IMG/VR virus record: IMGVR_UViG_3300042804_000010
Length of the DNA stretch: 36,614 bases
Reading direction: 5' to 3' (one strand)
Source: a virus
Part shown: piece by piece, positions 1-36,614 of the stretch
Layout: the number at the start of each line of letters is the position of its first letter
How positions within the stretch are numbered: the first letter of the stretch is position 1
The notes under the pieces: generated by a model
Told to the model about the DNA's origin: nothing
Databases searched by the model: none
Seen by the model: the letters and a program-made list of their open reading frames with translations, nothing else
Translations under genes and position numbers: made by a program

Positions 1-127
1 ATATAACCTTGTTTAACCCACTGGTCATAAGGAATTTTATCTTCTCTGGAACGCTGCTCTAATAAATCTTCTGGCAGCCAATACATAGATAAACAATATA
101 TTGTCGGATCATCTGGAAGCATAAAAA
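1..127. repeat. 127-bp terminal direct repeat identical to 36488-36614 (circularisation overlap of the contig)
   Basis: Direct comparison: window start atataaccttgtttaacccactgg...tggaagcataaaaa reappears at the window end, and the terL reading frame is continuous across it. Confidence 0.9.
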
Positions 128-1403
128 GAACACTACTTGCAGTTAAATCAGTAGTGCTGGATAAGTCAGTTCCTCCGATGCCATAACGGGGATTTAGCTC
201 CCCAACATCAAAGTTTGCTGTATTATTCAATTCTTCAAAGTTTAACCATGCTTCAGAAGATGTTTCTCTGATATTAAAATCTTTAGTTAATAAGTTTTTA
301 ACTAATAAAGGATTATTTTGTGCTTTATGAACCTTAGTTTCTAAGTTGTCGGTTTTCTTAATAGTACCAAGCCCTGGATTAGCTTTTCTCCAGTTTTTTC
401 TGTCAGTCCATTCGGACCTTTTGTCTAACTCATAAATAATTGGTAAAAATCTTTCGTCTTTATAACCTTCTGGATCATCAAATCCATTAATAATCATTTC
501 TGCTTCATCATACTTTAGGTCGTAAACTTGCTCTCTAACAGTCCCAGCAGTTGTGATCATAAATATTAAAGGTTGTTCTCTTGCTGATGTACCGTCTTTG
601 ATAACATCGTAAAGGTTCTTGTCTTTCCATGCGTGTATCTCATCAAGAGAGGCTCCATGCACATTGAGCCCGTCTAATCTATCGCTGTCAGACCCGAGAG
701 GCACAAAAGTTGAATCATTATGTCGGCCCTTTAATTCTTTAACCAAAGGTTTAATGCTTTTCAGTAAGAATGGTGATTTTTTAACCATTTTCTTAGCTTC
801 TGACCATACTATTTTGGCCTGTTTTTCTTTTGTAGCAACCGCATATATTTCGGCCCCTGGTTCATTATCGGCAACTTGAAGATATAAAGAAATCGCCGAT
901 GAAAGAGTTGATTTTCCATTCTTTCTGGCAACGACTAATAATACTTCTCTATATTTTCTTGTTCTGTTAGTTTTATGAATAAACCCAAAAATAGCTGCTA
1001 TAAAAGCCTTCTGCCAGAGTTCTAATTTAAGCGCCTGGCCTCCCCATTTACCTTTTGATTGTTTGCAAAAATTTTCTATAAACTCAATTGCATGATTAGC
1101 GTGGCCGGCACTATACTCCCACTGGCTTTGATCGTCATGAACATCAGCTACAAGTTTTTTATAAACTTTTTTAACTTTTTTGCAGGCTATTATTTCGCCA
1201 GATTGAATTTTATTATTATATTCAATGATTGGATTATAACTCAAAGGATATCTTATATAATTACTGTTGTTTTTCTTAGTTTTTTCTTTTGTTTTTTTAG
1301 GGTGCTGCCAACATCTCCACTCATTTGGTGGATTATCATTAAATTCTTTTTCTCTGCTGCATCTGCTGCCATCGTTTTTAGTTCCTGAGCATCTAACTAT
1401 CAT
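1..1403 (-). CDS. terL: Terminase large subunit, N-terminal (5') portion; gene continues at 36061-36614 across the circular junction (about 609 aa in total)
   Basis: Manual minus-strand translation from ATG 1403..1401 (2 nt after terS stop) gives MIVRCSGTKNDGSRCS...IEYNNKIQSGEIIACKKV...VVARKNGKST (Walker A-like)...LDEIHAW and runs in frame into MLPDDPTIYCLSMYW, the start of the 36061..36609 track ORF. Absent from the ORF track because it has no stop inside the window. Confidence 0.85.
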   Translation of the reverse strand, partial: MIVRCSGTKNDGSRCSREKEFNDNPPNEWRCWQHPKKTKEKTKKNNSNYIRYPLSYNPIIEYNNKIQSGEIIACKKVKKVYKKLVADVHDDQSQWEYSAGHANHAIEFIENFCKQSKGKWGGQALKLELWQKAFIAAIFGFIHKTNRTRKYREVLLVVARKNGKSTLSSAISLYLQVADNEPGAEIYAVATKEKQAKIVWSEAKKMVKKSPFLLKSIKPLVKELKGRHNDSTFVPLGSDSDRLDGLNVHGASLDEIHAWKDKNLYDVIKDGTSAREQPLIFMITTAGTVREQVYDLKYDEAEMIINGFDDPEGYKDERFLPIIYELDKRSEWTDRKNWRKANPGLGTIKKTDNLETKVHKAQNNPLLVKNLLTKDFNIRETSSEAWLNFEELNNTANFDVGELNPRYGIGGTDLSSTTDLTASSVLFMLPDDPTIYCLSMYWLPEDLLEQRSREDKIPYDQWVKQGY

Positions 1404-1405
1404 CT

Positions 1406-1795
1406 TTAATCAGGCCTCGATGCTTCAAACTTTTCTATAATATTTTCGGGATTAGTAACTTCTTCTTTTGGCAACAAGTCAAGCAATTGCTTCATAACAG
1501 CATTATGTCTATTAACTAATGAAATATAGGTGCTTGCTTCTGGAGATTGTTTAGTACCCCATTGGTTTTCTCCATTCTGATACTTTGATACAACTCCATT
1601 AGCATTGATTTCATCCTGCAAGTCCTGGAGAGTTATGGCCATAAATGCTGCATTTGCAATTAATGACTTTGCTATATCCATTCTCTGGCTATCTATATCT
1701 AAATCTTCTAAAATTGCTCTTAATCTTTCTTTTTCTTCTTTAACTCGCCTATCTTTTTCTAAAAACTCGTTATTTTTAGCTGCTGTATTTGACAT
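1406..1795 (-). CDS. terS: Terminase small subunit (P27-family-like)
   Basis: Track ORF 1406..1870 starts at GTG with no RBS; ATG at 1795 is preceded by GAGGGGGGTG. Product MSNTAAKNNEFLEKDRR...NAVMKQLLDLLP resembles P27-type small terminase; sits immediately upstream of terL. Confidence 0.7.
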   Translation of the reverse strand: MSNTAAKNNEFLEKDRRVKEEKERLRAILEDLDIDSQRMDIAKSLIANAAFMAITLQDLQDEINANGVVSKYQNGENQWGTKQSPEASTYISLVNRHNAVMKQLLDLLPKEEVTNPENIIEKFEASRPD

Positions 1796-1890
1796 TTTAT
1801 ACCACACCCCCCTCGTGAGCTTGATATGTATTAATTGTGTATCCCCTCTCGGTCCCCTGGCAGCCACCACCCCGATAAAAACAGGGGGGG
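1796..1890. other. GC-rich island between HNH endonuclease and terS; candidate cos/packaging site
   Basis: C6 tract at 1807-1812 and G7 tract at 1884-1890, with cccctctcggtcccctggcagccaccacccc between, in an otherwise AT-rich genome; HNH-cos-terS is the usual arrangement in HK97-like cos phages. Confidence 0.4.
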
Positions 1891-2205
1891 CTACCTTTCA
1901 ACCAGCTCTCCATGCTTATTAAACTTCAAACCTTGTCTAACTACCTCCGCACTTGCTCCTACTCCATGTTCCTCGTTATGACAGTCTAAGCACAGGTATT
2001 CTAAGTTATCAAAGTTAAGAGTAATCTCTGGATCATTAATGTTGTCAGGAGTTAAGTATTCAATGTGATGAACTATTTTGCCTGGATTAACCTTGCCATT
2101 CTCCAAGCATCTTTCACACAATCCGTTTACTTCAGCAATATAAGCCTCTCTGCACTCCTGCCATTCTTTACTCTTATAAAAACTTTTAGCCCATTCCTTT
2201 GCCAT
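1891..2205 (-). CDS. HNH endonuclease (terminase-associated)
   Basis: 104-aa ORF with CERC...HHIEYL...N...LCLDCHNEEH, an HNH motif with zinc-binding Cys pairs; directly upstream of terS. Confidence 0.8.
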   Translation of the reverse strand: MAKEWAKSFYKSKEWQECREAYIAEVNGLCERCLENGKVNPGKIVHHIEYLTPDNINDPEITLNFDNLEYLCLDCHNEEHGVGASAEVVRQGLKFNKHGELVER

Positions 2206-2380
2206 CTTTCCAATCCTCCAGGCTAATTATTTCATTATCATCAGCAAAAATATATCTATGATAAGCAAGTATGCAATCAAAGCAAAGTTTATGTTTTTTC
2301 ATATCTTCAGTAGCACTCTTAGAGAAATATTTACTTTCGCATTTGCTGCATGTCTTATCGCCTCTAATAATGGCTGGCAT
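2186..2380 (-). CDS. Small zinc-ribbon protein (CxxC...CxxC)
   Basis: Track ORF 2186..2470; probable true start ATG 2380 preceded by GAGGTGA; product MPAIIRGDKTCSKCES...KLCFDCILAYH. Confidence 0.5.
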   Translation of the reverse strand: MPAIIRGDKTCSKCESKYFSKSATEDMKKHKLCFDCILAYHRYIFADDNEIISLEDWKDGKGMG

Positions 2381-2610
2381 CAAATCACCTCTGGCAAATA
2401 TGTAATATAAACCGGCTGGGCTGGCCGGCAGCAGTATATTATAAAAGAGGTATCCAACAGACGCCCACAACGATTTCTGTAATTATTAGTTTTTGGCATA
2501 GAAAAACCCAGCTCGTCTGGTAACAAGCCGGGCAAAACAATAAAGGAGGAAAGTTATTGAAAAAACTTATACTTTCCATGATATTAATATATCATCTTTT
2601 AAAGCCTTAA

Positions 2611-2640
2611 ATGTTTACTAATTGTTTACTAACTGTTTAT
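2611..2640. repeat. Tandem 11-bp repeat (tgtttactaaN x about 2.7)
   Basis: atgtttactaa ttgtttactaa ctgtttat read directly at 2611-2640, abutting the stop of the 2637..3113 gene. Confidence 0.6.
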
Positions 2641-3113
2641 TTTTTTGCATATCCGAGAATTCTTGCTATTTTCTCTATTGCCTGGTCCTTAAAATCATAA
2701 TATTTGTTTCTTCCCCACTCGAATTTTGGGTGAGTATATATGTTCACATCTTTCTCGAATCTTCCTGTCATATACTTTTTTTCCACTACAAATCTTTCTA
2801 TCGTGTCTAGCGCCTTTAGAGCTTCTTCAATTTTTGCTATCATGCACTCTTTACTTCTTAATTCTTCTTTGAGTTCACTTTCATCTCGATTAATTACTGC
2901 ATTTTCTGTAGCTGATCTAAAATCATTGCTGCCTTTAACGTTTACTCCTTCATAACTTACCCCTCGATTTGACTCAATTAATTCGTCTAATTCTATTCTG
3001 ATTACGGCACATCGCTGTTTATATTCTTTGTAGTTAAGCAGCTCCTTAATTACTCTTGAATAATAATCCTGCATCCAATCACCCTTTTTGTTGAAATAGT
3101 TTAGCGAACTCAT
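2637..3113 (-). CDS. Hypothetical protein; position suggests a late-gene transcriptional activator (ArpU/RinA-like), unverified
   Basis: 158-aa ORF, last gene of the early block immediately upstream of the Zn-ribbon/HNH/terS/terL packaging block; assignment is positional only. Confidence 0.3.
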   Translation of the reverse strand: MSSLNYFNKKGDWMQDYYSRVIKELLNYKEYKQRCAVIRIELDELIESNRGVSYEGVNVKGSNDFRSATENAVINRDESELKEELRSKECMIAKIEEALKALDTIERFVVEKKYMTGRFEKDVNIYTHPKFEWGRNKYYDFKDQAIEKIARILGYAKK

Positions 3114-3321
3114 TAAATATTATTTTTTCTAATTCTTCAGTACTATCCGGGATTTCTTTAATTTTAATTGTTATTGGCTCAATCTTTGTAATTAATTCAT
3201 TAGAATGTTTTTCAAAATAAAAAGTTACATTCCAGGAGTCAATAGTTATGCATTCTTTTCTACCGACCATAAACCCAGTAGTATTGGCTGATATTTTAAT
3301 GATTTCAATATTCACCCGCAA
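3079..3321 (-). CDS. Hypothetical protein (80 aa)
   Basis: ORF in the co-directional early gene array, overlapping neighbours by a few codons. Confidence 0.45.
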   Translation of the reverse strand: MRVNIEIIKISANTTGFMVGRKECITIDSWNVTFYFEKHSNELITKIEPITIKIKEIPDSTEELEKIIFNEFAKLFQQKG

Positions 3322-3566
3322 TCACCCCTGTTAGTCCTCATTTTAATATCGGTACCTTTGTGTCTTTCCAGCCAATCAGCTTCCTCTTCCCTCAGAAGCT
3401 CATTAATTGGTTTCTCTCTTCCGCATCTAATGCAAGTGCCTTTATTCTTAACACTATCTAATATCATTGTCCTCCGGTTGCAGTGAGGGCAAATAACCGG
3501 CACTTGAATATGGGTTTTAATTCCTTGATATTCACATATCTTTCTGGCTTCGTCAAGCATACTCAA
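3312..3566 (-). CDS. Small zinc-ribbon protein
   Basis: 84-aa ORF with two Cys pairs, ...VICPHCNRR...GTCIRCGRE... Confidence 0.5.
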   Translation of the reverse strand: MSMLDEARKICEYQGIKTHIQVPVICPHCNRRTMILDSVKNKGTCIRCGREKPINELLREEEADWLERHKGTDIKMRTNRGDCG

Positions 3567-4011
3567 CCACCTCTAAATTATCTTCTAATATCCAATAATG
3601 TTCCATGCTATCTAATTTATAATGGATGTAATTGTTGGTAGCAGAGTTTGATAAGCGCCTTTTTATTATTTTCCCTGTTTTCCCTTTGAAGTGACCATCT
3701 TTTATTATTTTCACTTTATCTTCTAAGCTATATTGAAATGTATTTTCTTCAAGATTTTTTTTAGCAAACAATAAAGAAGCCTGCAAAAAGTAAAACTTTT
3801 CAGATGGTCTGCCTCTATGGATTGTTTCAATTTCATTAATAATTCTATCTAATTGCTTTAAGCAAGTTTTTTTAGTCATTATTTCTTTTAAAACCATTTT
3901 AGTTTCTTTAGATATTTTCATTTCCTTAGTTTCATCTAAAAGCTTATCAATCATATTTTCTTGAAATTCTTTCCCGGTCCCCGGGCCAGCACCTTTATTT
4001 CTATCGCCCAT
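3553..4011 (-). CDS. Hypothetical protein
   Basis: Track ORF 3553..4020 begins at TTG abutting AGGAG; ATG at 4011 lies 9 nt after AGGAG and is the more plausible start. Confidence 0.45.
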   Translation of the reverse strand: MGDRNKGAGPGTGKEFQENMIDKLLDETKEMKISKETKMVLKEIMTKKTCLKQLDRIINEIETIHRGRPSEKFYFLQASLLFAKKNLEENTFQYSLEDKVKIIKDGHFKGKTGKIIKRRLSNSATNNYIHYKLDSMEHYWILEDNLEVVEYA

Positions 4012-4315
4012 TAACTTCAACTCCTATTTTTATAGTATTTTCATTTTTAAACTTACCATTGATTTCTTCTAAAAGCTGATTAATTTTCTCTAATTTGCTT
4101 TCAATTTGAACCAGTTCGGTCATAGCTTCTGAAGTATCAGCATTCACTCTGACAACTAAATTACTAATTGGCTTGCTATTATAGTCTTCCGCAACCAACC
4201 TGTCCTGCAGTTCATCAATTCCCTCCTCCAAAAATGATTTGCCAGTTTTATGACTCATTTTTGCCGATTCTTCCAGCAGTTCCTCTAAAAAACATAACAT
4301 TTCGCTTCTATTCAT
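4001..4315 (-). CDS. Hypothetical protein (104 aa, acidic, helical)
   Basis: ORF with RBS-like AAAGGGG upstream of ATG 4315. Confidence 0.45.
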   Translation of the reverse strand: MNRSEMLCFLEELLEESAKMSHKTGKSFLEEGIDELQDRLVAEDYNSKPISNLVVRVNADTSEAMTELVQIESKLEKINQLLEEINGKFKNENTIKIGVEVNGR

Positions 4316-4368
4316 TATAATTAACCCCTTTCTTTTTCTAATTACCGGGCCAGCGCCCTAAATTTCTT

Positions 4369-4764
4369 CTATTCTAATTTTTCAAGCCACTCAATTGCAT
4401 CATCAGCTCCGAAAGCAATTTTAGTTTGCCAGTTTCTCCATTCTAAAGCTTTTAACCATTCTTTTTGCGATTCTCTAACATCTGACGGTTTTCCATTAGC
4501 TTTTTTTAATTCGATTGCTATTCCACTAAAGTTCATAGTATATTCAGAAGTTGGATCATCAAATATCAGTACATCAGGCACGCCCGGCTTAACTCCCTGC
4601 ATTTTCATTTTCCTGCCGGTCTTAGCATCTCTGTTTCCTCCATTAGGTACATGGCACCACAAATAGCCTTTCATATCCAAATAATTTGCTAACTTAACTT
4701 GCTCATCATATTCTGATAGATCCTTCTTTTTTCTATATTCTGCAGCACTCATTCTCTCTGTCAT
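4369..4764 (-). CDS. VRR-NUC domain nuclease (PD-(D/E)xK superfamily)
   Basis: 131-aa ORF with LANYLDMKGYLWCHVPNGG...PGVPDVLIFD...GIAIELKK...QKEWLKAL, the VRR-NUC pattern; RBS GAGGTGA. Confidence 0.65.
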   Translation of the reverse strand: MTERMSAAEYRKKKDLSEYDEQVKLANYLDMKGYLWCHVPNGGNRDAKTGRKMKMQGVKPGVPDVLIFDDPTSEYTMNFSGIAIELKKANGKPSDVRESQKEWLKALEWRNWQTKIAFGADDAIEWLEKLE

Positions 4765-4789
4765 TATTTCACCTCAAATTACCGGGCCA

Positions 4790-5623
4790 TCACGGATAAA
4801 CAATAGCCTCGACATGATATTTTTTCTTAAATGATTTCCAGCCCATCTGATGAGCTTTATTGTGATATTCAGCTGATAAACATATTTTCTTTAGATTGCT
4901 ATCATCTAACTTTTGTCTGTTTTGCCCCATTCCTATTGCATCAGCATGATGAATATGAACTATTTCACCTGAATTGTCTATATAATAGTTTTTGCCTGGC
5001 TTAGTACTGACAGCACATATTTTCTTATCCAGGCACATTCTTAGCCATCTATCCAGACTGTCTAATCTCTTCCTGGGGTTTTCTTTCCACTCTACTCCCA
5101 GCTCATAACCTAGCCTTATCGCAAAATCTATAAAATCAATTGCTGCTTTCTTAGAACAATCGGATAAACTTATTCTTCCATGCTCAGAGACCTCAGCAAA
5201 CCTCATAACCAGAGCCTCTTTCATTTCTTCCTTTTCATACCCTATTGAGTTACCCATATCTTCAATGACAGCAAATGCTTTATTTCTCTGACTGTTAGTT
5301 ATCATATTCATTAACCTTTGCTGCTCTTTTTTATTTATTTCAAACTTTACTCTGATTTCTTCCATCTCTTTGAATTTTGGTCCAACATTAATCAAAATCC
5401 TTTTACTGTCTTTCCCAGTTATCAATATAACTTCATGATCTCCATTAGCCAACTGTTCTATATTTTTGATTTTAGCTGAGGCCAGGGCCATCTGATTGAA
5501 GTTCACAATTAATGGTTTATCTTCAAATTTATCAAATCCATCTGGTATATCTTTTATGATCAGGCTTACTACTCCTGAGTTTTTTCTAGTCTTCCATTTT
5601 TTTAAGCTGCATCTAAATATCAT
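4790..5623 (-). CDS. Hypothetical early protein with C-terminal His-rich (HNH-like?) motif
   Basis: Track ORF 4790..5644; ATG at 5623 is preceded by GAAGGAGG; C-terminus has IVHIHHADAIG...EYHNKAH. Function unresolved. Confidence 0.45.
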   Translation of the reverse strand: MIFRCSLKKWKTRKNSGVVSLIIKDIPDGFDKFEDKPLIVNFNQMALASAKIKNIEQLANGDHEVILITGKDSKRILINVGPKFKEMEEIRVKFEINKKEQQRLMNMITNSQRNKAFAVIEDMGNSIGYEKEEMKEALVMRFAEVSEHGRISLSDCSKKAAIDFIDFAIRLGYELGVEWKENPRKRLDSLDRWLRMCLDKKICAVSTKPGKNYYIDNSGEIVHIHHADAIGMGQNRQKLDDSNLKKICLSAEYHNKAHQMGWKSFKKKYHVEAIVYP

Positions 5624-5777
5624 TTCTGCCTCCTTCAACATCAAAATTAAATTTTACTTCATCATCTTTATTTTCTACAAATACATAGATATGATTTGTA
5701 TATTCACAAATACAACAACCTTCTTCTGGATCACAATATGGATTTGGGCAAGGTATTCTTTTCTTGATTTTGCTCAT
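5613..5777 (-). CDS. Small Cys-rich protein (54 aa), not in ORF track
   Basis: Manual translation MSKIKKRIPCPNPYCDPEEGCCICEYTNH...; RBS AGAGGGTGA upstream of ATG 5777; stop overlaps the start of the next gene. Confidence 0.45.
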   Translation of the reverse strand: MSKIKKRIPCPNPYCDPEEGCCICEYTNHIYVFVENKDDEVKFNFDVEGGRNDI

Positions 5778-5881
5778 TTAATTTTCACCCTCTAATATAT
5801 CGCTCTCTGTTTAATAAGACCTCAGTTCAAGACCGGCCGGGGGAAGATCTTAAGTTCTTAAGGTCTTAGCTTCCAGTTAGC

Positions 5882-6037
5882 TTAAAATTTCTTTTCAGGC
5901 TGGCCCGCTCGTTGGGCAAACCAACTCATGTCTTTTTCCATACTTCCAGTTTGCTGTCTTTCGTAACATCTACGGCAGACACCTCCTCTACCATCTTCTT
6001 CTGCATACATTGTTTCGCATTCAGGGCATTCTTTCAT
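5882..6037 (-). CDS. Small zinc-ribbon protein (51 aa), not in ORF track
   Basis: Manual translation MKECPECETMYAEEDGRGGVCRRCYERQQ...; RBS AAAGGAG 7 nt upstream of ATG 6037. Confidence 0.5.
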   Translation of the reverse strand: MKECPECETMYAEEDGRGGVCRRCYERQQTGSMEKDMSWFAQRAGQPEKKF

Positions 6038-6067
6038 TTCTTTGCTCCTTTCTGCTGGCCCGGGCCA

Positions 6068-6328
6068 TCACCCTTGATTAAGGCCAGTTAGTCTCTCAAT
6101 TATTTTTATTCCATCTTTCGGATCTATATAGTCTTTACATCCTTCGCAGTTAACATCATCAAATCTTTCTACTTTTTTGTCGCACCACTCAACTGCAGCT
6201 GTCCCAAGTTCTTTATGATAATACCAGGCACATGGCCGGTTAGTTATTGAGCTGTGATAGTGGCAAAGCGTTCCTTTTCTGATTTGTTCCTCACATCCAT
6301 CTATCTCGCAAATATAATAATCTTTCAT
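6068..6328 (-). CDS. Cys/His-rich putative zinc-binding protein
   Basis: Track ORF 6068..6439; RBS GAAAGGAGG precedes internal ATG at 6328; product MKDYYICEIDGCEE...LCHYH...NCEGCKDY. Confidence 0.5.
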   Translation of the reverse strand: MKDYYICEIDGCEEQIRKGTLCHYHSSITNRPCAWYYHKELGTAAVEWCDKKVERFDDVNCEGCKDYIDPKDGIKIIERLTGLNQG

Positions 6329-6592
6329 CTGCCTCCTTTCTGGAAAATTGGAGCAATGTCTAGTTGGAGCCCACTCAACTGTTAGAATTAGAGAAAGTAA
6401 ACATTTTTTATTGCTCCAATCCTCCAATGCCGGGCACAAAAATTCTTAAACTTTTTCTGGTATATAGATTATTTTTAGCTGGCCCGGTCGATCATGCTCT
6501 ATTGTTGTCGGTGACCTCATTTTGATTCCGTCTATGATAAGTATTCCAAACTTTTTTCTGATTACTTTTGAGTTCATTCCAACACCTTCTAT

Positions 6593-6832
6593 TTAATTCG
6601 GATTTTTTAAATCCCAAAGAGATACAAAACCTACCTCTTCTGGCCTAACAGTTGTAAATCTAGCAGCTTCACATTCTTTTTTATCTATTCTTTTCGCATA
6701 CTTAATTTTTGCTTTATAGGAATTTCCAGCTTTTACTATTCCCATAGAATATATTACTGGTTTTTCACCGGCTCTTTTTTGATAATCTAGCACTATATAT
6801 ATTGGTTTTGGGTTTTGCTTAGAACGGAACAT
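6593..6832 (-). CDS. Hypothetical protein
   Basis: Track ORF 6593..6871 overlaps the SSB 3' end; ATG at 6832 lies 9 nt after GAGGGGG. Confidence 0.4.
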   Translation of the reverse strand: MFRSKQNPKPIYIVLDYQKRAGEKPVIYSMGIVKAGNSYKAKIKYAKRIDKKECEAARFTTVRPEEVGFVSLWDLKNPN

Positions 6833-7340
6833 CGAAATCATCCCCCTCAAAGTTATCGTTATACTGTTCATTTACTTGCCGGCCGTTGTTTTTGCTATTA
6901 GATTGCTGGCTATTATTCTTAGAGTGCTGGCCGTTAGAATGCTGGCCCGGTCCCTGGGTTTTACTTTGCTGCTTATTCCCTTTAGCTTGTGAATTATTTC
7001 TCTGATTGTTATTGTTTGCAAAGTCTAAGAATCGGACATTATCTGCATTTACTTCCGGATTAATATAAGTTCTATTGTTATTTTCACTCTTTCTAATCTG
7101 CATGCTGCCATCTACTCCGACAAGCCTTCCTTTACCAAGATGCCTGGCGCAATTTTCTGCCAGACCCCTCCAGGTGACTATGTTAATGAAATCTACATCT
7201 CTATCACCATTGCCATTAGTATAATTTCTTTCTACTGCCAGTGTGAAGTTACAGACTGGGGTTCCATTGCTGGTATATCTAAGTTCAGGATCTTTGGTTA
7301 AGCGGCCTATTAATACAATTCTATTTAATATTTTCACCAT
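6819..7340 (-). CDS. ssb: Single-stranded DNA-binding protein
   Basis: N-terminal OB-fold pattern NRIVLIGRLTKDPELRYTSNGTPVCNFTLAV...IVTWRGLAEN; Q/N/S-rich linker; acidic C-terminal tail DDFDVPF. Confidence 0.85.
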   Translation of the reverse strand: MVKILNRIVLIGRLTKDPELRYTSNGTPVCNFTLAVERNYTNGNGDRDVDFINIVTWRGLAENCARHLGKGRLVGVDGSMQIRKSENNNRTYINPEVNADNVRFLDFANNNNQRNNSQAKGNKQQSKTQGPGQHSNGQHSKNNSQQSNSKNNGRQVNEQYNDNFEGDDFDVPF

Positions 7341-7674
7341 CTCCTTTTTCTCTAATTTCCTTAACTCTTTCCAACCTATCCTCTGCTATCTCAACTGCTT
7401 TTTCGTGAGATTTTGATTGAGCTATTTTTTCTAAACCAGCTAACATAATATCGTGAATTATATTATCTTTAGAAAATTCTTTTGGCTGATATTCTTCATC
7501 ATCATATAAAATTTTATCCATATAATTTGCCATCGTTAACCCTCTCCTTTTTCTTCTCGCAATTTTAGATTTTTCGAAAATATTCATATTTTTTTCTATT
7601 TCTTCTTGAGGCTCTGGCTCGCACCACTGGGTATCATCCTGCATATACAAAAGCATTTCTATATACTTACCCAT
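7321..7674 (-). CDS. Hypothetical protein (117 aa)
   Basis: ORF in early gene array; no recognisable motif. Confidence 0.4.
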   Translation of the reverse strand: MGKYIEMLLYMQDDTQWCEPEPQEEIEKNMNIFEKSKIARRKRRGLTMANYMDKILYDDEEYQPKEFSKDNIIHDIMLAGLEKIAQSKSHEKAVEIAEDRLERVKEIREKGDGENIK

Positions 7675-7879
7675 CTTGATTGCTGCCTTCGGCTTTATTA
7701 ATTGCTAACCTCAATTTTCTTTCCCATTCATGTTTCTTACATGTAAATCCATTGTAAGGATCACACTCACACTCAAGATTTTTAACTATTTTCAAACTAT
7801 ATTTTGCAACATCTAGCAATTCGTCTCGCTGTTTTTTAATTTCTATTTTCTCTAATGCTAAATCACTGCTTGATTTCAT
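7667..7879 (-). CDS. Hypothetical small protein (70 aa)
   Basis: ORF in early array; contains ECECDPYNGFTCKKHEW. Confidence 0.4.
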   Translation of the reverse strand: MKSSSDLALEKIEIKKQRDELLDVAKYSLKIVKNLECECDPYNGFTCKKHEWERKLRLAINKAEGSNQDG

Positions 7880-8145
7880 TGTTCGTCAGCTCCTTTAGCT
7901 TTGTTCATCGCTTCCAAAATTCGATTCATAACCTCACCAATTTCATCTTGGCTTCTAGCATCCCAACTTGATAAACCAGCAAGTGTATCTATCATTTCGT
8001 AGCTTTGTTTGAGTGCCTCCAACAACTCAGGTGCAGCTGCCATCAGTTGAGCTTTCTTTTTCTTTTCGCCGTAAGTTATATCATCAGCAACAAAACATTT
8101 GATAACTTCTTCCTTTTCGTCAATAACTTCTATGATTTTAAACAT
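7876..8145 (-). CDS. Hypothetical protein (89 aa)
   Basis: ORF in early array, overlapping neighbours by one codon. Confidence 0.4.
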   Translation of the reverse strand: MFKIIEVIDEKEEVIKCFVADDITYGEKKKKAQLMAAAPELLEALKQSYEMIDTLAGLSSWDARSQDEIGEVMNRILEAMNKAKGADEQ

Positions 8146-8189
8146 CGAGCGTTCAAATTATCTTAGTTTCCACCTCATGATTTACTCTC

Positions 8190-8450
8190 CTATCTCGCCC
8201 CGCAGATTCCCGACTCGCAATCCGGATCTACTTCTCTATCAAATCCACCGTCGAGACCAACTTTATTTGCTTCCGTTTCAGACTCATTATTTGACTTTTC
8301 CCGGCTTTCTAATATTTTTTCTGGAACCATTTCTTTTTCGCCGCACTCCTGGCAAATTAGAATTTTGTAATCAGAATAACTTGTTAATTCAGTTTCTTTA
8401 ATTCGGTGATCAGTTTCTTTTCGACAACTTTTGCACTCTTTATTAATCAT
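8190..8450 (-). CDS. Small zinc-ribbon protein
   Basis: Track ORF 8190..8507; AGGAGG lies 6 nt upstream of internal ATG 8450; product MINKECKSCRKETDH...ICQECGEKE. Confidence 0.5.
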   Translation of the reverse strand: MINKECKSCRKETDHRIKETELTSYSDYKILICQECGEKEMVPEKILESREKSNNESETEANKVGLDGGFDREVDPDCESGICGAR

Positions 8451-8516
8451 ATTTACCTCCTGCCTATTTTTGTAAACCTCGCTATAAACCAAATTATAAA
8501 TATCCAAAATACAATT

Positions 8517-8639
8517 CTACTGTTCATCTTCTTCCTCTTGCAACTTTCTGTACTTCTCCTCGACAATTTCATCAATTACTGATTCCGGTAGTCCTGGATG
8601 CTCTTTTCTAAGTTTTTCTTTGATGTGATCAAGATTCAT
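8517..8639 (-). CDS. Small acidic protein (40 aa), not in ORF track
   Basis: Manual translation MNLDHIKEKLRKEHPGLPESVIDEIVEEKYRKLQEEEDEQ; strong RBS AAGGAGG 5 nt upstream of ATG 8639. Confidence 0.45.
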   Translation of the reverse strand: MNLDHIKEKLRKEHPGLPESVIDEIVEEKYRKLQEEEDEQ

Positions 8640-8649
8640 GTCGCCCTCC

Positions 8650-8850
8650 TTAGCCGATTTTGTTAATCCACTCAATATTAGTGATTACTAATTTGCTTTT
8701 TTTATTCAATTTTTCTTCTAATTCATCTTCTAATCTCCGCCTTCGCGCTGGAGTTATTCTTTTGGAAGTGCTTATAAGCACGTTTCCTGTATCCTCAACT
8801 GTTTTATAGTGAATTCTATATCTGAAAAAATTTTGTTTTTTAATTTTCAT
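8650..8850 (-). CDS. Hypothetical small basic protein (66 aa)
   Basis: ORF in early array; Arg-rich segment PARRRRLEDE. Confidence 0.4.
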   Translation of the reverse strand: MKIKKQNFFRYRIHYKTVEDTGNVLISTSKRITPARRRRLEDELEEKLNKKSKLVITNIEWINKIG

Positions 8851-8865
8851 CTGTCCCTCCTAACT

Positions 8866-9198
8866 TTAACCAGTATTCCTTTGATTTTTCCAATATTCCC
8901 AGTGATCACAATCCTCCAGTTCAATTTTACAGTTATCTTTTTCTTTGCAGTGACCGCAGAAGTTATCTTCAAGCTTTTTTAGCATTCTTTCTTTCGCGCT
9001 AATTCTTTCAATGCCGAGATATTTGCTTTTGAATTCTGACCATTTCATTCTTTTAATGATAAACCCTATACTCGGTCCGCCAAACTTTTTCTTATATCGC
9101 TTATAGGACCTATAAGTCAAATCTTTTTCTCCACTCCATTTGACTGCAGCCTTTGCAGTTTTTATCGCGTCCTTCATAGACCAAGCCATTTTAAGCAC
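8866..9198 (-). CDS. Hypothetical protein with C-terminal Cys/His cluster
   Basis: 110-aa ORF; C-terminus FCGHCKEKDNCKIELEDCDHWEYW. Confidence 0.4.
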   Translation of the reverse strand: MLKMAWSMKDAIKTAKAAVKWSGEKDLTYRSYKRYKKKFGGPSIGFIIKRMKWSEFKSKYLGIERISAKERMLKKLEDNFCGHCKEKDNCKIELEDCDHWEYWKNQRNTG

Positions 9199-9412
9199 CT
9201 CTCACTTTAATTTCCAGCCTGATTTCTTTGAAACTTTCACTAAGGTCTATCTCAAAGTTTGTATAATTAGAACTTTCTAAAGCTCGCTCAATGACCGGGC
9301 CAGCAAGTTTAATCCTTTTTCCTTCATTTTCCCGCTTTACGCTTTTAATCAAATCTGCCATATCGTCTTTGGTTACCTGATCAACATTTCCAGTTACTAT
9401 TATTGGTTTCAT
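9191..9412 (-). CDS. Hypothetical protein (73 aa)
   Basis: ORF in early array. Confidence 0.4.
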   Translation of the reverse strand: MKPIIVTGNVDQVTKDDMADLIKSVKRENEGKRIKLAGPVIERALESSNYTNFEIDLSESFKEIRLEIKVRGA

Positions 9413-9416
9413 TTCC

Positions 9417-10160
9417 TCACTCCTTAAATCTATCCCAGTCTTCTATGAAATGGTCTTTCCACTTATAGTCGCAATTATCAGGACTGTCTTTGTTTTTAGC
9501 ATTTTTAGCAGCTGTCTTAAGATCGTCAATATCTTCAATGCCTTTTTGGGTCCAATCGTTCAATACTGCTCGACAATATGCCAGGGGTTTATCTTTTTCG
9601 ACTGAAATCTTGCAGGCTTTCAAAATTACTGCCTCTGACATTTGCTGCAGGTAGTTTTCGAACTTATCCACATTTTCTTCAAAGAAAATTTTGAATTTCT
9701 TTTTCTTATTTTCATTATTTTTCATTATTAAATCATTATTAACATTATTGTTTGTGTGTTTTTGATGTGTTTTTGATGTGTTTTGGTTATGCTTTTGATA
9801 TGTTTTTGCGTCGTTTTTACAATTATCTAAACCTTGATAATCGCTATAATTTAGCACCTTAACGACCGTCTTTTTAGTGTCGCTTTTATAACTTATCATT
9901 TCTTGATTGGTCAAAAGTTTTAGAAAGTTTTTAACTTTTGTATTTGACCAACCCCAGCGATCACAAAGTTTTCTAATTGAAGTTATCATTTCCCCTGGCT
10001 CGACCTTTACAACTTCATTCCCCAGCAGAACTTCATTTTCTTTATGATTAACCGAAAGCAGTATATCTATCCAAGCTTGACCTTTCGCAAAAGGTTTATC
10101 CTGCCAGAGAATATTATTCTGCATTTTTCTATGAAGAGAAATCCATCCTTGAGCTCCCAC
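9417..10160 (-). CDS. Replication protein (phage replisome organiser / DnaD-like)
   Basis: N-terminus GWISLHRKMQNNILWQDKPFAKGQAWIDILL...; C-terminus ...AYCRAVLNDWTQKGIEDIDDL resembles a DnaD-type domain; central low-complexity linker is encoded by the iteron-like repeats. Confidence 0.55.
   Translation of the reverse strand: MGAQGWISLHRKMQNNILWQDKPFAKGQAWIDILLSVNHKENEVLLGNEVVKVEPGEMITSIRKLCDRWGWSNTKVKNFLKLLTNQEMISYKSDTKKTVVKVLNYSDYQGLDNCKNDAKTYQKHNQNTSKTHQKHTNNNVNNDLIMKNNENKKKKFKIFFEENVDKFENYLQQMSEAVILKACKISVEKDKPLAYCRAVLNDWTQKGIEDIDDLKTAAKNAKNKDSPDNCDYKWKDHFIEDWDRFKE
9756..9820. repeat. Iteron-like tandem repeats (about 6 copies of an 11-bp unit gtgtttttgat), candidate origin
   Basis: Two perfect tandem copies at 9756-9766 and 9767-9777, followed by degenerate copies gtgttttggtt, atgcttttgat, atgtttttgcg, tcgtttttac; lies inside the linker of the replication gene. 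Confidence 0.55.
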
Positions 10161-10164
10161 CTAA

Positions 10165-10701
10165 TCAACCCCTTGTGTCACCTTCTAAAGCATTTAGCAA
10201 ATCTTTAAGTTCTTTGTTTAATTCAAACCGATCAGGTCTAACTGGCATAACTAAGCCAACCAGATTTCCGTTGTCAGAATAAATTGCGACAATAGAAATT
10301 TCACTCTTGATTTTTAATTGATAACCTTCAAAAATTTGATAATAATTATCTTGCATTACACCAACGCAATTGTTGGTATAATAAAGTCTATATTCATCAT
10401 CAAATATAAACTTAGATGCTTTTGCCGGTTCAAAACTATCTAGTTTTTCAAATAATTCTCCGATATCCGGGCCATCTCCACTCAAAGTCATTCCATAGGT
10501 GGAGCACTTATCTCCAACTTCTAAATCTGGTATATAGGCATTTCTTTTTAATGAAGAATATTTACTCTTGAATCTATTAAACTGATTTTGATTCATCCTA
10601 ATTAAAAAATACGTATTAGTTACCCAATAAGTGTTTTCTTCTTCCCGCCAACAATGAACATTATCTTTCTTTAACTCCTTAATTGCTTTTTTAATTTTCA
10701 T
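10165..10701 (-). CDS. Hypothetical protein (178 aa)
   Basis: ORF in early array downstream of the replication gene. Confidence 0.45.
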   Translation of the reverse strand: MKIKKAIKELKKDNVHCWREEENTYWVTNTYFLIRMNQNQFNRFKSKYSSLKRNAYIPDLEVGDKCSTYGMTLSGDGPDIGELFEKLDSFEPAKASKFIFDDEYRLYYTNNCVGVMQDNYYQIFEGYQLKIKSEISIVAIYSDNGNLVGLVMPVRPDRFELNKELKDLLNALEGDTRG

Positions 10702-11065
10702 TAGGCCTTTCCTCCTCTAATAGTTTTGATTTTCTCAACCTCAGATTACTAAATTTAATCTTTTCTTTCTCCAGTATTTCATTTGCCCGCCAGAATGGAT
10801 TATCGTCACTTCTGAAAAAGAAATACATTGTCTGACCTAATTCCTTATCAAAATAAATGGCCTCGTAAAGTTCCATATTTGCCTCTTTCTCGTCAATCTT
10901 CTTTTCGATAGCCTTTTGTACCTTAATCTCAATCGTCTGCTCGTTTGATACGAGATTATCCAAATATTCGTCGGCTGTTAAGACAGTTCCGACCGCAATT
11001 CCAATAGAAAAGACCATGATGAAAAAACTGAATGCTATTTTTTTGTTAATTGTCATCATTTCCAT
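10691..11065 (-). CDS. Membrane-anchored hypothetical protein
   Basis: N-terminal hydrophobic segment IAFSFFIMVFSIGIAVGTVL followed by a charged domain. Confidence 0.45.
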   Translation of the reverse strand: MEMMTINKKIAFSFFIMVFSIGIAVGTVLTADEYLDNLVSNEQTIEIKVQKAIEKKIDEKEANMELYEAIYFDKELGQTMYFFFRSDDNPFWRANEILEKEKIKFSNLRLRKSKLLEEERPNEN

Positions 11066-11265
11066 CGCTCCAGGTTGTTAATGTTTTTAAATTCTGATAT
11101 ATTATAGTTAGATGTTTTTTCTTGATCAGCTGTTCCTGCAGCTGGTCTTTTTATTTCTCTATACATTTCTTTGATATCCTTCCATAATTCCGGGCCAGCT
11201 TTAAATATAATGAATAACCAGCCAATGAACATGAATAATCTTGCTATAAAGTCTAAGTTTTGCAT
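11056..11265 (-). CDS. Small membrane protein (69 aa)
   Basis: N-terminal hydrophobic helix FIARLFMFIGWLFIIF. Confidence 0.4.
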   Translation of the reverse strand: MQNLDFIARLFMFIGWLFIIFKAGPELWKDIKEMYREIKRPAAGTADQEKTSNYNISEFKNINNLERWK

Positions 11266-11552
11266 TATTTCACTCTCCTAACTTTCTTGAATGGTTTCTT
11301 CTCATTAACATTATTTCCATACCACCAGACGAAAAATGTTTCTTTCGGAATCCTCCAGCCAAAACCTTTGATTTTCTTAGCCCCTGGAATGTCTCCTCGA
11401 TTGAGTGCTTCATAAGTTCTGGCCTGCGAAGTATTCATAATTTCCATAATGTCTGCCGGCTTGAGTGCCGAAGGATAATCGTCTATCTTTTCGTTGATTC
11501 GTTCGTCTAATACTGATTTGACTGCTGATTGAACATTAATTGTTAAGCTCAT
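11265..11552 (-). CDS. Helix-turn-helix DNA-binding protein (excisionase/AlpA-type HTH)
   Basis: 95-aa ORF with ...PADIMEIMNTSQARTYEALNRGDIPGAKKIKGFGWRIPKETF..., a winged-helix pattern. Confidence 0.5.
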   Translation of the reverse strand: MSLTINVQSAVKSVLDERINEKIDDYPSALKPADIMEIMNTSQARTYEALNRGDIPGAKKIKGFGWRIPKETFFVWWYGNNVNEKKPFKKVRRVK

Positions 11553-11564
11553 TGGTTTACCTCC

Positions 11565-12341
11565 TTATTTAAGATACTGAACATTATAATTTCCTCTCTC
11601 AGTCTCAACTCTTTCTGGCTTACCTTTGATAGTTAGCCAACCTCTGACCTTTTCCATTACTGATGGATAATACTGTTCTTGAGAGTATTGATGACTGCCA
11701 TTACTGCCCATTGTGGTCTCAATTTCGTTAGGTTTAAGGTCTAGATCATTAATTATTGCTCCGATTGCCTGATGATGCGGATTGCCAGAGTTACTATAAA
11801 CACCAATTCTTTTTGCTATATCGGTGCAAGTTAATAGATTATCTGGCAACTGCACATGAAAAGGTAGATTAATTCCAGCTTCTTCATATATACTTTTAAT
11901 CGCTGTCATTTTAGATGAAGCGCTTAATTGCAATTCTTCCATCAAGGGCATTAACATTTTTGTAGACTCTAAAGCGAATTGTTTGCCATCAACCGATTGA
12001 TTATTTTGAGCTATACCTCTTGCTCGCTTTTCCACTTCAATAAAGTATTTTCTTATTTTTCTACCTTGCCGATTTCTCTCAACCATTCCAAGTTCTTTCC
12101 CCATATCCAAACTTAAAACATATTCTTTAGGAGGCCTGCCACCTGAACTTTCCCCCAAAAATGTGGAAAAGTCTATTCCTTTTTCAAATCCATAATCAGA
12201 TACTCTTTGACTAATCCAAGTTGAAAAATCTCTTTCGACACCCAAATAGTCATGTAATTCTCTAGCATTCACAACTTTTTCGCCTTCATCGGTTAAATAA
12301 ACTGGAATTAATTTGTTTTCTAAGATTTTTAGAGCATTCAT
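11565..12341 (-). CDS. Phage antirepressor (AntA-domain)
   Basis: N-terminus ...VVNARELHDYLGVERDFSTWISQRVSDYGFEKGIDF matches the AntA-type antirepressor pattern; second gene of the leftward early operon after cro. Confidence 0.65.
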   Translation of the reverse strand: MNALKILENKLIPVYLTDEGEKVVNARELHDYLGVERDFSTWISQRVSDYGFEKGIDFSTFLGESSGGRPPKEYVLSLDMGKELGMVERNRQGRKIRKYFIEVEKRARGIAQNNQSVDGKQFALESTKMLMPLMEELQLSASSKMTAIKSIYEEAGINLPFHVQLPDNLLTCTDIAKRIGVYSNSGNPHHQAIGAIINDLDLKPNEIETTMGSNGSHQYSQEQYYPSVMEKVRGWLTIKGKPERVETERGNYNVQYLK

Positions 12342-12369
12342 TTTACCCCTCCTAATAATTTTGTGTGAT

Positions 12370-12582
12370 TTAGCTGTACTCTATTTCTAAAAAAAGACGA
12401 CTGATCGGAATTTGCAACTCATCAGAAACTTTCCTGAGCGTTTCAATAGATGGGTTACTATCTCCTCTTTCTATCGCTGCTATAGTTGAATGTGCTAACC
12501 CTATCCGGCGTGCCAACTCTCGCTGGCTCCATTCTAAATCTTCTCTATATTTTTTTATAGCCAGCCCGATGTGTTTATCCAT
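12370..12582 (-). CDS. Cro-like XRE-family HTH regulator
   Basis: 70-aa ORF ...WSQRELARRIGLAHSTIAAIERGDSNPSIETLRKV...; divergent from the cI-like gene. Confidence 0.75.
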   Translation of the reverse strand: MDKHIGLAIKKYREDLEWSQRELARRIGLAHSTIAAIERGDSNPSIETLRKVSDELQIPISRLFLEIEYS

Positions 12583-12650
12583 TTTATCACCTCCAAAAAT
12601 CTCGGAATAATCTCTAAAAATTCTCGAAAAATAGCTCTAACTTGTTTATC

Positions 12651-12679
12651 ATTGTATTTTATAACTGCACAAAAATCAA
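12651..12679 (-). promoter_or_regulatory. Candidate leftward early promoter (TTGATT-17-TACAAT on minus strand)
   Basis: Plus-strand aatcaa at 12674-12679 and attgta at 12651-12656 are the reverse complements of the -35 and -10 boxes, 17 bp apart, upstream of the cro-like gene. Confidence 0.45.
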
Positions 12680-12773
12680 GCAAAATATTTCCTTTCTAAA
12701 GCATTTAAGACTTATCAGATTAAATTAACTAATTATTATTAACTTATACTGCTTTATACTCGTACACTCATAC

Positions 12774-12802
12774 TTTACAAAATAATACATTAATATTATA
12801 AT
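12774..12802 (+). promoter_or_regulatory. Candidate repressor promoter (TTTACA-17-TATAAT)
   Basis: -35 at 12774-12779, -10 at 12797-12802, 17-bp spacer; about 45 bp upstream of the cI-like ATG (12846), which is preceded by RBS AAAGGGGGGA. Confidence 0.5.
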
Positions 12803-12845
12803 ATAAGTGTACAGTATTTAAAACACAAAAAAAGGGGGGATTTAG

Positions 12846-13490
12846 ATGACATTAGGTGAAAAGATTAGAGAACTAAGGACAAAAAAGGGCTATTCTCTTC
12901 GAAAATTGTCGAAAATAGTTGGTTCTGCTTCTCACTCCTATATTGCCGCTATAGAACGTGGCGAAAATAACCCATCATTAAACATATTGTCAGATATCGC
13001 AAATGTTCTTGGAGTATCAACAGCTTATTTATTGGACATTTATGATAAAGAAAAGTCTGGAAATGAAAAGTTTAAGATTGATGAACATTCAGGGGAGATT
13101 TCAAAAGAGGAGATGATTAGTGTGCCGATTGTCGGAGATGTAGCAGCAGGTGAACCAATACTCGCAGACGAACATATAGAAGGATATAGACAAATGCCCG
13201 CAAAAGACATCAATGGGGAATGTTTTTTGCTCAAAATTAAAGGCGATAGCATGATCAATGCAGGGATTCATGAAAACGATTTGGTATTAATCAGACAGCA
13301 GGCAAAAGTTGAGACCGGAGATATTGCAGCTGTAATGATTGATAATGAAAATGCGACATTAAAAAGAGTTTATTTTCATGACAATTCAGTTTTGCTGCAG
13401 TCTGAAAACTTGAAATATAAGCCGATGAATATTAATAATGAAAGAGTTAAAATTATTGGTAAAGCAATAGAAGTTATTCACAAACTATAA
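12846..13490 (+). CDS. CI-like repressor (N-terminal XRE HTH plus C-terminal S24/LexA-like peptidase domain)
   Basis: N-terminus LRKLSKIVGSASHSYIAAIERGENNPSLNIL; C-terminus ...PIVGDVAAGEPILA...KGDSMINAGI...KRVY with Ser/Lys dyad spacing typical of autocleaving repressors. Confidence 0.8.
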   Translation: MTLGEKIRELRTKKGYSLRKLSKIVGSASHSYIAAIERGENNPSLNILSDIANVLGVSTAYLLDIYDKEKSGNEKFKIDEHSGEISKEEMISVPIVGDVAAGEPILADEHIEGYRQMPAKDINGECFLLKIKGDSMINAGIHENDLVLIRQQAKVETGDIAAVMIDNENATLKRVYFHDNSVLLQSENLKYKPMNINNERVKIIGKAIEVIHKL

Positions 13491-13502
13491 AGGAGGAGAA
13501 TT

Positions 13503-14192
13503 ATGAAGAAAATTTTAATTGTTTTTTTAATTTTATTTATTTTATCTAGCTCAGCAACTGCGGCTAGAAACTGGGAGAAGCAATATACATTAGATAATTT
13601 ATTTATTGATTCTACAGCAAACGGCGAACTTTGGGAAACAATAGATAAAGCTGACCGAATAAATACAGCTTTAGTTTACAATAAAGTAAAAATAGGCCAG
13701 CCGCTATTAATTTCTTATTCAAGGTATGGTGCAAATGCAGAAATCAGCGAGTATTACAAAAATGAAGAATTTATAAAAGAAAACCAGCGATTTTATCCTA
13801 CGGGTTCATATTTGAAAATGGTGTACATGGGGCAAGACGCACAAAATAATATTAGATTAAAGGTTTATGATCATTATTATGGCAACGAAAAGAAACTTTA
13901 TAAAAGAATCAATTCGCTAATTGAAGAAGATTATCCCTCAGAGGAAGATAAAGAGGGAATGCTTGAGAGAACCGGCATTGAAAGTGAAAAAAAGTTGAAA
14001 GAGGTTATAGTTAAGATAATCACTTTAGATAGTGATTATTATTATTTTGACTTAGACACCGATTCAGCCCCTTATGATGATTTTCAATTATCTTCTAATA
14101 AAATTTTAAAATTTTGGGATGAATCAATACCACCGATCAAGATTAAAACAAATATGATAGACTCAACAATAAAAGTTGAAATAGTCAACTAG
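13503..14192 (+). CDS. Secreted protein with signal peptide (candidate lysogenic-conversion/exclusion factor)
   Basis: N-terminus MKKILIVFLILFILSSSATAA is a signal-peptide-like segment; sits between the repressor and integrase; RBS AGGAGGAG. Confidence 0.55.
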   Translation: MKKILIVFLILFILSSSATAARNWEKQYTLDNLFIDSTANGELWETIDKADRINTALVYNKVKIGQPLLISYSRYGANAEISEYYKNEEFIKENQRFYPTGSYLKMVYMGQDAQNNIRLKVYDHYYGNEKKLYKRINSLIEEDYPSEEDKEGMLERTGIESEKKLKEVIVKIITLDSDYYYFDLDTDSAPYDDFQLSSNKILKFWDESIPPIKIKTNMIDSTIKVEIVN

Positions 14193-14209
14193 AAAGGAAG
14201 GTTAAATTT

Positions 14210-14476
14210 ATGACAGATGTAATTATAGCGATACTTTGGTTTGTCGCAGGAGGGAATTGGTTATTATCAGCCGTAGTTTTTTATTTAGCTTTCAATGGAA
14301 TGCATTCAATGGCCCTTGCGGGTTCTAATTACGGCTTATTTGGAGCCTTTCAAGGCATAGCTCTTGGGGTTGCGCTTATTATAGTCGGCACTATTTTTGG
14401 AGCTGTGGCAGTTTTAATTTCAGAAGTTCGTGATTCAAAACAATTATTACAAAATATAATCAAAGAAGGTGATTAA
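14210..14476 (+). CDS. Small integral membrane protein (2-3 TM helices)
   Basis: 88 aa, Gly/Ala-rich hydrophobic segments (IIAILWFVAGGNWLLSAVVFYLAF; GIALGVALIIVGTIFGAVAVLI); stop abuts the integrase start. Confidence 0.5.
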   Translation: MTDVIIAILWFVAGGNWLLSAVVFYLAFNGMHSMALAGSNYGLFGAFQGIALGVALIIVGTIFGAVAVLISEVRDSKQLLQNIIKEGD

Positions 14477-15622
14477 ATGCCTCATATTGAAAAAACTGCA
14501 AATGGAAAGTATAAAGCTGTCATTGAAGTTGGCGCCGGCGCCAGGCGAAAAAGAAGAACAAAAACATTCGAAAGAAAAAAAGATGCAAAAAGCTGGCAAG
14601 CTAATATGTTAGTTGATCAAGAAAAAGGCAGATATGTTTCTTCCGCATCATTAACTGTCGGTGATCATATGCTTGACTGGCTGGATAACGAGAAGAAACC
14701 GCACATCGCCACAACTACTTATGATAATTACAAAAACCGTATAAAAACTTATATTATACCCGAAATAGGATATATTCCATTGCAGGAACTGGAGCCCTTC
14801 CATATTAGCCGATTTATGGGCTATTTAAGAAAGAATGGAAGTGTCAGGAATGATGGCGGCCTGTCTGAAAATACTCTCAAGAAAATATATGTAGTGCTTA
14901 ATTCAGCGATGGAAAAGGCAGTCCAGTGGCGGTTAATAAAATATAACCCAGTCCAGGCGATTGAATCACCACAACCGAAAAAGAAAGAAGCTAAGTCAAT
15001 GAGCTTTGAGGAAGTTCAAAAATTACTTGATTCAGTTAACGATAAATTTATGCACACATTTTTGAGTTTTGCTGTCCTTACCGGAATGAGAAAAAGTGAA
15101 ATGCTTGGCCTAGAGTGGTCAGAAGTTGATTTAGAGAATGAAACTGTCGAAGTAAAAAAGCGATTAGTTGTTAATCAAAATAGTGATCAGGGAATTGAGC
15201 ATGAAGAAGCGACAAAGCGAGAAGCCAGCAGAAGAGTGATTGCGATTCCTTCGAAACTGGCAAAAATATTGAAAAATTATAAGGTCCATCAAACAGAATT
15301 AAGGCTGCAGCTGGCGGATGAATATAATGATGAAAAGCAATTTGTTTTCTGTAAGTCTGACGGGAATCCTTATTATCCGTCAACAATTACTAGAAATGCA
15401 AAAAAGGCCATACTCAGAGCTGATTTAAGCTCCGAATACAGCCTTCATACATTGCGCCATACATTCGCTACCTTGCAACTTAAAACCGGGACAGATGCCA
15501 AAACTATACAAGAAATGCTCGGTCATGGGAATATCTCCACTACTATGGATATATACTCTCATGTTGATATTGACATGCAGAAAGAAGCCGCAAAGAAATT
15601 AGAAAATGAGATTGTTATTTAG
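14477..15622 (+). CDS. int: Tyrosine integrase (site-specific recombinase)
   Basis: C-terminal catalytic pattern ...HTLRHTFATLQL...LGHGNISTTMDIYSHV (R...HxxR...Y) and N-terminal SAM-like domain. Confidence 0.85.
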   Translation: MPHIEKTANGKYKAVIEVGAGARRKRRTKTFERKKDAKSWQANMLVDQEKGRYVSSASLTVGDHMLDWLDNEKKPHIATTTYDNYKNRIKTYIIPEIGYIPLQELEPFHISRFMGYLRKNGSVRNDGGLSENTLKKIYVVLNSAMEKAVQWRLIKYNPVQAIESPQPKKKEAKSMSFEEVQKLLDSVNDKFMHTFLSFAVLTGMRKSEMLGLEWSEVDLENETVEVKKRLVVNQNSDQGIEHEEATKREASRRVIAIPSKLAKILKNYKVHQTELRLQLADEYNDEKQFVFCKSDGNPYYPSTITRNAKKAILRADLSSEYSLHTLRHTFATLQLKTGTDAKTIQEMLGHGNISTTMDIYSHVDIDMQKEAAKKLENEIVI

Positions 15623-15646
15623 ACCCCTATTCGGGGTCTTTTTTAT
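15622..15646 (+). terminator. Rho-independent terminator after int
   Basis: gacccc-tattc-ggggtc hairpin immediately followed by ttttttt, overlapping the int stop codon. Confidence 0.7.
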
Positions 15647-15678
15647 TTATTATTTTTTAAAAAAGATTGATAAAACTC

Positions 15679-15707
15679 TTGACAGTACCACGCTATCGTG
15701 GTATAAT
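15679..15707 (+). promoter_or_regulatory. Near-consensus sigma70-type promoter (TTGACA-17-TATAAT) with a palindrome in the spacer
   Basis: TTGACA at 15679-15684, TATAAT at 15702-15707; the 17-bp spacer contains ccacg-ctat-cgtgg (5-bp inverted arms); followed by RBS AAAGGAGGA and ATG 15754. Confidence 0.65.
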
Positions 15708-15753
15708 TAAGTTGTAATAAAGAAAGGGAACAAAAATCAAAGGAGGAAAGATA

Positions 15754-16083
15754 ATGAAAAAACAAAAAAGAGTTGTTGGTGAAGTTTATATAGCAATAGG
15801 CAGAAATACACAGAAAGTTGTAGCGGTCGGGGAAAAGAATACTTATGAAAATAAAGAAAAATTAAAAGAGGCTGGTTACAAGTGGGATGCAAGCCAAAAA
15901 GAATGGATAAAAGAAGTTAAAATTGATATGACAGATATAGACCCAAAAAGTAAAGAAGACAATTTAAAAGTAGCAAAAAGAGCAGTTGAAATTTTAAGAG
16001 AACTACAAAAACCAGAATTTATTAACTTAATTGCCGATGAGCAAAGAACAAAAAAGATTATAGAATTTGCTGACAATCACTAA
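15754..16083 (+). CDS. Hypothetical protein (109 aa), first gene of post-int cassette
   Basis: ORF with strong RBS directly downstream of the consensus promoter; no recognisable family. Confidence 0.5.
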   Translation: MKKQKRVVGEVYIAIGRNTQKVVAVGEKNTYENKEKLKEAGYKWDASQKEWIKEVKIDMTDIDPKSKEDNLKVAKRAVEILRELQKPEFINLIADEQRTKKIIEFADNH

Positions 16084-16132
16084 TAAATTTTAGCTCTGCC
16101 GGTGGCTTAATAACCGGCAAAGGAGGATAAAA

Positions 16133-16507
16133 ATGATTATCAAATTAATTTTAGAACAATTCAAAAGCATTGAGCGGAATTATCAAGGTTCAGAAAATTA
16201 TCATCAAAATGAGATTGTGAAGGTTGTTGACCCAGATAGTGAATTTTATGGAGCAACAGGAAAATACAAAGGGTTAAAAGAAAGAAAAATACCACAAGAT
16301 ATTTACGAAGTTGAAATTATATCTTACCTCTGGAAAGTTATGACTTTCAAAGAGGCTTCAGAAAAATATGATGTGGCAGTATCAACATTAAGACATAGAG
16401 CCTCAGACGGAAGATTCGAAGATGGTGATATTAGGAAGTCGGGCAAAACTTGGTTAGTCACAAAATCAGCAATGGACCGGATATACGGAGGTGCAAAAAA
16501 TGACTGA
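16133..16507 (+). CDS. HTH-containing protein (possible excisionase-like DNA-binding domain)
   Basis: RBS AAAGGAGGA; C-terminal ...MTFKEASEKYDVAVSTLRHRASDGRFEDGDIRKSGKTWLV resembles excisionase/MerR-type HTH; lies between int and the candidate attP. Confidence 0.45.
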   Translation: MIIKLILEQFKSIERNYQGSENYHQNEIVKVVDPDSEFYGATGKYKGLKERKIPQDIYEVEIISYLWKVMTFKEASEKYDVAVSTLRHRASDGRFEDGDIRKSGKTWLVTKSAMDRIYGGAKND

Positions 16508-16721
16508 GTTCGAAAAAGCGGCTAAAGATTTACCTGTAGAAGTTAGATATGACCCCATTGACCAAAAGACAGTTGAAGATTTAGTTTTTGCAGCAGAGCT
16601 AGAATTAGATATAGTAGAAGGCAACGAAATACATTACAGAGATATGGACGGCAGAACAAAAAGAGGGGTAAAAATCAGGCTTAGAAATTTCATAGAGGAA
16701 TATAAAGACAACTCAGTTTAG
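16491..16721 (+). CDS. Hypothetical small acidic protein (76 aa)
   Basis: ORF overlapping the previous gene by 17 nt (translational coupling). Confidence 0.45.
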   Translation: MQKMTEFEKAAKDLPVEVRYDPIDQKTVEDLVFAAELELDIVEGNEIHYRDMDGRTKRGVKIRLRNFIEEYKDNSV

Positions 16722-16746
16722 CAGCTAGATTTTCCTTTTCTAAAAC

Positions 16747-16769
16747 TTTTCGGCACTAGCTCGGCACTT
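16747..16769. repeat. Direct repeat copy 1 (ttttcggcactagctcggcactt) flanking the tRNA-like core
   Basis: Shares TTTT-GGCAC-n4-TCGGCACTT with 17018-17040; contains two CGGCACT units 11 bp apart. Confidence 0.5.
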
Positions 16770-16788
16770 TAGCCGGGCTTTTATTTTT
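16760..16788 (+). terminator. Candidate terminator for the plus-strand cassette
   Basis: ctcggc-acttta-gccggg stem (one G-U pair) followed by cttttattttt. Confidence 0.35.
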
Positions 16789-16789
16789 G

Positions 16790-16825
16790 CAAATAAAAAA
16801 AGGACAACCACGAAGGCTGTCCTGT
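16790..16825 (-). terminator. Rho-independent terminator (minus strand) downstream of the tRNA-like fragment
   Basis: Hairpin aggacaacc/ggctgtcct (9-bp stem, one mismatch, 5-nt loop) at 16801-16823, followed on the minus strand by tttttttattt. Confidence 0.6.
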
Positions 16826-16837
16826 TAGTATTCTTAA

Positions 16838-16887
16838 TGGTGCGCCCGACAGGATTCGAACCTGTGGCCTACGGATTAGAAGTCCGT
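16838..16887 (-). other. 3' half of a tRNA-Arg(UCU)-like sequence (anticodon arm, variable loop, T-arm, acceptor 3' strand, CCA); candidate attP core
   Basis: Minus-strand read ACGGA-CTTCTAA-TCCGT AGGCC ACAGG-TTCGAAT-CCTGT CGGGCGC A CCA; the upstream 5' part has only weak acceptor complementarity (GCGCAAG) and no D-arm, so it is not a complete tRNA. Confidence 0.6.
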
Positions 16888-16939
16888 AAGAGGTGAAATC
16901 TTGCGCTTTCTTATGTTTTCTTTTGTTGCGACATTTAGT

Positions 16940-16968
16940 AGTATATCAACACTTTTTGGAGTTGTCAA
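16940..16968 (-). promoter_or_regulatory. Near-consensus promoter on minus strand (TTGACA-17-TATACT) directed into the tRNA-like fragment
   Basis: Plus-strand tgtcaa at 16963-16968 and agtata at 16940-16945 are reverse complements of the -35 and -10 boxes with a 17-bp spacer. Confidence 0.45.
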
Positions 16969-17017
16969 GACTTTTTGAAAAAATATTTATTCTGATGTTT
17001 TCTTAAATTTTGGCACG

Positions 17018-17040
17018 AACTCGGCACTTCCTACATTATA
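17018..17040. repeat. Direct repeat copy 2 (ttttggcacgaactcggcacttc)
   Basis: About 19 of 22 positions identical to copy 1, with an exact TCGGCACTT 9-mer; the two copies bracket the promoter, tRNA fragment and terminator. Confidence 0.5.
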
Positions 17041-17187
17041 TATAGTGATTAATTGTGCTTGTTATATTCTTTAGCAGCATCAATCAGCTTTTGCTCAAAG
17101 TCTAACTTTTTCTTACCGAGCAATTCTCTACTGGTACGCGGCCTGTATTCAGCTTTTAGATTTTCTCCAAACTCATCATAATCGAAT

Positions 17188-17493
17188 TTATTTTGACTTG
17201 CTTCGAAACTGGCCTACCACATTCATTAGATCAACTATGACATCTATAGCTTTGTCGACTAACCCCATCACAGTCTCTTTTTTGAAAGGAAGATCTACAG
17301 TATTATCTGCTGCATCATAGACGGCTTCGACTAATTCAACAATTGCTCTCTTCTTTTCCGGCCCATGCTTCTTCCCATCGTCAGTGTCAGCCTCTTCAAA
17401 AATTTCAACGAGTTCTTTAACTTCTTTAAGTACTCCAAAAGCCACCTGAAAAACAGTCCAAATTTTACTAATTGTAGTTAACATATTTAACAT
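17188..17493 (-). CDS. Putative holin (N-terminal TM helix, charged C-terminal domain)
   Basis: 101-aa ORF with N-terminal hydrophobic LTTISKIWTVFQVAFGVL; last gene of the lysis cassette. Confidence 0.5.
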   Translation of the reverse strand: MLNMLTTISKIWTVFQVAFGVLKEVKELVEIFEEADTDDGKKHGPEKKRAIVELVEAVYDAADNTVDLPFKKETVMGLVDKAIDVIVDLMNVVGQFRSKSK

Positions 17494-17511
17494 CTCCTTT
17501 TAGTTTGATAA

Positions 17512-17904
17512 TTATCTATTATCCCATCTTGCTTTGTAACCGCGAACATCACAATGAACAAAACTATTATATTTTCCTATACCATCAAAACCAGCTTTTT
17601 CAGCAAAACTTGCCATTACATCTGCATCAACCCCAGCTGGCAACCTTACATCAGCTGCAGTTCCTTCCAGATGTTGAGATTTTTTTGCACCTCCTATCTT
17701 TTGATTATAAGCTGGAGTTCTGTAGCCTGAGTTAATTATAAGCGGTGTATCTTTACCTTTGTGATCAGAAACTAGCCCTCTCAGTATTTCTAGCTTTTTT
17801 GGAAGCTCTGGGTCTAGCTTAACTGATTGGGTTTCATCCCGGCATTGAAATTCCCTTAAATTAAAATGTTTAGTTATTTGAAAATCATTTACTGACATTT
17901 GCAT
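17512..17904 (-). CDS. Endolysin, peptidase M15 family (zinc D-Ala-D-Ala carboxypeptidase-like)
   Basis: ...FNLREFQCRD...INSGYRTPAYNQKIGGAKKSQHLEGTAADV...HCDVR: His/Asp zinc-ligand pattern of M15 peptidases. Confidence 0.75.
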   Translation of the reverse strand: MQMSVNDFQITKHFNLREFQCRDETQSVKLDPELPKKLEILRGLVSDHKGKDTPLIINSGYRTPAYNQKIGGAKKSQHLEGTAADVRLPAGVDADVMASFAEKAGFDGIGKYNSFVHCDVRGYKARWDNR

Positions 17905-18143
17905 TAACCTCCCATCAATTTTACAGCCATCCCAACAATCATACTAGACATTACAGTTATCATTACTGTAATAGTCCAAGTTGGTCTGCCCTGTAAATTA
18001 TCAATAATTTTAGCTATGTCTTGTTTCATATTTTGTATATCTCCCTCATCAATATTGTTAATATCTTTTTTTAATGATCTTCCAAACTCACATCCTTCTT
18101 TGTTTAGCGTTTCTGGATTGATTTCTGCGTGTCCATTCGCCAT
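17904..18143 (-). CDS. XhlA-like holin-associated membrane protein
   Basis: 79 aa; N-terminal charged/coiled region and C-terminal TM helix WTITVMITVMSSMIVGMAV; abuts the endolysin gene. Confidence 0.55.
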   Translation of the reverse strand: MANGHAEINPETLNKEGCEFGRSLKKDINNIDEGDIQNMKQDIAKIIDNLQGRPTWTITVMITVMSSMIVGMAVKLMGG

Positions 18144-18237
18144 AATTTCACCTCAAAATTTGTTTATTATCTATTTGTTAATTATTTACTTTTAAGTAAA
18201 TAAGTCCGCTTAAAAAGTTTATTTCCACTGGGTAAAT

Positions 18238-19332
18238 CTATATGCTTTTTAATTTTAGCCGGTCGCCTAAATCCAATTGCTCCAGTATATGATCATCTAG
18301 TTTGTTTATCACTGACATTTTTAAATTATAACTATCGCAATGTTTAATTATTCCCAAGTAGGAATTAACACTGGCATTAATATCCTCGATATCCACCTTC
18401 CCTTCAAAATATTTTTTATTAAGATATTTAAATCGCTTTTTCATTTTCTTTTTAGTACTTTTCCTCAATTTGCTATAACTCGGATATAGAACATATCCGC
18501 AAAAATCTATTCCTTCATTCACATGTCCAACAGTAGTTTTATTATTAAGCTGCAGCTGGAGATAATCTTCTAAAAATATTTCTATTTCCTGTCTGATTGT
18601 ATGAAGCTTCTTTTTATCTTTTCCCAAAAGTACAAAGTCATCCATATACCGGACATAGTATTTTACTTTCAAGGTGTGCTTTACAAACTTATCTAAAAAA
18701 TCAAGATAAATATTTGCAAAAAGCTGGCTCATTAAGTTGCCGATTGGTGTGCCAATCCCTTTAACTTTTTTATTTTCAAAGAAGTGATCACCTAACTGGA
18801 TACCAAACTCACCATCTTCACTTTTGATTATCTGCCAGATTAATTCCAATGTATCTCTGCAGCTAATTTTCCTTTTTATTAACTGAAATAATCTTTTATG
18901 AACTATCCTGTAAAAATATTTTGAAACGTCTGCTTTTAAAAAATATGTTTTTCCGGGCTTTCGGTCCATTATCCTTAACTTGTCCTGTAATTGATATGCA
19001 GTGAAATGAGTACCCTTTCCTCTGCGACAAGCCCCGCTATATCTGTAAAATGCCTTATCAAATATCGGGTAAAGCTTTCGATATATGCTCCACTGGACCA
19101 CTCTGTCTTTAAAAGGCAAAGCCATGATCAGTCTTTTCTTTGGCTCATAGACATAAAACTGCCTGTATTTTCCCTGTTCATATGTTTTCCACATTAATTC
19201 ATTCTGTATCTCAATTAAATTTCTCTCTAAATTATAATTAAATTTCAGCACTTCCGGTTTGTATCTTTTCCTCTTTTGAGCTTTTTGAGTTGCTATTTCT
19301 AAATTATGATAATCAGTAATTTTCTCAAACAA
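18238..19332 (-). CDS. Diversity-generating retroelement reverse transcriptase
   Basis: RT motifs FYVYEPKKRLIMALPFKDRVVQ, GTHFTAY, IGTPIGNLMSQLFANIYL (DGR-type SQ in place of the usual QGxxxSP), YVRYMDDFVLLG (YxDD); about 360 aa, as for Bordetella phage Brt; apparent TTG start at 19332. Confidence 0.9.
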   Translation of the reverse strand: MFEKITDYHNLEIATQKAQKRKRYKPEVLKFNYNLERNLIEIQNELMWKTYEQGKYRQFYVYEPKKRLIMALPFKDRVVQWSIYRKLYPIFDKAFYRYSGACRRGKGTHFTAYQLQDKLRIMDRKPGKTYFLKADVSKYFYRIVHKRLFQLIKRKISCRDTLELIWQIIKSEDGEFGIQLGDHFFENKKVKGIGTPIGNLMSQLFANIYLDFLDKFVKHTLKVKYYVRYMDDFVLLGKDKKKLHTIRQEIEIFLEDYLQLQLNNKTTVGHVNEGIDFCGYVLYPSYSKLRKSTKKKMKKRFKYLNKKYFEGKVDIEDINASVNSYLGIIKHCDSYNLKMSVINKLDDHILEQLDLGDRLKLKSI

Positions 19333-19586
19333 ATTTTTGACTGTCTTAGGAATAAATAATCACCACTCTCTATATATTAGGTGAAATATTCAAGCCCGCT
19401 CAAATGAGAACGGGCTCATAACTAATCGTGACAGCTTTCGATATTTCGCTACTTGCTATCTAATTAGTAATTCATATGTTTTCCTGGAGGGACCTCAAAA
19501 TGTATCTCAGGAAGGACTAAAGGCCTGTTCATCTTTTTGAACACTGCAGCAGAGGCCTTGACCCCATACTGTCTGATAAATTTGTA

Positions 19587-19703
19587 GATGAGCACAGGCG
19601 CCACGCACGCCAATGTTAGTGTTCACGTTCCACGGGTTATTGTTCGAGTTGACCGTCCGAGCACCGCAGATGCTACCATTGTTGAAGTTGCCACCGGCGA
19701 GGA
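19587..19703 (-). repeat. DGR template repeat (TR), 117 bp
   Basis: 102 of 117 positions identical to VR (20143-20259); all 15 differences are at TR adenines on the coding strand; carries 11 AAY codons in the VR frame. Confidence 0.9.
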
Positions 19704-19727
19704 CCAACGCCCTTAGCCCTATAAAAT

Positions 19728-20081
19728 TTATTTTTTATTTTCACAAGACTTAATCCAGCCACCCAGAAGGCGGCCAATTTCGTCTATTTTTTTGACTACA
19801 ATTTCATGTTTTCTTATAGATAAAAAATGCATATCTTTAGCAAGTCTAATTTTAACTTTTAGCTTTTTAAGTTCATCATCTATCCGGTTTAAAAATCTTA
19901 TCTTACTTCCTCGAGCTTCATTTGCATCTATTATCAATTCCATAATTCTATCTAATTTATTTTTGATTTTTGTACACATTGCAAACTTTTCTCTTTTTGG
20001 AAAATTATCAATTACTGGGTAAAAATAAAGAGTAAAGTCATAATGTTTTCTAAATATCACGAGATCATCTGTGTCTGCCAA
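19728..20081 (-). CDS. avd: DGR accessory variability determinant (Avd)
   Basis: 117-aa basic helical protein located between the target gene and TR, as in canonical DGRs; TTG start preceded by AAGGAG with a 7-nt spacer. Confidence 0.75.
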   Translation of the reverse strand: MADTDDLVIFRKHYDFTLYFYPVIDNFPKREKFAMCTKIKNKLDRIMELIIDANEARGSKIRFLNRIDDELKKLKVKIRLAKDMHFLSIRKHEIVVKKIDEIGRLLGGWIKSCENKK

Positions 20082-20131
20082 ATCATCACTCCTTCAAGTT
20101 CTAAACCTAACCAAAAACCATTATCAGATTA

Positions 20132-21169
20132 TCAGGCACTCTGATGAGCACAGGCGCCACGCACGCCAACGCTAGTGTTCACGTCCCACGGGCGAAAGTC
20201 CGAGCTGACCGTCCGAGCACCGCAGAGGCCACCACTGCTGAAGCCGCCACCGGCGAGGAGGCCAATAATAGCCACATTATTTTGCATGTAAGCTTCACCA
20301 TGCTGATAACCGCTGTCTTTACCTGCATTAAGCACATCATACCAACTGAATGAAGTTGAGCCAGTATTTCTATAAGTATACTCGTCTAATCTTTCCCAAA
20401 GGTTACCAGCGCAATCTACAAGGTTATAGCAAGAAACTGCTTGTTCTACAGTTCCAGTTGAAGTTCGACCTGAATTACTTGAACTAGACCAAGCGGCATT
20501 ATTATCATTTTCGTGGCCTTCTGGGCTACCATAGGCAGCCATTAACCATTCCTGCCTGGTTAATTTTCTTTTGTTGACATTTGCAAGACCCCTAATGAAA
20601 TCATAATCATTATAACCCTCAGTTCCTGAGACCGGGGTCGCATTGTATTCACTCACAAGTTCAGTTTCCGGCCAGGTTCCGCTGCCTTCACTTGCAATAT
20701 ATATATCAGCCCAAAAGTTTGATACCTTGACCATTCCAGTAGGGTCACAGGCAGGTCTGTAGTTCAATGACCAGACTGAGTTTGGCAGTATATTAACTGC
20801 AATTGAGGCTGTATCATCATATCTTTGAGCGTTTGTTCTGATGCGGCCATAATGAAAACCACCAATTTTTCTGCTATTATTTTCTGTATACCCGTCTGGA
20901 TAAGTAGAGTTGATAGAAATAACAAAATCGGGCTCTGCATCAGCTGATGGCTGCAAAGCATATATATAATAGTTTTCGCCAAGCGTGAAACTTACAAAAC
21001 TGCCGTCGCTATCAGCTTCAGTCAAAATAGTATCAGTTTCTTTTTTGAGATTCTGTCTATCAATTCTCAAAGCTAATGGAGGTACTGTAACTTCATCAGC
21101 TGCACTCTTTTCAATATGGCCTTTGAAATTGTAGAATGAAGGTGAATCAGCTCCAACAAAAGTTAACAT
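20132..21169 (-). CDS. DGR target protein: distal tail/receptor-binding protein with C-terminal C-type-lectin/FGE-like fold carrying the VR
   Basis: C-terminal ...SCYNLVDCAGNLWERLDEY...LLAGGGFSSGGLCGARTVSSDFRPWDVNTSVGVRGACAHQSA; VR occupies the last about 39 codons; last gene of the tail module. Confidence 0.85.
   Translation of the reverse strand: MLTFVGADSPSFYNFKGHIEKSAADEVTVPPLALRIDRQNLKKETDTILTEADSDGSFVSFTLGENYYIYALQPSADAEPDFVISINSTYPDGYTENNSRKIGGFHYGRIRTNAQRYDDTASIAVNILPNSVWSLNYRPACDPTGMVKVSNFWADIYIASEGSGTWPETELVSEYNATPVSGTEGYNDYDFIRGLANVNKRKLTRQEWLMAAYGSPEGHENDNNAAWSSSSNSGRTSTGTVEQAVSCYNLVDCAGNLWERLDEYTYRNTGSTSFSWYDVLNAGKDSGYQHGEAYMQNNVAIIGLLAGGGFSSGGLCGARTVSSDFRPWDVNTSVGVRGACAHQSA
20143..20259 (-). 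repeat. DGR variable repeat (VR), 117 bp, at the 3' end of the target gene
   Basis: Aligns to TR 19587-19703; the coding-strand 3' end is a GC-rich invariant segment ggcgtgcgtggcgcctgtgctcatc (IMH-like). Confidence 0.9.
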
Positions 21170-21474
21170 TGATCAATCACCTCCTGGACTTCATCAATTG
21201 TAAAACCTAATCGAAATATTTTTCCGTTTGGGTTATCAACAAGTTTGAATTGCACTATCTTTTCTGTCCCTTTTTCTTCCTGAGTCATAACCTTGTACTC
21301 AGGCTCAGGACCAGTTCTATCAGATTCTGCAGCAAGTTCTTTGTCAAACTCGTATTTTTTGGCTGTATTAAACAGCCCCTGGTATGCTCTTTTGACTTTC
21401 GCTGTATAACCAAAATCACTAATTATATTTTCATAGTCTTGTCTTGAGTTAAGCACTTTCGGGAATCCTCTCAT
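21163..21474 (-). CDS. Hypothetical tail-associated protein (103 aa)
   Basis: ORF between the tail tip genes and the DGR target; stop overlaps the target start. Confidence 0.45.
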   Translation of the reverse strand: MRGFPKVLNSRQDYENIISDFGYTAKVKRAYQGLFNTAKKYEFDKELAAESDRTGPEPEYKVMTQEEKGTEKIVQFKLVDNPNGKIFRLGFTIDEVQEVIDQC

Positions 21475-21477
21475 ATA

Positions 21478-22179
21478 TTATCTAACCTCCATTGCTAATG
21501 AGCCGTCAATCATTTTTAGCTCGTAAATATCGCCTGTTGTCTCATCTATCAAGTTGTTTTCTGGATTTGAGCCGTCCGGGCCAGCCTTCACAAGCCCATA
21601 TTCGACTTTCTGAATTGTTGCATCTATCACTGTATCAAACAGCACTATAGTTGTTTCATCATTGACTCCATCATAATTTGCTGATTCTACAGCTGAATAA
21701 ACTGAGCTTGCGTCTAGAGTTGCTTTGATTTTTCTATTAGTGACGAATGTATCTATATAGTCACCAGGCACTGTAAAAGTATCAGCGCTTACATAAGTTG
21801 CAGTTAATGCGCTGTCAATCCATTCAGTCATATTTTCAGCAAGGTCAGATTTGATAGTTCCGTCTTCATTAAGAGCAACTTCTAGCCGCTCCCAGAGAGT
21901 GTTTTTTGTTCCTCTCGAAACTCTTAAATCCTTAATATAAGGATTATATTCATTCTGCAGCACCCACTCAGACCCATTCCAAAACTTCATTTTTGCATTT
22001 GCCCAACCTTCCGAAATGTCTAACCAGGGCATCCCTTGATAAGTATCAGTTGGCGCTGTTTCTCCTGCAAATTGAGTAACAATAGCTAAAAAGTTGCCAT
22101 ATAAAACTTGTTTAAGGCCGGGACCATTAGCGTCAAGCCCCTCTTTATTTGTCGTTCTTATATCAAAATCTTGAGACAT
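21478..22179 (-). CDS. Hypothetical tail fibre/baseplate-associated protein (233 aa)
   Basis: ORF immediately downstream of the J-like gene; structural role inferred from position only. Confidence 0.45.
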   Translation of the reverse strand: MSQDFDIRTTNKEGLDANGPGLKQVLYGNFLAIVTQFAGETAPTDTYQGMPWLDISEGWANAKMKFWNGSEWVLQNEYNPYIKDLRVSRGTKNTLWERLEVALNEDGTIKSDLAENMTEWIDSALTATYVSADTFTVPGDYIDTFVTNRKIKATLDASSVYSAVESANYDGVNDETTIVLFDTVIDATIQKVEYGLVKAGPDGSNPENNLIDETTGDIYELKMIDGSLAMEVR

Positions 22180-22191
22180 GTCACCACTCCT

Positions 22192-24933
22192 TTAATATCC
22201 TTCGATTATAATCTTTTCTGCAGTTCCTCCAACATCATTATTGTTAATGTCAAATATCTGCACATCTACACTATCATTTGTTTTATTCGTGAAATTAGCA
22301 TATTTCATTGTTGATCCATCTTGTAGCAAGTAGTAATTATATGATCTTGGCACTTCATAATACTCTACTCCGTAATCACTGTAATTAATTGTTGTTCCGC
22401 CTACGGGTACTGACAGATTATCAATTTCTAACTCTAAATCAGGCACATCAAAAAATTGTTTAATTTCATTAAGCTCAAATTCAGCAGTTTCAGTTTCCAG
22501 CTGAAAATTAAATTTAAACTGGCAGTATCTAAATTTGTATTCTCCAGTCATGTATTCTTGCCAGTCCGACCATTCAACATTATCGTCAGAAAATCTAACA
22601 TATATTTCAGTCTCATAGATAGCAGGTGGATTGTCTAAACTGTTATTAGGAAAATCATCCAATCCACGATTGGGGAAACTCAACAAGCTTAATCCTAAGT
22701 CTTGGAAAAACCAATCTTTTTTGAGCCTTATATCTGTTCGGCCAACTCTGACTGTATCAATAATTTCTGTCATATATTCAGCGCTAAAATCATAATCAGG
22801 CAAACCGTCTGCAAAAGCAGGAATATCAGGCCAATCATCAAGATTATAGCCGGCTAAGTCTTCTAAATTATACATGTGGAAGAATGCTATCTTGCCGTTA
22901 ATATTATCTATATTATCTAGTGTTGCATTATCTATATAATCAAGTTCATTTCTTTCGATAATTATATTAAGCTCCTGGCCAGTACCTGAAACTTCAAAAA
23001 TTACTGATGTGAAATCACTTGAATACTGTCTAACTCTATCAATTGTCTTAATCATATACATATGTGTTCCATCAATTTCATTTTCAGAAGTCCATCTGTC
23101 TCCAGTAAGTTTAGTCCCGAGAACTTCTCCATTATCCCAGTCTGTTCCTTTTCTAATTTCATAACCTAAAACATCTGGCTCATTTACTTCCTGCCATTTG
23201 AATATTAATTTTGCACCTTTTTGAGCGACTTGGAAGGTGCCAGGTGCTGCAGGTTTATTATCTTTACCTGATATAACTATTTTTCTTGAAGTAACTCCAG
23301 AACTTGTAATACCTCTATATTTTGAAACTGTCCGGACTCTTACAATATAATGAGAATTAACTTTTAAATTAGATATTTCAAAGCTGTCAGCTTCTGTTTC
23401 TCCGGCTATTCTATAACTTTTACCATCTTCTGAATAATCAATTACTGCATGATCAACTCTTTCATCATCAGGAATATCAAAATCTACGATTAAATTACTG
23501 ATTAAATTCCCATCCATGGTAGTATAACCGTATTCAGAAACAGAAAGATTATTTACTTCATTAGGAGCTTCAAAAGGATTCTTAAATTCAGAGCCGTAAT
23601 TCTCCTGCTGCACAACTCCATCATCAGTATAAATAGATTCATTATATTCAAGAGCAGTAATAGTCATATTATGATCTTCGGCTTCTTCTATTTCCATAAT
23701 TCGGAAAGGTTTATCAACCCAACCTGGTCTTTTATGGGTAACTAATATTTTATCGCCGACTTCTGCTTCAATATCTTTTATGCTTGCTCCAAAACTGATT
23801 ATTTGAGTGCAAAACTTTGATTTCTTTTGATAATATCTAGCTTCTCGCCCTGCTTGACTAAAACGATTAATACCATTAAGAGTTATGGTTTTAATCGATT
23901 CTCCAGGAACACTATTATCAATAAATCTCGCTCCAATAGTTTCAAAATTTTCAGCTGGATCTGTATATTCAACGACTACTTCTCTAAGTCTTTCTTTGCG
24001 TGATGTTCCGCGCCTTGCAAAACTGCCTACAATTATATTGTCAGTTTCTTCATTATCTGAAAATACAAAGCTTTGAGTTGCTATATCTGGCTTATCTATT
24101 TTAATTTTTAATTTTCCATCGGACCAAATTAAAAACGCTCTAAAAGTTGATAACATTTCATTTAGAATGTCTAATGCTGAACTTTTAGCATCAATGACAA
24201 AATCTAATTCAAACCTTTTTTTTCCATCGACAAGCTGATCAGCATATTCTGCAGCTTCTTTGAAACTTTCTAGATCGATAAAAGCATCAGAAACACCAAA
24301 ACCAAATCTCATTTTGCTTATAAAATCTAAAATACACCACGCGGGATTATTACTATATTTAGTAACCCAACTGCTGCCAGTCCAAACTCTTACATGCCTA
24401 CCCTTGATTATTGCGGTCATAGTTGGAGTTCCTGATGTTTCTAATTTATTAGCGTCAAGAGTTGTCGAATAGTGGGCAAGGAAAGGAAATGTTTGACCGC
24501 GTTCATTTTTCGACCAGGCAGATTGTTTTCTGTAACCTAATTTAGTTTCTGCGCTAATTGTTTTATCGTCAGCTTTAATTTCTTCTATTGATTCAATTGG
24601 CCCTTCTGAAATTCCAACCTGAATGTCCATAAGGTTATCATTTTCGCCGCTGATTTTTTGATTAATTATGTTACCAGCTACAAGATTTCTGCCATAGACA
24701 ACCGGAACTGGTATCTGGTGACTTTTGGTATTGCTTATCGGTCCAAACGAATATGTTGGCGAATTCTTTGATTGATTCATACTTTCTTGAAATTCTTTGG
24801 CCTCTTTATAATTATCGTAAGAGTTACCGACTGAAAAACCTAACATTGCTCCGGCTGCTATAGTCATCCCTCCGACTGTCGATGCAGCTGCTGCAGCTCC
24901 TGCTGCTATTCCGACTAGTGCTCCTACTCCCAT
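22192..24933 (-). CDS. Host-specificity protein J-like central tail fibre/tip protein
   Basis: 913 aa; follows the M/L/K-like genes as in lambda-type tail tips; Gly/Ala-rich hydrophobic N-terminus, large beta-rich body. Confidence 0.6.
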   Translation of the reverse strand: MGVGALVGIAAGAAAAASTVGGMTIAAGAMLGFSVGNSYDNYKEAKEFQESMNQSKNSPTYSFGPISNTKSHQIPVPVVYGRNLVAGNIINQKISGENDNLMDIQVGISEGPIESIEEIKADDKTISAETKLGYRKQSAWSKNERGQTFPFLAHYSTTLDANKLETSGTPTMTAIIKGRHVRVWTGSSWVTKYSNNPAWCILDFISKMRFGFGVSDAFIDLESFKEAAEYADQLVDGKKRFELDFVIDAKSSALDILNEMLSTFRAFLIWSDGKLKIKIDKPDIATQSFVFSDNEETDNIIVGSFARRGTSRKERLREVVVEYTDPAENFETIGARFIDNSVPGESIKTITLNGINRFSQAGREARYYQKKSKFCTQIISFGASIKDIEAEVGDKILVTHKRPGWVDKPFRIMEIEEAEDHNMTITALEYNESIYTDDGVVQQENYGSEFKNPFEAPNEVNNLSVSEYGYTTMDGNLISNLIVDFDIPDDERVDHAVIDYSEDGKSYRIAGETEADSFEISNLKVNSHYIVRVRTVSKYRGITSSGVTSRKIVISGKDNKPAAPGTFQVAQKGAKLIFKWQEVNEPDVLGYEIRKGTDWDNGEVLGTKLTGDRWTSENEIDGTHMYMIKTIDRVRQYSSDFTSVIFEVSGTGQELNIIIERNELDYIDNATLDNIDNINGKIAFFHMYNLEDLAGYNLDDWPDIPAFADGLPDYDFSAEYMTEIIDTVRVGRTDIRLKKDWFFQDLGLSLLSFPNRGLDDFPNNSLDNPPAIYETEIYVRFSDDNVEWSDWQEYMTGEYKFRYCQFKFNFQLETETAEFELNEIKQFFDVPDLELEIDNLSVPVGGTTINYSDYGVEYYEVPRSYNYYLLQDGSTMKYANFTNKTNDSVDVQIFDINNNDVGGTAEKIIIEGY

Positions 24934-24937
24934 TTCC

Positions 24938-25324
24938 TCACCTCACTCTCCATATACTATGCAATCGCTTTTCCCATTTTAAAAATTTACTAATTCTCGC
25001 TTTTGAATTATCAAAAATATGAATAAATCTATAGTTATCAACTAAAACACCCGCATGTCTTGGCATTCCTCCGACTTCAAAAACAACAACATCTAAGGGC
25101 TGCTTATTTTTTTTATTTATCTGATCACAATATAAACTTAATCCTTCGGGCAGTCTATTTGGATTTTCTTTCATCCAGTCAGGTGGCAAAATTTCTCCAT
25201 CGTTATCTGGGAGATTAATATTATTATCTGCTAAAACATCGACAACCAGTCCTAAACAGTCATAACCTTCTTCCCCTCGGCCGTTAAACTTATATTCTTT
25301 ACCTAAATACTTTTCTAAATCCAT
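24938..25324 (-). CDS. NlpC/P60-family tail peptidase (lambda K-like)
   Basis: 128 aa with catalytic Cys context EGYDCLGLVVDV and downstream His (PRHAGVLV). Confidence 0.6.
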   Translation of the reverse strand: MDLEKYLGKEYKFNGRGEEGYDCLGLVVDVLADNNINLPDNDGEILPPDWMKENPNRLPEGLSLYCDQINKKNKQPLDVVVFEVGGMPRHAGVLVDNYRFIHIFDNSKARISKFLKWEKRLHSIWRVR

Positions 25325-26163
25325 CAGTCAACACGCCTCACATTTCTAATTTTCGGAATGTCTAAGAAACCGCCATAAAACTGAGTGTTATTCCAGTATT
25401 TACACCCATGACCACCGTTATAGGTTAAATCACAGCCGGCTTCTAAATGATAACTGTCGCCCGCCTGAGCATTTTGAAAAGGATATTCAACATCTACAAA
25501 ACCACTTGCAGAATAAATTATTTTTCTGCTTTCATTTCCAACCTTTATAATTCCATGTTTCCAGCGATCAGCCGGCTGATTCATTGCACTATCATATATT
25601 CTGTTATTAGATATGCTGTCAATGGTCCCATTTAAAGTTGGGATATTGTAACCGCAACCTTCTCCACCAAATCCACCAGGCCATCTGCAATTAACCCCGT
25701 AACTTCTGCGAGGTAATTCGACTTCTAAAGCATCAAGATTAGACACAAGCTCAGCAGTTAAATTATATTCATCAGTTGAAATTGAATCGATAACTGAGTC
25801 AGTGAACATTTCTATTTTGTTTTCAAATTTGTCTAAGTGATTTCGAAATACTTTCCAGATCGTTACTTTTCTACCCTCGAATTGAGTATTAGCAATATAG
25901 GCCGAAAAGTTTTTATTGACATTATCAAAGGTGACTGTCACACTATCTGGAGCTGTCTTGTTATTCTTTTTGATTTTGCTTCTACTGATACTTGCTGCAT
26001 AATAGGTTTGTTCATTCCCCTGCTCATCAAAAAACGCTATATTCTCAGGGAACATAGCGTAGTACAAAGTTTCTTCATCTAATTTTATTTGATATAGTTC
26101 TATCGGCCAGTTATAATCTTTATCTTTTTCTGCAATTACATCAGGGCTGAGAGTTCGGGGCAT
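25324..26163 (-). CDS. Minor tail protein L-like (conserved Cys cluster)
   Basis: C-terminal ...NCRWPGGFGGEGCGY...GCDLTYNGGHGCKYWNNTQFYGGFLDI resembles the Cys-containing C-terminus of lambda gpL-type proteins (recalled from memory). Confidence 0.55.
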   Translation of the reverse strand: MPRTLSPDVIAEKDKDYNWPIELYQIKLDEETLYYAMFPENIAFFDEQGNEQTYYAASISRSKIKKNNKTAPDSVTVTFDNVNKNFSAYIANTQFEGRKVTIWKVFRNHLDKFENKIEMFTDSVIDSISTDEYNLTAELVSNLDALEVELPRRSYGVNCRWPGGFGGEGCGYNIPTLNGTIDSISNNRIYDSAMNQPADRWKHGIIKVGNESRKIIYSASGFVDVEYPFQNAQAGDSYHLEAGCDLTYNGGHGCKYWNNTQFYGGFLDIPKIRNVRRVD

Positions 26164-26520
26164 TTAAACCAGCTCCTTTAATTCAATTGAAAATGAGTGA
26201 GCTTTATTGTCATATACTTCATCGCTTAATTTAGACTGGTTGAATCTAACTTTTATGTCAGACTCAATTATGTTTCCTTCTGAGTCTTTATAATCCCAGA
26301 GAAAAGGTTCATATTCGCCCTTTCTGGCATAGAAAAAGTTTGCTATTTCTTCTGCATCATTGTTATAATTGCTTGTTTTGTCAAATTCTAGTTTGAACAC
26401 TCTGAAAGGCAAACCTTTGGGGCGCCTCTGTTCTCTACCGCCTTCCATTTTGGTGATAAGAGTATTGGTGTTAATATCAACAACCCATGCTTTTTTGTAC
26501 TTGTAATCAAATTTTTCCAA
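26164..26520 (-). CDS. Minor tail protein M-like
   Basis: 118 aa directly after the tape measure gene; ...EPFLWDYKDSEG...KVRF...SFSIELKEL pattern. Confidence 0.5.
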   Translation of the reverse strand: MEKFDYKYKKAWVVDINTNTLITKMEGGREQRRPKGLPFRVFKLEFDKTSNYNNDAEEIANFFYARKGEYEPFLWDYKDSEGNIIESDIKVRFNQSKLSDEVYDNKAHSFSIELKELV

Positions 26521-26532
26521 AAGCTCACCTCC

Positions 26533-29463
26533 TTAAGATTTTTTAATAGCTTGTCTAAGAGTTCCATTTCTCATAATATCTCGGCCTACAACATTGATAA
26601 TTGCATCCGGATTTCTACTAACATATTCAGCAAATGATTGAGTATCAATGGCAGTAATGTCGAATATATTTATTGGCGCTGAACCACCACCATTTTGTAA
26701 TCCTTTTACCTGGTCTTTATTTAGCACATATTCGCCATTTTCTAAAATTGCAGGCACTTCATTACTTTTAAGGCCGATTCCTCCACCTTCGTGATACCTC
26801 TGCATTTTTGCAATAGCATTAGCTGGGCTAACAAAACCTCCTTCATGGAAGGTTGGAAGATTTAAACCGCCTAAAGCATAATTAACTATAGGGCCAACAA
26901 CAGCTTTTTGTAATACCATTGAAGCAATTTGATCAGCTATATTGTCGAATACATCTCCTAAGTCTTCGCCTCTAGCTATTGCATCTGATAAGCCAGTTAT
27001 TAAATCATCTTTCCAATCAACAAATTTCTGGTTAGCTTCTTCGATTTCTAGTCCTAAATCAACAAAAGCATCAGTCATCCAGTTGATAGATTTGGCTCCT
27101 TCTTTTGAATCGCTTTCTCCAGTATAGCCAGTAGCTGCATTTCTTCCCATTCTTCCGAGATTGGCAAGATTAGTTGAAAAGTCATTAGGATCGCTTTCTG
27201 CTTTTAATGTTTCATTTATTTTTTCTCTAATTCGCCGCCATTCATCAGTGTCTTTTTCATATTGTTTTAGACGCTCTCTTAAATATTTTCGATATTGAGT
27301 TTCAGATATTTTACCCATTTCAAAGCGGTTTTCCATTTTCTCTCTTTCAAGTTGAAGTTCTTTTTTATTATATTTTTCAATAATATCTAATCTTTTTTCT
27401 CGATAAATTTTTGTGAGAGTGGCTGTATCCTGGCCTTTTTCCTGCATCAATTCTTTTTCAGCTTCATACTGCTGCTCTAATTGAGCAAGTTCTCTTTCTT
27501 TACCATCTTTTTTGAGAAGCTCAAGCTCATTTTGCAATTGTTCTTCCCTTTCAATAGCAGCCTCTTTGCGGCGCTCTGCTTCCTCTTCTTCCTGTTCGTT
27601 AACTTCTTCAAGATAATCTTTATACTGGTTATTGTAGAATTGCTCAACCATTTCTTTTAATTTTTCTTTTTGTTCAGCTGTTGCATCTTTGAGATTATCA
27701 ATTCTTTCAAATTCACCATACATTTTATTTTCTAATTTAGCCCAGGCTTTTTCTGAGTCATTAGACATATTTTCTACTTCTTGCTCAAAATTATATGATT
27801 CTATTTCAGCTCTTAATTCATCAATGTAATTTTTGTAATCGCTTTGATCAGATGTTGAACCTCCGCCACCGCCACCAGATAAATCTACTTCTTCTAATTC
27901 ATTGTTAGTTTCTTCAATTTCTTGCAAAGCCTTTTCAGTCTCATCTAAATCTTTTTTTAGATTATTCAATCTGTTTTGTGATTCGCTTATAGAATATTTT
28001 TCACCTATTATGGAATCTTCGCTTGCCCCATTTCTGCGAGCCTCTAATCTCCGTTCTTCTTTTTGGATGTCAGATTCAAGTAGGTCTTTTCTTCTTTTAA
28101 GTTCGGCTTCGTTTAGCGATTTAACATTTCGCTCCATAAATTTAAGCTGCTTGTTTCCCTCGTAAATTCTTTTTGCAAGAAGGCCAAAGCCTACTATAAC
28201 AGCTCCGCCGATCATATAAGGATTTAAAGCTGCAGTTAATCCGCCGGCTCCGTTAATTACATTTGTTAAAGAGCTCAATGTAAGAGATAAGTTTCCGGTA
28301 ATGCTTAATACTGGTCCTAAAGCAGCCGCCACTCCTGCACCAAAAATAACCATGTCTTGCTCTTCTTCTGATAAGTCATTGAAAGCATCTACTACATCTA
28401 TGACATTTTCCTTTATTTGAGTCATTATTGGTTCTAGTTCTGCACCTAATTCAGCTAAAGATTGCTCTAAATCATAATTAGCTTCTGCACTTTCTACAAG
28501 TGCTTCATTATTATCTTTATACTGCTCATATACATCTGATAGTCCGGTATTGGCAAGAGTCTGCATTACATAATCAGTTGCTTTGCCGTTTTCTTTTGCA
28601 GTCTGCAGCCCTTCATTAAAATCATCTAAATTAATACCTAATCTTGACAGCATTTCATCAAATTGACCAACTGACTGTCCCGATCCAATAGTTTCCTGGA
28701 TTGATTCAGATAAATTTTCAAACTTCAATGTGTCTGGGAACTGTATAACAGCACCAGCTATATCATCAATAACACTTGATAATTGTTCATCTCTGAAACC
28801 TGCAGCTAACAAACTGGATAATCCCTCAACGTTAGAATCTAATTCGCCAGTAACGGCGTTAAGATCTGACATATATCCGTGCATTTCATCAATACTTACA
28901 TTTGCAGTTCGAGCGTTATTTTCAAGAGTCGAAACTTCTTTTCTAAAATCTCTTGTTCCTTCTGTAAGCGCAAAAAAGGCAGCTGTAATAGGTAAAGTGA
29001 CATGAGTATTAAGGTTATCACCGATTCCTTTCATTCTATTCCCGAACTTTTCCATGCCGTCCGCAGCTTTTTGCATCTTTCTGCTAAATTCATTCGCTTT
29101 TCTTTGGGTTTTCTCGAGTTCATCTGTAAAACTTTCAAGCTGATCTTCAGTTTTAATCAGCTCTCTGCGATATTCCCGGTATTCCTTTTCTCCAACATCT
29201 CCAGACTTATATTGTTTCTGCATGTCTTTTTCAGCTTGTTTTAATACATCAAGTTTTTCTTTAGTTTGCTCAACTCTTTCTGTAAGAATATCCTGTTTTT
29301 GAGCCCAGAGTTCAACTGAGTCTGGATTGAATTTTAATGCTCGATTAACCTGGTATAATTCCCGGCCAATTTTCCTTGATTGAGAGCGAATATCTTTAAG
29401 AGCTTTGTCAAGACCTTTCGTCGATGCTCCAATTTCTACAGTTATACCTTTTTTCTGAGCCAC
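26533..29463 (-). CDS. Tail tape measure protein
   Basis: 976 aa, long coiled-coil/charged central region, GGGGGG linker, hydrophobic segments; GTG start preceded by GGGAGGTGA; sits between chaperone and tip genes. Confidence 0.85.
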   Translation of the reverse strand: MAQKKGITVEIGASTKGLDKALKDIRSQSRKIGRELYQVNRALKFNPDSVELWAQKQDILTERVEQTKEKLDVLKQAEKDMQKQYKSGDVGEKEYREYRRELIKTEDQLESFTDELEKTQRKANEFSRKMQKAADGMEKFGNRMKGIGDNLNTHVTLPITAAFFALTEGTRDFRKEVSTLENNARTANVSIDEMHGYMSDLNAVTGELDSNVEGLSSLLAAGFRDEQLSSVIDDIAGAVIQFPDTLKFENLSESIQETIGSGQSVGQFDEMLSRLGINLDDFNEGLQTAKENGKATDYVMQTLANTGLSDVYEQYKDNNEALVESAEANYDLEQSLAELGAELEPIMTQIKENVIDVVDAFNDLSEEEQDMVIFGAGVAAALGPVLSITGNLSLTLSSLTNVINGAGGLTAALNPYMIGGAVIVGFGLLAKRIYEGNKQLKFMERNVKSLNEAELKRRKDLLESDIQKEERRLEARRNGASEDSIIGEKYSISESQNRLNNLKKDLDETEKALQEIEETNNELEEVDLSGGGGGGSTSDQSDYKNYIDELRAEIESYNFEQEVENMSNDSEKAWAKLENKMYGEFERIDNLKDATAEQKEKLKEMVEQFYNNQYKDYLEEVNEQEEEEAERRKEAAIEREEQLQNELELLKKDGKERELAQLEQQYEAEKELMQEKGQDTATLTKIYREKRLDIIEKYNKKELQLEREKMENRFEMGKISETQYRKYLRERLKQYEKDTDEWRRIREKINETLKAESDPNDFSTNLANLGRMGRNAATGYTGESDSKEGAKSINWMTDAFVDLGLEIEEANQKFVDWKDDLITGLSDAIARGEDLGDVFDNIADQIASMVLQKAVVGPIVNYALGGLNLPTFHEGGFVSPANAIAKMQRYHEGGGIGLKSNEVPAILENGEYVLNKDQVKGLQNGGGSAPINIFDITAIDTQSFAEYVSRNPDAIINVVGRDIMRNGTLRQAIKKS

Positions 29464-29467
29464 TTAA

Positions 29468-29682
29468 TCACCTCCCGAAATGGTTTTGGAAACTTTGCGG
29501 AGTTCCTTGGGGTTCAGATATTTTCTTTTCTTCTTCAATATCTTCGCCAAAATAAATTCTTTGTAATCTTAAAAAATCTAATAAATGTATATAATTTAAT
29601 TCATCGATAGAATAATTCAATCTTTTAGCAATAGATAATATATATAAGTCTAATCTATCTATGTTTTTTTCAGTTTTTTTTT
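29468..29682 (-). CDS. Candidate -1 frameshift extension of the tail assembly chaperone (GT-like product)
   Basis: Slippery A-run (plus-strand T9 at 29674-29682); the -1 frame is open for 70 codons (KKTEKNIDRLDLYILSIAKRLNYSIDELN...PQSFQNHFGR) and ends at TGA 29468-29470, overlapping the tape measure RBS and start. Confidence 0.5.
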
Positions 29683-30099
29683 ACTCTTTTTTTCATCTTT
29701 ATTGTCTTCAAATTCTTTACCACTGAAATTTTCTTCTAATCTTATAACTAGATCCACAAGCCAGTTGAGATTAAGTAAGTTCGGTTTATCAAATTGATTA
29801 AGCCACTCATCATAAGTAGGAAATTTAAAAATGTCATTATCTGCTTTGTTGAGACAATAAACAAATTCTAGCAGCTCATCAGATATTTTTTTGATTTCAT
29901 CCTGCTCTTTTTTAATTTCTCTAAAATCTCCAGTTTCATAATTTTTATATTTTTCTTGAATGCCGCCAACTTTGGCGACCGCTTTCCCTACTTCTTCTAA
30001 AAAGTTTTTATCAAAATTATCTCTGTAAAGTTTTGGGACTAAGGCGGAAAACCTCAGTCCCAAAGTATGATCCCATATATTAATCTTTTCCTGCAGCAT
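29659..30099 (-). CDS. Tail assembly chaperone (G-like)
   Basis: 146-aa acidic protein between major tail and tape measure genes; ends with a Lys run encoded by an A9 tract four codons before the stop. Confidence 0.65.
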   Translation of the reverse strand: MLQEKINIWDHTLGLRFSALVPKLYRDNFDKNFLEEVGKAVAKVGGIQEKYKNYETGDFREIKKEQDEIKKISDELLEFVYCLNKADNDIFKFPTYDEWLNQFDKPNLLNLNWLVDLVIRLEENFSGKEFEDNKDEKKSKKKLKKT

Positions 30100-30109
30100 T
30101 AATTATCAC

Positions 30110-31009
30110 CTACACATCAGTAGTTGAAGGAACTGAATCAAAGAAGTTGGCATAACCAGGGTCATTTTCGAATATTTCTCCCATGACTCTGCGTGCTGAT
30201 TCTTCAACAAACATTGTCAAGTTAAGAGTTTCTGTATCAAATGTAACTGAGTCTTCATTAGTATTATTATCTTTTGAAGGTCTAGAAGCTTTAGTTCTCC
30301 AAAAAACAAATCTCATATCTTCTTCATTTCCGTTTATTTGAGCCATTAAAGCAAATTCTTTTGGCTCATCATCTGCGGATTCAACAATCATTCCATTGGA
30401 GAAAACTGTTTTTCCGAGCATTTCAGCTTGAATTTCTCTAGGGATGAAACCAGCTTCAATAGAGCCTGTGTATCCATTGTTAGTTTCTTCTTCGAGTTGT
30501 TTAGTGTCATCTCCAAATAATTCAGCTGTGTCACCTTCTGGATCTGCTGCAAAGTTAATAACCCCTGGGATTTGTTTCACTTTACCATATCCAGTTGTTC
30601 CAGCAGTGACAGCTGCAGAACTCCCCATTGTAGCTCCGGTTGTTCCCGTGTCAGTGAATGCAATTTCTAAAGTAGAATCATTTTCTTGCACTACTTTAGT
30701 TTTAAGGTATATAACACCTTTATCGTTTCTAGCATCAAAAACTGGACTAATGATATCATCATTGTTTAAAACATTGACAATTGCAGATGCAACTTTGCTC
30801 ACTGTAGTATGAGTTTCACTTGCTAACGGAACTACTACAGAATGAGGAGAATCTGCTCCAAGCAAAGTCCCTGCTGTAACTTGAATCTCTATTTCTCCAT
30901 CTGTAGAAGGTGCCGCGGTAACTTCAATTTTTTCAGCCTGCGCTTCTCCTTTAAAAGCTATGTGGAGATTTCTTAATCCCCATGTACCTTTATTTGACAT
31001 AAATTTCAC
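30110..31009 (-). CDS. Major tail protein
   Basis: 299 aa, Thr/Gly-rich beta protein immediately upstream of the chaperone and tape measure genes. Confidence 0.7.
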   Translation of the reverse strand: MKFMSNKGTWGLRNLHIAFKGEAQAEKIEVTAAPSTDGEIEIQVTAGTLLGADSPHSVVVPLASETHTTVSKVASAIVNVLNNDDIISPVFDARNDKGVIYLKTKVVQENDSTLEIAFTDTGTTGATMGSSAAVTAGTTGYGKVKQIPGVINFAADPEGDTAELFGDDTKQLEEETNNGYTGSIEAGFIPREIQAEMLGKTVFSNGMIVESADDEPKEFALMAQINGNEEDMRFVFWRTKASRPSKDNNTNEDSVTFDTETLNLTMFVEESARRVMGEIFENDPGYANFFDSVPSTTDV

Positions 31010-31013
31010 TCCT

Positions 31014-31325
31014 TTATATTATTGATATTTCATAAACTGTCTGATACAAATCTTCATCGTCTAAAAATTCTTGTGATTTCTGATAAGCAATCCCTAAACT
31101 TTTAAATAAATTTTCGATTTCTTTTTCAACTGGCGGATTCCACTTTTTTGTATATAGTTCAACATTAAAATATTCAACTCCAACATAATTAATATTATCC
31201 GCCATAAAATCATTGTTATACCGATAAACAATTAGAATAAATGGAGGAGATTGAGGTTCTTTAAACTTTCGATAAGCTGTTGGGTATAAAGTTTTGAGTT
31301 CAGCCAGTAATTCTTGATAAATCAT
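31014..31325 (-). CDS. Putative tail terminator/neck protein
   Basis: 103-aa ORF between the gp10-like gene and the major tail gene; role inferred from synteny. Confidence 0.4.
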   Translation of the reverse strand: MIYQELLAELKTLYPTAYRKFKEPQSPPFILIVYRYNNDFMADNINYVGVEYFNVELYTKKWNPPVEKEIENLFKSLGIAYQKSQEFLDDEDLYQTVYEISII

Positions 31326-31329
31326 TCAA

Positions 31330-31722
31330 TCAACCTCCATTCTCTAGTATTTTGTTAATATTTCTTTGGTACTCAGCAATATATTTCTTCTCAGCCGGTC
31401 CGATATGCGGTATTCCTTCGACTCTACCAGTTCCACCATCAATTGCATGTCCATTCTCAAGTAAATGAGTTAGCTGCGGTTTATCTTTGTTATATACTGT
31501 AATAACAATTTTCCCGTACTTTTTGCTTGTAGAATAGCTCCAGCCGTTAGCATATTCACCCGTTTCTTTAGGAGAATTACTTTTAATTTCTCTTTTCATT
31601 TTACGAGCAGTTGAACGAGTTTCTTTTTCAATTGCATCTTTAACAGGTTCAGTATAATCCTGGACTGAGTTAACTATTTCATCTGCGAGCTGGTCAATGC
31701 TAACTGTTTTAGACATCGCCAT
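31330..31722 (-). CDS. HK97 gp10-family tail-completion/neck protein
   Basis: 130 aa with ...LTHLLENGHAIDGG... near the C-terminus and conserved synteny. Confidence 0.6.
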   Translation of the reverse strand: MAMSKTVSIDQLADEIVNSVQDYTEPVKDAIEKETRSTARKMKREIKSNSPKETGEYANGWSYSTSKKYGKIVITVYNKDKPQLTHLLENGHAIDGGTGRVEGIPHIGPAEKKYIAEYQRNINKILENGG

Positions 31723-32011
31723 TCACCCTCTCGCAAGTGAGAATAGTTCTTGCGCCCATCTTTTGGCTGCGGATAATATTATAAATTGTTCCATCAAATT
31801 TAATTTCTTTCTCGCCATCATATTCAACTGAGCGAATTTCAAATTTAACTTCTGGTCTTAATCCCTGGCTAGCTGCATTATAATATTCAGATGATCCAAT
31901 AGAATTTTCATTTGCAAAGACTTTTCTTTCGGTTCGAGTTTCAATCTCATTTCCCCACTCGTCTTGAGTAATTGTAGTTGAAATAAGATGAATAATTTTG
32001 TTATATCTCAT
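31709..32011 (-). CDS. Head-tail adaptor (head closure) protein
   Basis: 100-aa ORF between the connector and gp10-like genes. Confidence 0.55.
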   Translation of the reverse strand: MRYNKIIHLISTTITQDEWGNEIETRTERKVFANENSIGSSEYYNAASQGLRPEVKFEIRSVEYDGEKEIKFDGTIYNIIRSQKMGARTILTCERVNGDV

Positions 32012-32015
32012 TCAA

Positions 32016-32471
32016 TCACCCACTTATCGTTATGTCGCCAGTAACATCAGTATATTGAATTTCGCCGTCTGCAATTTTGTAAGCGACTTTATTCTTTGGC
32101 CTGCTATAAAAAATAACTTCTCCCGAAGCGTCAGTTTCTTTTTCTTCTCCATCAAAAATAACTGCACATTGCTCAGAAGCATTAATAGTTATTTTGTAGC
32201 TGTTATATTCTCTAAGCTGAGACAATTTATTTGCAATCGATTCATATATCTTTAAAAACCTTTCTGCTTCCGGATTGTCATAACCAAAGTTAGCTTTGCA
32301 ATATAAAACAATAGCCTGGATAGTTAACTGGTCAGTTTCATCTACCTTTAGAACACCCTTAGTATCAAGATCGCTTTTGGCTGCTTCAATTAGCCCGGTT
32401 ATTTCTGAATTAAAAGCGGTATTTGTTTCGCTTATTCTTAATTGTGGCTTAACATCTTCTAAGAGAGCCAT
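32016..32471 (-). CDS. Head-tail connector protein (gp6-like)
   Basis: N-terminus MALLEDVKPQLRISETNTAFNSEITGLIEAAKSDL resembles gp6-type connectors. Confidence 0.6.
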   Translation of the reverse strand: MALLEDVKPQLRISETNTAFNSEITGLIEAAKSDLDTKGVLKVDETDQLTIQAIVLYCKANFGYDNPEAERFLKIYESIANKLSQLREYNSYKITINASEQCAVIFDGEEKETDASGEVIFYSRPKNKVAYKIADGEIQYTDVTGDITISG

Positions 32472-32482
32472 TTAATCGCCCC

Positions 32483-33070
32483 CTAAACAATCAGATATAT
32501 ATTAACATTAGTGCCGTTCATCGCGCTGTCTAATAATGCTGTGTTGTTTTCAATATTAGCAGAATCAACAGTAACAGTTGGGGCAGTTCCTTCAAGAGTG
32601 TTGTCGCGATAAGCTTTTAAAATTGTATTTCTTTCAAGTTTGTAAGGTAAACCTAACTTGTTTGCTACCCCTACTTGAATCTCATCAGCTCCGGCATTTG
32701 TTTCAACAGGCAACTCAATGCTTGTAACTGTTTTAAAAGCTTTATTTCCCTGAACTTCTACATCTCCATTAAGAACAAATGTTTCGCTTATTGCGTTATC
32801 ATCAATGTCTGTTCCATTAACTACAATGTTGCCAACAACAGTTGCTGCATTTGCTTTTACTTTTAAGTTTCTGGGAATATCAGGATCGGTGATGTTTTCT
32901 GTAATTGTTTGAGTTTCAGCAGTTAATGCAGTGGTTCCTAAAACTCCTGCAATGTCTTGAGCTTCTACTAATCCTAAATCTAATTCAGCAATAGCTTTTA
33001 GTTTTTCGCTAGTTCCGGCATCATTTTTAACTTTTCTATCAAGTTTATGATTCAATGCTACATAACTCAT
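32483..33070 (-). CDS. Hypothetical capsid-associated protein (possible decoration/fibre)
   Basis: 195-aa Thr/Asn/Val-rich beta protein directly downstream of the major capsid gene. Confidence 0.4.
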   Translation of the reverse strand: MSYVALNHKLDRKVKNDAGTSEKLKAIAELDLGLVEAQDIAGVLGTTALTAETQTITENITDPDIPRNLKVKANAATVVGNIVVNGTDIDDNAISETFVLNGDVEVQGNKAFKTVTSIELPVETNAGADEIQVGVANKLGLPYKLERNTILKAYRDNTLEGTAPTVTVDSANIENNTALLDSAMNGTNVNIYLIV

Positions 33071-33132
33071 TTATTTATCACTCCCTTAAAAAAGGACTGA
33101 CATTTGCCAGCCCTTTAATTATTTTTAATTAT

Positions 33133-34275
33133 TTATCCTTTTTTGACTCTTAAGAAACCATTTTTAGCTGTAACATTACCGCCAGAAAATACTACTCCTC
33201 TATGAGCAATCATACCTTCTTTAAATTTATAATCTGTGGAACGCTTAACTTCCATTTCAGAGAAAATAGCCATTGTGTAATTACTTAATGGACCATAAGC
33301 CATGGAATACTGTCCAGCTGTTACAGCACCATCGGAAATAGCATTACAAGCGCTATTAATAACATATGGAACTCCATCAATTGTTCCAGTATTGCCATTA
33401 TGAACTACATCGTAAACTTTTGTACCATCAGTATGTCTTAATGTAGCAAATTCTTTTAAATCTAATTTATTTAAAATTAATACAGCTTGATCTTCTACAT
33501 CTTCATCTCCACCAAAGCTATAAATAATTTCATCAAGAGTATTTTCGTCGATAGAAGCCATCGATTTATCAGTTGCTCCATCAATAGCAGTTGCTCCATC
33601 ATCAAAAATTCCTACAAAATGACCAGTAGTTCCATTACCAATAAGAATTTCTTTAGTAATTTTCTTTCTAGTCGCAGTAGAAATTCCTTTCATTACTTCT
33701 GCATCATAATCAGCTGCAGGTAACTTTTGAAGTTCTTCTGTATCTTCAGCATAAGCTGTAATTTTAGTTTTATTAATTGTAGCATAATTAAAAGAAGGCT
33801 CAGCATCAGTAGGCAATCCTTCTTCATCAGTGTATCCGCCTTCGCCATAACCAACTAGATAAGGCTGTTCATAGCTTTCTCCGCCCATTAAAGGCTTAAT
33901 GTTAACTCTATCAATTAAGCTTGAAACTTCATTAAAAGTCGGCTTAATATCGGTAGCTTTATGTTCTGGCAATAGAACATTAGAAGTGCTGACTGTAACA
34001 GATCTTTTTTCCATTAAGTCCTTGCCTCTTTTTTCAGCTTTATCAACTTCTGGAGGCTCTTCTTTGCCTTCTGCAATAAATCTGCCTTCAATTTCACCAT
34101 CTTTAATTTTTTTTGCTATTTTTTGGCGCTTTTCTTTCTCAATTAAGTCCGCTTTTTCATCCTGAAGCTCTCTCACTTCTTTTTCTAAAGCATCAATATC
34201 AACATTTTCATCTTCAGCAGTTAACTTTTCCCTAATCTCTGCTAATCTTTTTTCAATTTCTTTTAATCTATCCAT
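33133..34275 (-). CDS. Major capsid protein (HK97 fold)
   Basis: 380 aa; N-terminal coiled-coil delta-like region followed by a capsid domain; follows the prohead protease gene. Confidence 0.85.
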   Translation of the reverse strand: MDRLKEIEKRLAEIREKLTAEDENVDIDALEKEVRELQDEKADLIEKEKRQKIAKKIKDGEIEGRFIAEGKEEPPEVDKAEKRGKDLMEKRSVTVSTSNVLLPEHKATDIKPTFNEVSSLIDRVNIKPLMGGESYEQPYLVGYGEGGYTDEEGLPTDAEPSFNYATINKTKITAYAEDTEELQKLPAADYDAEVMKGISTATRKKITKEILIGNGTTGHFVGIFDDGATAIDGATDKSMASIDENTLDEIIYSFGGDEDVEDQAVLILNKLDLKEFATLRHTDGTKVYDVVHNGNTGTIDGVPYVINSACNAISDGAVTAGQYSMAYGPLSNYTMAIFSEMEVKRSTDYKFKEGMIAHRGVVFSGGNVTAKNGFLRVKKG

Positions 34276-34290
34276 TATTTAATCATCTCC

Positions 34291-34890
34291 TTAAATTTTT
34301 GTTAGTAACTTAACTTTTCTTTTTTTCCTTTTCAACTTTTCTTTTTCTTTTTCAAGCTTTTCGAATGATCTAGCCGCAACTGATGTTGAATCATAGGCCG
34401 GAATGTCAACAGCTGATACATCATAAAGCCTTTTAACTTTTCTGACTGTCCTCAGATGTTCATCGGTATCATAACTATCTTCTTGAACAGAAAAAGCAAA
34501 AGACATCTTATCAATATATCCGCCTTTTATTTCTTCATAAAGTTTTCTGCCTTCTTCGGTGCCATCTAATTTAGCTTTGACATAAAGCCCATCTTCTTTG
34601 ACATTGAGTTCCAAAGTATCATTGCGAGTTCTAGCAACTACTTTGCCGCCATGGTTATAATTAAAGATTACATCTTCCATTTCGGCATCTTCAAAAGCTC
34701 TGGAGTCAATTTGCTCTTTGTAATCAATACCATTAAAGGAATAGAGAACTGTCGGATCGTCAAAAGAGCAGGCTTTCCCTTCAACAAACAATTCTTCATT
34801 TTCTTCATCAGCTCTGATTTCAAAACTAGCAAAATTGCGATAATCTCTATTTTGTTTAAGTTTCTCCTTCATCTTCTTCGGTATCGTCAT
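34291..34890 (-). CDS. Prohead protease (HK97 family)
   Basis: 199 aa, position between portal and major capsid genes; basic C-terminal tail; start may be an internal Met (overlaps the portal 3' end). Confidence 0.75.
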   Translation of the reverse strand: MTIPKKMKEKLKQNRDYRNFASFEIRADEENEELFVEGKACSFDDPTVLYSFNGIDYKEQIDSRAFEDAEMEDVIFNYNHGGKVVARTRNDTLELNVKEDGLYVKAKLDGTEEGRKLYEEIKGGYIDKMSFAFSVQEDSYDTDEHLRTVRKVKRLYDVSAVDIPAYDSTSVAARSFEKLEKEKEKLKRKKRKVKLLTKI

Positions 34891-36049
34891 CTACAAATTC
34901 ACCCCCTTCTACTGGTGCTGTATCTAATCGTCTAACTGGTTCGTCTCCGCCTTTGATTGGCCCTAAGTTCATAACACGCCTCCATTCATTCGGAGTTAAT
35001 GCTCCGCGGTCAACCATATTTAGTAAGTTAAGTTTTGTTTTCATCGAAGCATACTGTAAATTGGAAGCTTCAAAAATAATCTCGTTCCCGTAACCTCTTT
35101 CCCGTCTAGTAAAAAATATTTTTGTGAAAGCATTAGACAACTGAATTGCTATTGGTTCAATTTCAGATTCATAAAAGGAATTCCATTCATCTTCATCGTA
35201 GTTATTCATTACAATGTTTTCATTTACACCAAAATAAGCATATAGCCGCTTAATCGAACGGTCCATTTGAGCTGCGTTAGGAACATAGTCATTTGGCTCA
35301 ACTTGTTCTGCATCATAAGAAGGATCTGTGGCTGCAGCACCAACTTCATTTTCAACAGATAAATAGTTGTTAACAAACTCTTCAAGCTCGACTTTTTTAT
35401 CTTCTGGCCTAATCTTTGATTTGAACTTTAATAGCCAGCGAATAACTGCTCCATTTTTAATTGCATTTATGACTGAGTTATCTGTATTAGTTATTACATC
35501 CATTAAATTTTGCAAAGCTTGATAATGGCCATCTCCAAAAATGTCATTCTCATTAAAATCTTTTCTTAAATGAATAACATCTTCATAAGGCACAACTACA
35601 TACTTTCCAATTTGAAACCATAGCTTTAAATACATTTCATTTTGATGTTCAACTAATTGGACCTGGCTTGCTGGGATCGGATATAATGCCTCAACTCTTT
35701 GTTGATCGTCTCTATCTACATAAGCAAAAGCATTATGATTTAACTCTCTTTGAATAACCATTTTAGAGAGAAAATCCTGCATGCTCATATAAGGATTAGG
35801 ATTCTGCAAAACTTCTCTTATCTTTGGCCTGTCATTAACTTTTATATTTTCGCCACTTCCCTCAATGTGTTTTGGATTAAGTTTTCCTATTGCATCTGAT
35901 TTTGGCCTTATACAAGCCCTTACTATATCGTTCTGCCAAACATCACCAGACCAGGGAGAAAAATAATTATTAGATGAACTGATTAACTTAAAAGCTTGAG
36001 TGGTTTTATTAGTTTTCCCGCCTCCGAATATCTTGTCAAATAACCCCAA
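34856..36049 (-). CDS. Portal protein (HK97 family)
   Basis: 397 aa immediately downstream of terL; acidic C-terminus DDDTEEDEGET. Confidence 0.85.
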   Translation of the reverse strand: MGLFDKIFGGGKTNKTTQAFKLISSSNNYFSPWSGDVWQNDIVRACIRPKSDAIGKLNPKHIEGSGENIKVNDRPKIREVLQNPNPYMSMQDFLSKMVIQRELNHNAFAYVDRDDQQRVEALYPIPASQVQLVEHQNEMYLKLWFQIGKYVVVPYEDVIHLRKDFNENDIFGDGHYQALQNLMDVITNTDNSVINAIKNGAVIRWLLKFKSKIRPEDKKVELEEFVNNYLSVENEVGAAATDPSYDAEQVEPNDYVPNAAQMDRSIKRLYAYFGVNENIVMNNYDEDEWNSFYESEIEPIAIQLSNAFTKIFFTRRERGYGNEIIFEASNLQYASMKTKLNLLNMVDRGALTPNEWRRVMNLGPIKGGDEPVRRLDTAPVEGGEFVDDDTEEDEGET

Positions 36050-36060
36050 ATAATCACCTC

Positions 36061-36614
36061 CTAAATCATGTTTTCATACTCTTGCATTTTGTCTTGGAGT
36101 ATCACATAAGCATTAAGCATTGCAGCTGTACCATCAATTCTTTTTCTTTGATTACGCTGCTTTGCGGGTTGTATATTAAGATTTTTATCTATATCAACTG
36201 AGGTATTACTCAAACACCATTTAGTTATTGGATTGTTGTCATAATTAATTTTATGAGCTTTTAAATCAGCCCCCAGTTGTTTCATTGGTCCTGATAATGT
36301 TTTTTTACCCTGGATAACTGGAATCATTGCTTCTTTACCAAAATGACCTTGCATTTCCTCAACCCAGTAATTAGCACTCCAGGAGTCATAACCAATCCAG
36401 GGAATATAAATATCTAATTCATTTTGGACCTCTAAATACCACCGAGTAACAAATTTCGGATGCACTTTGTTGCCTGGAGTGGTTCTCATATAACCTTGTT
36501 TAACCCACTGGTCATAAGGAATTTTATCTTCTCTGGAACGCTGCTCTAATAAATCTTCTGGCAGCCAATACATAGATAAACAATATATTGTCGGATCATC
36601 TGGAAGCATAAAAA
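36061..36614 (-). CDS. terL: Terminase large subunit, C-terminal (nuclease) portion; 5' part is at 1-1403
   Basis: Track ORF 36061..36609 is in frame with the manually translated ORF ending at window position 1; 36488-36614 duplicates 1-127. Confidence 0.85.
   Translation of the reverse strand, partial: FMLPDDPTIYCLSMYWLPEDLLEQRSREDKIPYDQWVKQGYMRTTPGNKVHPKFVTRWYLEVQNELDIYIPWIGYDSWSANYWVEEMQGHFGKEAMIPVIQGKKTLSGPMKQLGADLKAHKINYDNNPITKWCLSNTSVDIDKNLNIQPAKQRNQRKRIDGTAAMLNAYVILQDKMQEYENMI

What the first reader, a model, noticed from the sequence alone, without database searches (positions are those of the whole stretch)
19587..20259. TR/VR pair shows strictly adenine-specific mismatches (15 of 15), the signature of mutagenic retrohoming
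Over the 117-bp alignment, 102 positions are identical and every one of the 15 differences is at a coding-strand adenine in TR (11 to G, 2 to C, 2 to T in VR). TR carries 11 AAY codons in the VR reading frame; 9 are substituted in VR (to G, S, D, F, R), along with one Ser and two Ile codons that also contain adenine. The last 25 nt at the VR 3' end are invariant and GC-rich, as expected for an IMH-like element.
Basis: seen in the sequence. Interest (0 to 1): 0.85.

Follow-up and report, generated by a model that had tools for sequence, protein, structure and literature searches.

The report
Phage tail-fibre hypermutation cassette (DGR)
This is a complete, recently active diversity-generating retroelement in a temperate Halanaerobium phage: it rewrites the tip of the phage's receptor-binding protein by error-prone reverse transcription, and it is a well-preserved new example of a mechanism that is already well understood.

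Summary
The template copy (TR, 19587-19703) and the variable copy (VR, 20143-20259) are 117-nt copies on the minus strand. They are identical at 102 positions. All 15 differences fall on TR adenines (11 to G, 2 to C, 2 to T; P=2.4e-12). Two small corrections: TR has 10 AAY codons, not 11, and the invariant 3' tail is 27 nt, not 25.

The surroundings form a canonical cassette: an Mtd-like target gene, avd, TR, a spacer RNA and a DGR-type reverse transcriptase. It sits between the tail genes and the lysis genes of a temperate siphovirus.

Eight related contigs share an identical TR but carry six different VRs. Among them, 23 of 26 adenine columns vary against 2 of 91 other columns. Two 40-kb sister genomes differ at 1 of about 9,800 flanking bases but at 14 of 117 VR bases.

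The spacer RNA has the helices of the BPP-1 cis-priming architecture, with covariation, and is a sub-threshold match to Rfam RT-14.

One departure from the model system: the GC-rich hairpin downstream of VR, present in distant relatives and in BPP-1, is missing here.

Verdict: a real, active DGR and a new member of a known kind. Interest is modest.

The parts
20132..21169 (-). Target gene: Mtd-like receptor-binding (tail-fibre tip) protein of 345 aa, with VR encoding its last ~40 residues
   Evidence: ORF. Pfam mtd_2nd, E 7.8e-25. phmmer against PDB: Bordetella phage Mtd 1yu4, E 1.5e-12, aligned over residues 52-342 and ending in the shared ...GxRGxCxH motif. It lies directly after the tail genes (Phage-tail_3 at 22192-24933) and before the lysis genes.
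20143..20259 (-). VR (variable repeat), the recipient copy
   Evidence: It differs from TR only at 15 TR adenines. Six distinct VRs occur among 8 contigs that share an identical TR. Among 14 full-length proteins of the same 90% cluster there are 13 distinct VR peptides.
20098..20142 (-). Post-VR flank: target-gene stop codon, then CTGATAATCTG-ATAATGG-TTTTTGG-TTAGG. This looks like a degenerate remnant of the (A/T)TCTG heptad array seen in relatives. There is no GC-rich hairpin.
   Evidence: The DNA fold of 20070-20175 is no better than shuffles (z -0.45). The element is conserved across the Halanaerobium clade. Distant relatives carry 2-4 heptads plus a GC hairpin with a GRNA loop.
19728..20081 (-). 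avd (accessory variability determinant), 117 aa, TTG start
   Evidence: Pfam bAvd, E 5e-28. NCBIfam DivGenRetAVD equivalog, 105.2 bits against a cutoff of 80. Weak PDB hits to BPP-1 Avd, 4dwl and 8ub7_B.
19709..19719 (-). Upstream strand of the 'Stop' duplex (GGGCUAAGGGC), 5 nt before TR. It pairs with spacer 19514-19524.
   Evidence: RNA fold. An equivalent 11-13 bp duplex is found in all 21 lineages tested, with own-partner energy -24.3 against cross-partner -16.7 kcal/mol. Compensatory C:G to U:A change in L019/L023/L024.
19587..19703 (-). TR (template repeat), non-coding donor copy with 26 adenines
   Evidence: It is 100% identical in 7 related loci (9 loci in the later tally) whose avd, target and RT genes are only 82-90% identical to the window.
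19586..19594 (-). TR-side strand of the template:primer-like helix P1 (UGCUCAUCU). By inference, cDNA synthesis starts just 5' of it, at about G 19595.
   Evidence: Inverted repeat I11. Three two-sided compensatory changes relative to L023 (UGCUCUUUA:UAGAGAACA), read. The A at 19589 is never mutated in any VR. VR differs from TR at TR position 112 in many relatives.
19333..19586 (-). Spacer RNA between TR and the RT gene, 94-98% conserved across the close clades
   Evidence: My covariance model R1 hits 19452-19610(-) at 54.8 bits, E 2e-10. Rfam RT-14 (RF02921) hits 19422-19589(-) at 44.2 bits, below its gathering score of 48.1.
19547..19571 (-). SL1: 10-bp stem with a bulged U and a CAAG tetraloop, directly after TR. 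It resembles the Avd-binding stem-loop of BPP-1.
   Evidence: All 9 modelled pairs show two-sided changes across relatives.
19526..19534 (-). Spacer-side strand of P1 (AGAUGAACA). Its 3' A at 19526 is the predicted priming nucleotide, by analogy only.
   Evidence: The analogy is to Sp A56 of BPP-1 (preprint 10.1101/2023.10.23.563531).
19514..19524 (-). Spacer strand of the Stop duplex (GCCUUUAGUCC), 1 nt after P1
19481..19513 (-). SL2 (UUCCUG...CAGGAA), followed by an A-run (AACA)
   Evidence: Pairs vary on both sides in relatives. This matches the 'stem-loop plus adenosines' element described in the preprint.
19422..19466 (-). Distal spacer hairpin, the 3' helix of the Rfam RT-14 model
18238..19332 (-). 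DGR reverse transcriptase, 364 aa as listed from TTG. Translation more likely starts at ATT 19353.
   Evidence: Pfam RVT_1. The best PDB hit is bRT of the BPP-1 DGR, 8ub7_A, E 2.3e-52, against 1.5e-17 for group II intron RTs. The alignment shows the IGNLMSQ motif, YMDD, and the counterparts of bRT F66, R74, I76, I181 and Q187.

Best explanation
The region is a complete, functional diversity-generating retroelement (DGR) of the Bordetella-phage BPP-1 type, carried by a temperate siphovirus of Halanaerobium.

Proposed mechanism. The avd-TR-spacer-RT region is transcribed. Avd and the RT bind the structured RNA that flanks TR. The spacer folds back so that a short helix (P1: TR 3' end 19594-19586 with spacer 19534-19526) places a spacer adenosine as a cis-primer. 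TR is then reverse-transcribed from about position 109 towards its 5' end. The RT inserts random nucleotides opposite template adenines. Synthesis stops at the duplex formed by the sequence just upstream of TR (19719-19709) and the spacer (19524-19514). The adenine-mutagenised cDNA replaces VR at the 3' end of the Mtd-like tail-fibre gene, while TR stays unchanged.

Capacity. Sixteen codons, ten of them AAY, can vary. That gives about 2e15 possible peptides with no stop codon reachable. The region altered is the ligand-binding face of a C-type-lectin-fold receptor-binding domain, so the likely outcome is altered host range.

Shown here: the parts, the adenine specificity, the unidirectional and local nature of the variation in natural populations, and the conserved RNA helices.

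Inferred by homology with BPP-1: cis-priming, the exact start and stop nucleotides, the way the cDNA is integrated, and the receptor-binding role.
For: Adenine specificity in the window: 15 of 15 differences at TR adenines, P=2.4e-12.

Codon design: all 26 adenines are at codon positions 1 or 2, there are 10 AAY codons, and no stop is reachable.

Components: the target is homologous to Mtd through its C-terminus. Avd scores above the NCBIfam DGR-Avd cutoff. The RT is closest to bRT (E 2e-52) and has IGNLMSQ and YMDD. The Avd-dependent catalytic residues R74 and I181 described in PMC7826257 are conserved in that alignment.

Population evidence:
- 8 loci with an identical TR carry 6 distinct VRs. 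23 of 26 A columns vary against 2 of 91 non-A columns, p=5e-19.
- Over 10 distinct TR/VR pairs, 114 of 119 mismatches are at A: 62 to G, 28 to C, 24 to T.
- L005 and L007 differ at 1 of 5,900 nt upstream and 0 of 3,883 nt downstream of VR, but at 14 of 117 nt inside it.
- Two cluster members are identical to the window protein over residues 1-304 but have different VR peptides.

Directionality: TR is 100% conserved where the neighbouring genes are 82-90% identical.

RNA:
- The Stop duplex is present in 21 of 21 lineages, with own-partner energy -24.3 against cross-partner -16.7 kcal/mol.
- On a MAFFT alignment not fitted to any structure, P1, SL1 and SL2 give a covariation score of 0.519 against 0.223 for shuffles (0 of 500 reach it) and at most 0.21 for slid registers.
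- On the model-fitted alignment, 82% of cells are paired.
- The architecture matches the bRT-Avd-RNA cryo-EM description.

Transfer boundary: VR differs from TR at position 112 in many relatives, and the A at position 115 is never mutated. This fits a cDNA start 5' of P1.
Against: No read-level or experimental data exist for this particular genome. Three assemblies that encode the same protein (L057-L059) carry the same VR as the window.

The GC-rich hairpin/cruciform downstream of VR strongly stimulates retrohoming in BPP-1 (PMC3240598; PMC12875486) and is present in distant relatives. It is absent here.

The window shows no IMH/IMH* sequence difference.

The spacer scores just below the Rfam RT-14 gathering score: 44.2 against 48.1 bits.

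In the covariance-model alignment, P1 of the window clade is mis-registered. Its support therefore rests on a by-eye comparison of only two Halanaerobium clades.

The RT start codon is uncertain (TTG 19332 without a Shine-Dalgarno sequence, or ATT 19353 with one).

A 3D model of the target could not be obtained (pLDDT 30).
Confidence: 0.92

Rival explanations
1. The cassette is a fossil in this genome. The adenine-specific pattern records past activity, but the element no longer diversifies, for example because it lost the downstream hairpin or has a poor RT start site.
For: There is no GC hairpin after VR. The RT ORF as listed starts at TTG with no nearby Shine-Dalgarno sequence. Three independent assemblies carry the identical VR. 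A related Halanaerobium salsuginis prophage (L003/L051) has demonstrably lost avd, TR and most of the RT while keeping a VR.
Against: All ORFs are intact and the catalytic motifs are present. TR and the spacer are under visibly stronger conservation than the flanking genes. The whole hairpin-less clade shows different VRs on near-identical backbones. Residual hairpin-independent retrohoming is documented in BPP-1.
Confidence: 0.07
2. The pair is an ordinary segmental duplication of the gene's 3' end. It diverged by point mutation, with selection or gene conversion shaping the differences, and no reverse transcription is involved.
For: The two copies are direct repeats 556 nt apart. Such repeats could in principle arise by duplication.
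Against: 15 of 15 differences, and 114 of 119 pooled differences, fall on adenines of one copy only. One copy is invariant across lineages while the other is hypervariable. The divergence rate inside VR is hundreds of times that of the flanks. An RT and Avd sit next to the pair.
Confidence: 0.005
3. An adenine-specific editing or deamination process acts directly on VR DNA or RNA, independently of TR.
For: A>G is the commonest change: 11 of 15 in the window and 62 of 114 pooled.
Against: Deamination gives only A>G, but 46% of the pooled changes are A>C or A>T. The changed positions are defined by adenines in TR, not in VR, and non-mutated positions revert to the TR state across lineages. No deaminase gene was seen among the window ORFs that were scanned.
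Confidence: 0.005

Closest known systems
Bordetella phage BPP-1 DGR (mtd-avd-TR-brt)
   Same: Same gene order and strand logic. The target is a sequence homologue of Mtd (E 1.5e-12). The RT is closest to bRT among all solved structures (E 2e-52). An Avd is present. TR is of similar length (117 against 134 nt). Both use AAY-rich templates. [quoted passage not shown]
   Different: RT identity is only moderate. No IMH/IMH* mismatches are visible in the window. There is no GC-rich 8-bp hairpin with a GRNA loop downstream of VR. The Stop-duplex strand lies in the avd-TR intergenic space, not inside avd. The host is a halophilic anaerobic Bacillota, not a Proteobacterium. The observed spectrum favours A>G, but this is after selection.
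Bacillus phage BalMu-1, Clostridium phage Saumur, Faecalibacterium phage FP_Lagaffe (isolated Bacillota phages with the same RT type)
   Same: These are the nearest RTs among 50,697 deposited phage records: 53%, 48% and 45% identity over about 94% of the protein. The Alkalihalobacillus alcalophilus locus (L038; the species is the recorded host of BalMu-1) has the same cassette, with TR/VR mismatches 10 of 11 at A.
   Different: No record shares 60% RT identity or more, and there is no nucleotide-level match. L038 and the other distant Bacillota loci keep the post-VR heptad array and the GC hairpin that the window clade lacks.
Rfam RF02921 'RT-14 RNA' (Weinberg et al. 2017, PMC5737381)
   Same: The spacer at 19422-19589(-) aligns end to end with the 144-position model (SL1 with a UAAG-type loop, conserved CAGU, the AAAGG...UCC strand, SL2, distal hairpin). 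Nine distant relatives pass the gathering score, at 51-85 bits, and in each the match starts at or just before the mapped 3' end of TR (TR coordinates).
   Different: The window scores 44.2 bits, below the gathering score of 48.1. Its outer helix is not aligned by the model. The linker between P1 and the Stop strand is about 3 nt shorter than in the family. The paper left the function of most RT motifs open and speculated that some act in DGRs. The Rfam model does not include the partner strand upstream of TR.

Membership tests
Diversity-generating retroelement (DGR) | Reverse transcriptase of the DGR clade with the signature motif [I/V/L]GxxxSQ in place of QGxxxSP, and an intact YxDD | tested here: met
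   The RT has IGNLMSQ and YMDD. The best solved-structure hit is bRT 8ub7_A, E 2.3e-52, against 1.5e-17 for group II intron RTs. The motif definition is from PMC7826257. NCBIfam models for group II, retron and Drt RTs all score below their cutoffs.
Diversity-generating retroelement (DGR) | A TR/VR near-repeat pair whose mismatches correspond to adenines in TR | tested here: met
   15 of 15 in the window, P=2.4e-12. 114 of 119 over 10 related pairs.
Diversity-generating retroelement (DGR) | VR lies at the 3' end of a protein-coding gene, and TR is non-coding and adjacent to the RT | tested here: met
   VR ends 9 nt before the stop codon of ORF 20132-21169. TR lies between avd and the RT gene.
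Diversity-generating retroelement (DGR) | One-way information flow: TR invariant, VR variable in populations | tested here: met
   TR is identical in 8 loci that carry 6 distinct VRs, while the flanks are 82-100% identical.
Diversity-generating retroelement (DGR) | Accessory protein Avd (in the Avd-containing class) | tested here: met
   NCBIfam DivGenRetAVD, 105.2 bits against a cutoff of 80. Pfam bAvd, E 5e-28.
Diversity-generating retroelement (DGR) | IMH at the VR 3' end: a GC-rich segment that marks the 3' limit of transfer and differs slightly from IMH* in TR | tested here: inconclusive
   The last 27 nt are 67% GC, hold one A, and are identical in TR and VR in the window. In relatives, VR differs from TR at position 112 and the A at position 115 is never mutated, so the terminal ~6-8 nt are not copied. 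There is no (GC)14 plus 21-bp organisation as in BPP-1.
Diversity-generating retroelement (DGR) | Hairpin/cruciform-forming inverted repeat directly downstream of VR (Guo et al. 2011). This is a stimulatory element, not strictly a defining one. | tested here: not met
   No such repeat exists between VR and avd. It is present, with GATA/GACA/GAAA loops, in most of the 18 distant relatives examined. BPP-1 keeps residual activity without it.
Diversity-generating retroelement (DGR) | Structured RNA flanking TR that supports cis-primed reverse transcription (Stop duplex, template:primer duplex, Avd-binding stem-loop) | tested here: met
   The architecture is as described in 10.1101/2023.10.23.563531. 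Priming itself cannot be tested with these tools.
Mtd-type DGR variable protein (C-type lectin fold) | Homology to Mtd, including the C-terminal variable domain that ends in ...GxRGxCxH | tested here: met
   phmmer against 1yu4_A, E 1.5e-12, residues 52-342 aligned to 94-377. Pfam mtd_2nd, 87.8 bits against a cutoff of 24.6. The 3D confirmation failed: the single-sequence AlphaFold model has pLDDT 30.
Rfam RF02921 RT-14 RNA | Score at or above the curated gathering score (48.1 bits) | tested here: not met
   44.2 bits, E 3.8e-5 to 1.5e-4, full-length alignment. Relatives score 51-85 bits. The window's spacer is a divergent homologue, not a formal member.

The most novel reading that the evidence does not exclude
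The Halanaerobium-phage clade performs efficient mutagenic retrohoming without the GC-rich hairpin/cruciform thought to mark DGR targets. In addition, the array of (A/T)TCTG heptads that follows VR in the wider Bacillota family (25-fold enriched, 2-4 copies; degenerate but conserved here as CTGATAATCTG-ATAATGG-TTTTTGG) would be a previously undescribed cis element of target recognition or cDNA integration.
Probability: 0.2. Interest if true: 0.5.

Novelty: new member of a known kind. Interest (0 to 1): 0.3.

Why it matters
DGRs are the only known natural system of targeted protein hypermutation in prokaryotes and their viruses. This locus adds nothing categorically new to that picture.

Its value is as an unusually clean natural dataset:
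- There are several near-identical 40-kb phage genomes from Halanaerobium-dominated samples that differ almost only in VR. These give in situ evidence for ongoing tropism switching in that host-phage system.
- There is a natural knock-out control, a decayed cassette in H. salsuginis.
- The broad Bacillota family of relatives shows by covariation that the BPP-1 cis-priming RNA architecture is conserved, and it ties the orphan Rfam motif RT-14 to the DGR spacer role.
- The missing hairpin and the heptad array after VR are small open points about how the target site is recognised, which is the least understood step of retrohoming.

Tried and rejected
1. Megablast of the cassette against 50,697 phage records found no match. 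Relatives had to be found through proteins.
The metagenome scan gave other variants instead.
3. Unconstrained RNA duplex searches for the short P1 helix were noisy: own-partner -11.0 against cross-partner -9.9 kcal/mol, permutation p 0.006. The first version of the script timed out. P1 was therefore assessed on alignments and by direct comparison of clades.
4. I considered that the conserved spacer motif YCAGAAG might base-pair with the post-VR ATCTG heptads, giving RNA-guided target recognition. I rejected it because L036 and L039 lack CAGA in the spacer yet keep three to four heptads.
5. A DNA hairpin or cruciform downstream of VR was searched for and not found.
6. Single-sequence AlphaFold of the target gave pLDDT 30 and was not used, and no fold search was run.
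7. The sigma-70 promoter and terminator scan of the cassette was not above shuffled expectation and gave nothing usable.
8. The Rfam hit to SNORD52 at 20035-20093 (24.7 bits against a gathering score of 45) was dismissed as chance.
9. The large protein homology searches were not run, because homology to Mtd, bRT and Avd was already established from PDB, Pfam and NCBIfam.
Full report
**1. Checking the observation**

The repeat finder returns a single long direct repeat in the region: 19587-19703 and 20143-20259, 117 nt, 87% identical. On the minus strand, which is the coding strand of every gene here, 102 positions are identical. All 15 differences fall where the 19587-19703 copy has adenine: 11 A>G, 2 A>C and 2 A>T. 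That copy has 26 adenines in 117 nt, so the hypergeometric chance of 15 out of 15 is 2.4e-12.

In the frame of ORF 20132-21169(-), all 26 adenines occupy codon positions 1 or 2. Nine of them are altered in VR, together with AGC, ATC and ATT. The invariant 3' tail is 27 nt, not 25, and is 67% GC. It holds only one adenine, so its invariance in this one pair is nearly automatic. A search with all TR adenines masked finds only these two copies in the 36.6-kb window.

**2. What surrounds it**

Reading the minus strand in order, the region holds:
- tail genes: a tape-measure protein at 26533-29463 and a Phage-tail_3/fn3 protein at 22192-24933;
- two small ORFs;
- a 345-aa protein with the Pfam 'Mtd second domain'. 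It aligns with the Bordetella phage major tropism determinant over residues 52-342, through the variable C-terminus to the shared GxRGxCxH ending (E 1.5e-12);
- a 117-aa Avd, which scores above the NCBIfam cutoff for the DGR-Avd equivalog;
- the A-rich repeat copy, in non-coding DNA;
- a 254-nt spacer;
- a 364-aa reverse transcriptase. Its best match among all solved structures is bRT of the BPP-1 DGR (E 2.3e-52, against 1.5e-17 for group II intron RTs). It has IGNLMSQ, YMDD, and the counterparts of bRT R74 and I181, the residues reported to promote adenine mutagenesis;
- a small 79-aa ORF (a putative holin by position, not tested) and an M15 endolysin.

The rest of the window encodes terminase, portal, major head protein, integrase, an S24 repressor, an antirepressor and replication functions. 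The window is therefore a temperate siphovirus genome. The closest genomic relatives of the RT are in Halanaerobium saccharolyticum, H. salsuginis and a Halanaerobiales MAG. The same protein is encoded on 36.6-kb contigs from JGI 3300007158 and ENA ERZ27245717.

**3. The population test**

I could not map reads, but independent contigs serve the same purpose.
- Eight loci (the window and seven IMG/VR contigs) carry a TR identical at all 117 positions and six different VRs. Among these VRs, 23 of the 26 adenine columns vary, against 2 of the 91 others (Fisher p=5e-19).
- Over ten distinct TR/VR pairs of this phage lineage, 114 of 119 mismatches are at TR adenines: 62 to G, 28 to C and 24 to T. 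That is about 44% of adenine sites changed against 0.5% of other sites.
- TR is 100% conserved in genomes whose avd, target gene and RT are only 82-90% identical to the window.
- The sharpest comparison is between sister genomes. L005 and L007 (40.7 and 40.5 kb) differ at 1 of 5,900 nt upstream and 0 of 3,883 nt downstream of VR, but at 14 of 117 nt inside it.
- In the window protein's own 90% cluster, 14 full-length members show 13 different VR peptides. Two members are identical to the window protein over residues 1-304.

This is what unidirectional, adenine-specific, recently active mutagenic retrohoming predicts. It rules out duplication with drift. It also rules out deamination, because 46% of the changes are transversions.

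**4. How it most likely works: the RNA**

The spacer is more conserved (94-98%) than the flanking genes across the close clades. Folding the avd-end-to-RT RNA gives a long-range duplex between GGGCUAAGGGC (19719-19709, 5 nt before TR) and GCCUUUAGUCC in the spacer (19524-19514).

An equivalent 11-13 bp duplex is found in all 21 lineages examined, in Halanaerobium phages and in distant Bacillota prophages. The sequences differ between lineages (for example GGGGAAUGGGCC/GGCCCAUUUCCC and GGGGGACGGGUC/GACCCGUCUCCC). Own-partner energy is -24.3 against -16.7 kcal/mol for partners swapped between loci.

Immediately 5' of the spacer strand lies AGAUGAACA (19534-19526), complementary to the TR 3' end UGCUCAUCU (19594-19586). 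The L023 clade has UAGAGAACA:UGCUCUUUA at the same place, which gives three two-sided compensatory changes. In the distant family the equivalent 5-6 bp helix lies a few nucleotides after the end of TR/VR homology and covaries.

Directly after TR there is a 10-bp stem with a bulged base and a CAAG tetraloop (19571-19547). After the Stop strand there is a second stem-loop followed by an A-run (19513-19477).

On a MAFFT alignment of 21 lineages that was not fitted to any structure, these three helices give:
- 73% paired cells against 56% in shuffles;
- 82 against 34 cells with two-sided changes;
- a covariation score of 0.519 against 0.223 (0 of 500 shuffles reach it), and at most 0.21 for slid registers.

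A covariance model built from that alignment finds one copy beside the TR in each of these cassettes and several in two loci (see section 7). It hits the window at 19452-19610(-) (54.8 bits) and gives 82% pairing on the fitted alignment.

[quoted passage not shown] That work reports the architecture as widespread (10.1101/2023.10.23.563531).

Independent support for where copying starts comes from two observations. In many relatives VR differs from TR at position 112, inside P1. The adenine at position 115 is never mutated in any VR. So the last ~6-8 nt of the repeat are not transferred.

The exact priming nucleotide (about A 19526), the first template base (about G 19595) and the stop (about 19704-19708) are inferences by analogy. 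They are not results.

Rfam already holds this RNA as the orphan motif RT-14 (RF02921). Nine distant relatives pass its gathering score (51-85 bits). The window aligns end to end but scores 44.2 against 48.1 bits. Weinberg et al. described the RT motifs as associated with RT genes and speculated that some act in DGRs (PMC5737381).

**5. Where it departs from the model system**

In BPP-1, a GC-rich 8-bp hairpin with a GRNA loop just after VR strongly stimulates retrohoming (PMC3240598; PMC12875486). Most of the distant Bacillota relatives examined have such a hairpin (loops GATA, GACA, GAAA) about 45 nt after VR. It is preceded by 2-4 copies of a heptad ending in (A/T)TCTG, a motif 25 times denser there than elsewhere in those loci.

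The window and its whole Halanaerobium clade have no hairpin before avd. They have only a conserved, degenerate remnant, CTGATAATCTG-ATAATGG-TTTTTGG-TTAGG. Yet this clade clearly diversifies. No paper in the searchable library pairs this motif with DGRs in a relevant context; the single hit is an unrelated Legionella study. I tested and rejected the idea that the heptads pair with a conserved spacer motif.

The window also shows no IMH/IMH* mismatch. Homology simply ends after GCTCATC.

**6. Capacity and biology**

Sixteen codons can vary, ten of them AAY with 15 possible amino acids each. That gives about 2.4e15 peptides from 4.5e15 DNA sequences, and no stop codon is reachable. By homology with Mtd and by its position after the tail genes, the protein is the receptor-binding tip of the tail, so the probable consequence is host-range switching. 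This last step is inference.

**7. Comparison, novelty and verdict**

The nearest RTs in isolated phages are in Bacillus phage BalMu-1 (53% identity), Clostridium phage Saumur (48%) and Faecalibacterium phage FP_Lagaffe (45%). No deposited phage shares nucleotide similarity. The cassette meets every defining feature of a DGR that could be tested. The exception is the stimulatory downstream hairpin, and the IMH test is inconclusive.

It is a new member of a known kind. It is real, intact and recently active in its lineage. A specialist would not be surprised, because Mtd-type phage DGRs are common. The residual interest lies in the clean natural 'before and after' genomes, the link between RT-14 and the DGR spacer role, and the hairpin-less target site with its heptad remnant.

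Things that failed or were not used:
- single-sequence structure prediction (pLDDT 30);
- contig look-ups for two cluster members;
- the promoter and terminator scan.

Seen in passing:
- ARAGORN finds no tRNA, although Rfam reports a weak tRNA-like hit at 16841-16906(-).
- Two distant loci carry arrays of 4-5 tandem TR-plus-spacer units.
- The H. salsuginis prophage keeps a VR but has lost avd, TR and most of the RT.

Noticed in passing
window 20098-20142 (- strand); L025-L050, 55 nt after each VR: In distant Bacillota relatives, VR is followed by 2-4 heptads ending in (A/T)TCTG (25-fold enriched) and then a GC-rich hairpin with a GRNA loop. The window clade keeps only a conserved degenerate remnant (CTGATAATCTG-ATAATGG-TTTTTGG-TTAGG) and has no hairpin. 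The function of the heptads is unknown, and no relevant paper in the library pairs the motif with DGRs.
   Followed up: partly
L042:4828-5930 (Bacterium 1XD42-1) and L043:4669-5940 (Enterocloster aldenensis): Four to five tandem TR-plus-spacer units, about 290 nt apart, lie upstream of a single RT gene. Each is a full hit to the spacer model. The TR units differ from one another at many non-adenine positions, and the one VR found matches one unit best (1 non-A mismatch). This looks like an array of alternative templates.
   Followed up: partly
L003 / L051 (Halanaerobium salsuginis ATCC 51327, contig of 23,643 nt), VR at L051:5812-5928: This is a decayed cassette. VR is intact, but avd, TR, the spacer and the first ~230 residues of the RT are deleted, and the RT fragment starts 72 nt after VR. 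The VR is effectively frozen, with 10 adenine-site and 2 non-adenine differences from the window TR.
   Followed up: partly
window 19330-19360 (- strand): The RT ORF is listed from TTG 19332, which has no nearby Shine-Dalgarno sequence. An in-frame ATT at 19353 lies about 7 nt after GGTGA. The seven codons in between are conserved at the amino-acid level in the L019 clade, where the TTG is not conserved. They would also fill the N-terminal residues missing in the alignment to bRT. ATT is probably the true start.
   Followed up: partly
window 16841-16906 (- strand): Rfam reports a weak tRNA hit here (32.5 bits against a gathering score of 29), but ARAGORN finds no tRNA. The sequence has a good T-arm and ends in ...GCGCACCA, but has a poor acceptor 5' strand and D-arm. 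It is followed by a terminator-like hairpin with a T-run. It could be a degenerate phage tRNA or an attachment-site remnant; the integrase gene lies 1.2 kb away.
   Followed up: partly
L007, L008, L009, L063: VR columns 20 and 31 (equivalent to window 20240 and 20229): One VR allele carries two non-adenine changes (C>G and G>C), each directly next to a TR adenine. These are rare off-adenine events or later point mutations. They account for 2 of the 5 non-adenine mismatches in the pooled set.
   Followed up: no
TR/VR pairs of the whole lineage (window, L001-L011, L060, L061): The substitution spectrum at adenines is A>G 54%, A>C 25% and A>T 21%. PMC7826257 reports dATP, which would give A>T, as the most frequently misincorporated nucleotide for BPP-1 bRT in vitro. 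Whether the difference reflects the enzyme or selection on the protein cannot be told from these data.
   Followed up: no
window 17488-17520 and 18143-18175: This is a 33-nt direct repeat at 73% identity. On the minus strand both copies sit at or just upstream of the start codon of a lysis-region ORF (ORFs 17188-17493 and 17904-18143), so they may be similar translation-initiation regions. This was not tested.
   Followed up: no

What the first reader, a model, noticed from the sequence alone, without database searches (positions are those of the whole stretch)
20132..21169. DGR target is a C-type-lectin/FGE-fold protein that terminates the tail gene cluster, likely a receptor-binding protein
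The variable C-terminal region contains the ...DCAGNLWE... and GxCGARTV...VGVRGACAH scaffold typical of CLec-fold DGR variable proteins. The gene follows the J-like protein and two small tail-associated ORFs, so diversification would act on the receptor-binding surface.
Basis: inference. Interest (0 to 1): 0.7.

Follow-up and report, generated by a model that had tools for sequence, protein, structure and literature searches.

The report
Mtd-type hypervariable phage tail protein
The gene encodes a close structural and sequence relative of the Bordetella phage receptor-binding protein Mtd, in a complete temperate phage of the salt-loving anaerobe Halanaerobium. An adjacent reverse-transcriptase cassette rewrites its tip, so this is a clear but textbook case of a known system.

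Summary
ORF 21169..20132 (- strand, 345 aa) is a true homologue of Bordetella phage BPP-1 Mtd:
- Pfam mtd_2nd, E 8e-25.
- phmmer against PDB Mtd, E 1.5e-12.

Its last 117 nt (VR, 20259..20143) match a template repeat (TR, 19703..19587). All 15 differences fall on TR adenines. An Avd gene and a reverse transcriptase 36% identical to BPP-1 Brt follow.

Ten AAY codons and five single-adenine codons could give about 6e14 protein variants. Nine of the ten AAY codons align with Mtd's own variable codons.

The element is active in nature. Contigs with an identical TR carry different VRs, and the differences are almost all at TR-adenine sites.

The gene closes the tail module (tape measure, J-like protein, two small ORFs) and precedes the lysis genes. 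The window is a circular 36.5-kb temperate siphovirus of Halanaerobium.

Verdict: a new member of a known kind. One side lead is worth following. The 103-aa ORF just upstream belongs to an unannotated family that accompanies Mtd-type DGRs and is fused to the reverse transcriptase in another lineage.

The parts
20132..21169 (-). DGR target gene. It encodes a 345-aa Mtd-family variable protein: a short N-terminal strand region, an Mtd 'second' beta-sandwich domain (about residues 34-133) and a C-terminal CLec/FGE-type fold.
20143..20259 (-). Variable repeat (VR), residues 304-343. A-to-N differences from the TR span 20170-20245.
   Evidence: 117-nt repeat, 87% identical to the TR, with 15/15 mismatches at TR adenines.
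20143..20167 (-). IMH-like invariant 3' end of the VR (GGCGTGCGTGGCGCC TGTGCTCATC). It is identical to the 3' end of the TR, and homology stops immediately after it.
   Evidence: Exact match at only two places in the window. Alignment. Invariant in all related loci.
19728..20081 (-). Avd accessory protein (117 aa, pI 9.6).
   Evidence: Pfam bAvd, E 5e-28. NCBIfam NF033474 DivGenRetAVD, 105 bits against a cut-off of 80. 25% identical to BPP-1 Avd.
19587..19703 (-). Template repeat (TR). It has 26 adenines, arranged as 10 AAY codons plus 5 codons with a single first-position A in the target's reading frame.
   Evidence: 100% conserved in loci whose flanking genes are 82-89% identical. The 66-aa ORF 19507..19707 is the TR read in frame, not a gene.
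19333..19586 (-). TR-RT spacer, probably the structured 3' part of the DGR RNA.
   Evidence: 94-98% conserved across relatives, more than the neighbouring protein-coding genes. RNAalifold gives 53 pairs, 9 with compensatory changes against 0-2 in slid controls.
18238..19332 (-). DGR reverse transcriptase (364 aa).
   Evidence: Pfam RVT_1. 36% identical to BPP-1 Brt, E 2e-63, with IGNLMSQ and YMDD aligned to Brt's IGSLTSQ and YMDD.
21163..21474 (-). 103-aa acidic ORF (pI 5.2) that overlaps the target's start codon (ATGCTGA). It belongs to an unannotated family linked to Mtd-type DGRs.
   Evidence: No Pfam, PHROG, NCBIfam or PDB match. A homologue lies immediately upstream of mtd-like genes in sipho-, Mu-like and P2-like contexts. 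The family is fused to the RT C-terminus in another lineage. It co-occurs with RT.
21478..22179 (-). 233-aa ORF between the J-like protein and the 103-aa ORF. Function unknown; possibly a tail-specific adaptor or fibre stem.
   Evidence: No family, PDB or phage-database match. Conserved in Halanaerobium phage relatives. Only weak similarity to proteins at the same position in L036 and L038.
22192..24933 (-). J-like central tail fibre / tip protein (913 aa), the last recognisable tail gene upstream.
   Evidence: PHROG 31, E 8e-86. Pfam Phage-tail_3 and fn3.
17512..18143 (-). Lysis genes directly downstream of the DGR: a 79-aa membrane protein (putative holin) and an M15 peptidase endolysin. They mark the end of the structural module.
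   Evidence: Pfam Peptidase_M15_3, E 2.5e-22. Relatives carry different lysis genes at this position.

Best explanation
The gene encodes an Mtd-family receptor-binding (tropism) protein of a temperate Halanaerobium siphovirus. It is the single target of a classical BPP-1-type diversity-generating retroelement.

**Shown**
- The protein has the Mtd beta-sandwich plus a CLec/FGE-type fold.
- Its last 40 codons form a VR that matches a downstream TR except at TR adenines.
- Avd and a Brt-like RT are intact.
- The TR and the 254-nt spacer are the most conserved DNA in the cassette, and the spacer appears structured.
- Natural relatives with the same TR carry different VRs, varying at the TR-adenine codons.

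**Inferred from the BPP-1 paradigm**
- The TR-spacer RNA is reverse-transcribed by RT-Avd, with random incorporation opposite adenines.
- The cDNA replaces the VR up to the GC-rich IMH-like element.
- This rewrites 15 codons (10 AAY, which cannot mutate to stop codons, plus 5 four-way codons). The repertoire is about 6e14 proteins displayed on the solvent-exposed ligand-binding face.
- The protein, presumably a trimer, sits on the tail tip or fibres. This lets phage progeny adsorb to altered or new host surface receptors.
For: **Homology and fold**
- Pfam mtd_2nd, E 7.8e-25.
- PDB Mtd, E 1.5e-12 over residues 52-342.
- AF2 pLDDT 94.9.
- Foldseek Mtd, E 6e-20.

**DGR parts**
- 15/15 VR-TR mismatches at TR adenines.
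- Avd equivalog above its cut-off.
- RT 36% identical to Brt, with IGxxxSQ and YMDD.
- Gene order is the same as in BPP-1: mtd-avd-TR-brt-lysis-att.

**Binding face**
- The VR aligns without gaps to the Mtd VR (offset +35).
- 9 of 10 AAY codons fall on Mtd AAC codons 344, 346, 347, 357, 359, 360, 364, 366 and 368.

**Activity**
- Seven IMG/VR loci have a TR identical to the window's, yet their VRs differ from that TR at 5-15 sites, 13-14 of 15 or all of them at TR-A positions.
- In 14 variants at least 90% identical, TR-A codon columns hold 5.2 residue types against 1.12 elsewhere.

**Virion context**
- The gene lies between tape measure/gpM/gpL/gpK/J-like genes and the lysis genes.
- It matches the PHROG 'tail protein' family.
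- BFVD structural matches are tail fibre proteins.

**Host**
- Prophage copies occur in H. salsuginis and H. saccharolyticum genomes.
Against: - No direct evidence that the protein is in the virion or binds a receptor.
- The J-like protein's C-terminus could be the primary receptor binder, with this protein as an accessory adhesin.
- The N-terminus is about 35-40 residues shorter than Mtd's, and trimerisation was not modelled.
- There is no GC-rich inverted repeat downstream of the VR as in BPP-1. Only a weak ATCAG-n5-CTGAT is present (z = 0.0).
- The IMH and IMH* equivalents are identical over the shared 25 nt, so donor/recipient discrimination must lie in the flanks.
- The population evidence shows activity in the lineage, not necessarily in this exact genome.
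Confidence: 0.87

Rival explanations
1. The protein is virion-associated but is only an accessory (side-fibre-type) adhesin. It would speed reversible adsorption, while the J-like tip protein makes the essential receptor contact, as with lambda Stf and J. Diversification would then tune adsorption rate or environmental binding rather than determine host range.
For: A full-length J-like protein (913 aa; PHROG 31 'central tail fiber J', E 8e-86) with about 230 C-terminal residues beyond the conserved core lies directly upstream. Mtd-like cassettes are found plugged into sipho-, Mu-like, P2-like and podovirus tails that have their own tip proteins.
Against: In BPP-1, Mtd is the tropism determinant (PMC5758913, PMC2408619). 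Strong natural diversification at the VR implies selection on what it binds.
Confidence: 0.25
2. The DGR in this particular genome is a recently inactivated fossil. The VR-TR differences would record past activity only.
For: A decayed version exists. In the H. salsuginis ATCC 51327 prophage, a deletion fuses the Avd N-terminus to the RT C-terminus and removes the TR. No GC-rich cruciform element lies after the VR.
Against: In the window, Avd, TR, spacer and RT are all intact with catalytic YMDD. The TR is identical to that of many relatives with different VRs. GC-rich repeats are found in only 34% of DGRs (PMC5758913).
Confidence: 0.06
3. The protein is an FGE/EgtB-type enzyme, as the homologue in Chromohalobacter phage YPCBV-1 is annotated, or a prophage-expressed cell-surface protein, rather than a virion component.
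Confidence: 0.03

Closest known systems
Bordetella phage BPP-1 Mtd and its DGR (mtd-avd-TR-brt)
   Same: - 27% sequence identity over 312 columns.
- VR at the extreme C-terminus, with the same spacing of AAY codons (9 of 10 coincide).
- Same gene order, followed by lysis genes and a tRNA-derived att site.
- Avd and RT are homologous (25% and 36% identity).
   Different: - The host is an anaerobic halophilic Halanaerobium, not a proteobacterium.
- The tail is lambda-like siphoviral with a J-like tip, not podoviral.
- The protein is 36 aa shorter, at the N-terminus.
- The TR has 26 adenines rather than 23, and 15 variable codons rather than 12.
- There is no GC-rich hairpin after the VR.
- The shared 3' repeat end is identical in VR and TR.
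- An extra conserved 103-aa gene precedes the target; BPP-1 has none.
Mtd-domain ('category a', CLec1 VR) DGR targets in the survey of Wu et al. 2018 (PMC5758913)
   Same: An Mtd-domain target of Mtd-like size, flanked by phage genes, with architecture B1 (target-avd-TR-RT).
   Different: That class held only 12 of 372 DGRs in GenBank at the time. Here the family has more than 560 matches in IMG/VR alone. No Halanaerobium member is mentioned in the main text of any paper found.
Chromohalobacter phage YPCBV-1 gp53 and Halomonadaceae Mu-like prophage homologues
   Same: The closest deposited phage relative (49% identity). It has the same 103-aa partner-Mtd-Avd-TR-RT cassette.
   Different: There the cassette is attached to a Mu-like myovirus baseplate instead of a J-type siphovirus tip. 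The target is annotated there as an iron enzyme.
TvpA (Treponema denticola) and TaqVP (Thermus aquaticus) DGR variable proteins; FGE/EgtB enzymes
   Different: They lack the Mtd beta-sandwich domain and sit in cellular, not phage-tail, contexts. There is no sequence-level match above family thresholds.

Membership tests
Mtd (major tropism determinant) family | Mtd 'second' beta-sandwich domain (Pfam PF21916) | tested here: met
   E 7.8e-25, 87.8 bits against a cut-off of 24.6, residues 34-133.
Mtd (major tropism determinant) family | Sequence homology to BPP-1 Mtd across both the sandwich and C-terminal domains | tested here: met
   phmmer E 1.5e-12, query 52-342 aligned to Mtd 94-377. BLASTP E 1e-17.
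Mtd (major tropism determinant) family | C-terminal C-type-lectin/FGE-type fold carrying the VR | tested here: met
   [not shown]
Mtd (major tropism determinant) family | Variable residues located at the ligand-binding positions defined in Mtd | tested here: met
   Ungapped VR alignment: 9/10 AAY codons coincide with Mtd AAC codons, and 334 aligns with 369.
Mtd (major tropism determinant) family | Intertwined trimer with an N-terminal beta-prism | not testable with these tools
   Only a monomer was predicted. The N-terminal region is about 36 aa shorter than in Mtd.
Mtd (major tropism determinant) family | Located at the tail fibre tips and binds the host receptor | not testable with these tools
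   Only synteny (end of the tail module) and annotation of structural neighbours.
Diversity-generating retroelement (BPP-1 type, architecture target-avd-TR-RT) | TR/VR pair differing only at TR adenines | tested here: met
   15/15 mismatches at A. The same pattern occurs in relatives.
Diversity-generating retroelement (BPP-1 type, architecture target-avd-TR-RT) | DGR-clade reverse transcriptase | tested here: met
   36% identity to Brt, E 2e-63, with IGxxxSQ and YMDD motifs aligned.
Diversity-generating retroelement (BPP-1 type, architecture target-avd-TR-RT) | Avd accessory protein | tested here: met
   NCBIfam equivalog NF033474, 105 bits, above its cut-off of 80.
Diversity-generating retroelement (BPP-1 type, architecture target-avd-TR-RT) | IMH at the VR end that is distinct from IMH* at the TR end | tested here: inconclusive
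   A GC-rich 15-mer plus 10 nt is present but identical in VR and TR. The sequences diverge completely right after it. Wu et al. note such cases.
Diversity-generating retroelement (BPP-1 type, architecture target-avd-TR-RT) | GC-rich inverted repeat downstream of the VR | tested here: not met
   Folding of the 81 nt after the VR gives z = 0.01, with only a 5-bp ATCAG/CTGAT stem. This is not a universal DGR feature (34% of DGRs).
Diversity-generating retroelement (BPP-1 type, architecture target-avd-TR-RT) | Evidence of ongoing mutagenic retrohoming | tested here: met
   Identical TR with different VRs across seven metagenomic loci. Variation is confined to TR-A codons.
FGE-sulfatase / SUMF1-EgtB-PvdO enzymes (PF03781) | Sequence match above the Pfam gathering threshold | tested here: not met
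   11.6 bits against 23.3, E 0.22. Some family members do pass in the precomputed data.
FGE-sulfatase / SUMF1-EgtB-PvdO enzymes (PF03781) | Catalytic metal- or cysteine-containing active site | not tested
   [not shown]

The most novel reading that the evidence does not exclude
The 103-aa acidic protein encoded immediately upstream of the target (21474..21163) may be an unrecognised accessory component of Mtd-type DGRs, not a tail protein.

**What is seen**
- The family has no annotation in any library searched.
- It accompanies Mtd-like targets across sipho-, Mu-like and P2-like tails.
- Its presence tracks the RT: 35 loci with both, 6 with neither, 3 discordant.
- In a separate lineage of bona fide DGRs that lack Avd, it is covalently fused to the C-terminus of the reverse transcriptase.

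**What it could be**
- A target-recognition or cDNA-integration factor.
- It might explain the motif-less C-terminal extensions noted in about 20% of DGR RTs.
Probability: 0.3. Interest if true: 0.65.

Novelty: new member of a known kind. Interest (0 to 1): 0.3.

Why it matters
For the finding itself the value is modest. It extends the BPP-1/Mtd paradigm to a temperate siphovirus of Halanaerobium, a halophilic anaerobic genus that includes isolates from saline subsurface settings. It also provides unusually clean natural evidence that the element is active: the TR is identical while the VRs differ.

It shows that the Mtd cassette is a portable module found on four different tail architectures. 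It also flags a probable misannotation of such proteins as iron enzymes.

The more interesting by-product is the small partner family. It is either encoded just upstream of the target or fused to the RT. If it proves to be a DGR component, it would add a new part to a mechanism whose target-integration step is still poorly understood.

Tried and rejected
- **Near-identical phage genomes.** Megablast of 19.6 kb against 50,697 phage records found nothing.
- **BPP-1-style hairpin after the VR.** Not present.
- **An apparent ~500-nt insertion in the gene in L017, L018, L020, L021 and L026.** This is an artefact. tblastn also matches the TR 553 nt downstream, and the ORF is intact at 343 aa.
- **Rfam.** No DGR RNA family hit; only a tRNA-like match.
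- **Function of the 233-aa and 103-aa ORFs.** Pfam, PHROGs, NCBIfam, PDB (sequence and profile) and tblastn against phages all gave nothing. BLASTP against BPP-1 Bbp9 was negative.
- **AF2 model of the 103-aa protein.** Too poor to search with (pLDDT 62.7, residues 40-80 below 50).
- **Contig look-ups of cluster members P0122, P0133 and P0126.** IMG/VR and GTDB scans replaced them.
- **Locus search with the diverse partner alignment.** Failed for lack of a conserved stretch. The Mtd alignment replaced it.
- **Second target gene.** Considered and rejected: the window has only one VR and one TR.
- **Promoter and terminator scans around the cassette.** No more sites than in shuffled sequence.

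Full report
**1. What is at the coordinates**

The span 20132-21169 is exactly one ORF on the minus strand (345 aa).

Its last 117 nt (20259..20143) recur 556 nt downstream at 19703..19587, with 15 mismatches. Every mismatch is at an adenine of the downstream copy (26 A in 117 nt). From base composition alone the chance of 15 out of 15 is about 1.6e-10. This is the only such repeat pair in the window.

Two genes flank the downstream copy:
- Between the copies lies an Avd gene (Pfam bAvd, E 5e-28; NCBIfam equivalog NF033474, 105 bits against a cut-off of 80).
- After the downstream copy comes a reverse transcriptase 36% identical to BPP-1 Brt (E 2e-63), with the IGxxxSQ and YMDD motifs aligned.

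This is a complete target-avd-TR-RT diversity-generating retroelement. The 66-aa ORF at 19507..19707 is simply the TR read in the target's frame.

**2. What the target protein is**

It is more than a generic CLec-fold protein. It is an Mtd homologue by sequence:
- Pfam 'Mtd second domain', E 7.8e-25.
- phmmer against PDB finds only the BPP-1 Mtd variants at significant E-values (E 1.5e-12, residues 52-342 against 94-377). Two EgtB chains follow at E 0.005-0.014.
- PHROG 11262 'tail protein', E 8e-51.

An AlphaFold2 model built on 72 homologues is confident (pLDDT 94.9, pTM 0.92; the VR region scores 93-98). Structure searches agree:

| Search | Best hit | Next hits |
|---|---|---|
| Foldseek vs PDB | Mtd, E 6e-20, TM 0.74 | TaqVP, ToxD, OvsA/EgtB, TvpA, FGE |

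The protein itself does not reach the Pfam FGE-sulfatase threshold (11.6 against 23.3 bits). In the viral structure library the matches are mostly annotated tail fibre proteins.

**3. The variable surface**

In the target's frame the TR reads LAGGNFNNGSICGARTVNSNNNPWNVNTNIGVRGACAH. Its adenines fall in two groups:
- 10 AAY codons (309, 311, 312, 322, 324, 325, 326, 329, 331, 333). Each can become 15 amino acids and never a stop.
- 5 codons with one first-position A (314, 315, 320, 332, 334).

This gives about 15^10 x 4^5 = 5.9e14 proteins (I excluded the two adenine codons in the invariant 3' end).

The VR aligns without gaps to the BPP-1 VR at an offset of +35. I recomputed the BPP-1 variable codons from NC_005357:
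- Nine of the ten AAY codons coincide with Mtd's AAC codons (344, 346, 347, 357, 359, 360, 364, 366, 368).
- Residue 334 coincides with Mtd 369.

In Mtd these residues form the solvent-exposed face that contacts pertactin (PMC2408619 and PMC5758913). The mapping onto a binding face is thus supported by positional homology. I could not compute accessibility, because the model coordinates are not exposed.

**4. Is the element active?**

The protein's 90% cluster has 33 members. Aligned members are identical or nearly identical outside residues 309-334 but differ strongly inside that stretch. TR-adenine codon columns hold on average 5.2 residue types, against 1.12 elsewhere.

At the DNA level, seven IMG/VR loci have a TR identical to the window's, and one more differs at a single base. 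Their VRs differ from their own TR at 5-15 positions, and all or 13-14 of 15 of these are at TR adenines.

The TR (100%) and the 254-nt TR-RT spacer (94-98%) are better conserved than Avd (74-88%), RT (85-89%) or the body of the target (82-84%). The spacer has a consensus fold with 9 compensatory pairs, against 0-2 in register-shifted controls. This fits the structured DGR RNA known from BPP-1 (PMC6182149, abstract). One caveat applies: the compensatory changes come from essentially one diverged lineage.

There is a counter-example. The prophage copy in H. salsuginis ATCC 51327 has lost the TR through a deletion that fuses the Avd start to the RT's YMDD region, which freezes its VR.

**5. Context**

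The first 127 nt of the window equal its last 127 nt. Independent assemblies give 36.6-kb contigs with different start points. The window is therefore a complete circular genome of about 36,487 bp.

It encodes the following:
- portal, S78 prohead protease and HK97-type capsid;
- tape measure, gpM/L/K-like proteins and a J-like tip protein;
- two ORFs of unknown function (233 aa and 103 aa), then the DGR;
- a putative holin and an M15 endolysin;
- a lysogeny module with a CI-like repressor and an integrase.

A tRNA-Arg-like 3' fragment at 16841-16906 is probably attP. BPP-1 likewise has its att site in a tRNA 3' end, just past the lysis genes.

The hosts are Halanaerobium. Prophage copies occur in H. 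salsuginis and H. saccharolyticum genomes and in a Halanaerobiales MAG. So the gene does terminate the tail module. Virion location is inferred from this position and from homology, not shown.

**6. Differences from the paradigm**

- There is no GC-rich inverted repeat after the VR. Such repeats occur in only 34% of DGRs.
- The shared 3' end of the VR and TR is identical, and the sequences diverge abruptly after it.
- The protein is 36 aa shorter than Mtd, at its N-terminus.
- The tail is siphoviral.

The Mtd cassette is evidently portable. Homologues sit behind Mu-like baseplates (Chromohalobacter phage YPCBV-1, Halomonas, Thioalkalivibrio), a P2-like baseplate, J-type siphovirus tips, podovirus-like modules and a Methanosarcinales virus. 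IMG/VR holds more than 560 matches.

**7. The side lead: the 103-aa ORF**

This ORF overlaps the target's start codon. It has no match in Pfam, PHROGs, NCBIfam or PDB, and its model is poor.

- **Position.** A profile built only from Halanaerobium sequences finds a homologue immediately upstream of the mtd-like gene in all seven sampled distant loci with at least 36% Mtd identity, whatever the tail type (E 3e-9 to 3e-48). BPP-1 has none.
- **Family size.** An exhaustive search finds 215 cluster representatives, almost all stand-alone proteins of about 100-120 aa.
- **RT fusions.** Three of those representatives are C-terminal fusions to DGR reverse transcriptases. Among the 120 best relatives of one such RT, 34 carry the full domain. 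Two loci confirm continuous standard-code ORFs inside genuine DGRs, with VR/TR mismatches 13/13 and 24/25 at TR adenines. Their order is target-TR-RT::partner, and no Avd lies within 7 kb.
- **Co-occurrence.** In 44 assessable IMG/VR Mtd loci, partner and RT occur together in 35, neither occurs in 6, and 3 are discordant (Fisher p 2.7e-5). These loci are not phylogenetically independent.
- **Comparison with known accessory genes.** Wu et al. 2018 list Avd, HRDC, MSL and CH1 as accessory genes, and note unexplained C-terminal extensions in about 20% of DGR RTs. This family fits neither MSL nor CH1 by size or context.

Whether it is a retrohoming factor or an Mtd chaperone/adaptor is open. I rate the former at about 0.3.

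**8. Verdict**

It is a new member of a known kind, so the intrinsic surprise is low (interest 0.3). The partner family is the only element that could change what is known.

Noticed in passing
window 21163-21474 (-); L028, L030, L033, L036-L039: A 103-aa acidic ORF overlaps the target's start codon. It belongs to an unannotated family found immediately upstream of Mtd-like genes in siphovirus, Mu-like and P2-like contexts, and it co-occurs with the DGR RT (35 loci with both, 6 with neither, 3 discordant).
   Followed up: partly
L040 7001-8284; L041 7001-8347: The same domain is fused to the C-terminus of DGR reverse transcriptases in a diverged lineage (34 of 120 RT relatives). These are genuine DGRs with the order long Mtd-like target-TR-RT::partner, and no Avd lies within 7 kb.
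   Followed up: partly
L025 11064-11498 (H. salsuginis ATCC 51327, NZ_FOTI01000043.1): A decayed DGR. A deletion fuses the Avd N-terminus (ADTDD) to the RT C-terminal part (YMDDFVLLGK...) and removes the TR. The target gene and its VR remain intact but frozen.
   Followed up: yes
window 19333-19703 (-): The non-coding TR (100%) and the 254-nt TR-RT spacer (94-98%) are more conserved among relatives than the flanking protein genes. The spacer has a consensus secondary structure with 9 compensatory pairs.
   Followed up: partly
window 16841-16906 (-): Rfam reports a tRNA hit (32.5 bits) that ARAGORN does not call. Only the anticodon arm (UCU, Arg), the T arm and the acceptor 3' end with CCA are intact. 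It is probably the attP core derived from a host tRNA-Arg gene, analogous to BPP-1's tRNA-His att site.
   Followed up: partly
window 1-127 and 36488-36614: A perfect 127-nt terminal direct repeat. Together with differently permuted 36.6-kb contigs from other samples, it indicates a complete circular genome of about 36,487 bp.
   Followed up: yes
window 17188-18143 (-) compared with L001, L025, L026: The lysis cassette downstream of the DGR is swapped between otherwise syntenic relatives: M15 peptidase here, holin_4 plus GH108, an amidase-type enzyme, or a lysozyme-like protein elsewhere. DNA identity drops to about 55-64% right after the RT.
   Followed up: partly
L028 6824-7873 (Chromohalobacter phage YPCBV-1, UXF57506.1): The closest deposited phage homologue (49% identity) is annotated 'SUMF1/EgtB/PvdO family nonheme iron enzyme'. 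Given its Mtd domain and DGR context, this is probably a fold-level misannotation of a tail protein.
   Followed up: partly
L009-L011 VR (IMG/VR 3300026744, 3300026775, 3300026736): Two of the 15 VR-TR differences are at non-adenine TR positions (C to G and G to C). This is either non-canonical mutagenesis or ordinary point mutation.
   Followed up: no
L018, L020 compared with the window: Mosaicism: the target protein is only about 75% identical to the window's, yet the TR-RT spacer is 98% identical. This suggests recombination that exchanges target alleles and retroelement cores.
   Followed up: no
L036 4694-5993; L031, L032: Some Mtd-like genes have no RT or Avd within 5-6 kb. One of them (L036) still has the 103-aa partner. 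These are either non-diversified Mtd homologues or targets of a distant RT.
   Followed up: no

What the first reader, a model, noticed from the sequence alone, without database searches (positions are those of the whole stretch)
29468..29682. Candidate programmed -1 ribosomal frameshift producing a GT-like tail chaperone fusion
The chaperone ORF ends four codons after an A9 run (slippery A AAA AAA context). In the -1 frame a 70-codon ORF opens within the A-run and terminates at TGA overlapping the tape measure start, matching the conserved G/GT arrangement upstream of tape measure genes.
Basis: partly seen in the sequence, partly recalled or inferred. Interest (0 to 1): 0.6.

Follow-up and report, generated by a model that had tools for sequence, protein, structure and literature searches.

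The report
Phage tail chaperone G/GT frameshift site
A Halanaerobium prophage makes its tail assembly chaperone in a short and a long form by slipping back one base on a strictly conserved run of nine A's just upstream of the tape measure gene, which is a new example of a well-known phage trick.

Summary
On the minus strand, the 146-codon ORF between the major tail protein and tape measure genes carries AGT AAA AAA AAA CTG (A9, 29682-29674) four codons before its stop. The -1 frame is closed by TAA just before the run, then open for 70 codons to TGA 29470-29468. That TGA lies 4 nt upstream of the tape measure GTG and does not overlap it. All 31 related loci (G protein 49-99% identical) have exactly AGT-A9-C. 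The neighbouring A7 runs, the 0-frame tail and the flanking linker all vary. Only the -1 frame downstream is under purifying selection (pN/pS 0.37, no stops; other frames 1.05 and 1.26, 20-48 stops), and this includes 21 codons with no start codon of their own. No downstream RNA structure exists or is conserved. The last 20 residues of the extension co-vary with the type of major tail protein (r=0.92) and not with G, as the lambda gpGT model predicts. This is a G/GT-type chaperone pair. The unresolved point is whether the shift is ribosomal (A_AAA_AAA) or comes from RNA polymerase slippage on A9. It is a new member of a known kind, of moderate to low interest.

The parts
30110..31009 (-). Major tail protein gene (299 aa), immediately upstream of G
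   Evidence: phrog_88 major tail protein, E 8.7e-29. Its C-terminal type co-varies with the C-terminus of the T extension.
29659..30099 (-). G ORF: tail assembly chaperone, short form (146 aa, stop TAG 29661-29659)
   Evidence: ORF list. phrog_709, E 1.3e-8, matched by all 15 family members. The AlphaFold model (pLDDT 79) has as best BFVD matches proteins annotated as tail assembly chaperone, E 9e-4, TM 0.50-0.58. Residues 129-146, which carry the slip site, are predicted disordered.
29674..29682 (-). A9 run, the recoding site. 0-frame codons are AAA AAA AAA; the perfect X_XXY_YYZ heptamer A_AAA_AAA is 29680-29674.
   Evidence: Sequence. Exactly AGT-A9-C in 31 of 31 family loci. The codons are invariant although only 8 of 45 invariant-residue columns in G keep one codon. 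No A10 or A8 variant of the site was found in public contigs.
29681..29683 (-). TAA in the -1 frame just 5' of the run; the T frame opens only inside the A run
   Evidence: Sequence; conserved in all relatives as part of the invariant AGTAAAAAAAAAC.
29468..29680 (-). T extension: -1 frame ORF, 70 sense codons plus TGA. 68 residues (from ACT 29674-29672) are added to G residues 1-142 to give a 210-aa GT fusion.
   Evidence: Translation. Conserved 69-73-codon -1 ORF in all relatives. pN/pS 0.35 in the 21 codons upstream of the first possible start, and 0.37 against 1.05 and 1.26 for the other frames.
29468..29530 (-). C-terminal ~20 residues of T (EKKISEPQGTPQSFQNHFGR): presumed adaptor matched to the major tail protein
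   Evidence: Three sequence types track three major tail protein types across 15 loci: r=0.92, Mantel 0 of 5000, r with G 0.06.
29664..29670 (-). Second A7 run (G_AAA_AAA) inside the overlap; not conserved, at most an auxiliary slip site in this phage
   Evidence: Relatives 99% identical have CTGAAAGAAACA and others have CTGAAAATG.
29686..29692 (-). In-frame A_AAA_AAG heptamer 5' of the A9; a -1 slip here meets TAA 29683-29681 after two codons (dead end); not conserved
   Evidence: Sequence; relatives have GAAGAAAACAGT here.
26533..29463 (-). Tape measure protein gene (976 aa, GTG start). Its SD GGAGGTGA (29475-29468) contains the T stop codon.
   Evidence: Several tape measure PHROGs, E down to 2.7e-38; sequence.

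Best explanation
The 146-aa ORF and the 70-codon -1 ORF are the G and T parts of a lambda-type tail assembly chaperone of a Halanaerobium siphovirus prophage. Most expression events end at TAG 29661-29659 and give G. A minority shift to the -1 frame on the A9 run and give a 210-aa GT fusion (...SKKK|TEKNIDRLDL...HFGR). By analogy with lambda, G and the G part of GT coat the tape measure protein, and the T part recruits the major tail protein through its C-terminal ~20 residues. Neither protein is expected to end up in the virion. The most likely mechanism is tandem -1 slippage of two Lys-tRNAs on A_AAA_AAA (29680-29674) without any stimulatory RNA structure. It may be helped by the rare 0-frame CTG codon that follows. 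RNA polymerase slippage on the same A9 probably adds to the yield. Shown here: the anatomy, the conservation, the coding constraint on the -1 frame, the absence of RNA structure, and the covariation of T with the major tail protein. Inferred: that the fusion is made, its proportion, the binding partners, and which polymerising machine slips.
For: The gene lies between the major tail protein and tape measure genes in a complete siphovirus tail module. The heptamer A_AAA_AAA is in the correct phase within the A9. AGT-A9-C is invariant in 31 of 31 loci spanning 49-99% G identity, while the flanking linker, the nearby A7 runs and the length of the 0-frame tail (4, 7 or 10 codons) vary. The four codons AGT AAA AAA AAA never change, although only 8 of 45 (G) and 4 of 14 (T) invariant-residue columns keep a single codon. 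The other KKK tripeptides in the window are interrupted by AAG. The -1 ORF is conserved and is the only frame under purifying selection, including the 21 codons that precede any start codon. There is no SD before the internal TTG 29620. It is the only homopolymer of 9 or more bases in the window, against 6.5 expected. The C-terminus of T co-varies with the major tail protein type independently of G. This includes locus L035, where G is only about 25% identical and T lies in another frame. That matches the lambda model in which T binds the major tail protein (PMC5009743). The fold of G is closest to proteins annotated as tail assembly chaperones. A_AAA_AAA is a documented -1 PRF site, and phage chaperone sites gave 6-7% in reporters (PMC3711429). 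The 0-frame CTG is the rarest Leu codon (6%) and the -1 frame ACT is the commonest Thr codon (52%).
Confidence: 0.82

Rival explanations
1. Same G/GT products, but the shift is mainly transcriptional. RNA polymerase slips on the T9 template and makes a subpopulation of A10 mRNAs, which standard translation reads straight from G into T. A8 and A11 transcripts would give harmless G variants ending ...SKKN or ...SKKKN, because the third frame reads AAC TGA.
For: Nine A's or T's is the classic length for efficient bacterial RNA polymerase slippage, for example Thermus dnaX (PMC5009743; PMC3711429). All nine A's plus the flanking AGT and C are invariant in 31 loci, two A's more than a ribosomal heptamer needs. 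No stimulatory RNA structure is present. Reporter yields rose with run length: A7 10%, A9 40%, A11 63% (PMC3711429). The third frame stops at once in most relatives (A9-C-TGA or A9-C-TAA).
Against: It cannot be told apart from ribosomal slippage by sequence, because the products are identical. The first AAA may be conserved simply as a Lys codon whose third base is the X of the heptamer. The distant Blautia phage relative manages with A7 (GCA AAA AAA GGC). No phage tail chaperone expressed this way turned up in the searched literature. The slippage behaviour of Halanaerobium RNA polymerase is unknown.
Confidence: 0.3
2. There is no recoding. T is an independent small protein (50 aa here) started at the internal TTG 29620 (ATG in most relatives), as gene callers annotate it. 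The overlap with G is incidental.
For: Automatic gene calls in relatives give separate 50-60-aa ORFs. Most relatives have an ATG at that position preceded by GGGAAAAGA.
Against: The 21 codons of the -1 frame upstream of that start are conserved at protein level (TE..DRLDL.I.S..KR) with pN/pS 0.35 and contain no conserved start codon. In the window the candidate start is TTG with no SD. The -1 frame opens exactly inside the invariant A9 in every relative. This does not explain the nucleotide-level invariance of AGT-A9-C.
Confidence: 0.05
3. The split is a DNA-level artefact or switch: a sequencing or assembly error in a homopolymer, a frameshift mutation of an ancestral single gene, or phase variation by replication slippage.
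For: Homopolymers are prone to error and to indels (PMC3711429).
Against: The run is exactly A9 in 31 independent loci from an isolate genome, IMG/VR and several metagenome sources. Searches for the site with A10 gave 37 metagenome and 1 IMG/VR matches, and with A8 gave 5 IMG/VR matches. None of these encodes G or T, whereas the A9 pattern returns 13 IMG/VR matches, 12 of them on contigs already found as family loci. No fused protein of about 210 aa was found among 5.8 billion protein clusters.
Confidence: 0.02

Closest known systems
Phage lambda gpG/gpGT tail assembly chaperones and the conserved G/GT frameshift of long-tailed dsDNA phages (Levin 1993; Xu, Hendrix, Duda 2004, 2013, 2014, as summarised in PMC5009743)
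   Same: Two overlapping ORFs lie between the major tail protein and tape measure genes. The second is in the -1 frame and lacks its own start. The slippery heptamer is near the end of G. No strong stimulatory structure is present. The arrangement is conserved despite sequence divergence. The T part is matched to the major tail protein.
   Different: The slip site is A_AAA_AAA inside A9 rather than G_GGA_AAG. There is no detectable sequence similarity to lambda G or T or to any Pfam Phage_TAC family. The host is a halophilic anaerobic Firmicute (Halanaerobium). The yield may be far above lambda's ~3%, judging from A9 reporter data.
Programmed transcriptional realignment on A9/T9 runs (Thermus thermophilus dnaX, Shigella mxiE and spa genes, IS elements)
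   Same: A homopolymer of nine A's is conserved at nucleotide level and links two frames without RNA structure.
   Different: Not shown for any phage tail chaperone in the literature searched. Here a perfect ribosomal heptamer is also present, so the mechanism is ambiguous.
E. coli dnaX / IS911-type stimulated -1 frameshifting
   Same: A lysine-codon slippery heptamer is used.
   Different: There is no downstream stem-loop or pseudoknot and no conserved upstream SD-like element. The Z base is A rather than G.
Lactococcus phage p2 ORF12 (PDB 3D8L), tape measure chaperone
   Same: Same genomic position and a small, mostly helical protein.
   Different: The structural match is not significant (Foldseek rank 9, E 2.5, TM 0.28 and 0.42).

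Membership tests
G/GT-type tail assembly chaperone with programmed frameshift (Xu et al. 2004) | Two ORFs located between the major tail protein gene and the tape measure gene | tested here: met
   Major tail protein 31009-30110 (phrog_88), G 30099-29659, T 29680-29468, tape measure 29463-26533 (tape measure PHROGs). The order is the same in all relatives.
G/GT-type tail assembly chaperone with programmed frameshift (Xu et al. 2004) | The second ORF overlaps the end of the first in a shifted frame and has no convincing start or SD of its own | tested here: met
   The -1 frame opens at 29680 inside the A9, with a 22-nt overlap. The first possible start is TTG 29620, without an SD. The codons upstream of it are under purifying selection.
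G/GT-type tail assembly chaperone with programmed frameshift (Xu et al. 2004) | Slippery sequence X_XXY_YYZ in the 0-frame phase within the overlap | tested here: met
   A_AAA_AAA at 29680-29674 in phase.
G/GT-type tail assembly chaperone with programmed frameshift (Xu et al. 2004) | The arrangement and slip site are conserved in relatives while the proteins diverge | tested here: met
   31 of 31 loci have AGT-A9-C with G identity down to 49%. T-frame pN/pS is 0.37 against 1.05 and 1.26 for the other frames. Distant relatives keep a G/T pair with other sites or frames (L017 with A7, L035 in the +1 frame).
G/GT-type tail assembly chaperone with programmed frameshift (Xu et al. 2004) | The T part is matched to the major tail protein (in lambda it binds gpV) | tested here: met
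   This is covariation only. Identity of the T C-terminal 20 aa against the major tail protein C-terminal 60 aa gives r=0.92, Mantel 0 of 5000, and 0.92 after removing G. Physical binding was not testable.
G/GT-type tail assembly chaperone with programmed frameshift (Xu et al. 2004) | The fusion protein is actually produced at a fixed low ratio; G and GT are absent from virions | not testable with these tools
   Needs proteomics or western blots of induced lysogens.
Curated tail assembly chaperone sequence families (Pfam Phage_TAC_*, PHROG 'tail assembly chaperone') | Significant profile match of G or T | tested here: not met
   No Pfam hit for G, T or any of 15 family members. G matches phrog_709 and T weakly matches phrog_3033, both labelled 'unknown function'. 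There were no PDB sequence hits.
Tail assembly chaperone fold | Structural similarity to known or annotated tail assembly chaperones | tested here: inconclusive
   Model pLDDT 79, pTM 0.74. In BFVD the top two hits and 7 of the top 19 are annotated tail assembly chaperone, best E 9e-4, TM 0.50-0.58. Against solved structures there was nothing significant.
Structure-stimulated -1 PRF (dnaX / IS / viral type) | Stem-loop or pseudoknot 5-9 nt downstream, or an SD-like element upstream | tested here: not met
   The window fold has z = +0.55 to +0.65. Seven relatives have z from -1.0 to +1.5 with unrelated shapes. RNAalifold predicts 0 pairs. There was no Rfam hit. The upstream GAGG is not conserved.
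Programmed transcriptional realignment site | Homopolymeric A or T run of 9 or more, conserved in length | tested here: met
   Exactly A9 in 31 of 31 loci. No A8 or A10 version of the site was found.
Programmed transcriptional realignment site | Heterogeneous run length in transcripts but not in DNA | not testable with these tools
   Needs cDNA or direct RNA sequencing.

The most novel reading that the evidence does not exclude
The invariant A9, two A's longer than any ribosomal heptamer requires and with no RNA structure, is a programmed transcriptional slippage site. In that case this phage clade sets its G:GT ratio at the RNA polymerase, probably at tens of percent rather than lambda's ~3%. 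This would be the first tail assembly chaperone shown to be recoded transcriptionally.
Probability: 0.3. Interest if true: 0.55.

Novelty: new member of a known kind. Interest (0 to 1): 0.3.

Why it matters
The practical value is for annotation. The G/T pair of this Halanaerobium phage clade, and of gut Lachnospiraceae phages that share phrog_709 and phrog_3033, is currently labelled 'hypothetical' or 'unknown function' and split into two genes. It should be annotated as one tail assembly chaperone with a -1 recoded extension. The biology is expected, but two points go a little further. First, the C-terminal ~20 residues of T behave as an exchangeable adaptor that tracks the major tail protein type independently of G, which is comparative support for the lambda model outside Proteobacteria. 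Second, the strict conservation of nine A's makes this clade a clean system for asking whether phages ever use RNA polymerase slippage to set the G:GT ratio.

Tried and rejected
1. Nucleotide and protein searches of the GenBank phage collection with the region and the fusion found nothing at normal thresholds. Only weak hits (E about 0.1) to gut phage hypothetical proteins at the same position appeared.
2. The downstream stimulatory structure was rejected after single-sequence folds of the window and seven relatives, RNAalifold and Rfam.
3. The first AlphaFold run on the shallow alignment gave pLDDT 50 and was discarded. The second, with distant relatives added, was usable.
5. Pfam gave no tail chaperone family for G, T or relatives.
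6. The search for related loci with the diverse alignment A3 failed because no conserved stretch was available. P0015 had no relatives in IMG/VR. L033 (P0017) shows no obvious T ORF and was not pursued.
7. The second A7 run and the upstream A_AAA_AAG were considered as the real site and rejected because neither is conserved.
8. DNA-level A8 and A10 variants were searched for. All pattern matches were unrelated low-complexity DNA.

Full report
**What is in the sequence**

All relevant genes are on the minus strand. The order is tail completion protein (31722-31330, HK97 gp10-like), tail terminator (31325-31014), major tail protein (31009-30110, phrog_88), a 146-aa ORF that I call G (30099-29659), and a 976-aa tape measure protein (29463-26533).

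G ends with ...GAT GAA AAA AAG AGT AAA AAA AAA CTG AAA AAA ACA TAG.
- The A9 run is 29682-29674.
- The G stop TAG is 29661-29659, four codons after the run.
- In the -1 frame, TAA (29683-29681) sits just before the run. The frame is then open for 70 codons (KKTEKNIDRLDLYILSIAKRLNYSIDELNYIHLLDFLRLQRIYFGEDIEEEKKISEPQGTPQSFQNHFGR) up to TGA 29470-29468.
- The heptamer A_AAA_AAA (29680-29674) is in the correct X_XXY_YYZ phase.
- A -1 shift there gives a 210-aa fusion made of G residues 1-142 plus 68 residues.

- The TGA does not overlap the tape measure GTG (29463). It lies 4 nt upstream, inside the tape measure Shine-Dalgarno sequence GGAGGTGA.
- The fusion is 210 aa, not about 207.
- Two further A7 runs flank the A9.

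**Is it more than chance?**

The window is 35% G+C and A-rich on this strand. Even so, the A9 is the only homopolymer of nine or more bases in 36.6 kb, whereas a second-order Markov model expects 6.5 such A runs on this strand. Among 1244 open stretches in the -1 frame of the window's minus-strand genes, the mean is 6 codons and the longest is 46. The chance of 70 open codons is about 2e-5. The two other Lys-Lys-Lys tripeptides in the structural genes are interrupted by AAG.

**Origin and relatives**

- G is 99% identical to a hypothetical protein of Halanaerobium saccharolyticum, on a 37-kb contig of strain MA284_T2. The window is therefore a Halanaerobium prophage or phage.
- GenBank phages contain nothing close.
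- The G family is small: 14 clusters among 5.8 billion. An exhaustive profile search added a handful of distant relatives.
- I collected 31 loci with G 49-99% identical from ENA, Logan, JGI, IMG/VR and GTDB.

**Comparative test of the recoding site**

- Every one of the 31 loci has exactly AGT-A9-C at the end of G.
- The acidic and basic linker just upstream varies freely. The neighbouring A7 runs are absent or interrupted even in relatives 99% identical (CTGAAAGAAACA).
- The 0-frame tail after the run is 4, 7 or 10 codons of unrelated sequence.
- In contrast, the -1 frame is open for 69-73 codons in all loci and encodes a conserved protein (TE..DRLDL.I.S..KR....ELN..HLLDF....IHFG).
- Among columns where the residue is invariant, only 8 of 45 in G and 4 of 14 in T also keep the same codon. 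Yet AGT AAA AAA AAA never changes, so the constraint acts on the nucleotides.
- Downstream of the G stop, the T frame has pN/pS 0.37 and no stops. The other two frames have 1.05 and 1.26, with 48 and 20 stops.
- The 21 codons between the A9 and the first possible start (TTG 29620 here, ATG in most relatives, which gene callers use) have pN/pS 0.35 and no conserved start codon. That stretch can only be translated by ribosomes arriving from G.
- The site is stable at DNA level. Patterns for the same site with A10 (241 million metagenome records and IMG/VR) or A8 (IMG/VR) matched only unrelated DNA. The A9 pattern returned 13 IMG/VR matches, 12 of them on contigs already found as family loci.
- No fused protein of about 210 aa exists in the protein collection.

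**No stimulatory RNA**

- The 84-103 nt after the run fold no better than shuffles in the window (z +0.55 and +0.65).
- Six relatives behave the same way (z -1.0 to +1.5), and their minimum-energy shapes are unrelated.
- RNAalifold on nine sequences predicts no pair at all, and Rfam finds nothing.
- The SD-like GAGG upstream in some relatives is part of a poly-Glu linker and is absent from the window.

**What the parts do**

- G matches phrog_709, as do all 15 family members tested. T matches phrog_3033 weakly (E 0.003-0.28 in three of the family sequences tested, no match for the window's own T), and a Blautia phage T matches it at E 6e-24. Both PHROGs are labelled 'unknown function'. No Pfam tail chaperone family matches.
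- With distant relatives in the alignment, AlphaFold gives a usable model of G (pLDDT 79, pTM 0.74). It has an N-terminal beta hairpin followed by helices, and residues 129-146, which carry the slip site, are disordered.
- Its best matches among predicted viral structures are proteins annotated as tail assembly chaperone (E 9e-4, TM 0.50-0.58; 7 of the top 19).
- Solved structures give nothing significant. Phage p2 ORF12, a tape measure chaperone, appears only at rank 9 with E 2.5.

The most informative functional clue is covariation. The last ~20 residues of T come in three types, and each type goes with one type of major tail protein:

| T C-terminus | Major tail protein |
|---|---|
| ...PQGTPQSFQNHFGR | ~299 aa, ...FFDSVPSTTDV |
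| ...KPRKATQADIDKMMGRR | ~302 aa, ...FFDAVSMPNFAA |
| ...PANQNDINSLLS | ~195 aa, ...FFDDVTLPTVTP |

- Across 15 loci the two identity matrices correlate at r=0.92 (Mantel 0 of 5000). T C-terminus against G gives r=0.06.
- G genes 84-89% identical carry different T ends when the major tail protein differs (L001 against L007 and L013).
- Locus L035, whose G is only ~25% identical and whose T lies in the +1 frame, has the same T end and the same major tail protein type as L001.
- This is what the lambda model predicts, in which the T domain of gpGT binds the major tail protein and the G domain binds the tape measure (PMC5009743).
- The caveat is that there are only three types, so the number of independent events is small.

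**Mechanism**

Both candidate mechanisms give the same protein (...S-K-K-K-T-E-K...).

In favour of ribosomal -1 slippage:
- The heptamer is perfectly phased.
- A_AAA_AAA is a recognised -1 site, and phage chaperone sites gave 6-7% in reporters (PMC3711429).
- The next 0-frame codon, CTG, is the rarest Leu codon here (6%), while the -1 codon ACT is the commonest Thr codon (52%).
- A distant Blautia phage relative uses only A7.

In favour of RNA polymerase slippage:
- Nine A's is the classic length for efficient bacterial transcriptional slippage (PMC5009743).
- All nine A's plus both flanking bases are invariant, although seven would do for the ribosome.
- There is no RNA stimulator.
- In E. 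coli reporters the yield rose from 10% (A7) to 40% (A9) (PMC3711429).
- A_AAA_AAA is a comparatively weak ribosomal site in E. coli (PMC5009743).

I consider recoding at the A9 well supported (about 0.8). The split between the two mechanisms is open, and both may contribute.

**Rivals rejected**

- Independent initiation of T is contradicted by the constrained codons upstream that have no start, and by the missing SD.
- A sequencing error, pseudogene or phase variation is contradicted by 31 independent A9 copies and the absence of A8 or A10 variants.
- Chance is excluded by the frame statistics and the conservation.

**Comparison and verdict**

This works like, and by position and architecture belongs to, the G/GT tail assembly chaperone class of long-tailed phages (Xu et al. 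2004). It is not a sequence member of any curated chaperone family. It is a new member of a known kind, found in an under-sampled host group. Two modest extras are comparative evidence for a T adaptor specific to the major tail protein, and a nine-A site that could be a case of transcriptional recoding of a tail chaperone. I found no published case of that. Interest is moderate to low.

Noticed in passing
L035 1501-2098 (and L036), IMG/VR contigs 3300027082_000247 and 3300027580_000122: In this distant relative (G ~25% identical), a clearly homologous T domain (SNDRLDLTIIAMAKKM...KPRKATQADIDKMMGRR) lies in the +1 frame of G, not the -1 frame. The overlap is 83 nt and GGG AAA C is a candidate site. 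The same T domain therefore seems to be reached by a different shift (+1 or -2) in another clade.
   Followed up: partly
L017 2501-3036 (Blautia phage NatCom_27009, PV036437.1 34190-34725): Two 'hypothetical protein' genes directly after the major tail protein form an unannotated G/T pair. G ends GCA AAA AAA GGC (A_AAA_AAA) and the -1 ORF has 65 codons. These correspond to phrog_709 and phrog_3033, both labelled 'unknown function' in PHROGs, so those two PHROGs appear to be the G and T parts of a tail assembly chaperone.
   Followed up: partly
window 29686-29692 (-): An in-frame A_AAA_AAG heptamer, the most shift-prone site in E. coli, lies 4 nt upstream of the A9. A -1 slip there runs into TAA 29683-29681 after two codons and would give a truncated G. 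It is not conserved in relatives.
   Followed up: yes
window, whole (1-36614): Long homopolymers are depleted. There is one run of 9 or more against 6.5 A runs of that length expected on the minus strand, and 25 against 39 expected for runs of 7 or more. The other KKK tripeptides are broken by AAG. This suggests selection against slippage-prone runs everywhere except the G/T junction.
   Followed up: partly
window 30110-31009 (-) compared with L007 720-1304, L013 1354-1941 and L016 525-1112: Major tail proteins of this phage group come in two sizes, 296-302 aa and 194-195 aa. The long forms seem to carry an extra N-terminal segment of roughly 100 residues. The neighbouring G genes can be nearly identical across the two forms, which indicates mosaic exchange.
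   Followed up: no
window 29284-29463 (-) and the homologous tape measure N-termini in L001-L016: The first 60 residues of the tape measure protein are 78-100% identical across nearly all relatives, even where G is only 50-65% identical. L011 is the exception at 48-58%.
   Followed up: no
L031 1444-1452: A second A9 run occurs in one relative inside the tail terminator gene (GAT GAA AAA AAA ATA). Both alternative frames stop at once. A9 runs are therefore not absolutely excluded elsewhere in this phage group.
   Followed up: partly
L026 about 1000-1090: The C-terminal end of the major tail protein reads out of frame (…KKTIEKASLMLYQCLILLHRRW) compared with the near-identical L012 (…KADNEAVYNAFFDAVSMPNFAA). 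This is probably an assembly indel or a real frameshift in that contig.
   Followed up: no
P0014 / L016 1125-1601: JGI names this G homologue 'F0F1-type ATP synthase beta subunit', which is a misannotation of a phage tail chaperone.
   Followed up: no
L033 1501-1941 (IMG/VR 3300035102_000521): A relative with G ~30% identical ends GTC GAA AAA AAT GAA (A_AAA_AAT possible), but neither alternative frame encodes a recognisable T domain (29 and 41 open codons). This lineage may lack the extension, or T may lie elsewhere.
   Followed up: no
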